A stretch of DNA of 63,833 nucleotides, the filler included, from Olpidium bornovanus S191 (Eukaryota; Fungi; Olpidiomycota), in assembly GCA_017911155.1 (NCBI GenBank). It is 30 parts of 30 records of this genome, joined end to end, with 100 filler letters (N's around TTAATTAATTAA, not from the genome) between each part and the next. Parts side by side here need not be neighbours in the genome. Positions count along the whole stretch, not along the records: positions 46,215 to 50,395 come from JAEFCI010012861.1; 29 more parts are not named here. One strand, written 5' to 3'. The stretch's first letter is position 1. Each line of letters opens with the position of its first letter. This document shows, in pieces, positions 1-63,833 of the stretch. The translations under genes and the position numbers were made by a program. The notes below the pieces were generated by a model. It saw only the letters and a list, made by a program, of their open reading frames with translations. It did no database searches and was not told the origin of the DNA.

Positions 1-55
1 CTCGGTAAAACGTCCGCCTCGGTAAAACGTCCGCCGCGCTTCGCAAAAAAAAAAA

Positions 56-89
<34 letters not shown>

Positions 90-460
90 CCCCCCCCCCC
101 CCCCCCTCTCCACGGGCCAGTGCGCTCGCAGGTGAATTCGCGCTTCACCCTCACGATTTGCCGAATCAACCCAACGGGAAAACCGTGTGCGCTCTTCTTT
201 GGGTCGTCTAGTGCAGCACCTTGCTGGCAAGTTGACAGCAGAAACGAAAATCAGGCCAGGTGTTTGCTCATAAGGCAGAGCAAGCCGCCGCGCGCCCCGG
301 CGCGGAACGCCGCGCAGAACGCCCGGAAGCACGCCCGGCCGCACCTGGCTGTCAAAGAGCCCGAGCCCCTCCTGTGACGGCTTTTGCGTCGGCGCAGGTC
401 AGAAACGTGTCGCACGCATTTAGTGCCGCGCGCCGCGTCTCAGTGAGACCGGCGGAGGAG

Positions 461-499
<39 letters not shown>

Positions 500-819
500 T
501 TTTTTTTTTTTTTTTTTCTTGAGACCGAACCCCAAACAAAGCCGCCGGCTCTTTTTCCTCCGCCCGGTCGCAAAAGAGCCGCCGCTCCGGGCGGTCACGT
601 GACCACGAGAGAAGCCCCCTCCATCCCCGCCCCGCCCCGCACGCACCGACCAACCCAGCAAACCCGCAACCCGCAACCCGCACGCACGCACGCGACCCGC
701 ACGCCCGCACGCGGCTAACCCGTGCGGGATCTCGACCGCGGCCTGTTTCGCCTGCGCCCCGGCGGCGCGTTTGGATCGTTTTCCGGCGGGGAGGAGGCCG
801 CGCGGAAGAGCAGCCCGCC

Positions 820-2002
820 ATGCGCTTTTCGGCGGACGTCTACGACTCGGAGGAGGACGAATGCCCGCCCAGCCCGTCGGGTCGCGCGCTCAGGCAGGTG
901 CGGCGCGTCGACTATTCGCAGAGCGGCCTCGCCGCGGCCGGCTTGGCCAGCCCGCGGAGGAAGAGGTCCGCGAGGACGCAGACCCCGGAAACGCGCGCCC
1001 CGGCCTTCGCGCTGACCCGGCCGACGGCGGCGCGCCCGGCTGACGAGGCGCCGCCGGCCAGCTCGCTGCGCTGGGCGCACCCGGCCGACGAAGGCGGCGC
1101 GCTCCCGGCCACGCCGCGGCCCTCGGTGCCGCCGGGCTCGTCGGCCGCCGGCGACCGCGACGGCGTGCCGCAAGCCCGGTTGGAACGGAGGGTCAGCTTC
1201 AACGAAAGCGTGGAGGTGAAGTATATGACCCCCGAGTCGTGCCGGTGGGCCGACGACGACGAGAACGAGCAGCAGCAGCGGCGGCAGCAGCAGCGGCACG
1301 CCCGCCAGGCGGACCGTGGTGCGTGGGCCCGGGCGGGGCAGTTTTTCGTAGGCCCGCTTAAGGCCGAGAACAGCGGGGCGAGCCGGGAAGGCGTGCCGCA
1401 CCGGCCGCAGACCCCGGTCGCCCGCCGCCCTTCGCCGACGCTTCCCAGGCTTTGGAACGCGTTGCGAGCGTTGGACCTCTTCCTGGGCTTCGTCGTGCGC
1501 AAGACCGCCTTCGCCGTGGCCCTCGTTGTACGGCTCTTTTTCGGCCTTTTGTTTTCGGAAGGCAACGGTCTGTTTGCCGCGCCGCCGGCTGGCACTGCGG
1601 CCAGTGCCGTCCCGTTCGCCGGGGAACGGAAGCCCGGCAGGTTTCCCTCGATCGTGACGTACAGCTCCCTCGTTGGGCTCCTCTGCTGGTTGCTTGCCGT
1701 GAAAATCCAATATACGCGCCCTTTCGACGGGACTGTGCCCGACGGCGGAGACGGCGCCGCAGTGGACGGGATTCCGTTTCCCGTGGCGGGAACGGGCGAT
1801 GTGAGGAGGGTGGAGGACTCCAGGGCGATTTACCGCGAGTCGACCTGGAAGGAGCCCCCATGGTTCTACGCGGAACCTGGCGAGCCGATAGCAGTCATAC
1901 AGCTGAGTAACAAGAAGGTTTCTGAGGTCGAAGACGAGGGCGCTGTCAGCATCGGGGCAGCCCCCACTGCGGCAGCGCGTCATCCGGCCGCAAGCGAAAC
2001 AG
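820..2002 (+). CDS. Hypothetical protein (3'-partial): Pro/Ala/Arg-rich N-terminus, RVxF-like motif and two hydrophobic segments
   Basis: ATG-initiated ORF of about 394 codons running to the contig end. Contains RRVSFNESVEV, LDLFLGFVVRKTAFAVALVVRLFFGLLF and IVTYSSLVGLLCWLLAVKI. No family recognised. Confidence 0.5.
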
Positions 2003-2102
2003 NNNNNNNNNNNNNNNNNNNNNNNNNNNNNNNNNNNNNNNNNNNNTTAATTAATTAANNNNNNNNNNNNNNNNNNNNNNNNNNNNNNNNNNNNNNNNNN
2101 NN
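2003..2102. other. Artificial contig spacer (44 N + TTAATTAATTAA + 44 N); first of 29 identical spacers
   Basis: The identical 100-nt structure recurs at 3380, 4651, 6095, 7584, 11251 ... 62221. TTAATTAATTAA places stops in all six frames. Confidence 0.98.
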
Positions 2103-2125
2103 GAAACACCCCCCCCCCCCCCCCG

Positions 2126-2188
<63 letters not shown>

Positions 2189-2305
2189 GGGGCGCCCCCC
2201 CCCCCCCCCCTCCCCCCCCCCCCCCCTTATCTCCCCAGCGTTGCGCTCATTCCGGCCCGCCGTTCGCATTCCCCCTTCTCTCGCGTTTCTCGCTCCGTTT
2301 CGCAG

Positions 2306-2884
2306 CAACATCGCTTGCAAGCATTACAATTACGGGGAAGGCAGCTGTCCCTTCGGTAAGAATAGCCCGAGGAGAACTGCCGATTCCTTTTGCGAAAAGC
2401 CACCGTTTTTTTCCTTCTTTCCGCACCTCCTCGGCGGGGAAGCCGCGCGCCGCGTTTTTGGCCAAGGAGAGGGGTTTTTCTTTCCGGCTCTCGCAAACCC
2501 TTTCTTTTTTTTTCGTCCGTTTTTTTTTTGCTGTTGTTGTTGCACTTCGCAGGGACATCCTGCCACTACGCCCACATCAACCGCGACGGCACGCGGCAAG
2601 AGGTCACGCTGCGAAAGTACGTGGACGAGAACGAGGACATGCACATCATGTCTGCCGTGAGGTAAATTTTTTTTTTTCGGGGGGGTTTTTTTTCCTGTTA
2701 TTCGCCGCGTTCTCGCCGCCCCGCCGTCCTCCCTTTTTCCCCCAGCCGCCGCCCGCGTTTCCCCTTCCCCACCCTGTTTTCTCGTCGAAAAAAATAAAAA
2801 AGAAAAAGGTGTACTGAAACCGCGCTCTTCGTTTCTCTCTCTTCCCTCCTGTTTCACCGGAACAGATTGTCCGACTTCCTCTGA
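2306..2884 (+). CDS. Makorin-like RING/CCCH E3 ligase, C-terminal three exons
   Basis: GT-AG exons 2306-2355, 2553-2661 and 2866-2884 splice in frame to NIACKHYNYGEGSCPFGTSCHYAHINRDGTRQEVTLRKYVDENEDMHIMSAVRLSDFL*. This is the C-x7-C-x5-C-x3-H finger typical of the makorin C-terminus. Confidence 0.75.
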
Positions 2885-3185
2885 GTCTGGAATGTTCCCC
2901 CCACCCCCCTCCCCCCCGGGAAATTTTTCGCGCGGCACCCGGCGCGGACCCGGGAAAGAAAGAGGGGAGGGGGGATGGGGGGGAGGGGGGGTGTGGACAA
3001 AGAAAAAGTTTTTTTTTTTCTTTTCGGGTAGGGGCGAAATTTTCACGTAACGCCCGACTGCAGGTATCTCAAAAGGAACATAATTATGTAAACGAAACAC
3101 GCAAAAAAAAATAAAGATAAAAGATGCGCCCTTGCCCTCTCTCAACCCTGTCCTAATTTTTTTTTTTTTTCCTTTTTCTTTTTTT

Positions 3186-3217
<32 letters not shown>

Positions 3218-4260
3218 CCCACCCCCCGCGGGCCCCCCCCCCCCCCCCCCCCCCCGGGGGGGGGGGGGGGGGGAAAAGGGGGGGGGGGGGGGGGGGGGGC
3301 GCGGGGGCGGGTCTACGTAACTGCCAACTTGTGCGCAACGGCGGCGTGAAAGTGCATTCTGGATGCGTCCCTTGTGCCANNNNNNNNNNNNNNNNNNNNN
3401 NNNNNNNNNNNNNNNNNNNNNNNTTAATTAATTAANNNNNNNNNNNNNNNNNNNNNNNNNNNNNNNNNNNNNNNNNNNNAGAAACAGACCTGTGCTCAAT
3501 AATGCGCAATTAATACACGACGAGCGTACTTGAACTACGAATGCCCTGATTCCTCTAGAGGATACGTAGGCAGTCTATGAACCGCGGGAAACCTCGGGGA
3601 AATGCGGGAGAGAGAAATGATCGTTGCAAAATGTTGGTTCACCGAACTGCAACACGAGAAAATGGAGGACACATTTGGGACGTTTTCGACGATCGAACGG
3701 GACGGGGAGAGGTGGCGCTCCAGCGCTCTGGCCTCCGTGGAACAGGATCAAAAGGAACGAGATCCCGCGTTCCGAGCTGCATCGGGAAAATAAAGGGAAA
3801 CGATACCACTGGGAGAATATGATCCAAAACTGCCGGTTCGAATTCCTGATTTGGGCCCTGACATTCCATGTGACGGGAGAACCGTCGTATGCAAGGGAAG
3901 AGGACGGCATCTACGAACTAGTAGGAGGATCTTCCCTCGCGGAAGATGGGAGGTGCCTGGGAGTGGGCAGGACAAGCAGCGAACTGCCGGTGGCAGGATC
4001 GGGCAGTGTGGTTGAGGGCGCAGCCGAAAGCGAAGTCGTTGCCGGAACAGTCAAGCCGGTTTTAGATGCAGGCGTTCTGCCGGGAGCCGCGCTGAACGAC
4101 GAGATGGCTGGTACTCGAACTACCGACGGTTGGGAGGATCCGGGGCTGGGGGTACCTACCGTTGCCGGAACGGAGGCAGCGGGTTGCCTGGGTTGTGCAA
4201 CAGACGCAGAACTAGATTCAACAACCGTTGGCGTTGAAGCCGCCGCAGTGCCAGAGCGGG

Positions 4261-4650
4261 TCATGCGTCAGCGGAGGACGGATTATCAGGGGTAGCGACC
4301 GAGGAACCAGACGGCGGCGCGAGGGCAGAAACCGACAGGGAAGGAGCAGCCGACGCGGCAGAAGACCGGGTAAGACGGCGGCGACGAGCCGGAGGGGGTT
4401 GATCGCCGTCATCGCCTTCTCTGGGATTGGCCGAGTTGTGACCTCCACCTTCGCTGCTGTCACTTTCGTTTCCTGTATCGTTTCGCCAAAGGTCAGCGAA
4501 GAGGAAGCTCCGCGTACGCACTTGGCCGTCGGCGATTCGTGAAGTTAGTGCTGGGAAGGATTCTCGACGGCGTGCCCACTCGAGTATGACGTTATAGGAG
4601 GAGGCGGTCAAGCGGGATGAGGGAAACCAGCAGGAACGGGCGCGCCCAAG
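4261..4650 (-). repeat. Unclassified multicopy repeat family, copy A
   Basis: Aligns by eye to 7193-7583 (+). Both encode YNVILEWARRRESFPALTSRI.DGQVRTRSFLFADLWRNDTGNES. Confidence 0.85.
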
Positions 4651-5016
4651 NNNNNNNNNNNNNNNNNNNNNNNNNNNNNNNNNNNNNNNNNNNNTTAATT
4701 AATTAANNNNNNNNNNNNNNNNNNNNNNNNNNNNNNNNNNNNNNNNNNNNCATGTATCACACGTAGCCCAGGTGGTGTGAAGTGGACGCCTGGAGCATGT
4801 GCAAGGGGAATCTGCATTCTTCGGTGGAAGCCTTGAAACGGCGGGCAGAGCGCAGGGAGGAGCGGGGCAGCAGCGGCGCAGGCCCGTGCGTGGCGAGCGA
4901 GAGCCAGACTTTTGCTTGCTCGCTCTCCTCTCGTTTTTTCGCTCAACCCTCCCTCCCCTCCCCTCACGCACGCACGCACGCGGGAGATAAAAAAAAAAAG
5001 AGAGAATAAGGAGGCA

Positions 5017-6094
5017 ATGGCTCCCTCGGTGACCGCAGAGACGGAGGTCGGCGTGGCCAATCTCCCGAATCAGCGCCACAAGATCGTCACCCAGAAGGGC
5101 GCGAACTTCACCGTCATGGTCGCCGGTGTGTGCGTGTGTCTGCGCACGCGGAGGGGGGTGAATAGAGCGGGCGGCGGGATCAGGCGGCGCCCCCGCTCGC
5201 GTCCGCTCCTAGACCGCTGGTCGGGCCTCCCGCCCCTTCGGCGGCACGTCCCTCGGCATGCGCAACGTTTCCGCCGGTCTGCTGCGCGGACTCCCCCCCC
5301 CCCGACCCTCCTCCTTCCCCCTTTTTACTCCCGGAATGAAGGACCGCTCCGCTGACCTTTTCGGTTTCTCTCTTGTCAGGCGAGTCGGGCCTTGGAAAGA
5401 CCACGTTCATCAACACCCTGTTGACACTCCCGATCAAGGCGCACAGAAATGCCGACGAACGGCACGCCAAGCAACTGTCGAAGACGATCGAGATCGAAGT
5501 TACCAGGGCGGGTATGACAACAAGTCACGTCAGACGCGCCGCTGGCCGTCAGGCAAAAAGACCCGTCAACCGCCCGCCGGAGCTGATTTCTTGCGGCCCA
5601 AACCGATCTTTTCACCCGACCTCCCGCCCCGCATTCACCCGCGCGGTTTTCTTCAGAATTGGAGGAAAGAATGTTCTCCGTTCGCCTGGCGATCGTTGAC
5701 ACGCCTGGTTTTGGCGACTACGTCGATAACCGGAATAACTGGGTCCCAATTGTGGAATACATTGACAACCAATACGAGAACTATTTCCGCCAGGAGAGAA
5801 TGCCGCGGCGTCATAACATCGAAGATAACAGAGTCCACGCAGTCTTGTACTTCATCAGGCCTACGGGACACACGTACGCCGCGGTCCCCCAATCAAATTT
5901 TTTTATACGGACTTCCTGTCTCAACGTCTTTGACACTATTCGCCCGTAGGCTAAAACCTCTAGACGTCGAGGCCATGAAACACCTTTCGAAGCGCGTCAA
6001 CCTGGTCCCGGTGATTGGCAAAGCTGACAGTTTGTCCCCGCGTGACCTCGAGGCATTCAAGAAGCGGGTGCGAAAAGTGATCGACGCGAACGGC
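5017..6094 (+). CDS. CDC12: Septin, Cdc12/AspC subfamily (3'-partial, 4 exons)
   Basis: Exons 5017-5125, 5380-5511, 5657-5873 and 5950-6094 give GVANLPNQRHKIV, GESGLGKTTFINTL (P-loop), VDTPGFGD, NRVHAVLYFIRPTGH and VNLVPVIGKAD. Confidence 0.93.
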
Positions 6095-6361
6095 NNNNNN
6101 NNNNNNNNNNNNNNNNNNNNNNNNNNNNNNNNNNNNNNTTAATTAATTAANNNNNNNNNNNNNNNNNNNNNNNNNNNNNNNNNNNNNNNNNNNNGAAGCG
6201 CGAAGCGAAGCCGAAGCGCCGAAGCCGGCTGAGGGTGCCGGAGCGAAGACGGGCTACGGGTGCTGATGGCGAAGCCGAGCCAAGCGAAGCCGGAACTACG
6301 GGTGCCGATGGCAGCAGTGGCAGCGGCGGCGGAGAGCGGCGGCAGGCGTCAGAGTCCGGTT

Positions 6362-6373
6362 GGGCTCATAACC
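6362..6373 (-). other. LTR-retrotransposon primer-binding site complementary to the tRNAiMet anticodon arm (half-tRNA primer)
   Basis: GGTTATGAGCCC on the minus strand, directly after the LTR terminus ...CAAACA. Confidence 0.85.
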
Positions 6374-6525
6374 TGTTTGAGAGTTATGTGTTTCGCCGCG
6401 CGGTGCGGCTCCTTTTATTCATAGAGGAAGTTTACGCGTTATAGTACAGTACAAACATTGTGGGGTTCTGACCAAGAACAGACGTAGGAGAAAAGAGAAT
6501 AAAGAAGAAAGAAATAGACTCAACA
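6374..6525 (-). mobile_element. 5' LTR (about 152 bp) of a Ty1/copia-type element
   Basis: TGTTGAG...CTCAAACA termini on the minus strand, abutting the PBS. Contains the CGCGGCGAAA motif. Confidence 0.7.
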
Positions 6526-6820
6526 GTAGTCTCATTCGCGACGCCGTCTTTCTCATCTCTTCTTCCGCGAAGTCCTCTGCTTCCATGCGCAGCAACACCT
6601 GTATGCGCAATGCCTTTTCGCAACCGGCGTCACAATGAAGCGACACGCCAGGTTTTCACCGCCTTTTGGAACCATCGTCTGCGGGACTTTCGGAGTATTT
6701 CTGCAACCGCCGCCGCTTGCGTCGCGCAACGGCCTTCACCCGAATGCGAAGCGACTCTTCGTGGTTGAATGATCCGCTTCGTCCATTTCTGTTGGCGTTT
6801 CCGCGCCATGGGAGATCGCG

Positions 6821-7583
6821 ATGACGTCGAAGTTTGCGTCGCCCTACTGCAGTATGCCTGTTGAGCACGACGACAAGTTCGCACTGCGTCTCTTCCTAGT
6901 TCTGACTGCTTCTCTTCTCCGCAGACTGCGTCGGTCCATGATCATGTCATTCTGCCAAGTGATGCAGTGGCCTCCGGCAGTCTTTCTCCCTGCAGACCCT
7001 CGCGAGCTCGAGTTCCTCTTCCTTCCGTCCGATCTCCAATACTGCGGTCCTGACGGCTCGTTTGACCGCGATTATGATCCGCGACCCGACCCCGTCGTTG
7101 ACGATTCTTATATCCAGTGTCGCTTTTTGGTAGACGAGGTCTCGGCCTCCTCCCCCGACGCCAAACTCCCAGACGACTTCGTCTCTCCGGTCCTTGGGCG
7201 CGCCTGTTCCGGTTGGTTTCCCTCATCCCGTTTGACCGCTTCCGCCTATAACGTCATACTTGAGTGGGCGCGTCGTCGAGAATCCTTTCCAGCGCTAACG
7301 TCACGGATCCTCGACGGCCAAGTGCGTACGCGGAGCTTCCTCTTTGCTGACCTTTGGCGAAACGATACAGGAAACGAAAGTGGCAGCGGCAAAGGTGGAG
7401 GTCGCAACTTGGCCGGTCCCAGAGAAGGCGATGACGGCGATCAACCTCCTCCGGCTCATCGCCGCCGTCTCACTCGGCCCTCCGGCGCGTCGGCTGCCCC
7501 TTCCGTGTCGGCTTCTGCCCCCGCGCCGCCGTCTGGTTCCTCGGCCCCCACCCTCAATAATCTGTCCCCCGCTGGACGCATGA
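6821..7583 (+). mobile_element. ORF of the unclassified repeat family, copy B (3'-partial)
   Basis: ORF of about 254 codons whose 3' part is a diverged copy of 4261-4650. Multicopy and intronless, hence probably TE-derived. Confidence 0.5.
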
Positions 7584-7814
7584 NNNNNNNNNNNNNNNNN
7601 NNNNNNNNNNNNNNNNNNNNNNNNNNNTTAATTAATTAANNNNNNNNNNNNNNNNNNNNNNNNNNNNNNNNNNNNNNNNNNNNAAAAAAAAAGAAAAAAA
7701 AAGAAAAAAAAAGAAAAAAAAGGAGAAAATAAGAACAAAAAAAAAGAAAACAAGGAAAAAAGAAGAAAAAAAAGCAAAGGAAAGAAGGAAAAATAAACCC
7801 CCCCGTTCTTCCGA

Positions 7815-8796
7815 TCAGCGTCCGGATCTAACAGGTTCCGTTAGAGAACGGCGGCGATCCAACATCTCCCCCCATCACCCCCCCCCCGCCCCCCGGGGAA
7901 AACGCACATTGCAAAAGCGCCCTGCGCTTTGGCCGTCGCGGAGCCCCTCCAGATCCTGGTGTCGACGCCTCGAGCGTCGCCGTTGTTGGAGCGGCTTTCG
8001 ATCTCATTAATCATAAGCTGTTCAGCCGTGGCGCGGATCATCGCCAGGGTCACGTCCTCCTGCTCGCGGGACAAGGGCACGGCCATTTCGGGATTCTCCT
8101 CCGCGGCGGCCTTCGAGGTCTCCCCCGTTCGCGAAGGAAAGGCGACGGCGGGTCAGGGTCTTCCTCCGAGTGCCCGGGGGCGATTTCGACGGGGCGCGCG
8201 CGCGCGCTCCCCGCCCTACCAGGTCGAGCTTCTCCTCCCCGGCTTGCGCTTCGGCGACGCGCAGCTTGGCGAGCGCGGCTTGCATGTCCGCAGCAGGTCC
8301 GCCGGCCATGACTTCGCCGGAAGCCGCCTCGCGGCTCGCGCGGGAGGCGACCTCCTCGGCGAGGGCCTTGTCGAGCTGTGCCGGGGGCATTGCCGGGCCT
8401 TTGGGGGGGTTCATGACCTTGGCGACCGGCAGGTTATGCTCCCGGGAGACCCCCGCGGCAAAAATGTGGTTTTGGCAGGGAAAAAAAAGGTTGTTTCAAA
8501 GTTCGCCACCGGGGGAAAAGAAGGCGGGGCGGCCGAGCCGAAAGACCGGTCGCCGGCTGAGTCCCGCAAAAGTAAGCTCGGGGGAAGGGGGCGGCGGCAA
8601 CCGGGCAGGACGACGACCACGACGTAACGCACTCGGTGACGGCGCCCTGGATCTTTGCGCCGGCGCTTCCCTTGGGCTTGAAGCGGAAGGCCTCCCTCTC
8701 TGCCCTGTCGATCGCGGACTGCTGGGCTTTGAGGCCGCGCAGGACCATCTCCTCGTGGCCGGTCATCGCCGGCTTCTCCTTGTGCTGGCGGTCCAT
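7815..8796 (-). CDS. Small SMP/LEA-like (seed-maturation-protein-type) repeat protein, 4 exons
   Basis: ATG at 8796; exons about 8796-8630 (junction uncertain), about 8437-8220, 8119-7908 and 7827-7815 (CTAAC branch point, TAG acceptor). Three repeats: KGSAGAKIQGAV, GGPAADMQAAL and RGSATAKAQGAF. Confidence 0.55.
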
Positions 8797-9824
8797 TTTT
8801 TTGATTTTTTTTTTTTCTCGTCGGCACAGCGGTGCGGGCGCGTCGAGCGCGCGGCGAGACGGGCGAGACGACCGCAAAAGAAAGACGCGGCGAGATGAGC
8901 GAGAGCGAGAGAGAGAGAGCAGAGAGAGAGCGGAAAGAGAGCGACGGAGGGAGAGGTAAAAGTCAAAGAGGATAAAAAAAATGCATGGCAACGCGGCAAG
9001 CGCAGGAGAGGTGGACGACCTCGGAAGCCGACGCAGCAACCACAACCGCCACCGGTCACCGCTGCCCGGGAATTTACAGATTCGGATTTTATCAAGGAAA
9101 ACCTGTTAATCCTGATTTGCAGAGGAAGGAAAAGCACGTGCGGCAGCTAGCAGTCCTCAGGAGCAAAAGATGAATCGCGACCGGGGCGTGAGCCCCGCCG
9201 AACATCGATCGGTTTTTACCAGCGGATCTCGGTTTTGCTAGTAAAATCGAACATCCCGAGGGCGGGGGGATCCCGAGGGCGGGGGGGAAGGGGTCGGGGT
9301 GGAATGTGTACAGGTGATCCCAAATTCCCATTGATTGTTTAGGCTAGTCGAAAACAGGCTGTTTTTGGTCTGGCAAAACATTTAGTGAGAATCTCCAAAT
9401 CCGGACTAAAATGGGCCTCCTGTGGAGTGTTTGACTCTCGTTTTTGTGTATCCTGTGATATGCACGAGGCTTCGGATTTGGGCACCAGGAGTACCCCTCA
9501 GGATGCCACAGACAGGGGTGCCCCGTGGGAGGGGTTTACGTTCCTTAAGGTGGGCCGTACGGTTGAAAAATCATGGGAACCACCCTTGCACGTGGGGTTG
9601 ACGACGACCGGCGGGTCGGGGCGAAGCAGAACGCCGCGACAGCAGGAGCTCGCTCGCTCCACGAGGGGGGTGATTAGGCGGAAGAAGCCCAGCATTAAAT
9701 TTTGGAGCTCAGATGGAAGACGGGGAGAGTAGGCGAGCACGCGAGAAAAGGCGAACCGAGGGACTTTTCTTTGCGTTGACATCCATCGTACTCTTCTTTT
9801 GGAAGGCGGGAACCTAGAAATTTG

Positions 9825-9974
9825 CCGGAAACAGGAACGGGCAAGTAAGCGGGGGGGGGGGGTTGTAGGGGGCAAACAGGGAAAAAGATTAGCTGATGAA
9901 CTTCCGGAAACAGGAACGGGCGGGGAAGGGGGGGGTTTGTAGGGAACAAACAGGGAAAAATAATAGTTGATGAA
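9825..9974. repeat. Imperfect tandem duplication, period about 79 bp
   Basis: CCGGAAACAGGAACGGGC...AAACAGGGAAAAA...GATGAA occurs at 9825 and at 9904. Confidence 0.85.
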
Positions 9975-11803
9975 AAGATTTGACTCCCTAAGCCGCGCCT
10001 CTAGAGTTGATCAGAAGAACACGACTCCGTGAGCCGCGCCTCTGGCGCGGGGGAGGCACGGAGCTCGAAGGCTGAAGCTGAAGGCCAAGAGCGAGGCCGA
10101 GGGGGGAGCGGTAGTAGTTCCTCCCGTCATGCAAAGCGGGGCCCCGTGCAGAGAGGCGGCGTTTTGTCACGCCCTGAAGATTCTTTTTTTCTTCTTCGGT
10201 TTCTTCTCGTCCTTCGTCACGCGCGGGCCCGCTGTCCTTTCCGCCTTCCGTCCGGTCCCGAGAAGTCAACAAGGCGGGGAGAAAAAGGGGGCAAGGGTGG
10301 TCAGGACGGGGAATGGGGGGGGGGGGGGAAGGGGGGGGGGGGGGCCCAAGGGGGTGAACGCGAAACAAAAAGGAACTAAACCGCCAACGCAAAGGGGGGA
10401 CGTATGATAATAATGAAAGAAATAAAAAAGGAAAATAATGGCGCGAGGGCAGGGCGGGGCGGTGCTGCCGATGACTGCTGCCGTATATATAATCCGCCCA
10501 CCCCCCCCCCGCGCGCCTGCCGTCATCCCTCTCGATCAAGGCCCCTGCCCCCGCACACCCACGCCCCGGCGCCAAATTATGGCACCCCTTGGCCCCGCTT
10601 TCGTCGCCCTCGGCTGCGCCCTCGCCGTCGTCGTCGCCGGCGTCCCCATGCATCGCATCATGGATTTTTTCCATCCCAGACGTGTCAGCGGTACGGGTGA
10701 AGGAGAGACCGAGAGAGAAAAAAGAGGGGAGAGCGGATTTCCGCGGCCGCGCTGGAGGATACCCTCCAGGCTTACCTTCCCTGGTTTTTCGCCACTTATC
10801 CATCGACAACGAAGCTTTCAACAGCAATTATGAGGGCGGGTCTTCCAGTTCTTCCCAGGCCCCGCAACTCCCACCTGACAGTGAGTAAGGAAGGATCATC
10901 GCGTCGGAGTTTATGGAGGGGCATGGTGGTGGTGTTGGTGGTGATGAAAGAGGGTGGTGAGGGGGGATTTGGTTTCTGGACGGAAACGTAATTCCAAGAC
11001 TCTCGCTGTCAGCCTTTGCAGCGTTACATCCCGAGATAGGCGATGAGCACCGAGCGCGGGTTCCCGACCAGGCCGATAATAGCATCGAAGTGCAAAGAGT
11101 TTATGTTACGATGCCGGGCGCAGCCGGTGAGGGCGGCGGCGTGCGCGCGGCTTCGGCTCCGAGACCAGCAACAGCCCGTTGCTTACGGTGACATTTTGCT
11201 TTTGCGTCGCAGCCGCCGCCGCTTTGATTGCCGACGACGACGGCATCATGNNNNNNNNNNNNNNNNNNNNNNNNNNNNNNNNNNNNNNNNNNNNTTAATT
11301 AATTAANNNNNNNNNNNNNNNNNNNNNNNNNNNNNNNNNNNNNNNNNNNNACGTAGTAAATTTTTGGATGAGTAAATAAATTGCGTTGGCCTTGACTTTC
11401 CGGCAAAATGCTGGCACCAGAATTTCGGACTGCCGTTCGGAACGGTGGTTAGGGTGCAATTGTGGGCCATGTCACGTGACCGGCAGTCCTCCTTGGGGAT
11501 ATCCGGTGCGCGCGAAGGCCCTCTCTCCGCCAACCAAAGGATACCAGTCAACCCAACAAGAGCGACCTTCATGACGGTACGACTGCCGAGAAAACAGCGG
11601 TGCCCCGCTGGGCGGAGAGGAGGGTGGAGGACGCGTAGGAAGGAGAAAAGAAAAAAGTTGATGACCGTGTGCGCACCCATCGCGCGAGGAGCCAGCGTGC
11701 GGTCAACGGAAGCACCCGCGATTCTATTTTCCACTTTTATCCCCACGCACTTCCGGTTAACGCGTGCGAGACGCATGCCTTCAAATTCCCTGTTCAGTCT
11801 AGG

Positions 11804-12708
11804 ATGGACGTGGACAGCGGCCCCGCTGGGGACGTGATCGACGAGAACCTGTATTCTCGGCAGATGTACGTTTCACCCGGGAAAAGCGGCACTAGCGTGC
11901 GCGGCAGGATTCTGTGACTTGCGCTCGCGTGGTGTGAGTGTTTCCCACGAAACGCCGTTCGCTGCTTGCTAAGCCCAAATTCTGTTGCTGTTTGCGTAAC
12001 TGCCCTTCGGAAGCTTCGTCGTCGGCCTTGATGCGATGGTCCGCATGGCGAAATCGAACGTCCTCGTTATCGGTCTGAGAGGCCTCGGAGTCGAAATCGG
12101 TATGCATAGGTTCTCCCCCCGCTACTACCTGGCGCCCATTTGGCTCCCGCTGGTTTCACCTCAACGTCCCGATCGTGGGCGAATATTACGCAGTGCGGTT
12201 GTTCTCCGGCGGCACTAATTAGCCCGCGTGTTGACTTCCTCCGTCCGGTTTCTCGCGCCGTTTGCCAGCCAAGAATGTGGTGCTGGCAGGCGTAAAGGGC
12301 GTCACGCTCTTTGACCCAGAACCCGCACGGATCGAAGACCTTTCCACCCAGTTTTTCCTTACGGAGCAGGACGTTGGCCGGCCGCGCGCGCAGGCGTCGG
12401 CGGCGCGTCTCGCGGAGCTCAACCAATACGTCCCCGTGTCGGTGCTTCAGGGTGACCTCACTGAAGAGAACCTGAAGGGGTTTACTGTAAGTTTTGTGGG
12501 GAATGGTTGTGAGCCAGAAGGGCAAAAATAAGAGGATATTTCTCCCCACCTAAAGCCTGACAGACTTCGTATGCTACTCGGGGGGGGGGGATTCTGTTAG
12601 GTCATTGTCGTCACGAACCAGTCGCTCCAGAAGCAACTTGAGATATCGGACGTCGCCCATAAGAACGGCATCAAGGTCATCATTGCGGACACCCGAGGTC
12701 TCTTCGGG
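11804..12708 (+). CDS. UBA1: Ubiquitin-activating enzyme E1, N-terminal exons
   Basis: [71 protein letters not shown] and [10 protein letters not shown], with GT-AG introns. Confidence 0.95.
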
Positions 12709-12931
12709 TAAGCTTAATCCTTGCTCTTGGCTGGACAAACGTGTACATGNNNNNNNNNNNNNNNNNNNNNNNNNNNNNNNNNNNNNNNNNNNNTTAATTA
12801 ATTAANNNNNNNNNNNNNNNNNNNNNNNNNNNNNNNNNNNNNNNNNNNNAGCAGTTTTCTGGAGGGCTGACTCCCAGGTGGCGGACCCCGTTCGGCGGCA
12901 AAGCTCACGCAGGTCGTCTCGAAAACCACAG

Positions 12932-13264
12932 ATGGTATCCGACGCGAACAAACGCATTCCCATTTTCATGGGTCACGGCACGGCCGACATGGTAGATCGC
13001 CAATTTTCAGCGGAGCTGCTTTTTGTTTTTTCGCGGGGCTCTTTGTTTTCTTTTGTTTTCTGTTTTTACTCAAAATGTTACATGTTCTTCGCCCTGTCCG
13101 CCCCGCCATAGGTCGTGAATTTAGAATATGGACAGCGCTCCGCGGACCTGCTGGCGAAACACAAGCATGACGTCACGTTCAAGACATACCGAGGGATGGA
13201 CCACGCCGCGTGCGATGAAGAGTTTGCCGACGTCGCCGCGTTTCTAAAAGCGAAATTACCGTGA
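12932..13264 (+). CDS. Acyl-protein thioesterase / phospholipase-carboxylesterase, C-terminal exons
   Basis: IPIFMGHGTADMV|VVNLEYGQRS...VTFKTYRGMDHAACDEEFADVAAFLKAKLP*. Carries the Asp/His region of the APT1 family. Confidence 0.85.
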
Positions 13265-13848
13265 CGGACGAGCGAAACACGATCGCCGGAAAGTGGGGGG
13301 AAAAAACCGGCTAGACGGCAAATCTTAAAAGCCACGCATGTTTTTTTGTCCTGCACGCAATACGATTCCATTGGCTTCCTGGGATCTGTTTAGTCTTGTG
13401 TTGGCAAAGACGCACCGGCTGCCCGGCGTCCTCCGGAAAAAGCCTCCGGCCGCCGACGCACACCGCCGAGAGATTCGTGAGTTATGCGTTACCGGACTCT
13501 GGTCTTCTATTCCGGATAGTCTGGTTCAACCGGGGACTTTGCCCGCCGCGTCCTTGGACGGCCCCCCCCGCCGACTGGGGATGATGTCACGCGTGTTGGG
13601 GAGTGGGAAGGGGAGGGGGAGGAATGGGAGCGGCGTGCTTCGCACCGCGGGAAAGGCCACTGCGCACACGCTCCCACGCACCTGGCCCCCCCTCCCACCC
13701 CGCCCGCCCGCCTTCTCCGCGCAGCAGGAATGCGGTTGTTTTCACCTGCTGTTCTGCGGAAGAGGAGCAACGCGATGAGACGCCTTTCCCGGAGGAGGCG
13801 GAGGGCCGGCCGGGGGTTGGGAGGCGTTTCACACTTCCGCCAAACCAC

Positions 13849-13898
<50 letters not shown>

Positions 13899-14692
13899 NN
13901 NNNNNNNNNNNNNNNNNNNNNNNNNNNNNNNNNNNNNNNNNNTTAATTAATTAANNNNNNNNNNNNNNNNNNNNNNNNNNNNNNNNNNNNNNNNNNNNCA
14001 TGGTGGTCTGCAGAGCTGTGGCAGACACAACGGGTGAGAAAGTCTCCCGTACTCGATTCTTTTGATTTGGGATCACCCTTCAGCATTTGGAATCACTCTT
14101 CAACGACGAAGTGTACTCGGTTTTTTGCTATGGTGCCGTCCAGATAAAGTTGCGCTTGAACGCCCATCACTCGCAAAGTATGCGACGGGTTGGCTGCTGG
14201 ACTAGCTCCTTTGCTGGGAAGCTATGGAGTGCTGATTTCCAATTGCATTGCCCGTCGTCGGCGTTCCACTTTGTCAGACAGCTTTTTGGTTGGAATACAA
14301 AATAATAAGACAGTATATTCGACACAGGCCGTTTACTGCCCATCATTCCAAAGTGGTCGCTTTGTTCTAGGTGATCTCCCGATTTGGTCGGGTTACAGGC
14401 GCTGGATTCGTCAATTGTGACGTCACACCCCCTTGACAATTGTGTCAGTGACCGGATTCCAGAGTTGATACGCCTTGCTTGAAAAAGGAATACCTGATGA
14501 CGATGAGCTTCCGCTACTGGCCCACTTGCCGACACCTGGATCACTGCGTCCCTTGGCCACTTGTACGTGCGTGCAACACTGCCGATAACCCAGAGATGGT
14601 CGAGATTCAGGCAATCCCAGTTGCAGAAGGTGAGGTGAGGTGCACCTCCGTTGAGGTATCTGCGTGGCAGTCGATTGTAAAGATAAAGATAA

Positions 14693-14725
<33 letters not shown>

Positions 14726-15053
14726 AAGAGAACTACAACGCTCCGTGGCAACGGCGAACCGAAGCGACAGCATAAAACACACAGCGGAAAACGCGACCCA
14801 TTTCGGAAGGGGCCTGTAATGCACACCGGGGACGCGAAGAATTGCCAAAAGGTACCCCGCTACTCCGCGACACTCTTCCCCGCCCTCTTCCCTCCCCTCC
14901 TCACCGACCCGCCACCGCCACCAGGACAACCTCAAGAGAAAATGAGATAAAGAGCGAAAGAGATAAGCGAGAGAGAAAAAAAAAAAAACAAACCGGCGAA
15001 GTGGGCGTTGGCAAAAAAAGAAAAAAAAACAAAAAAAATCTTCGTAGGTTTTT

Positions 15054-15364
15054 TCAAGAGAGCCTCCGCTTCGTTTTCACATCCAAGTGCGGCCTCAACA
15101 GCCGCGATTCCCAGCGCGCGTCCCGGACGAGGAACCGGTACCAGTAGGGAATTACGGGGATGGAGGCCGCGTGCCAGAGGGCGTGCGCGTCCAGGGCGCC
15201 ATAGAGCGGAGGAAAGTCGAAGATTTCAAGACTCATGGCGCAGGTGAGTGCGAGGACGGCGAGAAGCGGCATGCGCCAGTACGGACGGCCCGCGCTGTAG
15301 GCCCGGGCAGACCAGCCGCACCAGAGGAGATGGTGCGCCGCGGCGATCACCAGGCACACCAGGA
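15054..15364 (-). CDS. PER1: Per1/PGAP3 GPI-remodelling protein, C-terminal exon
   Basis: AMSLEIFDFPPLYGALDAHALWHAASIPVIPYWYRFLVRD is the Per1 signature. Confidence 0.9.
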
Positions 15365-15887
15365 NNNNNNNNNNNNNNNNNNNNNNNNNNNNNNNNNNNN
15401 NNNNNNNNTTAATTAATTAANNNNNNNNNNNNNNNNNNNNNNNNNNNNNNNNNNNNNNNNNNNNCTTCCCCAGGCACTGCGCGCGCAGCTCCGGTCGGTG
15501 CGGGAGAATGAGGCAGACAGGGGCTCCCTGACGACGCGCCATGGCTCGCGGGCGCCCAGGCTTGGCCCGACCTTCCCAAGCTTCTCGCACAAGAGGGTAG
15601 CAGATCTCCCGACCTCCGAGGAGGGCCCCGAGCCCGTCCCACACGCGTGGCTCCTCAGGCCAGGATAACGCGTGTCGGCACCATTCATGCAGGCCCTCCC
15701 GGTCGTCAAGCAACACCTCCAATGCCCCCGGCACCGTCACCTTGTCGAGGAGGTTGACCAAGATCTGCCCCGGGGCGCGAAAAGATGGAAATCGGGAAAT
15801 ACGTCAGGCATGGTCGTCCGAGACCGCGCAGATAAAAAGACCCAAAAGGACGCGGGCGGAAGCTTATGCTGGACGGACGTCCGACGA

Positions 15888-16172
15888 CCCCCGGATAATG
15901 CTGCGAGCTTGGGACCTCTTCTCCAGTGGCCGACCGTCAGAGACCCGCGCCCGCACGCCCCCCGGGAGAGCCACCTTCGGTCCTCCGAGCATCCACTCCA
16001 TCCACAGCCTGCGCACACGATCGCGCACACAGCCGCGCCCACAAGAAGCCTCTGCGAGAAGGACGCCCTGCGGCCCCCGGATAATGCTGTGGGCTTGGGA
16101 GCTCTGCTCCGGTGGCCAACCGTCAGAGACCCGCGCCCACACGCAACCTGGGAGAGCCGCCTTTGGTCCTCC
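15888..16172. repeat. 99-bp diverged direct repeat (15888-15986 and 16074-16172)
   Basis: CCCCCGGATAATGCTG...CCGTCAGAGACCCGCGCCC...GGGAGAGCC.CCTT.GGTCCTCC occurs twice. Confidence 0.9.
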
Positions 16173-16865
16173 ATGCTTCGGCTTTGTGTGGCGCTGCGTG
16201 CGGCAATGCCCGTGAATTCGTCCAGCCTCTGTCCGCACCTCAAGTTTGACGTGCAGACCACGGTGCGTGTTGTCGGACAGCCATGCTTCGGGGACGTGCC
16301 AGTACTCGCGGACGGCCACGATGGCCGCAGCAACAGCGGACGAGAGCGCGGCGGCCACAGAAATGGCGGACGAGAGCGCGGCGGCCGCCATTTTTTTTTC
16401 CCTTCCTTTCCTTCCTTTTCTTCCTTTGTTTTGTGTTGGTGTTGTGTTGATGCCCGCCATGCCCGCCATGCCCGCCATGCCCGCCAGTCAAAGCGCCCTA
16501 CCAAACAAGCCTAAACCCAGTCTGCTTTTGAGCCTGTTTGGTTCATTTTGGAGGCCTGAAAGCGGCCTACCAAACAAGCCTAGACCCAGTCTTGTCTTGG
16601 GCCTGTGGGACAAGCTGTGTGGATTTGAAGTCAGCCTCCATGTGCCGTGACCGCTCGCGCACGTGGACCCGCCTGAAGGAGCGTATGCTTCGAAGGGCGC
16701 TGGGCATCGGTCCGTATTACAGACAACTGGCGAATTACGCCGATGTCGCNNNNNNNNNNNNNNNNNNNNNNNNNNNNNNNNNNNNNNNNNNNNTTAATTA
16801 ATTAANNNNNNNNNNNNNNNNNNNNNNNNNNNNNNNNNNNNNNNNNNNNGGGGGGGGGGGGGGGG

Positions 16866-16909
<44 letters not shown>

Positions 16910-16921
16910 GGGGGGGGGGGG

Positions 16922-16956
<35 letters not shown>

Positions 16957-17108
16957 GAAACTTTCGCCCCGCACTCCCGCCCCCTCCCCCCCGCTGAGCC
17001 CGCAGAACCCGCCTCCCCCCCACCGCCCGTCCTCTTATTTGATTCTTTCGTCTCGGCCCATCGCTCCACTCGGCACGCGCGGCGCTCGGGTCGCCGGCCC
17101 AGTCAAAA

Positions 17109-17236
17109 ATGTCCTCCTCCACCATGGTACCGTGCCCACAAGAGCGTTTCAGAGCAAACGTGGCCGGGGCCCGCCGTTCGCTGATTTTTTTTTTGTCCGT
17201 GCCCTGTTTCGCGATCTTCCGTTAAAACACCAACAA

Positions 17237-17284
<48 letters not shown>

Positions 17285-18730
17285 AAATAAAAAAAGCAAG
17301 ATCGCAAGGTGGACCCGGACCAGATTTACGAGAAAATCGCCCGAGTAGGTGCGTAGCGCCTCCTGCGTTTCCGTGGAGCCTCTGGTCGCGGTTCGGAACG
17401 ATCGACGCAATCGTCGGGCATTCCAAGGCCGAAAACTGTTTCTGACGGCAACCTGCTGCAGGGAAGGGATCGTTCGGCGAGGTTTTCAAAGGGTAAGTGC
17501 CGTTTTTGAGCGCCCGCCTCCCGGGAAAGTAGGGGTGGTGGGGGGGGGGGGGGGGGGGGGAAGGGGGGGGGGGGGGGGGGGGGGGGGGAAGAGGAATGAG
17601 AGTGGGTGAGCAGAGTGACGTCGCATGCACAAAACGATCACAAGGCGCGGCGCTGTCGGACGGCTTGGGGAACGGCCGCGCGGTCCCAAGAATCCTCGAT
17701 GTGTCGCAAGAACAGCCTTGCTAAATCGCCCCTCGACCTTTGCAGCATTGACAAGCGGACGAACCAAGTAATCGCGATCAAGACAATAGATTTGGAGAGT
17801 GCGGAAGACGAGATCGAAGACATACAATCAGAAATCGCCATGCTCTCGCAGCTGACGTCCGATCACGTAACCAGGTGAATGCGTCACGAGATCCTCTCCC
17901 GAATTTTCCGCGACGTTACGTCTGACGCCGTGCGAGAAACGCCCGGAACTTCGCAGATATTATGGATCCTACCTTAAGGGGCAGGAGCTGTGGATCATCA
18001 TGGAGTACTGCGCGGGAGGCTCCGTCGCCGACTTGGTATGCGCGACGTTTTGCTGCGATTCCCGTTCCCGGCGAGCGGCGCCTCCTCTGCAGAGGCCGGA
18101 AGCGAACGGGCCGATGCGGCTGAGGAATCTTGAGGAATATCAAACCGTTCCAAAATATATGTACATACTTTCGGACAGATGAAGCCCGGGCCGCTGGACG
18201 AAAATTTCATTTCCATAATCCTGCGGGAGATTCTGAAAGGACTGGAGTATCTGCACGACCAGGGAAAGCTGCACCGAGGTACTGAGCGTGGCGCGCCCGT
18301 AACAGAGAAAGCGCGATCAATGGTATCGCTCATCGTTGTCGCGTTACTCAATTTCAGACATCAAAGGTATGGCAAGCAAACACGCTAAGCACTTCGGTGT
18401 GATTGGTTCCTATGGAGCTTTTGGCCGCCTCACACTCTGCGTCGTACCAGCGGCGAATGTGCTGGTTGATGCCCGTGGCGATGGTATGTCTACTTCTAAT
18501 AAAAGTCCGCTATGAAAGAATGCCGAGTGCGACAAGGCGGCTCTGACACCTATCGCACATGCAGTAAAACTTGCCGACTTCGGGGTATCAGGTCAGGTAC
18601 GGACCGTGGCGCATTGTCCGGAGTCTACTGCTGCATCTTTCGATTTTAATCTCGAAGTCATAATCCGCCTCGCGATGCAAGCTAGCTGTCGGATACGATG
18701 ACGAAGAAAAACACTTTCGTCGGAACGCCC
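17109..18730 (+). CDS. STE20-family GCK-III (MST3/STK25/Kic1-like) Ser/Thr kinase, N-terminal exons
   Basis: Spliced: GKGSFGEVFKG, VIAIKTIDLESAEDEIEDIQSEI, YYGSYLKGQELWIIMEYCAGGS, HR|DIK|AAN, VKLADFGVSGQ and TMTKKNTFVGTP. Confidence 0.95.
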
Positions 18731-19802
18731 GTAAGTCCCGATTTTTTTCGAGGCCTTCCCTTGCCCCCCCCTCCCCGGCGACGGGCCAAAAAAAAGAGGG
18801 GCCGCCGCCTTTCGCGTTTTCGTGACATGGCGTCACTGGCGAGTTGAGCTCCGCCGGCGTCGTCAATCGACTTGTTTCGTATACCACGGGGGTTACCGGA
18901 ACAAGGGAAACGCAACATCGCCCGAAGGGAACAACGGCGCCGACANNNNNNNNNNNNNNNNNNNNNNNNNNNNNNNNNNNNNNNNNNNNTTAATTAATTA
19001 ANNNNNNNNNNNNNNNNNNNNNNNNNNNNNNNNNNNNNNNNNNNNAAAAAAAAACAAAAAAACAAAAAAAAAACAAAAAAAAAACAAAAAAAAAAAACTC
19101 ATTAAGGGCAAGAATTTCTCGCAAGCACCAGCTTTGCGTCATTTATTGTAAGGATTACGCGAGGGGAGCGGTGAGGGGGACGGTGGTTGGTGCGAGCGCG
19201 AGGGGGCGCGAGGTGGCGCGCATGGCCGACGACGGCAGGACGCGCAGACGCAAAACGTCATCATCCGCCCCGCACTCGCCCTCTTCCCTCCCTCCCGGTC
19301 GTCACTCCCCGCTCGCTCTCACTCCGCAGAAAAAACCCCTCAGCCCCCTCAGCCACCCTCCCTTCCACCCCTCTTATTCTGCACTGAGAACCCCGGTAGT
19401 CCCTTTGAGACACTGGATTTATTTGGAAAGTGGTAGGTTTGGCTAGGATAGGTACAGATATCGCCGCAGAGGCAACCGGGGGGGGGACCACGCCGAAATG
19501 CACGCTTCTAGACCAAAGAAAACTCGCACACATTTCGAGGGGAAAAGAAAGACTTTTTGAAGGGCTGCTGCGCCCCGCTCTCAGGCCTATCAAAGCAAAA
19601 TAGAATTTTGCCCCGATTGTAAACATATTTCATAACGTGCATTATACACTGGGCTAGCCGGCCCCGGCTTAACGGCCGAATGGGCGTTTTTTCCCTTGGG
19701 AGGGGGAGAGGGTCTAATATATAACGTTCTACTGCTCTCGACGGCCCGCTTCGAGTCGAATTTTTTTTTTCTCGAAAGGGCCCAACAGGTTTACACTCTC
19801 CC

Positions 19803-21256
19803 TCAAAGGTTTTTGCAGACAACAGAATCGCTGACTATGCGAACGTGTTCGCCGTACGAGTTTTTTCTTTTGCCGCATAAGAACCTGTCGTACTCGGTGT
19901 GCATCGAGCCCAGCCAGCTCTTCGGTTCAACCTCGTGATTCCTAAAATACAGGCAGTGACCGCGTGGCGGAAAGAGTGGGGGGAGGTGGGAACAAAAAAA
20001 AAAATCCGAGGTCAGCAAGCAGCTGAAGGGGTGTAAATGTGGGCAGGCTGTAATGTAAAAGCTCACCAAAAGTTGTGCGTGTGGTAGAGAAAGGCGCCCG
20101 TGAAAAAGTTCTCGGGCTGCCTGCCGTTGACGAAGGTGGTGGAGTCGCGGAAGTCCGCCCTCGCGGCGTCGACGAACTGGGTGAAACTGGGGGTCAGGCG
20201 CGTGCCGCGGCTGTGGCTCCCGTCGAACCAGACCCACAGAGGGTCAACGACGTGGGTCGGCAGGAGGACCAGGACGGAGTCCAGGGCGGACTCGCCGCGG
20301 GCGGCCTCGGCGGCGTAGAGGGTGATGTCGTCCATAGGGTGGAACTTCATCCCGCTCCGCATGCCGCGCTCGATCATGAGGCGGGACGTGGGCCCGCGGG
20401 CGAACATGCGGAGGACGGCGGTGTTGTAGGCGTGGCGGAACCCCCACTGGCCGGAGAACTCGAAGTTGGCGTTGTACATCGGCAGCATATCGCGGAGGAA
20501 GATGACGTCGGCGTCGACGTACATGCCGCCGTAGTTGTGGAGGACGACGAAGCGCACCATGTCGCTGAAGGCCACCGTCGCCGTCGACGGGTCGAAGTGG
20601 TCCCTCCAGTCGAAGCCGTCCGCGAACCCGACGGCGTCCAGCTGCTCAGTCGAGTTCCAGAGCTTCAGCTCGACGGCCCGGCCGAGGCGCGGGACCAGCG
20701 TGCTCGTGAGCTCGCCGGCGCGGAACTGTTCGATCGCCGAGGCGTTGCCGTCCACCCAGACCCACAGCCGAGCGCACGGCGGCTGGCTGTACACGAAGGA
20801 CTTTATCGCCACGGCGACGTGTTTGGTCCACGGGCCCATCCAGTACATGTGCACGAGCATGTTTAGCGTGCGTTCGTCGCGGCAGGCCGGCGGCTCCGGG
20901 ACGTCGGGCGCCTGGATGAACGGGACGAGGTACTCGTCCTGGCGCTGCAGGAACTCCAGACACTCGTGCGCGTAGTACTTGCTGATGTCGCACCGCCGCA
21001 GGATCGCCTGGAGGTCGACGACCTCCCGGTCGCCGGGCCGCCTCCAGATCGGCTGCGCAGGCAGGACGCGCTCCGAGGCCGGCCGCGCGAGGTACGACCT
21101 CGGAATGTACGGGTGCTCCAGCAGGTCGTCGCCGCGCCGCGGCCCGTAGCCGAACAGGAGCGCCCAGGTGCACCCGGCGAGGAGCAGGGCGACCGCGATT
21201 TTGGCCCGGGCGGAATATCGGCGGCCGCCACCTCTGAAGCGAGTGCCTGCTGACAT
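19803..21256 (-). CDS. Type II membrane glycosyltransferase, GT32/DXD sugar-binding family (2 exons)
   Basis: N-terminal signal-anchor IAVALLLAGCTWALLF; FSDMVRFVVLHNYGGMYVDADVIFLRD (DXD motif). A phase-2 intron (TG|G) leads to a last exon ending VVCKNL*. Confidence 0.85.
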
Positions 21257-22125
21257 TGAGAGAGTTCGCGATCCAAACCTTGTCCAAAAATGCGCCCCGT
21301 TAAAATCCCCGATGCTTCGAAGAGGACACCACGAAAAGGGGCTTCCGTCCGGTGAGCAGCAAAAAACTCTGACCTTACACGACGTCGAGGGGTTGGGGGG
21401 AGCGGGTAATGGGGATGCAGACTGGCGTTTCTCCCTCGCTGCCTACGGCGACTCCACTGCTTCCGGTCGTCGTCCGGTGGGTGGTGAAGGGGGGAGAGGG
21501 GCGGCAAATGTCGGATAATTAACCCATTTCCGGAAGGCGACGTCGGCGATTGGTACAGCCTGCCGGGCATTTTGTGCGCTGCCTGGGCATTTTTTTCTAA
21601 AAAAATTTTCCGGGCGGGAGCGGAAAACAAAAAAATTGCCCTCGCAATTTGCGCCCCCACATCCTCCCAACCCCAGGCCCCTCCAAACTTCCCCCATATT
21701 CGAGTTCCGAAAAATTGGCATGTCACGCGACAATCGACACTTCGCCTGGGTATCTCTCATACCGCCGGTTTGGGCGCGTCACGAACGCTAACTCCGACCC
21801 GACGCGCGCGGAACGACGCGGGCGCAGTTTGCTCCGACCNNNNNNNNNNNNNNNNNNNNNNNNNNNNNNNNNNNNNNNNNNNNTTAATTAATTAANNNNN
21901 NNNNNNNNNNNNNNNNNNNNNNNNNNNNNNNNNNNNNNNCATGAAATAATTTAAAGACACTTCCAGAATCGGAAACGAATTGGAGGATTGGAGAAAATAA
22001 AAAAGATATACTCGTCAACTACTTGTGGGCTCAAACGCCTCTCACGTTACAAAATGAGTCCCGGACATATAATCGTCCGGCAGTTGGACGCGTGCGCCTC
22101 ATACCGCTTAGCTTGGTTGACTCTG

Positions 22126-23095
22126 TCACAGGATGCCTTGTATTAAGGACTGATCCGCGAGGAGTACAGTGGACGCGAACGGGTCGTCTTCCTGCGAGTC
22201 GTCGAACAAGTGGACGATCCCGTCCGGGTCACAGTTCCCGAGGCCGCGCTCAGCCCTTGGGCTTCCGTCGTCGTCGTCTATCGGGGGCGCGTTGCCAAAA
22301 GAGAAAGAGAAAGATGTGACACCGCCAACAGACTCCCCGTGGTCCTCGAAGCTCGTGTAAGCGAACGGCGGACTCGCTGTTGAGGGCACGTCGTCCTGGA
22401 TATCCGTTCGGACAGGAGGAGGACGGATTGCGGCGCCTTCCGACGCAAAAGCGGTAATTTCGGGAATCCTCTGGGTCGGCGCGACGGACGAACGGTCGGT
22501 CTGAATATGCTGTTTATTCTGCAGTGCAGAAGGATGACGTGTACGTTCCCAGATAGGTAACGAGACGTTTACTGTGCCGGCTTCGTGGTACGGCCGGAAA
22601 TCAGATCCTTCTGTGCCGCTCACGGAGTCTGCCGTTCCTCTTCCAGAATAGTGCCGTCTGAGTACCGCAGCTGTGGCTACGTCTGTTATGAGCGGTTTCG
22701 ACAACCAAGGAGCAGCCGAAAATACGCTAACGCGCTCCGACTCATTCAGACCCGGCGGCCTGCGCCGAGTGTACGCCAGTTGAGTAACACTTTCCATGTG
22801 CCGTTGCGTCGCTGGCGCCACATTCAACGGCTCACGGTTCCCCTTCATCACTGGATTGCGCGCGCCTAGGAGGTCCGCGAGGGAATCGGCGGCCAGAGGG
22901 TACAGCAACGACGCACGAGCTCGCAACTGCGGCCGGGAAGCCGTGCGGTTGAGATGTGGGTAGTTCAACATGCTCGACATGTGAGAAGTCGCCGGCGGGT
23001 ACGTCGGGATCGGAAACTCGTTGGCGTTGACAGGGCGTTCCGCACGGCACGCGATCTTGCCAGGTGACGTCGCGGTGCGCAATAGCACGTTCTCG
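22126..23095 (-). CDS. Hypothetical low-complexity Ser/Pro-rich protein fragment
   Basis: Open frame of about 320 codons from the contig end. No recognisable domain. Confidence 0.3.
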
Positions 23096-23680
23096 NNNNN
23101 NNNNNNNNNNNNNNNNNNNNNNNNNNNNNNNNNNNNNNNTTAATTAATTAANNNNNNNNNNNNNNNNNNNNNNNNNNNNNNNNNNNNNNNNNNNNCATGC
23201 AGCGCCTCTTATTCGGTGCGATTCTGCGTTTGACATTCGCAGCAGTACGCGTCGAAGGTTGCATCGACGTGACCATCAACGACAAGTGCGATTAATTAAT
23301 ATCAGCTTGTGCTGCGTGCTGGCCCTGGATGAAACAGTAGATAATTTGAAGCCTTTTTTGTGCAGCGCTGTGTTCAAGGACTTACATTGGTGATAGCACC
23401 AAGCTTTGTTCAGGAGCGCATCTTTTCTGCGCAACATGGTTGCTGAGCGGTGCGCCGTTCGGCGAGGTCTGCGTGTGTCTGCGGGTGGGCGGGAAGGGGG
23501 CGAGGATGGGCTCGGTCGCCGTACGATAAATTATCGCAGCCGGCGCAAGACAGACCGACGCTTCTCCGCAGCACGACCGCGCATCCTGAACAGGCGGGGG
23601 CCAGAGGGCTTCTGAACCCTTGAAGAAGGGTCTGCCGCTCGACAGGAGTTCTTCCCCAGGCAGATCAACGACGCGCGGTA

Positions 23681-25783
23681 ATGTTCTTCTCGAACGAGAT
23701 TCTCACGCGGAAAAAGGGGCCCCTTGGGGTGATATGGTAGGAAGAAAGCCGCGCAAGGACAACCTTGAGAGATGGCGACGGGCGAGCACCGAAACGACAC
23801 GCGCGAGGAACGCCCGCTGCCGGCGCGACGCAGCAAAAGCAGGACGTTAGCGGGCAGAACGTGATTTCGTGTTTTTAAGCCACTGTTAACCGGTACTGGC
23901 TTTCTTGCGCGGGCATTGCGATCCAGGCTTGCCGCGACCCTCGGAAACAGGTCGTCTTTGCGGAAGCTGTCGAAGAGGGACGTTGACAGCGTCAATCTCG
24001 TGTCCGTATGGTGAGCAGCGCGTCGTGCTGACGTTCCCGTCGCCTGCCCCCTCACTGCCTTGTTTCACCAAAACCGCACGCAGCCTGACGTGATCGCTAC
24101 CTTTCTCAGCGATTTCATCGCCGAGCCGCCCGAACCGATGGCGCTCCGGCTCACCTCGAATCTCATGATCGGCGTTACTCGCGTATACAGAGCGCAATAC
24201 GCGTTCTACCTCAACGACGTTAACAATATATTTGTCAGGCTCAGAAAGGACTTTGCAAATTTCCGCACCGAGGCGGAGATCACCATGACTCACGCCGAGG
24301 CCAGGTCCGGCACTCTTTTTCTACTAATCTCCTGTCGCGCTGTGTTGGCTATCGCAGTACTGGGTGAAAATATTTATTTTGTTGTCATAGGTTTGAAGCA
24401 ATCACCCTGGACGATGTTCCAGAGTTTGAAGTTTCCGGACTCAATCTGCCCGTTGAAGGGGAAGTCGGATTGCACGTAGGAGGCGCATACCAATTCTTAG
24501 TGTCTTCCTATCGCCCTTTCGATGCGATATTGGAGGATGTGAAACGCCAATGACTTGGTTCGGGTTTTCCTGGCCTCTCGTTGGTTTTTTTTTGTTTTTT
24601 TTTTTTTTTTTTTCAGAGGACGCGCACCGAAGAAGCTAAATTCGGCTGGGCGCCACGCCTTTTGCCCGGAACCCCTTCGAGCGTGATTGGAGAAGCGTAT
24701 GAGCCAAACAGCCAGATTTTGAAAGGTGTGGTTTGGACGGTACTGCTGACTTATGCTGGTCACATGCAATGGATGCGCGGAGCCTAATTATGCGGGAAAA
24801 ACAACTAGCTTCAAATTTGCTCGAGGACCCATTTGGCGCCGACCCCCTCGACCACGCTGGCTCAATCTCCTTCACCGGTATATCGCCACAGTCGTTATCG
24901 GGATCGATGCTGACCGGTTCGGCCACGGACCTTGGCGGTTTGAACAGGGCGCTGGATGCGGAACTCGGCTACGAAGAGTGAGTGGGTTATTTTCTCGATT
25001 TTTACTGAACTTTTACCGCCGCAGCTAAAACTGCTTGATTGTAAACACAGCTTGAATCTTTTCGATGCCGAAGGCAACGCTCTGGACCCGCACGCAGCAG
25101 CAACTCCGTCTGCCGGGAACTTGGCACATAGTGCTCTTCACGAAGAGGTTAATTTTCCGGACGAAGACCTAGTCGACGTCGTCAGAGGCGATCATGCAGC
25201 CGCTCACGGTGGCGACGTTGCGTGCCGTCGGGAGCGGTTTAGACACTTTTTCCGTCCCGGAAATGGGGCCGCAACGGAAGACGCCCTTGTACCCAATTTA
25301 ACGCGGCCAGAATTGTTGGATGAAGCGGGCGGCTTCTTCGCCGGTGACCTGGCTCCTTCGGAGAACGTCCCGACGTCGTTTGGCGATGACACGCAGTTTG
25401 AGGCCTTCGAGCAGATACCGGGCGACTTTACCGGGGTAGCAGATGCAAGAGCAAAGCCGAAACCTATTGCAGCTGCTGTTACCATGTCGGCCAAGAAGCG
25501 CACCAGGACTTCCCGAACATGGCAGCTGGTTGACGAATCTACCCAAATCAGTGCTTCGGAGATGGCTCGCCTGCGAGAGGGCCGGCTGCACCCAGACGAG
25601 ATCCGCGGCCGCGTGCACCCCCGCGACCACGTTCTGCGCGAGAAGCAAGAGATGCTGAAAGCCATGAATCCCGCACTTCCGGCCTACATTTTAGCGCCTG
25701 AGCTTCGCACGATGTGGGCGGATCTTGTTGGGTTCAAGCGGCCGCTGGGCGAGCTCCAAACGCTGCGTGAAAAGCCCAAAAGA
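23681..25783 (+). CDS. REC8: Rad21/Rec8 kleisin, Rec8 (meiotic) type, 3'-partial
   Basis: MFFSNEILTRKKGPLGVIW|LAATLGNRSSLRKLSKRDVDSVNL...PPEPMALRLTSNLMIGVTRVY. WLAATLG rather than the Rad21-type WLAAHW; the later KKR...VDESTQIS motif is present. Confidence 0.8.
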
Positions 25784-26470
25784 NNNNNNNNNNNNNNNNN
25801 NNNNNNNNNNNNNNNNNNNNNNNNNNNTTAATTAATTAANNNNNNNNNNNNNNNNNNNNNNNNNNNNNNNNNNNNNNNNNNNNCCTACAAACCTACAGGC
25901 TGGTCGATTTTGAGCTCGAGGGTCCGAAACAGCCTCCCGTATCAATGGTGTACAGTCAACGACCGGTGTCGAGGCCGGTGGGTCTAAAAACCTGTACTGC
26001 GGAAAACCTCGTTTCTTCCCACTTGAGTTTTCTCGCATCGAAATGGCCTTTCCGTTGAGAACGAAGGTGATATTCCGCTTGTTTTTGACCTCACGCTGGC
26101 GACTGGCGGGACACTGGCGGGACCTTTGATTTTCTCCCAAACGAGATAACGACCAGTTTCGTACGTCTAAAGGTCTCGATCAAGGCGGGCCCCCCCTAGC
26201 GACCTTGAACCGCTTAACAAAGAACAAAGTAATGGTATATAATGTACTATTTTATTCAATATACACATCCTATTGAGGTATCATTAGATACTGGTGCCCG
26301 AATCAATATGCATGGAGTTGTTGGCACCCGCAAATCGTCAAAATCTCTTACCTCTTTCGCGGCCGCACAACCGCTTTTATTGGACAACGTTGTGTTCAGT
26401 TCGTCGTCATTTGGCTGCATGCGTCGGCGATTGGTAAAGGATTGAGATAAAAGTATCAAGAAAATGGAAC

Positions 26471-26647
26471 TGTTGGTCCTACTGCAGATCGGGATATTTG
26501 AGATGTTCTAATCTGTTGAATCCTACCTTTTTTTTTTTCCTCTCGTTTGGACCCCTGGCGGTTAGTCAGAACCCCTTGATCTTTGTACTATTATTTTGTG
26601 AATAAACCGCTATGCCCTCACGCGGCGAAAACCCACCAAAACCAACA
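26471..26647 (+). mobile_element. 5' LTR (177 bp)
   Basis: Perfect TGTTGG...CCAACA termini, AATAAA at 26601, CGCGGCGAAA at 26621, followed directly by the PBS. Confidence 0.75.
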
Positions 26648-26659
26648 GGTTATGAGCCC
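26648..26659 (+). other. Half-tRNAiMet primer-binding site
   Basis: GGTTATGAGCCC immediately after AACA. Confidence 0.85.
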
Positions 26660-27042
26660 AAGTCGGACTTGACGGCGAAGTTCGCAGCGCATCTCCGCTG
26701 CCCGGCGCAGCCCGCCGCCGCCGCCGCCGCCGCCGCAGCCGCCGATCACCAGCCGTTCATCGCCGCCGCCGCCGCAGCCGCAGCTCACCGGTCGCTCACC
26801 GGCAACTCACCGGCCGCTCATCGCCGCCGCCGCCGCCGCCGCCACCGCCGCCGCTCGCCGCAACGCCGCCTTCGCCGCCGCTGCCGCTCTCCGGCCGCCG
26901 CCGCCGCCGCCGCCGCCTTCCTGCCGCTCGCCGCCGTCCGGCCGCTCACCGGCCACTCACCGCCGCGGTGCCCAACATCGCCGAGGCCTTCACCAAGCCG
27001 CAACGCCATTGTTACCGGCTCGTTAAGCAGCGCGGTTAATTA

Positions 27043-27980
27043 TGCCGTTTGACGAAGGCGAAACGGCGAACAGAGCGGGGAAAGGGGCAATTTCTCTACG
27101 GGCCGTCTGGGCGGCAGTTTCGCCGACACACCGACCCAATGCCCCCATCCCAAGCCGGATGCCAGCGAGTCCTCACTCGATGATGTCGATTCCCTTCGTG
27201 CCGCTCTCGTCGAGGCACAAGGCCAACTTCGACGCCATGAACGGAAACAAAAACGGGCGGACGTCGAAGTGTCTTCAGGGAACTTCGGCAATCTTTCGAA
27301 AAATTCTTTGAAGATGATTTTTGCCGAAATTCCGAAATTGACTGCAAAGAGGGAACAGCGTCTCTCCGTCTCTTTTTCACGAAAATGGGTCAATACTGGA
27401 TCAACAATGCAACGCCGTCGACTCCAAGGTCCAAGCAGATTTGGCTGCGATCAAGCTAGACGGCATGCCAGCAACGTTGTGGTTTTCTCATCTCGAGACC
27501 TCCGAGTTGAAGAAGCTCTTTCTCTTGCACTATGGAAACGATTACGAGTTCATGGATGCATCGAGGAAGCTTCGTCGTCTCAAACAAACTGGCTCTCTCC
27601 AGGCGTACACTGCCTCCTTTAACGCCATCAGTGCTTTGTTGAGTGGTGCCCTCGATTCCCGGGCGCTGACCGTTCAATATATCGATACCCTTCCCGACTT
27701 TGTCCGCCGAGCAGTGGCCGCCGTTCCCGGCAATCTTGATGGCTTCGCCACCTGCCAACGCGCGGCACTTCAATTTGACGCTGTCACTCGTTCCACCGTC
27801 CATTACGAGGAGACTCCTTCCGGCGCACACCCGGCCAAGACTGGCTGCGCCCAGCCGCCAGCGGCTTCTTCGAAGAGCGGTGTAGGTGACCGTTCGAAAA
27901 GATCGACCAGTAGACTTCCTTTGGGCCGAGAACTTCGAAAGGAAATCCATCGTATTCAACAGCCGGCGCCAAAGGGCTAA
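27043..27980 (+). pseudogene. Frameshifted Ty3/gypsy-type gag (Retrotrans_gag-like)
   Basis: SLRLFFTKMGQYW, then a frameshift into AAIKLDGMPATLWF...LKKLFLLHYGNDYEFMDASRKLRRLKQTGSLQAYTASFNAI. Confidence 0.7.
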
Positions 27981-29115
27981 CCGTGGGCAGAAACTGTGAG
28001 AGCACGGGGCCCACACAGGCAACCGCCATTGGGCAATCAAGTCACTCCCATCCTTTCTCTCACCCGTCTCAACGGGAGCGTCACCCGTTTTGACCGAACA
28101 CGACGAAATGTTGACGGCGGAACGCAGTAGCCACCAGCCGCATGGAATGGAGGCCGGGGGAACGGCACAATCACAGAGAGGCGAGCTTCACATACGAAGG
28201 AGACTACCGTCCTGCCTCCATCACCTGGAGTTATTTGTAATTTTTTTTAACGCTGCACCGANNNNNNNNNNNNNNNNNNNNNNNNNNNNNNNNNNNNNNN
28301 NNNNNTTAATTAATTAANNNNNNNNNNNNNNNNNNNNNNNNNNNNNNNNNNNNNNNNNNNNCAGAATGCCTTGAGGGGCGAAGCAATGCCGTTTGATTTT
28401 GGGGCGAGGGGTTTGTTTACAAGGGTGCTGCTTGCGCCCCTGTCTAAGGTGAGTTGTTGTGACCATAGTGCCCCATACCATGTCACATATTATAGTCTCC
28501 AACCCAAATTAAACTGTCTATGTCTCCCACTGCACTGTCCATTTCTGTTTGCGGCCCTTGAAGTGGCTTGGCCAGATGCCGGTCTCTGTCTGGTTGAAAC
28601 GGCTGAGTTTGACGTTCCGAGTCCCCCTTGGCAAACAGACACCCTTCGTCCGTTTTTGCGTATGAGCTAATGTTATAGTTCAGCACCACCGCCGTGTCCC
28701 ACGCTTAACTGGTTATTGTTCTGCGTCTGACCGTTGTTCTGCAGGCCGTTTGTTGTGTTGGGCCTTACAAGGTGATATGCGACACCCGCGACGCAGCAGT
28801 ATGTGTTCTGCTTTTTAATTACTCGGTTGGGTGTCTTGAATCGGTTTCACGTCACGCAGAAGCGTGCGGCAGAAGCGGGAATTCTGCGGGGAAATAAGAT
28901 TCTGTGGCCATCACAGTCCATCAGCGCGCGGCAGTGGTTATTTCCTGCCTGTTTCCCCGTTGCAATTTCGATAGGAAGTCCGCACAATAAAACGGCTAGA
29001 ATCAGACCAAACGGCAGTCAAAAACTTGAAACCGTTGTCTGGCGTCAGGGCAGACGCCTGCGGACTGTTTTGAACAGCCGGCCGGACATACCTTCCTCCC
29101 GTCCGCGCTGACACG

Positions 29116-30300
29116 TTACACAACCCGCGCGTCGGACAGACCGCGAACGGAATTAAAAACGCGGATCCTAAATCCTGACTGCATCGGGGAAGGATTGAAG
29201 GTGAGAGAAGGGAAGGGGGAGGGGCCCACGAATGAAAGAGTCAGAGAACATTCGCCCTCCCGTTTCCGCGTTGAGATGTTCGATAGAACGAGGGAGCGGG
29301 AGGGAAATGCTCGGGGGCTACCGCCAACCTTCACTGCCGCCTTCAGATCATCAATGCTGATTTCGCCTTCGTACATGTTCATCACCCTGTTTTGGAGCAG
29401 GTGAGCGCGCTCCGTGCCCGGAAGAAGACCTGCACGGAGTTTGGCGTTCTTTCAGCGTCGTCCGGCCGGGGGATTCTTTCCCCCAAAGACAGGGAAGAAC
29501 GTGAAACAGATAGACATCACGGACGGGCAACAGGGGATGATAAGACCTTTTTGCTCACCGCATTCGACGCTCGGCGTCAGCCACCTCCCGTCCGGCATCT
29601 CGACGGCAAGGTTGCATATGGACGTCTCGGTGACTTGGCCCCGTTCGTTGTACATGATCACGTCGTCAGGCGCGTCGTCAGCTTCGGGAACATCGGTCGG
29701 CGCCCCCAGCGGCGGACAACCTGCCAGGGAGGTTCCGCGCGCGCCCACGGGTTGGGGGAAAAGGAGGAGGGGAAAGGGGGGTGGTGGGTCGGTTTAGAAC
29801 GCAACTTCAGTAATGTATTATCGTCAAACCCGCTTTTTCTTTTTGTCGCGGACGAAAACCTGAAGCAACAGTGAGAAATAAGACGCGACGTAGCGACGAC
29901 ATGAGTCGAGGGGGGGTTTTTTCTTGGCGCGCTGATGTAGGCGAACCTGCCCGATTCCGTGCTTTGTCGTACAACGTCCTGTTTGTCGTCTTATGCCTCA
30001 CGAACTGAGAACTCGACGGGGTCGGCTCGCTGTCGAACGCCAACTTCACCGCCTTCCCCTTGGCTTGAGACGCTTGGCGGACGAAATGGAACAAACGATA
30101 AAAGGTGAATTCTTTCTTCGAGCTTTTGACAATAGCGGAGGGAAGAACGATTCGGCACGTTTTCGCACCACACGACAACTCGGTGATCTGGACCTGCACG
30201 CCGCCCTGCGCGTCGACAAGAAGGCGTACCTGCCTTCCGGCGTCGTGACGACTGGATGCTTTAGCAATAACGATCAAGGCCCTGGACGCCACCGCCGCCG
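29116..30300 (-). CDS. Class-IV aminotransferase fold, 4-amino-4-deoxychorismate-lyase-like (5'-partial)
   Basis: QVRLLVDAQG, HKTTNRTLYDKAR, DVIMYNERGQVTETSICN, WLTPSVECG|LLPGTERAHLL and FNSVRG, with GT-AG introns. Confidence 0.85.
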
Positions 30301-30400
30301 NNNNNNNNNNNNNNNNNNNNNNNNNNNNNNNNNNNNNNNNNNNNTTAATTAATTAANNNNNNNNNNNNNNNNNNNNNNNNNNNNNNNNNNNNNNNNNNNN

Positions 30401-31663
30401 GATCCTCATCGGGGACCCGAAGCAGCTCCGCCCGTCCATAACTTCGTACGCGCTGAGCAAGGATTCTGCGCCCGGCCAGTCTTACAGGATGGACGAAAGT
30501 CTTATGGAGCGTCTCGGCATGGCTGACCGGGAGCCGGTGCCCATGGCGCGGTTGAAGTTGCAGAGGCGCATGAGACCGGAAATCGCCGACCTGGTCCGCA
30601 CCACGCTGTACGCGCACCTTTGCGACCACGAGCAAACCAAACGGTACCCTCCCGTTGCCGGTTTGCGGAAGAACCTTTGGTTGCTCGATCACACCGAACC
30701 GGAAGAAGGGTCGGACGATCCGGCGGCCGTCCAGTCGCACCGGAACAACTACGAGGCCGGCATGATCGCGGGCCTGCTTGAATATCTTTTAAGAAATGGT
30801 AAGGCGGCCCCGGGAAGTACCTTTCACGCCACAATTCCAGCAAAATGGGTCGAACTGAACGGCTTTTTTTTTGCTTGCATTCGCCCCCCCCCCCCCCCCC
30901 CCCCCAGGGTACCGCAGCGGGGACATCGCCATCCTGACCCCGTATCTAAGTCAGATGCTATTAATCCGAAGCAAGCTGTCAGAAAGGTATACCGTCGTGT
31001 TCGACGAACGCGACGCAAAACTTATCGCGGAGACTCTTGGAGAAGAAGCTCTTGGCGACGAACCGAACTCCCGAAACGGGAAGGTCACAGGGGCCCAGCG
31101 TCTTTCCCTAAGGGAGCAGGTCACCCTGCGGACGGTCGACAATTTTCAGGTTGAGTATCTCGACAGGCTGTTTATGATGGTGTCGCCGTCCACCATTATT
31201 TTTTTTGACATCGATTTTTTAGGGAGAAGAAGCCAAGATCGTGCTTGTCTCCCTTGTGCGAAATCAGTTGCGCGGCCGCGGGACGATCGGCTTCCTCAAA
31301 TCTTCGAACAGGACAAACGTTCTCCTCAGCCGCGCTCAGCACGGTATGGTCCTCATGGGAAATGCCGGCCTGCTGCGAGAAAAGTCTCCGATGTGGAGGC
31401 AGATCATCGAGCTTCTCGAGAGTCGGGGGCAGATCGGGGGTGGCCTTCCGATCGCGTGCAAAAGGCATAACCAGGGGGCCGTGGTAGCGTCTCCCGAAGA
31501 TTTCAAGAAACTTTCACCGGACGGAGGCTGCTCGAAGGTGAGGCATGCGGGTCAAAGGGTTTTTTCACGTTTGACGTCTTGGCCGTGTACAACCCTACCT
31601 TGACAGCCCGCCGCCTGCGATCGTAAAACAGCCCTGCGGGATGAAAATGGCCAAGTGCGGCCA
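30401..31663 (+). CDS. ZNFX1: ZNFX1/NFX1-type SF1 (Upf1-like) RNA helicase, C-terminal helicase domain
   Basis: LIGDPKQLRP, QRRMRPEIADLVR, IAILTPYLSQ, TVDNFQ|GEEAKIV, IGFLKSSNRTNVLLSRAQHG and ACKRH...SPDGGC. Confidence 0.88.
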
Positions 31664-31763
31664 NNNNNNNNNNNNNNNNNNNNNNNNNNNNNNNNNNNNN
31701 NNNNNNNTTAATTAATTAANNNNNNNNNNNNNNNNNNNNNNNNNNNNNNNNNNNNNNNNNNNN

Positions 31764-31813
31764 CTCTCTTCTGAATATACCAGCCAACGCGGCGAAAACC
31801 ACAAAAGCCAACA
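31764..31813 (+). mobile_element. 3' end of a second LTR inserted into the copia element
   Basis: CGCGGCGAAAACCACAAAAGCCAACA matches the LTR end at 26621-26647. It abuts copia pol sequence with no PBS. Confidence 0.7.
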
Positions 31814-33643
31814 CCTGAGGCGCCGCCCAATGATGGCCAATATCCCGCGCACAGTCACTTGGCATTGGTCTCCCTCGAAACTGACGGCCCTCTCGCGTTC
31901 GGTTATCTGTCTGATTGAAAGGATGTTTTTGGTCATCTGAGGAACCACATGCACATTTTCCAGCTTCAGATCTTTACATGCAGCGATGAGCCTCAGGGAT
32001 CCTTTCGCGGTCACCGGCAGGCTTTCGTCGTTCCCGATAAACACCTTTCCCCGGCATGCCTCGATGTCGGTCAGAACGTATGCATCTGGGACAATGTGGT
32101 ACGTGCTCCCGCTGTTGAGGATCCAGTGACTGTTTCCTGTTCCTTCAACGCACTTGTTTGCGAGAAGTACCATGGCGTGTTCCTCGCTATCCGCCTCCCC
32201 ACAGGCCATGTGCATCCTCGCGTTGTTGCTACCGGGGTGCCATTTTCCTCGCCAAGCTTCCGGACGCCGCCGCCGCCGCGGGCAGAACGCCGCTATTTGG
32301 CCGGCCTCGAGGCTTTCGTAACATCGCCTGGAGTCCTTCGCTCCTGCTGACGGCGGCGGGGGTGGTCGTGCCCGGGCCACAAGAGCACCTCCGTCCTCGT
32401 AGCTTGCGTCCGTCACTGACCGTAACCTCGAGCCTGCTTCCCGCAGGGCCGTCACCGTTTCTCCCAACGATGGCGTCACCCACTCACCACGTTTGTCGTC
32501 GTAGTAGATGCAACTCGATAACCCGTCAACGGCCACTCTGAGCAGATGGAGGCTACCCATCATTCGAAGGTCACGCGTCTCGTCTTCCCAGTCGCGCACA
32601 TTTTTCACTCCCATGTCCAGGAGGTGTGCGACTTGATCCTTCAGCCTCACAAGAAAGTGGTCAAAAGTCTCCGTATCCTCCATGCGCGTGCTGTACAGAG
32701 CGACCTTTGCCTCCACTCGTGCTGTGGTACGCGGTGACTCGAAGTGCGCTTGCAATGACGCCCACGCTTTTCTCACTGTTTCCTTGCCCCTCATCAAGTG
32801 TTTGTAGAGGTCAGACATATGCAGGAAAAGCTCGGCATACACCTCGCCGTTCGACCGGTTCCAGTCACGTAGCTGACTCGGTGTTCCATGAGTGGGACGT
32901 TCGTCTTCACCAGTCACGACGTCCCACAGTCCACGGCGGAGCAGCACGGCGCGCATGTTCTCATTCCAGGACGTCCAATTGTCCTCGGTGAACGGGGGAA
33001 TCATCAGGCGAAGAGTCGACTCCATGGTTCAGGGCAGGTACACGCAAACAAACAAACAAGCACTTGCCGGCAGCTACACTCTCTTCGTCAAGAGCAGCGG
33101 GGGCAGAACGGGCTTGGCGGAGGCTTGTCTTGCGGTCCTGCTGCTCTCCTTCCGCGGCGGCGGCTTGACTCGGCCCTCAGCGGTGGCGCCAACGGATGGC
33201 GCGCGGCTCGACTCGATCCTCAGCGGCGGCGCCAACGGATGGTGCGCGTCTTCTCTTTTGCTCTCCCTCTGCGGGCCCCTCACCTCCTTCTGCGTGGTAG
33301 CGGCGCCAACGGATGGCGCACGGCTCGACGCGGCCCTCGGCGGCGGCGCCAACGGATGGCGCGCGGCTCCCCCTCTGCGGGCTCTTCCCCTCCTTCTGGC
33401 GGCGCCGACAAACGGCGCGAACTCTCTTTTTGGAGGACGATGGAGCGGACAGGGGAAGGTCGGGAGATCGGGAGGTCGGGCTCGGGCTCACGGGCAGGGC
33501 GCATTTGGGCTCATAACCTGTTGTAGAACCGCGTTGTTTTATTGTGGACGAGAGATGGGGAAGGGGGAAAGGAAAAGTGGCGGAGAGGGGTGGAGAGATA
33601 CAGTTCAACTAGTGGGTGAACTACAGGGCAACGCAACACAACA
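31814..33643 (-). mobile_element. Ty1/copia retrotransposon: 5' LTR (33519-33643), PBS (33507-33518), tandem-repeat leader, gag-protease ORF (33025-31814), truncated before integrase
   Basis: TGTTGT...ACAACA LTR; GGTTATGAGCCC; IPPFTEDNWTSWNENMRAVLLRRGLWDVV (copia gag); degenerate zinc knuckle; WILNSGSTYHI protease; LENVHVVPQMTKNILSIRQI. Confidence 0.93.
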
Positions 33644-33890
33644 GGCCGTTCTGACCTCTCGCAGCCTCAACGTCGTGCACTGATCGATCTCCTTTGTGAA
33701 TATTCGCATTTATTTGCGCACGATTCCGCAAATCCAGGCCACGTCGAACCCGCAATTTTTCATTTCGATATCGATACGCNNNNNNNNNNNNNNNNNNNNN
33801 NNNNNNNNNNNNNNNNNNNNNNNTTAATTAATTAANNNNNNNNNNNNNNNNNNNNNNNNNNNNNNNNNNNNNNNNNNNNAAAAACCGGGG

Positions 33891-33969
<79 letters not shown>

Positions 33970-34230
33970 AAGGGGAATGGGGAAATGTTAGGGGGAAAGG
34001 TAGGGGGAAAGGCAATCTACAAAAAAAAAAATCATCAAAAGCAACGTGCGGGCCGGAGAAAAACGACTGTCTTCCGGCATCACGACACAACCGCGCACCC
34101 GCGCATTGCCGGATCCGACGGCGGATGGGGAAGCAGGAGGGCGCGCGAGCCCGGCTGGGCCGCCTTCTCTTTTAGGCGCAGAAGTTGCCGGCCGGCGGCG
34201 CGGAGTCCGGCCGGCGGCCGCCGCCGGACC

Positions 34231-35013
34231 CGGGCGCGGCGAAGGTCCAGATCTACCTGAACACGCCCCTCCCGGGGAGCGCCGTGGACCACTGGGGGCG
34301 GCCAGTGTCGGGGTCGAAGCGTCTCCGAAGCCTCCTCGATGTCGAGGTTATAGAGGGTGGAGGAGGGTCGACGGGACAGGGGATAGGATGGCAGGTAGCG
34401 GACCCCCGCCGGCCGGGGGCCCGTGCTTTCGAAAGGGGAAGGCGCGGAAGGGGAGGGGACGAGACGGAGGGAAAGCAAGATGCTCCCACAGAGACACAGT
34501 AGACGATTGCGAAGTCGACGCGCAGGCAGACGCTCTGCTCCTGGCCCGACAGTACAGAGGGCACCCGAGACTTTGCTTTCCTCAACTTCGACGCGCGCCA
34601 GGAGCCCGACGGCAACCCTTTCAACTTCGACCCTGTCCTCCTTTTCTATTTCGATGGTCAGGGGGGGGGAGGGAAAAGAATGGGGAGAGGGGTGGGGAAA
34701 AATCAAAACAGACCCCCCCCCGTAACAAAAGGAAGGGGTAAAAGGAAAATCGACGGACCACGCAAGTCGAGAGAAAATCAGTGGAATTGTGTACATCGAT
34801 CTCGACGGGAGGGAAAGCAAAGGCCATAGATTTGCAACAAACAAAAGGAAAGGAGCATCGACGCGGTGCCTGTCGTCGACCCGCCCTCTTGAGCGACCAT
34901 TTGGCGCCGACACCGGTCGTGCGGTTTCCGACCAACAAGCTGAACTCCACGAAGTACACCCCGCTGATGTTTCTGTCAAAGAACCTGTTTGAGCAGTTCC
35001 AGAGGGTGGCGAA
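34231..35013 (+). CDS. P4-type phospholipid-flipping ATPase (Dnf1/Drs2-like), N-terminal fragment
   Basis: VQIYLNTPLP...DHWGRP and RFPTNKLNSTKYTPLMFLSKNLFEQFQRVA match the PhoLip_ATPase_N motif. Confidence 0.75.
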
Positions 35014-37099
35014 GTGCTTCTTCCTAGCGACCCGTTCGTCCCCCTTTCGTAAGCGGAATGTACAGGTTCCCAAGACGTGCCAGTGCTTTTAGGATGCGGG
35101 AAAATGATCCGCGGAGCAGCCGTGAGCATGNNNNNNNNNNNNNNNNNNNNNNNNNNNNNNNNNNNNNNNNNNNNTTAATTAATTAANNNNNNNNNNNNNN
35201 NNNNNNNNNNNNNNNNNNNNNNNNNNNNNNCACGGAAACTTGCCTAACGCATCCGAGACGTCTTGATGCAAGCATAGGGTCTTGAGACTAACATAGATGT
35301 TGAAGGGGCTCGGCTGTGTACAAAAAAGGCAGGCACGCCTCGCGCTACATGCTGTATCTCTGGTGGACTAGGGAGCTCACCGGGGCGCGGCGGATTCAAA
35401 TGCAATGCTGAGCGCGCATGTCGTCGGCCCTTACAGGCAGTCGCGGCTTTACACACACACACAACACCTGATCGCGTCTCCCGGCAAAATACACGAAGCC
35501 CTTGGCGACGCGCGATATGTAAATCAGATGCAGACAGAAGCCATCAGTGGGCCGAAACGTACTGGCCTGACCCAAACTGAACGTTCCTGAAAAAAATCTG
35601 AAGGCAGGATATATTTGTGGTGGTGCTCAGGTCTTGACGCACTGCCATTCCTCAATGATCCCGTTTGAATGCTCCTGTCTGGGTCCCTACAGCCATCCCA
35701 AAGCTGTGGCGCCAGCCCACGGGAAAGCACCCTTCCCCGCTTCACAACTCCAAAAAACTCACAAACCAGTCAGGGCCACTCCTGAATATCTCCCTTGATT
35801 ACCTCCCGGCAGCTGACGAATCTGGAGCCCCCTGGCTGATGCTCAAACGTGATCCATTCAGAACTAGCTGGCTACGGAGGTAGTGCGTTTTCGTATTCTG
35901 GTGTATACCAAGCATATGACCAGTGCCTCCCAACCCATTGCAAAAAAAAAATAATGCGACAAAGGAGGCCTTCGCTGGATGTGACGTCGGGCAGGCCGGG
36001 GAGTGAGGACGCGGCCGTATGCAAGGGTCACGCAGACCACCCACGACGACCGAGCGGACGTCGTTGGCCGAGAGGCGCCGGAAAGCAGAGAAAGCCACGG
36101 CACAGCTCGGAAGCCAACGGGGAAACGGCCCTTTCGACCGGGACGGCGGCGTCAAGATCCTCTTCCCCCTCAAAGCAACGGTTTCATAAAGAACGCCGTT
36201 CTCGCATAGAAAAGTCTGGAAGCCCGGACCCCTCTTGCCGCAACAAACACAGTTGGCCAGGAGCAGGGACCCGGAGACGAAAAATATCTCGACTCGCCGT
36301 CCGAGATGGCTCGAACCATGCGATCGTTGGGGGATATCGTGGTGGCATCGGCACTCGCGAAAACACGGCACCAAACTCTTTGCGATTCGGGGCCGGCTGG
36401 GTCCGGTTGTCAACAGAGAATGATTCGTCATATTCGTGACGCAATTCGATCCGTCAAGCCATTGTTCCTCGTCCGCTTGCCAACGACCGCCTTTCAGAAA
36501 AGGGGTTGTCTCCGATATCAAATGGAAAGCAGCTTGCCGGCGGCCCCGGACGCCCAGCGCCGAACCGCCTTCGACGCAACGCGGATGCGGAGAACAGGGC
36601 GCCCGTCCCTCCCCCACCAAACAAATTTCCAAACGACCGGCGATTTCGGCGCCATATGAAAGAATGGGTGAGAAAGAGGAACATTTTCCGCCTTCACCAT
36701 ACATATACGTTGGCGACGATGCAGAGCAGTGTCAATGTTATCGCCTGGCCCGCCAGGAGGTATTTGAACTTGGGATCTGGCGGCCGCCACAGCGGGAGGG
36801 ATGCGGTTAGGCATAGCCCAAGAGAGGGAGGAAAGCAACGCGTCATGGAGGCACAAGTTCGGTCTTTTACCTAGATCGCCTAAGCGGTACCACCGAAACT
36901 TTGGTTTGACGGAACGCGACAAAGGCAACGAGTAAGTACGCGATGCGGCCGGGAGAAGAGAAGGCGTTGCGGTTTTTTTTGTATCTCAAAAAAGCCCCTG
37001 CGCAAAGTTCCACCACCCGCCATCCAGATTTGCCGCGAAAGGAAGCCCCGAGAATGGGGAGAAAGGGGGGGGGGAAGGGAAGGGAAGGGGACACGTTAC

Positions 37100-37711
37100 C
37101 AGCTGAAACAGGCACATCGTGTACCCCGCCAAGCCGAAGCCAAAGAAGACGTGGTTGGCGCTTCTGGAGAACCCCCCGAAGACGCACACCGCGACGGTGA
37201 ACACGGCGAACGCTACGACTGCGTAGCTGACGAGCTTCTCCAGCGTCTTTTCCTGCCGGCACGTAATTATTCAGAGGGACCGGAGAGGTCAGCGCGGCGC
37301 CGAAGACGAGTGGGCTCGATCTGGTGGAGGGACAAAGAGGGGGGGGGGCGGTTTGAGGAGAAGAGGGCGTGGGGGGTGGCGGGGCGGGGGGCCGTCAAAA
37401 CGGCGAGCCTTAGGTCGGTTCCGCGAAAAAACGCGAGATAGACGTGCACGAGCTGCGGCCGCGTTCACGCCCTCAGCAGGCGCAAAGGGCCTCCCGGCAA
37501 AGCCTTCCTCTCTCTCTTTCTCCATTTCTCTCTCTCTCTCTCTCTCTCCCTCTCGTCTCTCTCTCTCCTCTCTCTCGCTTCTTTTCCCTCACTGCTGCCA
37601 GAGTAGCCCGAAGGAGGGCAGAGTCCCCCGGCCACGGGGAAAGCGGAAGAGGACGGGAGCTGTCACGGCACGCACCGCCGGGGAAGGGTTCAGGAAGAGC
37701 GGCTCGTCCAT
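37100..37711 (-). CDS. Unidentified multi-exon membrane protein fragment
   Basis: Putative ATG at 37711 and a GT-AG-bounded hydrophobic exon LVSYAVVAFAVFTVAVCVFGGFSRSANHVFFGFGLAGYTMCLFQL. Confidence 0.3.
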
Positions 37712-38457
37712 GATAAGCGTTCGCCGGCGGCGGGGGCGTGCGGGTGGTGCAGAGCGGCGGGAATGGGTTTGTCGGAGCGGGAAAGGCGGGGAGAAAAAAA
37801 AACCAATAAATAAATAATAATAAAAAAACCAGCTGGGCGCGCCGTGCGCCACGTCGCGGTGGCGGGGGGCCCCGCTTGAGGGTGGGAACGTGCGCCGCGG
37901 GCAAGGAAATTTGGAGAGAAAGTGTCGCACGCGGGAAGGGGAAGGGCGAAATGTGCCGGTGTGCCTTCGTCTGGTGACGGCTTCTCGTCCGCCCAAGTCG
38001 ATCTGATGTTTGCCCCTTTGCAAGTGGCTTGCGAATCATCGTGGGTCCGTTACGCCGGCGTTCGCATACGGCAATTACGGGTGGGACGCAGGCGCGCTTT
38101 TCTAAAGAATAGCTAAGAGCTCATGNNNNNNNNNNNNNNNNNNNNNNNNNNNNNNNNNNNNNNNNNNNNTTAATTAATTAANNNNNNNNNNNNNNNNNNN
38201 NNNNNNNNNNNNNNNNNNNNNNNNNACCGAACGGCAACAGTCACGCGCAGCATCCGTGAAGGAAGGGAAATGGACGGCGAACAGCTGAAACGGAATTTGC
38301 CCATCATTCACATTCTCCCGTTCCACCGACGTTCCAGTCTCCCATGTTGTACACTATCACACGCTCCCCAAAATTATGAAAAGAAATAACACCAAACAGA
38401 GTTGCATAGTAGGTTCTATTATTCAAGTATGTACGTTCGCCAACAGGGAAATTCAGT

Positions 38458-39398
38458 TCACTCGTCTGTCTTAATGATGTCAGAATCTCCAGGGTCTGTG
38501 ATCGAAAGGACGCCGACGCCTGAAGTAGAGAACCAAAAGATATCAGTCAACGAGACCTTGACAAGGCTATTACCACGGCGGTGTCAAATATTACTCACGG
38601 AAGTATTTTCCGCAGGCCGTGCCGAGGTCGATGTTGTTGCCCGAATAGTGGTGGACGGCCGTCTGGAAAACAGGGACAAACACAGCCACGGTTAGAGGAG
38701 GGTGCCAACCCCCGCTAACTCTCGCGTCTTCAGCCGCGACTGAAAGAGCGGTCGCCGAGTCAAGACCCACTTTCGAAAGCATAGCGTAATACTCCAGTTC
38801 GGACTTGCGGAGTGGGGGGCAGTTGCCGCTGATGATGACCAGCTTGGCTGGCAAAGGCAACGTTTACGCGGCCGCAAAAAAAAGGCAATTTGCGACGGTG
38901 AGCCAACACAGCAAGAAAAGACCGAGGGCAGCAGCAAGCGGTTGCCGGCGGGTCTGCCGGCACACGATGCGCCCTGCACGGCGGGTCGCGGAAAGAAAGC
39001 TTTACGGAGAAGGAAGCGCTCGACTGGAACGCGCCAGAAACAAGCGGGAGCCCAAACCAGGCGCAAGCGGACGGGGCGCGTGTCCGTTTAAAAAAAAGTA
39101 GAGAGCCAAAGCAGTAGAGAGCCAAAGCAAAGTGGGCGCGAACCGGGAGCCCCCCTTCCCCCCCCCCCCTCTCCCCTCCGCCCAACCCCCGGGTTCCGGT
39201 TCTACGCGCGGGCAAGACCGGCCGGGTGCGCGAAGCGTTCGCTCCCCCCTCCCTCCTTCTTTTCGCACCTTCCCCATTCCTGAGGGTCTTGAGGGTGGAG
39301 GAGTAGCCCAGCGTGTACTTGCCGCTCTTCATTACAAGAGCCAGGCGGGAGTTAATGGACTCGGCCGAGCGCTTGGCCTTCTTCGACGGGTTCACCAT
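38458..39398 (-). CDS. RPL30: 60S ribosomal protein eL30, complete, 4 exons
   Basis: [18 protein letters not shown]|[26 protein letters not shown]|[21 protein letters not shown]|[20 protein letters not shown]. Confidence 0.97.
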
Positions 39399-40589
39399 GG
39401 TTGCCCCTTGCGCCGGCGGGGACTTTTCTGTTGGGTGTTTTGGTTTTCCGGTGGCAAGGGGGGGAGGGACACCGGCTTTTCGGATTATTATTTTTTTTTT
39501 TCACTTCAAATTTTTTTTTGTGTTCGTGCTTATTTACCCTTAGCACGCACAACCCGCCGCAGCGCGCGTTTTTCGGCACCGGAACCGAAAAACCAGGGAA
39601 GAGCGGGATGGTATCGCAAATTGAGGGTCCCGCAGGATTGCCGCCGACGCGCGACGGCTGGTTAACAGCGCGGCGGCAGGCGGCAAGGCGCCTGGCGACG
39701 GGCACGTCGGCGGCGCGAATTACCACGACGGGCGATGACGGCAAGACGGCGACGGCTGACGGCACTACGGCGACGGCGGCACGGCCGCGCGATCAGCGAA
39801 GGTATGGGCGAATGCGGCTGCGTGTAGGCTGATGCGTAGGCCAATGGCGGGAATGCGCCGAAGTGGATGCGCAAAAGCTGATACGCAAAATTGGATGAGG
39901 ATAGGCTGATGCGCAAGGCGGATGTGCGCAGGGTAGAACGCAGGACTACAGCGCGGTTGCCGCCGATGCACGAATGCGGACATATGCCAGGTTTGATGGC
40001 AAAATTCCCTGGTTTTAGTGCTGGACGCGACGCGTAACTGAATTTGAGGCTGGGCCTGAAGCAAAGTGAGCTCCGCTTTCTGTGGTCGTGCAGAGTCACC
40101 TCTAAGTTCTGATCTGGCCTTATCAAAGAGCCACATCCCCAAGCAGGGATGTATAGCGGACCATGNNNNNNNNNNNNNNNNNNNNNNNNNNNNNNNNNNN
40201 NNNNNNNNNTTAATTAATTAANNNNNNNNNNNNNNNNNNNNNNNNNNNNNNNNNNNNNNNNNNNNCATGAACGGACCAATATTGACCAGCGAGAGTCACG
40301 TGGAACCCTCGACGCCATCAAAGGCACAATCACTCAAGATGACGCCGCCGGAAACCCACAGGAATCCAGAATCAGGAAAGGCACACCGCTCACCTGTAGA
40401 ACACAGCGTTCGCGGGCAGCTTTTGAGCAAGAGTAACAATGAACGAGATCGGTCGGTCCAGGGTATCCCTGACGGCGTTAAGGACCGAGATGCCGATGGA
40501 GAACAGGAACAGGATATTGAACAATAGGAAGAAATAGGTCTGCGTGGACAGCTACTGGTGAGCGGGGAAACTCGGTAGTAACAGGGACC

Positions 40590-42125
40590 GGAAATAAACA
40601 TAACTCGCCAGAGAGCCTGGACGCATGTAATGCTCGTGAACGCGGTGCCAACCTTGGACGAAATCTTAGTCTCCAGCACTCCTCGTGATTCTGGTCTTTC
40701 GAAACGAGCGATAAAATCGAACACCATTGGGACACACACCATGGCAAGCTGGAGGAGCAGAATCGGGAGAGGCTCAAGGAAAGCTGCGAAGCCCGCAGAA
40801 CGCGAACGACAGACACGCGGCGCCGGCCGACGTGAAGACAACCGACAGCACCGTTGTCAGAAACCTGTCGCTTCAAACTTTTGACAGTTGTGAATTGGAA
40901 AGTCACACCCTGTAAAGGGTGGGGGAAAGGGGAGGATGAAGGCCGTTGGCCGCTCGCCCGCGCTCCAAAACTCACTCCTTGCAACGGGGGACCCGGACGC
41001 CAAGATTCCGAATTCGGGCCACCATTTCTTGATCGCGTCGATAGTCGTCAGGGCGGCAATCGGAACAAGCGGGATAAGCCAAAAGAACGTCGTCACGACG
41101 ATGGCCGCGGACACCAGGAACTTGCGTATGTGGAGCTCGTAGTAAGAAATCCCGAGGTTCTCCCAGAAAACGTCGCGCGGTTCGGGGGCCATTTGCGACG
41201 TGCAGGAGAAGGGCTCTGGGGTCATGACCATCTGCGTCGCGATCTGGGCCGCCTTTCTGGTCTACAAGCCAACGGCGGAGGCCGATGACCCGCGGTAGAT
41301 CATCCAAATGGTCAAAGGCTGCATTGGAATGCGCGCTCCAGGCTCCGTACAGTTACCTTGAACACGACAAATGCGTCAGACGTGGGTTCCTTTTTCCACC
41401 GCTCGTGCATCTCGCGGACCAGCTCGTCGAGACGGCAGAACTCGGAAATGTAATGACCCAGCGCCGTGGTGGCTGCGCCACCGCGCCTCCACGGGATCCA
41501 AAAAATGCTGTACTTCCGCGAGTATTTCTCGCGGATCAACTTTCTGATCTCGGAATCAAAAAACACGAACTTCCATATGTCCATCTCGGCCACCGGGGTC
41601 TCGGTGTGCTCGCGGTGGAGCTGCAGAAGCACTTTCTCGCGCGGCGTGAGGTCATCGGGGCCGTCGGCTGCAGGCGGCATATTCCGCCGTCGCGTGGCGA
41701 CCTCTTTAGCCACGGCCTCGGCGTGCCGGCAAAGCTTCTTGCCAATCCAAATGAATTCCCTTTCCAGACTTTTCAGCGCTTGCAGTCGCGCCCGTACTCG
41801 TTTCTTCGGGTCCTCGCGGTAATGGTGGGCGACGTGTACGGCCTGCACCTCGCCGATGTCCAAGTCCCGGATGAAATTCTCCAGTTCCAGGTCGTCGCGC
41901 AACCGCTGCGGCAAGTTTCGGATCAATACTGTCCGCGATTGCACGTGGCCGCTCGCAAGGTACCGATGTCTCAACTTTACGGGGAACAGTTCAGTAAACA
42001 TCGCCATGCACTTGGAAAAACAAACAAAACGCGATACAGAAAGGATCCGCACCTTCACATAATATGCGTATTCCGCGTAAAACATCCACATCGAAATGAA
42101 TGAGACGACGTACGTAATTACTAAG
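40590..42125 (-). CDS. CSC1/OSCA/TMEM63-family cation channel, internal fragment
   Basis: SRTVLIRNLPQRLRDDLELENF, DAFVVFK, AAQIATQ and MAPEPRDVFWENL followed by TM segments. Confidence 0.9.
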
Positions 42126-42605
42126 NNNNNNNNNNNNNNNNNNNNNNNNNNNNNNNNNNNNNNNNNNNNTTAATTAATTAANNNNNNNNNNNNNNNNNNN
42201 NNNNNNNNNNNNNNNNNNNNNNNNNCATGGTGGAACGGAAATCCAATATCTGCGGTTATGGGTTATCTGGATATGAGTTATCCGATGGGCGGCGTACCTT
42301 TTAAGCAGTTTCAGATTGTGATATACGAAACGGGTGCGGAAGAATAAATGCACCGAAGTGTTTGACGGACGGTCTTGAGCGACGGGACTTGTACTGGACG
42401 TAGAAAAATCGAACCCGACGAAAAGTTTTTTCCACAGAAGACGTCGCTCCAGATTTCCCTCAAACTTCGAAATCGAAGGGCGAAATTTCGGGTTACGCGA
42501 ACGACCTGTCTTTCTGGCCGCGTATGGGTTTTCCGGGGGAAAATTTCCTCCGGCACAAAAGAAGTAAGAAAATAAAAAACAAAAAAAGTTTATCGGCTGA
42601 CAAGT

Positions 42606-44556
42606 TCACGGTTCGGCTCCGGTCACCCTCTTGATTTCCCACTCAGGAATTTTGGCTTCGGCAAGACTCCGCGGCTCGTGGAGGTGTATCGCCACGTCGG
42701 GAATCCCGTCTTCGCCGGCGAGAGAGCGGCAAATCTGCCCGTTGGAAGAAACGGTGGTCTCGCCGCGGGAGCGGCCCGTGCCGTAGATGATTGCGTTGGG
42801 AAGGTTGATTTTGGGAGCAAACTTCCCGCGCCTCCTCGGGTTGCTGGGGTTTGCGTCCGTATTCGTCAACAAACTGGCCCCTTCCGCCTGCGGCGCAGTC
42901 GAGGAACCCGGGAAGGAAGTCGCAGAATAACCGGACAGCAGGATCTCCCGGTCCGACGGGTTCAGGAACTCCGCGAATTCGTCGCACAAGACGTCGTCTA
43001 CCACGTGAACGCGCAGCAATTTCACCTTGCGCGCAAGCTCGGCGGAGGGACTGCCCTCCTCAAACAAGTATTTCGGCAGCGACATCCCGTTTTCCGAAAA
43101 CAGCTCATCCGTCCTCCGTCTCTCTGTCTCGCCCCCCACCACGCTGGCAATTTCCTTGAGGCGACTGTGTGCGGTCCGACAAGTATTCAAGGTCCGTCCG
43201 GCTAGGAATGGAAGCTGAGATACGAAGAAGCGGTTGCGGGCCTCTGCGCTCGACTGGGAACGGAGGGCCACACCCGAAAAAACTGACGGCGACACCGGTA
43301 TTGGTGAGTGCGAGAGGAAAGAGACGAACGCCAGGAGGGCGGTCACGTCCAGGTTGAGGGCGGGAGTCAGGGGCGGTAACACGCGTTCCGGAGGTGCCTG
43401 TAAAAGAGCGAGGGATGACTGGGCGGAACGCCGTAGGCACGGCTCGTAGACCTCCGTAGCATCCACGTCGGACGACGACGGCGACGAGGACAGGTTGCAG
43501 CCCGCGGGCGTCCCGTTCACCTTGGCTGACCCTATTGAATTGTCAACAGTTTCGACCACAACGCCCGTTGCCGCCAGGGTGGTGAAGAAGATCTCGTCGA
43601 CCAAATGATCCACCCCTCTGCGCGCGTTGACGAATTTGAAAACGACGGCCGGCGTCTCGTAGTGAACAGGATTTTGCTTCGCGGCCGCCAGCAGGCTTCG
43701 TGCGGTGCAAAACAGCGGAAGGCTAGACAAAACGGCCTTGTCCGCGACCGGCACGACGTTCCGGTTGGTGCCGGACGGGCGGCGGTCGCAAACTTCTGTC
43801 GCCTCGTCATAGGATTCTTGTATCCTGCCGTTGTCATCCGATCCGTCGTATTCGTCGTCGCTGTCGTCGCTGTCGACGTGTTCCTCCAGGCCAGCCAGCT
43901 CGAGCCGCAACGCCCGCGTGGACCTGGATACGGCTTTGACCCAGCGCGTCCCGCATGCCGACACCACGTCAACCCTGACGGTGCACTTCCGTCCGCTGTG
44001 CGCATCGTAATTCACGTCGTCCTCCTCCGGCTTGTAACGAAAAGGTTTGGATATCGCTCGGATCGGCCGCTCCAGCAAGACGACCTGTTTCAAGGCCTCT
44101 GCAAGTTAAAACCGGCAATCGTTCCTTTACGTGAGTGGAATGGAATCGGAAAAAACAGGTCGCGCTTTCGCGCAAACCTAAAACGCGCCTACCGAAGTAA
44201 GGTAGGTTCGATGTTATCCGGTTCTCGCAGTCGCTCTCCTCCTCCTCCTCCTCTTCTTCCTCCTCCTCCTGTAGGTCCGCCTCGCTTCTCTCCCCGCCGA
44301 GCTTCGCGGCAGCGGCGGCGCTCTCGGCGGCGCGGACCGCGGCGTCCCGCTCGCCGCTCGCCTCCGCCCTCCGCCGCGCGGTTAGCAACCACTTCTCCTC
44401 GCTTCTCAGCGAGCTCACCACCCTCGTCAGCCCGTCGCTGTTGGAATCCTTCTTCGAGTCGTGCCACGCCGCGAAGAGCCTGCGCACGGCCACCGCCCTC
44501 CCGTGCAGGTCCTCAAGCTGCTGCAGCAGCAGTTGGTCGCGCTTGTTCGACTTCAT
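42606..44556 (-). CDS. UPF0415/C7orf25-like (DUF1308) protein, 2 exons
   Basis: ITSNLPYF, VDVVSACGTRWVKAV, LNLDVTALLAFVS, IYGTGRSRGETTVSSN and LHEPRSLAE. Confidence 0.85.
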
Positions 44557-44953
44557 TGCTGTCCGGCGCGCGGCGCTTTAGCGCGGTTTACTTTTGTCGG
44601 TGTGATTCCAGGTGCATTTGATTAAAAGAAAAAAAAGAAAAAAAAAAAAAAAAAAAGAAAGGGGTGATCGCCACGTGGGACCGGCGGGCACCCTCACACA
44701 GCCCCTTTTCCCCAACCAACCAGACCCTGGGGGCCCCCCCGCAACCCTGAACGCCCTCGCTCTCGCCCGCGATCTCTCCCTCTCCCTCACGCCCGTAAAT
44801 GGGGGTGGCGCAATGACCTCAGAGGGACCTCCTTTGGCAGGATCTTGCGCTTCGGTGGACTGCGGAGCCGCGGTGAATCCCTCAGCTTGCTGCACTGTAC
44901 CTTGAATGTCCTTGCGGCAGCGACGGGGCTGCAGGCGCCGTCAAGTCCGATTC

Positions 44954-45030
44954 GGGCTCATAACCTGTTCCTTTCTGGTGGTTTCCGCAGGGGTGCGGAA
45001 CGCTTATAATTTCGCAACTACACAGCCGAT
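44954..45030 (-). mobile_element. Half-tRNAiMet PBS (44954-44965) and 3' end of a copia-type 5' LTR
   Basis: ...GGAACA|GGTTATGAGCCCGAATCGGACTTGACGGCG. The post-PBS sequence is nearly identical to that at 26660. Confidence 0.75.
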
Positions 45031-45600
45031 CTGTGCTGTGGCACGGCCCCGGCCCCGACCGTCGCCTTACGCCAAGAAGGGCGCCACGGAAGGCGGCGGC
45101 GGGCGGGCGGGAGGTAAAAGCGGAGGAGAGGACAAGACAGCCCGGGGGCCGACCAATAGAATAATCTTCCCCCGTGAGCCCACCAATGGAAGAGCCTCTC
45201 CCCCTTCCCCCCTTCCCCCCTTTCCCCCCTCAACGTCACAGGCGGGGACCCACCGCCAACCACACCAGCTCCCCCCGAGTAAACGATACTGCTCCCGCGC
45301 GCAACCGCACGCTTCTACAGAACCCCGCATGGGGACCACGACCGCGCGGAACCAACCGCGTCAGCGGACAAGCCAAGGCTGACTCGGATGACGTCCTGTC
45401 CTGCTCAGCCTCGACGAGCATAAATAGCGCTCGTCTCGCTTCGTAGCTCCGCTCCCACACAGACCTCAGGCCTTCGACTCGTAGACTCAACTTTACTTGG
45501 TCTTAACCGTATTTGTCAACCCTCGTCACCTTACCTGTAGCACCCCGCGCAGACCTGACGAGGAAGAGTAATAAAAAACGTTCTAACATAGCTGCAGTAC

Positions 45601-46114
45601 ATGGTAGCAATGCCTCTCCAGACAATGACCCGTAACCCGACCTCTCCTGTTGCCTCCGCCGCAGGACCGACCCTCCTGCAGACAGAGGCGGACTACCAGC
45701 TGGCGATCCGTCAGCTGGAGGCCCGCCTGGCAGAGGTGACTGCGCAGCATGACCACTCGCTGCAGACGGCTTTCGCTGCAACGGCCGCGGCTGAAGACTC
45801 CGCGCGAAAGCCGTCGGAGTCCGACCGCGCTGTCGCGAAACTGATTCGCGAAGAACTACGGCCCTTCATGGGCTGCAACCGGACCCCTCACCACGTGCGC
45901 AACTTCCTCTCACAGTTTGAACAATACGCCGACTACGCGCGCCTCGAGCCCTCGGCCAGGGTCGTGGCGATCGGCGCAATGCTCGCAGACGAAGCAGCCA
46001 CGTGGTACCAAAGCCTGGCGCGCTCGGTGCCAAACTTTACCAAGTTCCGCCGACTCTTTCTCCACCGTTGGGGAGACCCCTTGGAGGAGGAAAACGCGCG
46101 GAGGCGGCTGGCCA
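45601..46114 (+). mobile_element. Ty3/gypsy gag (3'-partial) with probable upstream LTR
   Basis: RPFMGCNRTPHHVRNFLSQFEQY...RVVAIGAMLADEAATWY...FTKFRRLFLHRWGDPLEEENARRRL. CATAAAT at about 45419 and AATAAA at 45570. Confidence 0.85.
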
Positions 46115-46739
46115 NNNNNNNNNNNNNNNNNNNNNNNNNNNNNNNNNNNNNNNNNNNNTTAATTAATTAANNNNNNNNNNNNNNNNNNNNNNNNNNNNNN
46201 NNNNNNNNNNNNNNCATGAGTTAAAGCGATGTGTAGCGTCCCGAAATGCCGATTGGTTTACTAGATCTGCCGGTAGGAAATTGGACCTCTACCAGTACAA
46301 GCGTACTTACAATACTGTAGTATTAATAATAAACGAATAGTTATTATATTGTGAATACTATATGCGTAACTTTTCTTTTCTTGCTTCTCCCTTTAGATCG
46401 TTTTCATCCTTCCTGCTGCAGGACACCAATACCCCGCATCTTGGTTGATTCGTTTCGTCGAGATCGGCGCCGTTGCGCGTTTGCTCCCGAATGCGTGAAG
46501 GTCTGCGCCCGCATCTGTACCGGCAAATCACAACGTCGAAAGAAATACCAATGTAAATATGTATTAATAAGACAGCGGGCACATAAGGGAAGCTAAATGG
46601 GGTGGAGTTGGGCTCGGGGACACATTTTGTATATAAAATGCACGCATCCGGTGTGCGTGCGAATGAAACGCATTCCAGCCAGGTGACACCGCCGTCGTTC
46701 GTAAAATAAATGTACTTCCATCTAATTCGCGGTGGGTAG

Positions 46740-48175
46740 TTATTCTCGTTTCGCTTGCGGTTGAAGTTCTGCCGTCCAAACCAGCGGGCCGTCGGTTGTC
46801 ACCTCAACCGTGTCCGCGTCGTCGCAGAGCTGGTTTGAGGAGCTTATGAGTCCGCCGAACTCGGATCGTCGCGAATCTGAAGGGCAAACGAACGACGCAT
46901 CAGTGCGAGAGCAGTGTTCGGCGTCGTCGTCCGTTCAAGAGCGGGTGCGCCGGGGGGAAAGAAGGGGGGGGAAGGGGGGCGGCAACCAATTTTGCTCTCA
47001 GATATACTTGCCGAGGTTCCATCTAAGCCCTTGCGTGGAGTACGTGACCGGGCCAGCGATGGGTATGAGGCCGCAGGTCGGCCCCTCTAGGTGTTTGTCG
47101 ATCTTGATCGCGTGTCGTCCCTGGAAAAGGGGCACCCGGTAAAAACGATTCTTCGAAAAGGATGACGCGTTTGCGGAGCCAAAGAATCCTTCTCGCACCT
47201 TCCAGAGCAAAAACGCAACGCTGTCTTCGCTCATTAGGTAGATACTGCGCTCCTCACGAAGATGAAATAGCTGATTCAGGTTCGCCATCGACTGGTCGAA
47301 CCGGCCACCTAGTGCCCCGTACGCGACAACAGCGAACTGCGGGGTTCAAACGGTGGGTCGTCGGCGGGGCGGACGCACGTGACGAAAGTTACAGGGTTGA
47401 AAGGCATCCTGCGGACGACCCCAGTAAGCGGGATGTACAAAAGTAGGCATGTGCTGTGCCCTACCTTTTCGCCCATTTTCAGCTCTACCGCCCGCATGTA
47501 TTCAAGACATTTCATAAAGTCGGTGGTTTCCTGGTCATCGTCGTGCTTGACCTCGCATCCCTGTTGCATGTGCCGGATTCAGCGTGTCGGTTTGGTAGCT
47601 ATCCCCGCCCACGCCGTCCAAGCTCGCCGCACAATCCAGGGGTCGGGCGTAAGCTCACCAAGCTGGCATAGTAATCGCCGACTTCTGGTCGCAGCGAGTC
47701 CAGGTCGCCACAGATGCAACGTGGGACATATCTTGAAAAAGGATCGTCAGTGCGCTGTGTCAGCAACCCCCACCCCGCCCACCGCTCCGCTCGGCGGCGC
47801 AGGACCGCTGAGTAGCGAGGCCAGGAACCTTACGATCTAAGGTTCTCCTCCGATGTCTCGTACGCATCATGCAGACGGTTGGCCCCACCGTCCGCGCAGA
47901 GAACAAGAGAAGCTGTTCACCCCGTCAGCGAAGAAGACCGCGCGAATTTTTCACACCCTGTGGGGAGGAGGGGAAAGTAATCAAAGATTCCCAGCAGCAG
48001 CAGCGGCGGCGGCGGCAGCGGCTTTACCTGCCCGCCAGACGAGCGGGAAAAGGGTTTCCGTAGCCCGGATGGGCTGGTTGAGGATGACGAGGGTGACAGG
48101 AGGCAGCACTGGTGGCGCCGTCTGCCCCCGCCGGAGGACCTCGGAGAAGCACCAGGTTCTTGTTGAAGATGTCAT
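46740..48175 (-). CDS. THI80: Thiamine pyrophosphokinase, apparently complete, multi-exon
   Basis: LVILNQPI, CADGGANRL, ICGDLDSLR, DQETTDFMKC, GALGGRFDQSMAN, CGLIPIAGP...TQGLRWNL and FGGLISSSN...VTTDGPLVWT. Confidence 0.95.
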
Positions 48176-49236
48176 CGCAGTCCGTTGTTAGTGCTGTCAA
48201 GTCAAAATAACCGTAGTATTATCATTCTTTCGCTCTCTAGTTTGTTTGTGCAGTGTTTTGTTTATTTTTTGTTTATTTTTTTATTTAATTTCTTTAATTT
48301 ATTTTTATTTTTACTTTTACTTTTACTTTTGATGTTGTTTGTGCATCTGCCGGCGAGAAATTCGGAAACGTGCGCAGAAAGAAGAACGAGGCGGGACGGA
48401 GGCAGGGCGCGCCCCGTTAAAGCAACAAAACATATATGCATGGGATGATGGCGCACGCACGCCGTGGATTATGGGCAGCATCCACTCTATTCCATTCGCT
48501 TTAAAGTGCCGTCCAGAGAAGACCCCTGCTGTATCGCGCCAACTACTTGCTCTGTCATCTGGCCAAAGCGGTGCGTTTTGATTTGCCTCGGCAGGCTGCC
48601 ATATTCAATTACTCAGACTTATGGCGGCGTGCATGCCACTAGGCAGGATTCGGATCGAAAACAATCCTCCGCAACATCATGCGAGCTCCAGAACACCCTT
48701 TGAAGGCTCAACTTTTCCCCGCGGGTTATTTGAGGGCCGCGTTGGGACAACCGCGGCATCACGTGACAAAAATGTGCCGATGGCAGCAATCAAAGTCAAA
48801 TGTCACGTGATTAAACGCGCCGGGCAGAAAAACCCCCTCCCCCCAACCTCCGCACGAAAAGCCGGCGACAAAATACTGCCGGGAAGGCCCTGACGCCCGC
48901 GGAGATCGCCGTCGTCGCAACGCACCCCCCCTTTGTCCATCCGCGCGAGGTCCCTTTTTGACGGACAGCAGACAGAGCAGGCGCAGGCGGGATCGGCGGA
49001 GGCCGGAAGCCACGAGCGGCGGCGGGAACGCGGGAGGGCCTGAGACCTGGAGGGAAATAAGTGGTGGCAAAAGGGAACACCACCGCGACCGGCCGAGAGA
49101 CCCCCTCTCCCCCCTCTCCCCTTCCCTTGCGGGAAGCGGAGGAGAAGGGGCTGCCGGTGACTTTCCCTCTCTCGGCGAGGCCCGGAAGCGAGCCGACGGC
49201 GCCGAGGAATAGGACAGCAGCTAACGGGAGGCGAAC

Positions 49237-50395
49237 ATGACCGGAGACTTCGAGTGAGTGTGGGCCCCTTTTCCCTCCTCTTTCCCCGAGCGCTTCCTGT
49301 CGACGAAGCTCGCTGGAAGAGAAGGGAACCTCCTCCGCCCTCTCTCACGAATGGCGCCAGCAGTCTTGAGACGTGGCGTACCCGCAGTCTGGCCCGGAGT
49401 GAGCGAAAGTGGCTGGCGAATTGGGCTACTACCTGACGACGGCAGCCCCGAGTGCCTCCATAGCTTGCCGTTTCCCGCCCTCCGGGACTAACGCGGCAGG
49501 CAGCGGCTACAACGCCGAGAAGGTCATGCTGAACAGGTGTTTTTTTTTTATAACGGTGGACCTTGCGGTTTTTGTCCCGTCGTATCTCCACCTTTCCAGG
49601 AAGCTGACCGTTTCTGAGCTGCGCACGGAGCTGAGGCAGCGGAAGCTCTCGACGTCAGGACGCAAGTCAGAGCTGGTCCTCCGTCTGATCCAGAACGCCG
49701 GGGAGACTGAAGACGACACTAGCAGCGACGACGGCCTAGCCGACGCATCGGCCGTCGAAAAGGACATCGTTACTGCGGACGAGCCGGGCGATGGTGAGGG
49801 GCCATACCTCTTGACACGCAGTGCCCTCGATGGGTGGTCTGCAATTCTCCGGACTAGCGAGATTTGGGGCCCCGATTGCTGACTCGCCGCAATTTTTCCG
49901 GCAAGATCCCATCGCCGCCAAGCGGCGAAAACTGGCAGATTACCGGAACGGGATAACCATCTATAGGCACCCGCACATCGTGCTGAAAAATTTTATCCAC
50001 TACCTGGCCCATGAGGCGAAGGTGGTATCGTTGTACCTTGTATCACACCGGTACATCCTCCCGGTGTCATCACTGGCTGCGCTCGTGTCGTATCTGGGGT
50101 ACACAGTCCCAGGGCCCCACCAGTCGGTGAGCTGATAACATTTTTTTGCGGCGCGGATCCGCTGGGTTCGTTCCGCATCTCGCTAAAACGAGTCTCTTCC
50201 GCTTGCGGCTTCCAGACTGTCCAATACATAGAGGACATGTTCTTATGGTACGGTTATTGGGTCATACTTGGGATCATGTCGTCTGTCGGCCTCGGGACTG
50301 GATTGCACACCTTCGTCCTCTTCCTTGGTCCGCACATTGCCGAGGCTACCCGAGCAGCATATCTGTGCGGAAACCTTAACTTCGAGGTCAGCGGC
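49237..50395 (+). CDS. VMP1: Vacuole membrane protein 1 (VMP1/TMEM49) with N-terminal SAP domain, 3'-partial
   Basis: Exons 49237-49253, 49504-49536, 49600-49793, about 49908-50126 and 50216-50395 splice in frame. SAP: [32 protein letters not shown]1: [29 protein letters not shown]. Confidence 0.88.
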
Positions 50396-50495
50396 NNNNN
50401 NNNNNNNNNNNNNNNNNNNNNNNNNNNNNNNNNNNNNNNTTAATTAATTAANNNNNNNNNNNNNNNNNNNNNNNNNNNNNNNNNNNNNNNNNNNN

Positions 50496-51629
50496 CATGA
50501 CCTTGGCCGTCGAACCGTTTCGCAGGTAATCCGCCTTCCCCGCCAAACCCGATGAGACGTTGTAATAGGATTCCCCCCCTCCGCTCTCCACGCACGCCAC
50601 CCCGGGGCCACCGTCCACCCTTCCCCCGGGGGTCTCTTTTGGAAATGAACCAAAAAACGGAAAAGAAAAGAGAAAACGACACTTTCCGAGCGGGGACGCG
50701 CGCGCACGAGAAACAACAGACCTCTTTGACCATCGACATGAACATGTCCCGCATCGTGTCGGCGGACGGCGCGCGGATCAGCTTGTCGGCGGGGAAGTCG
50801 GAAAGGTGCGCGCACAGTTCCCACGGCAGGGGCGGCCGCAGTATTTCCTCTCGACCGTCTGCCGCCGGCCCGGACAATTTCGCCTGTAGGTCGTAGAGCA
50901 GACCTATCGGGTAGTGCCTGCAATGCACGGGCCGGTGGATTTTTGCCGGAGGACCCGTCAGAAGGGCGGCACCCACACTGCGGGGGGGGGCTTTGCGTGG
51001 GTGCGCGGGCGTCTGCGTGTGTGTGCGTGTGTGCGTGTGGGGGGCGCATTGTCCTCCGCTTTCCCCTCTTACCACTTCAGCGGGACGCCCTCGCACGTGT
51101 ACCAGATGTCCTGATCCGGCGTCGTGAACGGCACTTTTGAATCAACCAGGTGCGCCTTGATCGCGCCGGTCAGAGCGACAGGCAAGTACGAGCACCTCGG
51201 GACGGTGGCCTGCGTGAGGGAGTGGTGCGCGGCGGGGGACGGGAGCGTGGGTGACTCTCGGCGACTGAGGAGCTCAGAGGGAGGGAATGTGGGGGGGGAA
51301 AGGGATAAAGGCGTCGGGCGCGCGGGCATCGCGGCATGGGTGGCAGGGGCGCGGGAGGGCTTGGAAAGCAAGCCAGCACGCACGTAGTGGGGATCGACGG
51401 ACCCGGCGGCGCCGGCGGCGGCGAGGTCGGCGGGGTCGAAGGCGACCCTGACGGGGAGGGTGCCGCCCCAGACCGCGCGGGCGACGGCGGTGAGCGGCGA
51501 AGCGTCAACGTCGGCGGCCGAGGCGGCAGGGCGCGGCGGGGCTCCTCCGCCTCCTCCTCCTCCGCCTCCTTCTCCTCCTTCTCCTGCCGCTGCTGCCGGT
51601 GCCCCGGCGCGGGAGTTCGGCGACTGCAT
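50496..51629 (-). CDS. ATG5: Autophagy protein 5 (3'-partial)
   Basis: VWGGTLPVRV, VPRCSYLP, WYTCEGVPLKW|HYPIGLLYD, PWELCAH...FPADKL and MSMVKE|ADYLRNG. Confidence 0.95.
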
Positions 51630-51799
51630 GGCGCCCGCGCGGGCCGCGCACTTTCTCTCTGTCTGCGCGCGTGCGGCTCTTATCCTTTTTTTTTTTTTTT
51701 TTTTGCGTTTCTCCCTCAAGCGTGAAACCGTGGCGCGGAGGAGGCGAGTGAGGAAACAGGATAAACAAGCAAAGTTGAGAGAAACAGGCGGCCGTCGCC

Positions 51800-53077
51800 A
51801 TGGGCAAGAGCGCGTCGTGAGTCTCTCGCTGCCTGCCTTCCTGCCTGCCTGCGGCACGTTCCCCCCCCCGGCGGTTCTTGCCGAAACGGCGCGTGCCGAG
51901 AACCCTCGCGCCCGTCCGGGTCTCGCTGAACGTGCGGCCGTACTTCCGTCCACTTTTTACCCGCCCGGGTCCCTTTCCTGCTTAGCAAAGATGACGGCAG
52001 CCGCGGCCTCCTCGCGGCCCTGCTTCCTAACGAACGCGATGCTCTCCTCGCTTCGTGGCACCACCTGGTCTCTTTTTCTTCCTCGGGAAGCAAGCCGGAG
52101 TCGGCGGCGTCTGTGAACCGTGGCCACCACGGCGACCGCGCGTCGGCGGACGCGTTCGAGGTGCGGACAGGCTGGCCCCCCTCCCTCCTTCCCTCCTCCG
52201 TCGTCTGATCCTCACGCGCCTCGAGCCGCCGTGGGATCCCGCCTGCTCCCTCGGTGTTCGCTTTCCGAAGCCCGCCTGAAGTCCGGGAAGTGGAACCCTG
52301 TATCGACCTTTCCCAGGTGCACTACGCCGGGCTGCCGGGTGGGCTCCGCCGGCGACTGGTCCAATATTTCGTGAAGCTTTCCGGCGGCCCTCCGGCCTCG
52401 GGCGATAAGAGGTCGGCGAGGTCCGTGTCGAAGGCAGCGTTTGTCAACGGGGCCGTGGCGCTCGCGCGGGGTGACCGGGAGGCAAAGCAGGAGGCGCTGT
52501 ACGCGTTGGCCGACCTTGAGTCGGCCGGGTGCCTCCGGTCGCTTGTGGCAGATCTCGTGGAGGGCGGGCTCTCCGCGTACAGCATGCGAGGCCAGCTGAA
52601 GGAGGGTCTGCTCCAGAACCGAAGGGATGACTCGCAGAGGCTGGTGGAGAACCTCTTGGCCGCACCGGTGGAAAGGCCGTACGGCGACGACGACGGCGGG
52701 GGCGACCAGGCCGACAGGGAGAGGGAAACCTGGCTCCGCAAGTGCGCCGGCGAAAACGGCGAGTCCGTTTCGAGGGACGAGTTCGCGACCTGGTTTTCGC
52801 GTTCCGCGGACCTCCTGCGGTTGCTCGAGACCTGGGCGGAGTACGTTTTCTTTATCGCCGCAGAACCCAGCCCGACAGGTGACGTTGTCGGCGTCTCCAG
52901 GGCCCGGGAGAAGGCTGCTGCAGCTCCCGCGCTTGCCGTCTCTCCCGAAACCGGAATGTCGTCTGCGCGCCTGTTGTCTCTTGCGGACGCGTGGCTACTG
53001 CACGGGAGCCTGCCGGCGGAATCTAAGCTGGAGTGGAAAATGCTGTACAATTCGTCGGCGGGAAAGTCGTGGCATGC
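51800..53077 (+). CDS. N-myristoylated TLDc-domain protein (MEAK7/TLDC1/Rtc5-like), 3'-partial
   Basis: First exon MGKSAS (MGxxxS) ending at GTGAGT; LLPNERDALLASW; EF-hand-like middle; WKMLYNSSAGKSW at the start of TLDc. Confidence 0.75.
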
Positions 53078-55646
53078 NNNNNNNNNNNNNNNNNNNNNNN
53101 NNNNNNNNNNNNNNNNNNNNNTTAATTAATTAANNNNNNNNNNNNNNNNNNNNNNNNNNNNNNNNNNNNNNNNNNNNCCGCGCGGTCCCGGCGGCTGGGC
53201 AAAAAAAAAAAAAAAAAAAAAGTCAAAAAGAAACAAATAAAAAAAAGAATTTTTTTTCTTTCCTGTCTCCCTGTCGCACCACCGCCCCCGCTTTTTCTCT
53301 CCCTGCCCAAATTCCCCGCTGCTGCTGCGGCTGCTGCGGCGCCTGGTGGAAAACAAAATGGGGGCTAAGGTCGCTTGCTTGAATCCCCTCCCTCCCGCAC
53401 TCCGCGTAAAGAGGCCTCGCGGGCGGGAGAAGGATGGTAAAGGGGGGACGGCGTTGAGGGTGAGGGAGAAGGGACGGCGGGAGGAGCAGCCTCCCACTTT
53501 GGTCGGCGCAAACCAAACGTACATTCCCGCCTAACCCCACCCCACCCGACCCCACCCCCAAAAAAATTCCCTGCGGAGGCGGCAAACTCCGGTAAAGCGT
53601 GTTGTTCGCGCGTCGCGGGACCCCACCACCGCTTTTTTTTTTCGCGCCGTTTTCTCGTTCGGGCGAAGATTGCATAGCAGCTTGACGTCCAATTCTGTGG
53701 CATCCTTGCCTGGGGGGCACCTCTTCGCCCGGCGAAGTGAAAGTTCAAAGCGGTTTCCCGCGGAGATGTCCGCGTGATATCAGCCGCCAATGCCGACGTC
53801 GTGATAAAAACTGCGGGGATTCAGCGACGCACTGGCGATTTTCCCAGAGTTAATCTCCCTGGCGCTAGCTGCAGGTCCAGAAATTTGACGTGGGTCCGAA
53901 TTTGCCCTTTGTCTTAATGCGACGGGGACCGTTTCAATTATTATTACTATTATTATAGTTTTTTTTTTGCCGGTAGCGTTGCTTCCCTCTTTTGGGCCCT
54001 TCGTCTTGCTTCGATGCGCGTGATCCGAATCGGACAATTTCTAAGGATCCGAAAGGGAGTCGAGGGGGTTTTCTTGTCCAAACGCATTCCACACTACGTG
54101 CTGGCCGTGACCACACGTGCGCAAAAATTGGCTTTTGGAGGAAAAGGCCCGGGAATCCCACGAAATCTCTCGAAGGTCGTGTGTTCACGCGTCACACACA
54201 ATGTTTCAGACCATTCGATGTGTCGTACTGCCTGACGTCGCGCAAGGAATGCACAGACCCAGTTATGCAGTAGATAATCCCCGTAACGGGTACGGAGACA
54301 AATCAACGCAATCTGGCTAAAGCCGCCCGCTGAAATTATTCAACGTGTGAAATCCAATGCTGGTAAACTTTCCAAAAAGTTAAAACGACGAACTCGGTAG
54401 AAATCGTAAACAAATTATCCTTATTTTTCTACGCCATGGCCGGATTCTCTGGCTGACGCGAAGTTTGCTGGTCAAAACACGTCGAATGTCGTGTAATTAC
54501 ATACGCGGACTCCGACGTGATGACATTACTTTTCAAAGCAGTGCGAGACAAAGCAATACGCCCGATGCGAGCGCCAGTTCCACGTGAAGTCTTTAGAGTA
54601 CATTTGACAAATTTGAACTTCGTACTCTTTCTGCCCTCGTTCCTCAACGTCCCCTCAAATGCGGGTGCAGATTGTATCTGTGCTTAGCTCCTTGGAGTAT
54701 GAGTGGTCATAGGTTCGCGTATCCTCTTCAGAAGCACCATTATTTTTCCATGATCCAGGGCCGCCGCTCCGCCTCCTCCGGGTTCTCGGCCTTCGATTTC
54801 ATTTTGGACAACGCGTCCTTGTCTGGAACCGCGACTCCCCGCTTTACGGCCGGGCGCTCGTGCACGCGATGGGCCCACGCTGATGGAAAACAGAATGACG
54901 CAAGAAATGTCAGGGAGCAAGACTGTCATGAGCAATACCGCCAATTTAGACGATGCCCAGACTTCGCCGCACAGCAGTCGGCGAACGATTGCTACGTAGT
55001 GGTCGCACCTTTCAGATTTGCGTATTCGTCCAAATTTTGCGCGACGCNNNNNNNNNNNNNNNNNNNNNNNNNNNNNNNNNNNNNNNNNNNNTTAATTAAT
55101 TAANNNNNNNNNNNNNNNNNNNNNNNNNNNNNNNNNNNNNNNNNNNNAACGAGGTGCACTGCGCACATCACGCTCCTGAATTCACCCCTGGAATCCCCTC
55201 CATAAAACCGGGTAGACCGGCGGAATACAGACGCTCTTCGGAGCTCCTTCGAACCCGAATTCAACAGGGCAGGGCGGGAGAGAAGTGCAGGGGAAAGAAA
55301 ATAAGAGAGAGAGAGAAAGAGAGAGAAAAAAAAATCTCCTCTCTCTTCCCCCCACACCCCCCCCCCTCCCCCCCCCGCAGCCCTCCTCTCTCGCGGGGTT
55401 CCTTTTTTTTTTCCAGTGAAAAGAACTGCAGGGCCCCCATTCACAGAGCGAGAAAAAAAAAAATACAAACCAAAACGCGCAAACAAGCGTGTCGGATCGA
55501 AGCGCTTCTCTGCGCGCGGGAGGGGAGGGTAGGGGGACAGAGGTGAGGCGGGAGGAGGGGGAAGAAGGAGAGGGGGGTATCTGGGTCTATTTGGGAAAAA
55601 AAAACAACTCTGAATCGATGTCTCTTTGACAGGAGAGAGAGAGAAT

Positions 55647-55693
<47 letters not shown>

Positions 55694-55906
55694 GGAGAGG
55701 AGAGGAGGGGCGGGGGTGACGAAAAGCAGAAGGAGGAAAAAAAAAAAGGCGGGGGTGGGGAGAGGGCATGATGTTTGGGAGAGGACTTGTTGGGAACAAA
55801 AAAAAAAAAAAAAAAAAAAAAGTAGAAATTATACAGATGACGACGTTAGAGGGGGTGAAGGGGAGATGGGGGGACCCGCGGTCCGCAGAAAAAAAGGTGT
55901 CTTTTT

Positions 55907-58494
55907 CTAAGAAAATTCCGCCGAGGGCCACAAATCACCCGGCGGAACGGGCTCGACGTCCGCGCCCGGCGGCGGCGACGGCGGCGGCAGCGGCAGCGGC
56001 AGCGGCAGCGGCAGCGGGTCCTCCGCGTCTGCACCGCCCCGCTCCTCCGCGGCCGGGCCGTCGAAAACCGCCGCCGCCGCCGCCGCCGCCGCCGTCGGGG
56101 CGGCCGGAGGCGGCGAGGACGACGGCGGCGACGTGGGGGCCGGGTACCCGCCGGCTTCGTGCTGGCGCAGGTCGATCTGCTCCGAGAGCATCCGCTGGAT
56201 CCTGTGGTCGGGGATCGGCTCCTCGCTCTCGGACCTGCCGGTCATCTCCTCCTCGGCGCCGCTCGACGACGCGACGCGCCTCGCCGACGACGAAGGGCCG
56301 ACCGACGAGGACGACGACGTCGAGAACTGCGTCGGCGGCCGCCCGCGCTTCTTCCGCTCGGCGTCGACGCACTGCTCCGGCTTGCCCAGCCGCAGGCACC
56401 GCCCGCACGGCCGGTTGACGTCGCAGGCCACGTGCGACGATTTGCACGCCACGCACGCCTTCAGGACGTACACCTTGCCCCCGCGGCCCGCCGCGGTCCC
56501 GCCCTCGCCGCCGCCGGCCCCGCCGTCCGCCTCCTCCCCCTGGGGCGCCTCTCCGGAGTTCCACCCCGCCGTCGACGACCGCCGCCTCGGCCGCTCGGCG
56601 GACGTCCGCCACTTCCTTGTTCCCGCTTTGCTCGGTTGACGCGACGTCGACGGGCCGGCGGCGGACGACGTCCGGTTCAAATTCTCGATCTCGCTTTGCA
56701 CGAGCGTCGAGAGCTCCTGTGAGAGCAACTGGTTGACGTGACCTGGCGCTTGCGGGTGCATATTTGGTGGCGGGTACTGGAGACGCCAGACACACAGAAG
56801 AACACCGGGGATCAGTGGATTCCAGCGAACCACCAACGTCGCGGAGCGCGGCCGGCCACGAGCGGCACGCGAAACCAAGGCTGAACCGGGGACGCAGAAA
56901 GCAGCCTCTGAGCGCCCGTGAGTTTCATCGTTTGTTGCGCATTGCCGACGCACTTCGCTGCCACTTCGTCAATTTTTATGTCCCTTTCATTCTGCACTCT
57001 CAGCATCAAACGGTTCCCTCGACGTCGCGCCGCAGTCCCGGCGCTTGTCGGATCCGTCCTTTTCTGTCCCACGCTTTCTGTACAATCTGCCGGTTCCTTC
57101 CTTCTCCCCTCCCCCCGCCCGGCTCCCGTTGAAACCTACTTGAGCATAATAGTACCCGGCGTCCAGCGACACGTACTTGGGCTGATATCCTGCCATCTGG
57201 TTCAGCTGATGCTGTTGTTGGGGCTGCTGCTGGTGCTGCGGTTGGTGCTGTTGCATTGGCACCTGGGCCGCTTGGTGGGGCAGGCCGTAGACGGCGGTGG
57301 GCATCTGGTACTGCTGGGAGTACTGCGGCTGCTGGACCTGCAACGAGGGCGGGTACGGTACGTATTCCGGTCTCACGGGCGGGATCGCCGCAGCGTACTG
57401 GTAATACGTCGGATGCAAGACGTTCGCGCCCGGCGCTGCCGCTGCCGCCGCCGCCGCTGCAGCCGCTGCCGTCGTCGTCGAGGTGCCGTTGGCCGGCGGG
57501 GAGTACACGTCCGCCATTCTTGCCGCGTTCGCCTGCTCCTTCAGCGGAGAGAGGGTCAGCAGGGCCGATATCGAAGTCGGCGGGTGGTACACCCGCGTGC
57601 CGAGGTAGAACGGCTGCTGCTGCGGCTGTTGGGGGGCTGGCTGTTGCAGCGCCGGGTATCTCAGATAGGGCTGCGGTCGGAGCGGGTCGGAAGGAGGAGG
57701 GGGGAACGAAGACGTGACGACGGAGGGATTCGAAAGTAGACGAGGAGATGGGGTGAGCGGGGAAAGAAGCGCAGGTCAGGCGGGTTTGCCTCTTGATCAA
57801 AGAGGCCGGAGTGAAAAAACGAAGGTGAACCGGGGCAAGGACGCTTTCCCCGGACGAACCGCACCGCGCCCGGTCACGGCCGCTCCGGGCGGGCTTTCCG
57901 CCGCCTTCTACCCCGTCTCAACATCACCCACTCCTCCGCCTCCTGCCTTCTTCTCCCCCCCCCCACCCTCCTCCTCCCCCAACTTCCTTCCCTTCCGCCC
58001 TTCCCGCACCCGCTCCCACTCCGAAAGACGGAGAGAGAGAGAGAGAGAGAGAGGGGACAAGGGGGGGGGGGGTGAGAAAGGGGAAAAAGAGAGAGGGTGG
58101 GGGAAGGTAGAGAGAGGAGAGAGGGAGGGCGAAGAGAGAGTGAGAAACAGAGCGAGAGAGAGAAATTGAGAACACGTACGTGGTATCCCTCCGGGGTGGA
58201 ATAGCTGGACGTGGCACTGTTCTGGGCAGCGTACTCGGCGGCGGCGTCGTACGCGACGGCGTCCTGCGGAGGCGGCGGCGGCGGTGGGTGCTGCTGCTGC
58301 TGCATCAGCAGCTGCTGCTGGTGCTGTCGCCGCTGCTGCTGCTGCTGGCCGGCGGCGACGGCCTGGGTGCGGGCGGGATCTGCCCGGGCGGCGGCGGCGG
58401 CGGCAACGAAGCGCCCCGGGGGCAGGGCGGAGAGCGCGCACGCCTGGTGCGGCACGTGGGCGTCCTCGGCAGCGGCCGCCGACTGGTCCTCCAT
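55907..58494 (-). CDS. Zn(II)2Cys6 transcription factor (Gsm1/Ert1/AcuK-like cluster) with long Q/A/P-rich N-terminus
   Basis: Exons 58494-58180, 57670-57140 and 56776-55907 join through phase-0 GT-AG introns. Contains KACVACKSSHVACDVNRPCGRCLRLGKPEQCVDAERKKRGRP. The 3' end is uncertain. Confidence 0.85.
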
Positions 58495-58660
58495 CGGTGG
58501 GGAAGAGCGGGAAAGGAGGGGGCGGGAAGGGGCGCGGTTCGGGTCGGGGTTTGGGGGCGGNNNNNNNNNNNNNNNNNNNNNNNNNNNNNNNNNNNNNNNN
58601 NNNNTTAATTAATTAANNNNNNNNNNNNNNNNNNNNNNNNNNNNNNNNNNNNNNNNNNNN

Positions 58661-59833
58661 CATGACGTCCTCCTTGTCTCCCGTCTGGATTCCCAGAATG
58701 TGATCGTAGAGGACCTGGCAGGCTTCGCCGAGGCCGTTTTCGGGGCCGCACTTCACGGTGACGTCGCCGTAGGCGATGTGGCTGACGGGGTTGAGGATGA
58801 CGGCGGTTCCCACGGCGGCCACCTCGTCGAATTCGCCGTCGGCGCCCTCACGCCACTCGACGGGGCGGCGCTCGACGGTCCAACCGGGGAAGGTCGCCGC
58901 GAGCTCGAGCACGGACTTGCAGGTGATGGAGGGCAAAATCGAGTCGGACTCGGGCGCCACCACGGTGTAAGCGCCGGGTCCCGCGTGCCGGACGGCGAGG
59001 AAGTTGGCGCTGGAAAACTCCTCGACCAAGGTGCGCGTTTTGGAATCCAAGAAGAGGAGAACGGAGTATCCCTCTTTCTTCGCCCGGCGGCCGGGCTCCG
59101 TGGCTGGAGCGTAGTTGCCGCCCACTTTGAAAGAGCCGGTACCGAGCGGTGCCGCTGCGGACCCACGAACAGTCGGGACGGCGACGGGGCCCCCTCGCCC
59201 CAGGGGACAAAGGGAACGTTCGGACGGCGAACAAGGACGAGACGAGAGCGTCAAAAAAGAGCAGAATCACACAAACGCTGCCCGGCCGGGAAAGCATCGG
59301 TCATAACAACGGCTGCGGAGGCCGCCGGAAAGGAAAAAAAAAAACAAAACGGGCCTCTGTCGAAATCCTCGGGGATCATGGCCTTCATGGCCTTCATGAC
59401 GCCCTGCTGCGAGTAGAACGGAGCGACGGGGGACACGTAGACGATAAAGTCGAAGTTGTCGGCGGCGACCAGCCCCAGGGTGGGCCCGTTCGCCAGCAGC
59501 AGGGGGCGGATGTACAGGGACGCGCCGGAGCCGTAGGGCGGCACGAACTCCATGTTCTCCGCGACCGCCCTGTAGCAGGCGCTGATGAAGAGGTCGGCGG
59601 GGGGCGGGACCATGCCCAGGCGCTGCGCCGAGCGGATCATCCTCGCCGCGTTCTCATCCGGCCGGAAGAGGCGTACGCGCCCGTCCTTGCAGCGGAAGGC
59701 CTTGAGGCCTTCGAAGCACTGGTTTTTTTTTTGATTTGGCAAGGGTCGCAGAGTGTGAGAAAAACGAAAAAACGAATGCGACCCGGGGGGGAAGGAACAG
59801 AGGAGAACGGACCAAAACTTCCCCCCTCCCACT

Positions 59834-59884
<51 letters not shown>

Positions 59885-60190
59885 CCCCGCCCCCCGCCTT
59901 CCTCCTTCGCGCGAGGAGCCGGCGGGTCCCTTTTCTTTTTCCTCTTCCGTTACCTGCTGGCCGTAGTTGAGCGAGGCGGCGCACACGTGCACCTGGACGT
60001 ACGGCTCGCTCACGGAGACGCCGGCGCTCCAGGCGCGCGTCTCGGCCGACCACGAGTACCTGATGTAGGAGTTGGTCCGGCGGAAGTCGAACCCCACGAC
60101 CTTCCAGTCCAGGGCCGCCTCGCCTCCCGCGGCGGCGAGGGCGTCGGGGGCGTCGGGGGCGGGGCCGCGGGCGTCGGCGGCCTGCGTCAT
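58661..60190 (-). CDS. Branched-chain amino-acid aminotransferase, bacterial/plant IlvE-II type (3'-partial)
   Basis: LDWKVVGFDF, LNYGQQ|CFEGLKAFR, VPPYGSGASLYIRPLL, GTGSFKVGGNYA, VEEFSSANF and SILPSIT. Confidence 0.93.
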
Positions 60191-60347
60191 GGTTTCAGTC
60201 CCTCTGGCTTTCTCTCTCTCTCTCTCTCTCTTTCGCCCTCTTTTCGTCCGACGGGGCGGGTGGGCTGGGTAGGGGAAAAGGCGGGGGCGGGTGGGCGGCG
60301 TGGGAGGGACGGTCTCTGCTTTGGGGGGGGGGGGGGGGGGGGGGACC

Positions 60348-60384
<37 letters not shown>

Positions 60385-62320
60385 CGGGGGGGGGGGGGGG
60401 GGGGGGGGAGGGGGGGNNNNNNNNNNNNNNNNNNNNNNNNNNNNNNNNNNNNNNNNNNNNTTAATTAATTAANNNNNNNNNNNNNNNNNNNNNNNNNNNN
60501 NNNNNNNNNNNNNNNNCATGGAGGCGCAAATTAATCAAAACATTTTCAAGTATTGCGCCGATTAATTTATTGTGGGTGTCTTACGCCAAGCACCAGTGCT
60601 GTTCAGGAGAACGCATACTCTGTGCACTAATCAGTTTCTAGAAGTATCAACAGTGTGCGGGAAGTCCCTTTTCTTTCTTTCCGGTGCGGGCGACCGCAAC
60701 GGCGCTGGAACCGTTCTTTTATTTCTGCGCAGCGCATTTTCGTTCGGCCTGAGTCAACACTCGTGCTACATGCATTACATGTAAGACATGCAATCACAGA
60801 TTATTGCTAATCTGGGTTGAACCGACCCCTGATGATTCTGCCGACGGTGGCCCCACCCAAAGGCGACTGGAACAGCTAACCGCCGCAAGGGCCGCCGTGC
60901 GGACGGTGGAATTCAGCTCGAGGACGGTGGGGTTCGGGATTGCATACCGCGTAATCCGTAACACGAATAGTCAGGGCACCAGGCCCGTGGATTTGGGGCC
61001 GGTTGACGACGCGGCCGTGCTGCGCCCGCTGCGGTGAGCCGCGGGCAGTTCAATTCTGGCCGAATAACTGCATGATTTTCACACGACTCGGATAATTTGG
61101 GGTCAATTGATACGGTCGACTGTGGGCGAGGACACATCCCCCCTGGAGGCGCCGGGGGCTGGAAGCAGTGCCCTGAGAACACGCACCCGCGGCCTGATAA
61201 CAAGCGGAACCGCCATTTCCCCCTCCCAAACCCCCATCGCCGCCGTTTCCCTCTTGGTCGTCAGCGGATAGCGTCGGGTGCAAACGAAAAAGGCGCCCTT
61301 GCGGTTAAACCCACGACAACTCGGTCGGTCCCCGCTTCCCCAGTTGTCCCCGCACCCCCCAACAGCTCACCGGAGAGCTCGCCGGAGGCACGGCGAGTCG
61401 ACCTGCCGGAGCGGGCGTGGAGTTCCGGCTGTCGGGCGGTCCAGAAACGCGGCCGCACATTTTGCTACCGTTCGTTTCGAGGGAAAAAAACGTATTTTCT
61501 CTCGGCCGGCGTCCAAAAACAGAAAAAACCTGCCGGCATTTCCGACCGGGTGAGAAGGGAGATTGAGGCGAGGTCGGGGTGGGGTGGAAGGGGCTTCCAA
61601 AGCGGGTCCCGAATGCGAGCTCAACGCCACTTTGCAAAGGCCCTGCAAAGGCCCGGGCGCGGAAGGCCTTTAAAAAAAAAGGGGGGGGGGGGGGTAAGCC
61701 GGCCAAGTTGCAACAACGTCGATGAAGTTGTCTATTCCTCCCTCCTCACCCACTCCCCCCTGAGCCCGCTTCGTCGCTCCCCGCCTTGGCGGTATTCTTT
61801 TTTTTTTTTGACGCTGGAGCGCGTGGACGGGGCGGTTTGGGGCAGGGCAGAGCTACTCTGGGAAAGAAGCCCGGTCAGAATTTGACTTTTTCTGCCGCGC
61901 CGCTGCGGGCACCCACGTGCGGAAACAGGGCCTAGTTTCCAGCCATGTACCCCGTTTCCCCCTGCTCCTTCTCACCCGCCCTGTTCTCAAGCCCGGATGG
62001 GGCGTGGTGTTTTCGCCGCCGGTAACGCAAAAGACCGCTTGCCAGCTCCGAAAAGATGAGGCGCCGTGTCAAATTGCGAAGGAAATTTTCCGAGACAAAA
62101 AAAAAGGGACCAGCCCGGTTGCCGGACGGCCGAACATCGAGGAAGAGAGAAAGAGAGAGTGAGAGTGAGAGAGGGAGAGAGAGGAACGGGAACGGGGCGG
62201 GGAGGAAAAAACGGGGGGGGNNNNNNNNNNNNNNNNNNNNNNNNNNNNNNNNNNNNNNNNNNNNTTAATTAATTAANNNNNNNNNNNNNNNNNNNNNNNN
62301 NNNNNNNNNNNNNNNNNNNN

Positions 62321-62407
62321 GCCTCTCGGCTTCCCTTCCGCGTACTCCTGCTCCCTTTTGGATTCTCCTCCGAGTTCTACGGTACAAGCTGAACAGGTTA
62401 TGAGCCC
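62321..62407 (+). mobile_element. LTR 3' end (to 62395) plus half-tRNAiMet PBS (62396-62407)
   Basis: ...GCTGAACA|GGTTATGAGCCC. Confidence 0.7.
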
Positions 62408-62816
62408 AAACCGTCAACTGCTCCCTGTCCGAAGAACCATGCCGCCGGGCCCCGTGTTGAGCCGGACGGGGGCGTAATTGCCGAACGGAGCCTGCAACGT
62501 CCCAGATATCCCACGGGCGCCGTCAAAAGATGTCAGAACCTCTGTTGCCTGCCGTTGGTTAGTACGTGTTTAAAAAGTGAAAAAGCGTATTTGTGCGAAA
62601 ATGGGGAGGGATAAGAATGCCGCCGAGCAGGGACGAGGAGTTTGGGCACCGAGGAATGCTGGTTGATCAAATTGAATACAGATATAACATGAGCGGAGGG
62701 AACTGGCGGAATGAGTAAAAAAAGGGGGGGCGGGGGGGGGGGGGGGGGGGGGGATGGGGTGGGTGCTGCTTCCTTCCCTCCCCCGCTGGGACATTTCATT
62801 TTCCGGTCCCCCGGCT

Positions 62817-63833
62817 TCACAGCCAGATAGACGCAAACGACAAGACGACGAGCGCCCTGATGAGGAGGACTGGGTAAAACTCGGGGGACGCAAACGCGCG
62901 CGAGGCGCTGGGCACGGTGTCTTTGTTGATTCCGGTCTTGGCATTGCCGGTCGAACTGGATTGCTTGAAAGGCGGCGGCGTAACCCGAGGCGGGGGGGCG
63001 GCCATGGGTGTTTGGTCCCACTGGAAATTGTACTGGGAGGCGAGGCTCTCAGCTCTCATCTGCACCCACTGCACTGTGCCCCACTGGGCCTGGCCTGTGC
63101 CGCTCTCCAGGCCCGTCTGAAAGTCTTCGTATTTCCACAGGTCAGGCTTGCCGTTCTGTCTCCGGGGGGGGGCCCTGTCCCACTCGACGTCCTGCGCGAT
63201 TCGCTCGTGGATCGCCCTGAAGCGCGCCCCCAGCACCGCGGGATTGAAGAGGTGCTTGACGATGGTGATGACGATATCCTGGAAGCGTGCGCCGTATTTC
63301 TGTGAACTAAGGAGCTTCGGCATGATGATGTTCTTGCCGCCGGTGGCGTTACCGGTTCCGAAAGAGGAGTATGGTATCTGTGCGGAGGTGGGAAAGGAGC
63401 CCTCTAAAGCTCCAACGGCGATTCCGAAGGTCTGATCGAAATCCTGGTCCGAGAAAAAGAACTTTTTCTAAAACGTCACACAGCAGGAGGATACCGTGAG
63501 CACTGCGTGTTCTTTTATTCAGCTGGCCATAGTAGGATGACTTACAGAAACTTTTGAGTCGTCGTACAACATGAAGTTGCTCCCCATCAGCCAGGAGCTA
63601 TCCCTGTACAAAGTGGGATTCGCCTGTCAATTCGTCCAGCAAATCCGCGAAAAAAGGCTTGATATCATTTTGCGTACCAGTGGTAGGTCAAAAATTCCAT
63701 AGCATGGGCGCGCATGAGCGTCTCAAGGTCAAGAACGTTTGCCAGCGCATCGAGACCAGCGTCGTCGTTTGCCGCATTCACAGCCGCGACCATTTTCTTA
63801 AGAGATGCGGTCGGATCAGAGGTCGGGTTGTCC
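62817..63833 (-). CDS. cotH: CotH-family secreted atypical kinase with probable GPI-anchor signal (5'-partial; apparent 1-nt frameshift at about 63690)
   Basis: Exons 63833-63678, 63603-63546 and 63467-62817 give LDLETLMRAHAMEF(L)TYHW|DSSWLMGSNFMLYDD...|FFFSDQDFDQTFG...DVEWDR...WGTVQWVQMRAESLA, ending in a Ser/Thr stretch and hydrophobic tail PVLLIRALVVLSFASIWL*. Confidence 0.85.

Follow-up and report, generated by a model that had tools for sequence, protein, structure and literature searches.

The question raised by this locus is whether a SAP domain and the membrane protein VMP1 are encoded as one polypeptide in the fungus Olpidium bornovanus S191 and, if so, whether such a fusion is new and what the SAP domain might add. 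VMP1 is a multi-pass membrane protein of the endoplasmic reticulum (ER), belongs to the DedA superfamily, and functions as a phospholipid scramblase and autophagy factor. The window, that is the whole stretch of DNA which was analyzed, is 63,833 nucleotides long, filler included, and is made up of 30 parts joined end to end; the gene lies at the end of the part derived from JAEFCI010012861.1. The locus was identified, with a probability of roughly 0.85, as the 5' part of a VMP1 ortholog in the SAP-bearing form of many early-diverging fungi and many invertebrates.

The plus strand at positions 49237-50395 yields a GT-AG model with five exons, and this gives the same peptide as that proposed in an earlier note on this DNA. 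Putative exon 1 (49237..49253) consists of an ATG and 14 nt which translate as MTGDF followed by the GA of a split Asp codon, and putative intron 1 (49254..49503; 250 nt, phase 2, GT..AG) has the donor CGA|GTGAGT and a CTAAC at 49488, 12 nt before its acceptor. Exon 2 (49504..49536) supplies the C of that codon, 10 residues in translation and a terminal AG; its frame is open back to position 49403 with no other ATG there. An alternative start at ATG 49526, within exon 2, would give MLNR-KLTV..., resembling the short N-terminus of homolog P0126. Exon 1, with 17 nt and 5 residues too short for homology support, and the choice of start codon are the least certain parts of the model and are guesses. 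Intron 2 (49537..49599; 63 nt, phase 2, donor GTGTTT) is a multiple of three in length and free of stops, and an ORF at 49409-49882 runs across it uninterrupted. It is T-rich, with a GC content of 0.44 versus 0.58-0.63 in the flanking exons; if retained, it would place 21 extra hydrophobic residues ahead of the SAP domain.

The SAP domain is carried by exon 3 (49600..49793), of which it occupies residues 1-31, and is followed by an acidic linker ending ...EPGD and a single G. Intron 3 (49794..49905; 112 nt, phase 1), with donor ATG|GTGAGG and acceptor CAAG|AT, splits an Asp codon (G|AT) just before a basic motif. Its donor GTGAGG is a good match, its acceptor CAAG is weaker than the remaining acceptors, and a CTGAC is located at 49879, 23 nt upstream of the acceptor. 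The same intron contains an alternative in-frame acceptor at 49857 and an in-frame ATG at 49830, a possible start of a SAP-less VMP1. Exon 4 (49906..50126) begins with the split Asp, runs through 22 residues to ...GPHQS, and contains AAKRRK, the motif I-x-[IVL]-[YW]-x-x-P and the first hydrophobic helices of VMP1. It is followed by intron 4 (50127..50215; 89 nt, phase 0, donor TCG|GTGAGC, acceptor TTCCAG|AC) and by the incomplete exon 5 (50216..50395), which opens with 42 residues, includes the most conserved VMP1 stretch, of 32 residues, and is cut by the edge of the piece. The splice path of the earlier note, with phases 2, 2, 1 and 0 and with CTAAC and CTGAC, was thus re-derived and is right at every junction which could be tested. 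An Rfam scan of the piece gave no match. A gene for thiamin pyrophosphokinase adjoins the VMP1 gene.

Exon 3 encodes, near the N-terminus, a genuine SAP motif, with a helix-loop-helix of some 35 residues. It matches the Pfam family PF02037 (SAP) at profile positions 4-34 of 37 with 44.7 bits, against a cut-off of 23.9, and an E-value of 9.5e-12; at E<=1 the Pfam scan of this exon returned only SAP, SAP_new25, FANC_SAP and one unrelated family. Sequence matches in the PDB were the SAP domains of Tho1 and E1B-AP5. The AlphaFold2 model of the exon has helices at residues 4-13 and 22-35 with a pLDDT of 93-95, while the tail has a pLDDT of 52-69, and the roughly 35 acidic, low-confidence residues which follow the motif are probably disordered, judging from this model. 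The best PDB fold matches (Foldseek) are SAP domains with an rmsd of 0.6-1.3 Å over 30-37 residues, the E-values being weak (>=0.07) for so small a domain, and include the DNA- or nucleosome-bound SAP domains of Tho1, DEK, Ku70 and FAN1. Residues L7, G20, R28 and L29 are invariant in 21 aligned SAP segments of VMP1 homologs (the Olpidium segment and 20 others).

The downstream exons were assigned to VMP1 by homology. A search of 1.84 billion representative proteins with exon 5 gave 909 matches at E<=0.001, the best with an E-value of 1e-20; all those whose names were checked are VMP1 homologs, and identity to the best matches was 61-76%. Exon 4 was compared by local phmmer with the fetched proteins only, reaching 37 bits (E 3e-11) with VMP1 homologs of Dissophora and Lunasporangiospora; its scores lie at only 25-37 bits, none of the SAP-bearing fungal VMP1s is a close relative, and it can be aligned with 17 VMP1 homologs. 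The motif GLGTGLHTF-x-L-[FY]-LGPHIA of the N-terminal membrane region of VMP1 is present. The NLNFEVSG tail of exon 5 fits the fungal pattern (DFETRG or DFDVRG) and not the NFPEPPYP of animals, and by these residues the VMP1 is of fungal type. An apicomplexan origin, which base composition had suggested at first, was discarded, since this tail and the best relatives are fungal. Only some 60 residues of the VMP1 core are covered before the piece breaks off at 50395, upstream of the PF09335 region (approximately residues 240-400 in homologs), so that the scramblase core lies outside it. Exons 4 and 5 gave no Pfam match at E<=1; the VTT domain is beyond the piece, and the local Pfam copy yields no match to PF27639 (VMP1_C) even in homologs which carry that family in the precomputed table. 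A PDB sequence search with exon 5 found no match, and neither did a word search with the 104-aa ORF at 49821-50132, as expected given the length window of that search.

Whether the two parts belong to one product depends upon the junction at intron 3. The SAP exon precedes the first VMP1 exon by 112 nt on the same strand. There are 15 in-frame donor/acceptor pairs between the SAP and VMP1 frames, and the mere existence of an in-frame GT-AG path therefore carries no significance. What supports the junction is the conservation of intron position and phase in relatives and of domain order and spacing. At the sequence level, an intron common to Mortierellaceae joins the SAP domain and linker in frame to the basic juxtamembrane stretch and first membrane helices of VMP1: the position and phase of intron 3 are identical in Linnemannia elongata (L022; ...TCA G|GTACAC ... 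CATAG|AT TTC ATT AAC CGG CGA AGA), the product of which is annotated as fused. Intron 4, situated after GPHQ plus one residue, likewise has an identical position and phase in Spizellomyces (L020) and Linnemannia (L022). Between the end of the SAP domain and the GLGTG motif there are about 131 residues in Olpidium, versus a median of 137 in 81 SAP-bearing homologs. In three relatives SAP and VMP1 sequence share one unbroken reading frame, namely a 1491-nt ORF with SAP and VMP1_C (P0191), an 858-nt ORF whose translation is identical to the protein (P0126, L021), and the Spizellomyces ORF L020:4255-4650, which comprises SAP helix 2, linker, RRR motif and membrane helices. A metagenome scan with exon 5 revealed 19 loci with VMP1-like exons (55-82% identity, none close to the Olpidium sequence); no upstream SAP exon was detectable in these, the contigs being short, and they are uninformative on fusion. 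The proposal that SAP is fused in frame to VMP1 is thus borne out by the PF02037 match, the VMP1 homology and the introns common to relatives.

Two other explanations of the locus were weighed against a fused gene. In one of them the locus has separate products, a SAP-only protein which retains intron 3 and ends at the stop at 49880, and a VMP1 initiated at ATG 49830 (MGGLQFSGL... and a further 10-residue stretch); a milder version has fused and SAP-less isoforms side by side. The SAP frame is indeed open into intron 3 up to 49880, the VMP1 frame is open from 49815, and the SAP-less N-terminus, with about 33 residues before the I-x-I-Y-x-x-P motif, would be near the length in SAP-less VMP1s. 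The suboptimal acceptor CAAG points the same way, as do the isoforms X1 (SAP) and X2 (no SAP) which RefSeq predicts in several animals, e.g. Physella. Separate products are nevertheless very improbable, given the conserved intron 3 with its fused product in Linnemannia, the relatives with unbroken ORFs, and the 84 SAP-bearing homologs with identical domain order and similar spacing; in addition, ATG 49830 has a T at -3, and no stand-alone protein of SAP plus acidic tail was found among the matches. In the other explanation the SAP-like ORF is a product of chance or a relic, either a dead exon or a fragment of an unrelated neighboring gene. Its sole attraction is that in-frame GT-AG paths arise easily by chance, as the 15 pairs illustrate, and it is effectively refuted by the Pfam score far over the cut-off, by the same architecture in dozens of lineages, including the SAP-bearing relatives of chytrid and annelid VMP1s, and by the conserved position of intron 3; the GC3 of the SAP exon, 0.77, is also like that of the VMP1 exons. 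The preferred reading is that of a single SAP-VMP1 gene.

Such a gene is no novelty. Among 392 VMP1-like proteins which were fetched, 84 carry a SAP domain, always N-terminal of the VMP1 motif. A chytrid VMP1 and an annelid VMP1 were each compared with their 120 best relatives, of which 38 and 25, respectively, combine PF02037 with VMP1 families. On the fungal side the carriers are chytrids, Blastocladiomycota, aphelids and Mortierellaceae, and some carriers bear the UniRef name "SAP domain-containing protein" or the RefSeq name "vacuole membrane protein 1-like isoform X1". The novelty which the earlier note implied therefore fails, the architecture being widespread and already annotated; SAP-fused VMP1 is a known form in public databases, common in early-diverging fungi and many invertebrates. 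The accompanying statement that animal VMP1s lack a SAP domain holds for the vertebrate proteins among the relatives listed and is wrong for molluscs, annelids, echinoderms, amphioxus, hemichordates, chelicerates and a beetle. The locus itself is thus a matter of ordinary annotation, a VMP1 gene of fungal type which includes the SAP domain. Of broader interest is that a SAP motif of DNA-binding type on the predicted cytosolic N-terminus of VMP1, occurring in a large share of fungi and invertebrates, is unlinked to VMP1 in the literature searched, where no paper connecting VMP1 with a SAP domain was found, perhaps because the VMP1s which have been studied (human, apicomplexan) are not reported to carry one. 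ER localization and phospholipid scramblase activity are known for human, Toxoplasma and Plasmodium VMP1, and the scramblase and autophagy roles are established for the human and apicomplexan proteins; the paper concerned, in which TgVMP1 and PfVMP1 were localized to the ER, makes no mention of a SAP domain (PMC12749514).

As to function, no signal peptide or hydrophobic segment occurs ahead of the SAP domain and a basic cluster precedes the first membrane helix, an arrangement which suggests that the SAP domain should face the cytosol or nucleoplasm. By analogy, the scramblase core should work like that of other VMP1s. The earlier note raised chromatin tethering, nucleophagy and lipid remodeling of the nuclear envelope as possible roles. 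It is possible, and is put forward tentatively, that some of the VMP1 is retained at the nuclear envelope or perinuclear ER by its SAP motif, which would serve as a handle on nucleic acid or chromatin. The fold matches to DNA- or nucleosome-bound SAP domains speak for such tethering, as does a weak match to the LEM domain of emerin. The small extramembrane N-terminus might permit diffusion to the inner nuclear membrane, followed by retention, and scrambling would then be on hand at sites of envelope growth, pore insertion and remodeling; the internal ATG 49830 or an alternative promoter could provide a SAP-less isoform. A wider proposal, which must be considered unlikely, is that SAP-VMP1 is the ancestral opisthokont form, still present in chytrids, Blastocladiomycota, aphelids, Mortierellaceae and many invertebrate phyla but no longer in vertebrates, Mucorales and Zoopagomycota, which would have lost it, and that it supplies a chromatin- or inner-nuclear-membrane-bound pool of scramblase for nuclear-envelope growth, pore insertion or nucleophagy. 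The KRRK motif, described in the earlier note as NLS-like, is the only basic cluster. It was ruled out as a SAP-linked NLS because it aligns with basic juxtamembrane stretches of SAP-less VMP1s (vertebrates, Mucorales, Basidiobolus), and is instead a general feature of VMP1; no dedicated signal of the NLS-plus-long-linker type was identified in the Olpidium protein.

The fusion may also be real and the SAP domain not chromatin-binding, in which case it might contact RNA (for example mRNAs or RNPs at the ER surface) or, throughout the general ER, mediate protein interactions or regulate the scramblase, and would play no part at the nuclear envelope. This too is a possibility to be entertained with some doubt. 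Among the fold matches are the SAP domain of 3'hExo, in complex with histone mRNA stem-loop RNA, and that of PIAS1, the PDB entry of which is titled "p53 binding domain"; the SAP domain of MANF binds the nucleotide-binding domain of BiP (bioRxiv 10.64898/2026.04.03.716285), and the ER localization of apicomplexan VMP1s (PMC12749514) is in keeping with such a role. Moreover, SAP has been lost repeatedly (vertebrates, Mucorales, Zoopagomycota) while VMP1 was kept, which suggests an accessory rather than a core role. Set against this, the top matches, both by sequence and by fold, are classic DNA-binding SAPs (Tho1, SARNP/Hcc-1, hnRNP-U-like, DEK, Ku70, FAN1), and the invariant Leu, Gly, Arg and Leu positions are conserved across fungi and animals, observations which do not strongly separate the two readings. 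If the SAP domain does place the scramblase at chromatin or the nuclear envelope, this would tie ER lipid scrambling to nuclear-envelope biology, and tractable carriers of SAP-VMP1 exist in sea urchin, amphioxus, Batrachochytrium, Spizellomyces and Mortierella.

Among known systems, the LEM/HEH proteins of the inner nuclear membrane (Heh1/Src1, Heh2, Lem2, MAN1, emerin) are alike in outline, in that an integral protein of the ER or nuclear envelope has, at an N-terminus exposed to the nucleoplasm or cytosol, a small helix-extension-helix module which binds DNA or chromatin. The LEM domain of emerin was a weak fold match to exon 3 (rank 40, rmsd 1.7 Å, E 6.8, probability 0.21), and the Pfam scan at E<=1 found no LEM or HeH family match in this exon. 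The membrane part differs, being that of a DedA-superfamily scramblase and not of the MAN1/Src1 type, and membership in this group was ruled out by that part together with the SAP-type-only matches. The SAP-less VMP1s, which comprise vertebrate VMP1/TMEM49 (about 405 aa) and the homologs of Mucorales, Basidiobolus, Zoopagomycota and Allomyces, share with the Olpidium protein the basic juxtamembrane stretch, the I-x-[IVL]-[WY]-x-x-P motif and a 14-residue core sequence, but lack SAP, and their first helix is preceded by only about 40 residues. The same group includes Dictyostelium Vmp1 and Arabidopsis KMS1/2, which are not known to carry a SAP domain.

The SAP-bearing VMP1s of invertebrates (Owenia, Lingula, Haliotis, Mytilus, Biomphalaria, Branchiostoma, Asterias, Lytechinus, Saccoglossus, Centruroides, Pycnogonum and Oryctes) have the same architecture with conserved SAP residues; they differ in the animal-type tail NFPEPPYP after GPHIA, and for many species a SAP-less isoform X2 is also predicted. 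The SAP-bearing VMP1s of early-diverging fungi were found in Spizellomyces sp. 'palustris' (P0171), Geranomyces (P0044, P0166), Batrachochytrium dendrobatidis (BATDEDRAFT_37041; P0179), Linnemannia elongata AG-77 (K457DRAFT_143278; P0206), Sorochytrium (P0013), Paraphysoderma (P0221) and Amoeboaphelidium (P0153). The linkers of Mortierellaceae are much longer, the whole proteins measuring 550-660 aa, the SAP domain is present twice in Amoeboaphelidium, and Spizellomyces and Batrachochytrium have an intron within the SAP loop which the Olpidium gene lacks. With these fungal proteins the Olpidium protein shares the order of N-terminal SAP domain, acidic or low-complexity linker, basic motif and VMP1 membrane core, as well as the fungal-type tail after GPHIA and a similar spacing from SAP to motif.

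The piece at 46215-50395 of the window is eukaryotic DNA (GC 0.56), taken as non-human, whose best relatives are fungal. On its plus strand a gene with GT-AG introns was predicted at 49237-50395, consisting of exon 1 (49237-49253; MTGDF plus GA), exon 2 (49504-49536; 10 residues plus AG), exon 3 (49600-49793; a SAP domain, then an acidic tail), exon 4 (49906-50126; a basic motif and the first membrane helices) and exon 5 (50216-50395; the conserved VMP1 core, truncated at the edge of the piece). The four introns are of phases 2, 2, 1 and 0, with donors GTGAGT, GTGTTT, GTGAGG and GTGAGC, and branch-point-like motifs occur at 49488 (CTAAC) and 49879 (CTGAC). The splicing path of the earlier note was reproduced exactly from 49237 on this strand, with its coordinates fixed. 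Least certain in this model are exon 1 and the start codon, for which ATG 49526 is another candidate, and an alternative in-frame acceptor for the SAP-to-VMP1 junction is present at 49857. Intron 2 (49537-49599; 63 nt) keeps the reading frame and has no stop codon, and its retention would add 21 mostly hydrophobic residues immediately ahead of the SAP domain. An in-frame ATG within intron 3 (49830-49832) could begin a SAP-less VMP1 (MGGLQFSGL...).

A thiamin pyrophosphokinase gene with at least five exons lies on the minus strand at 46743-48175, divergent to the SAP-VMP1 gene. Its pieces include MTSS...LVILNQP...VWRAG, LCADGGANRLHD and ICGDLDSL, the catalytic end and the start of the B1-binding domain (46998-47345), and FGGLISSSN...VEVTTDGPLVWT (46743-46934). 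The 1.06-kb intergenic region common to both genes (48176-49236) contains an AT-rich microsatellite of TTTATT / TTTTAC units at 48256-48330 (GC ~0.36), and long CT- or GA-rich tracts, such as that at 49095-49125, lie just upstream of the SAP-VMP1 start.

Homology searches were run with single exons. Exon 3 matched the Pfam SAP profile PF02037 with 44.7 bits (cut-off 23.9, E 9.5e-12), and its best PDB sequence matches were the SAP domains of yeast Tho1 and human E1B-AP5. AlphaFold2, given 21 aligned SAP segments of VMP1 homologues as input, models helices at residues 4-13 and 22-35 (pLDDT 93-95) and, after them, an acidic tail of low confidence. The top fold matches were the SAP domains of Tho1, Hcc-1/SARNP, 3'hExo, E1B-AP5, MKL1, SF3B2, FAN1, DEK, PIAS1 and Ku70, with an rmsd of 0.6-1.3 A across 30-37 residues; the domain's small size accounts for the weak E-values. 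By sequence, the gene is assigned to the SAP family.

Neither exon 4 nor exon 5 matched the local Pfam copy, and exon 5 had no match among PDB sequences. A search of 1.84 billion representatives with exon 5 alone returned 909 proteins at E<=0.001 (best 1e-20, 61-76% identity), and all those whose names were looked up are VMP1 homologues. When aligned, exon 4 comprises a basic juxtamembrane stretch, the I-x-[IVL]-[YW]-x-x-P motif and the first helices, while exon 5 covers the VMP1 core from WYGYW onward and has the tail NLNFEVSG, a fungal pattern and not the animal NFPEPPYP. The best matches of exon 4 were from Mortierellaceae (Dissophora and Lunasporangiospora, 37 bits); the VMP1 of the window has no close relative among the proteins fetched. 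The predicted product is a VMP1 family member as far as the piece reaches, and the VTT/DedA domain would lie beyond its edge. VMP1 is an ER-resident scramblase of the DedA superfamily required for autophagosome, lipid-droplet and lipoprotein biogenesis (PMC12749514; 10.1101/2020.12.18.423352), and in apicomplexans for secretory organelle biogenesis (PMC12749514).

An in-frame GT-AG path alone is weak evidence of fusion; 15 donor/acceptor pairs would join the SAP and VMP1 frames. The proposed in-frame fusion is borne out by intron positions and phases, by relatives that need no splicing and by domain spacing. Intron 3 interrupts an Asp codon (G/AT) directly ahead of the basic motif (D-PIAAKRRK). 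In Linnemannia elongata AG-77, whose annotated product is a fused SAP and VMP1, the SAP exon ends ...TCA G/GTACAC and the next begins CATAG/AT TTC ATT AAC CGG CGA AGA (D-FINRRR), so that codon, phase and aligned column are identical to those of the window. Intron 4, of phase 0 and one residue past GPHQ, is matched in place and phase in Spizellomyces (GPHQG/TVAILES...) and Linnemannia (GAHQP/LLKHAES...). Three relatives join SAP and VMP1 sequence without splicing: P0191 (SAP and VMP1_C in one 1491-nt ORF of a Logan contig), P0126 (the exact translation of one 858-nt ORF in its locus, L021) and a Spizellomyces ORF (L020:4255-4650) spanning SAP helix 2, an acidic linker, an RRR motif and membrane helices. 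The SAP domain is always N-terminal of the VMP1 motif in SAP-bearing homologues, and the distance from its end to the GLGTG motif, ~131 residues in the window model, has a median of 137 in 81 of them. After predicted splicing, one reading frame would run through the SAP motif, a probably disordered acidic linker, the basic motif and the VMP1 membrane core, and we put the probability of a fused SAP-VMP1 gene at roughly 85-90%.

Distant fungal lineages share the positions and phases of introns 3 and 4; the corresponding introns are at 4749/5165 and 5393/5581 in the Linnemannia locus (L022), and that at the intron-4 position is at 4593/4652 in Spizellomyces (L020). Unlike the window gene, Spizellomyces and Batrachochytrium have an extra intron within the SAP loop (after RKRKL / RFRKL).

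The KRRK cluster ahead of the first helix has aligned basic counterparts in both SAP-bearing and SAP-less VMP1s: ARRRELAEQR in Spizellomyces, NRRRIALE in Mortierellaceae, REKRKEEKEER in Latimeria, DRKSRDREER in Xenopus and IRRKDEIQ in Radiomyces. By this alignment it is a VMP1 family feature, which fits a cytosolic N-terminus and the positive-inside rule. Since SAP-less VMP1s have it too, it is no part of the SAP-plus-NLS module for which it had been taken.

An N-terminal SAP was found in 14 of the 150 best representatives matching exon 5, and 11 of the 12 checked against Pfam exceed its cut-off, that of Lunasporangiospora falling narrowly under it (22.8 vs 23.9 bits). Based on a word search, PF02037, PF27639 (VMP1_C) and PF09335 (VTT/DedA) occur together in 38 of the best 120 relatives of a Geranomyces protein. 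These include Spizellomycetales (Geranomyces, Powellomyces, Thoreauomyces, Fimicolochytrium, Spizellomyces, Phlyctochytrium arcticum), Polychytrium, Batrachochytrium dendrobatidis, B. salamandrivorans, Phlyctochytrium planicorne, Paraphysoderma, Amoeboaphelidium, many Mortierellaceae (Podila, Mortierella, Linnemannia, Actinomortierella), Lytechinus, Elysia and Pinctada. A second such search found the same architecture in 25 of the best 120 relatives of an Owenia protein, from molluscs, annelids, a nemertean, a brachiopod, amphioxus, echinoderms, a hemichordate and chelicerates; the beetle Oryctes, the flatworm Macrostomum, Mya arenaria and Sorochytrium (Blastocladiomycota) are further carriers. 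The statement that animal VMP1 lacks SAP holds for all vertebrates listed (~405 aa) but not for molluscs, annelids, echinoderms, amphioxus, chelicerates and others. Mucorales, Basidiobolus, Syncephalis, Piptocephalis, Dimargaris and Allomyces were also without SAP in these lists, and VMP1 of Glomeromycotina and Neocallimastigomycota has no SAP flag in the precomputed domain table.

Overall, SAP was present in 84 of 392 fetched VMP1-like proteins. UniRef uses the name 'SAP domain-containing protein' for those of Macrostomum, B. dendrobatidis, L. elongata, Powellomyces, Elysia, Pinctada and Paralvinella, and RefSeq predicts SAP-plus (X1) and SAP-less (X2) pairs for several animals, e.g. Physella (474 and 418 aa). 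The architecture is very common among fungi and invertebrates and listed in UniRef and RefSeq; at database level it is already widespread and annotated, the outcome that the earlier note named as refuting. The novelty raised in that note is not supported, and the predicted gene is a further case of a known architecture. The searched literature contained no article combining 'VMP1' or 'vacuole membrane protein 1' with 'SAP domain', and a recent apicomplexan VMP1 study (PMC12749514) does not mention the domain. Wider appeal is limited to the SAP extension of VMP1 across opisthokonts, which is functionally unstudied.

Several homologues show peculiarities of their own. The Amoeboaphelidium occidentale cluster (P0153 / P0087) has two tandem SAP domains (residues ~6-55 and 58-107), each with a T-P-Y motif ahead, and many fungal and animal homologues have a comparable motif, [ST]-P-[YF] or Y-S, before the SAP domain. 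The gene models of Phlyctochytrium bullatum (P0175, 839 aa, with an additional PF13646 repeat domain) and P. planicorne (P0181, 790 aa) are unusually long and may be merged neighbouring genes; in one fetched protein the first SAP copy begins only at residue 399. Many fungal homologues are called 'Vacuolar membrane protease' at NCBI and several 'Golgi apparatus membrane protein TVP38' in UniRef, names which do not fit the family and seem to have been inherited from other records.

SAP domains are helix-extended loop-helix modules which mostly bind DNA or chromatin, and the PDB titles of the fold matches are consistent with this. In the window protein the domain would face the cytosol or nucleoplasm, and the extramembrane N-terminus of ~95 residues would be small enough for the lateral channels of the nuclear pore. 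By binding chromatin, the SAP domain could then keep a fraction of the VMP1 pool at the inner nuclear membrane or perinuclear ER, and retention there would place scrambling activity at the nuclear envelope. We regard such SAP-mediated retention as a tentative proposal, more probably wrong than right. Its main functional rival, in which SAP binds RNA or protein in the general ER, is rated as equally probable; the SAP domain of 3'hExo, one of the fold matches, contacts RNA in its PDB entry, and that of MANF binds BiP (bioRxiv 10.64898/2026.04.03.716285). The repeated loss of SAP with VMP1 kept suggests an accessory, regulatory role, and the X1/X2 isoform pairs of animals suggest regulated inclusion. 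The comparison with LEM/HEH inner-nuclear-membrane tethers stands in part: since neither a LEM nor a HeH profile of Pfam matches exon 3, SAP-VMP1 is placed outside that group, and its likeness to these tethers is one of outline only.
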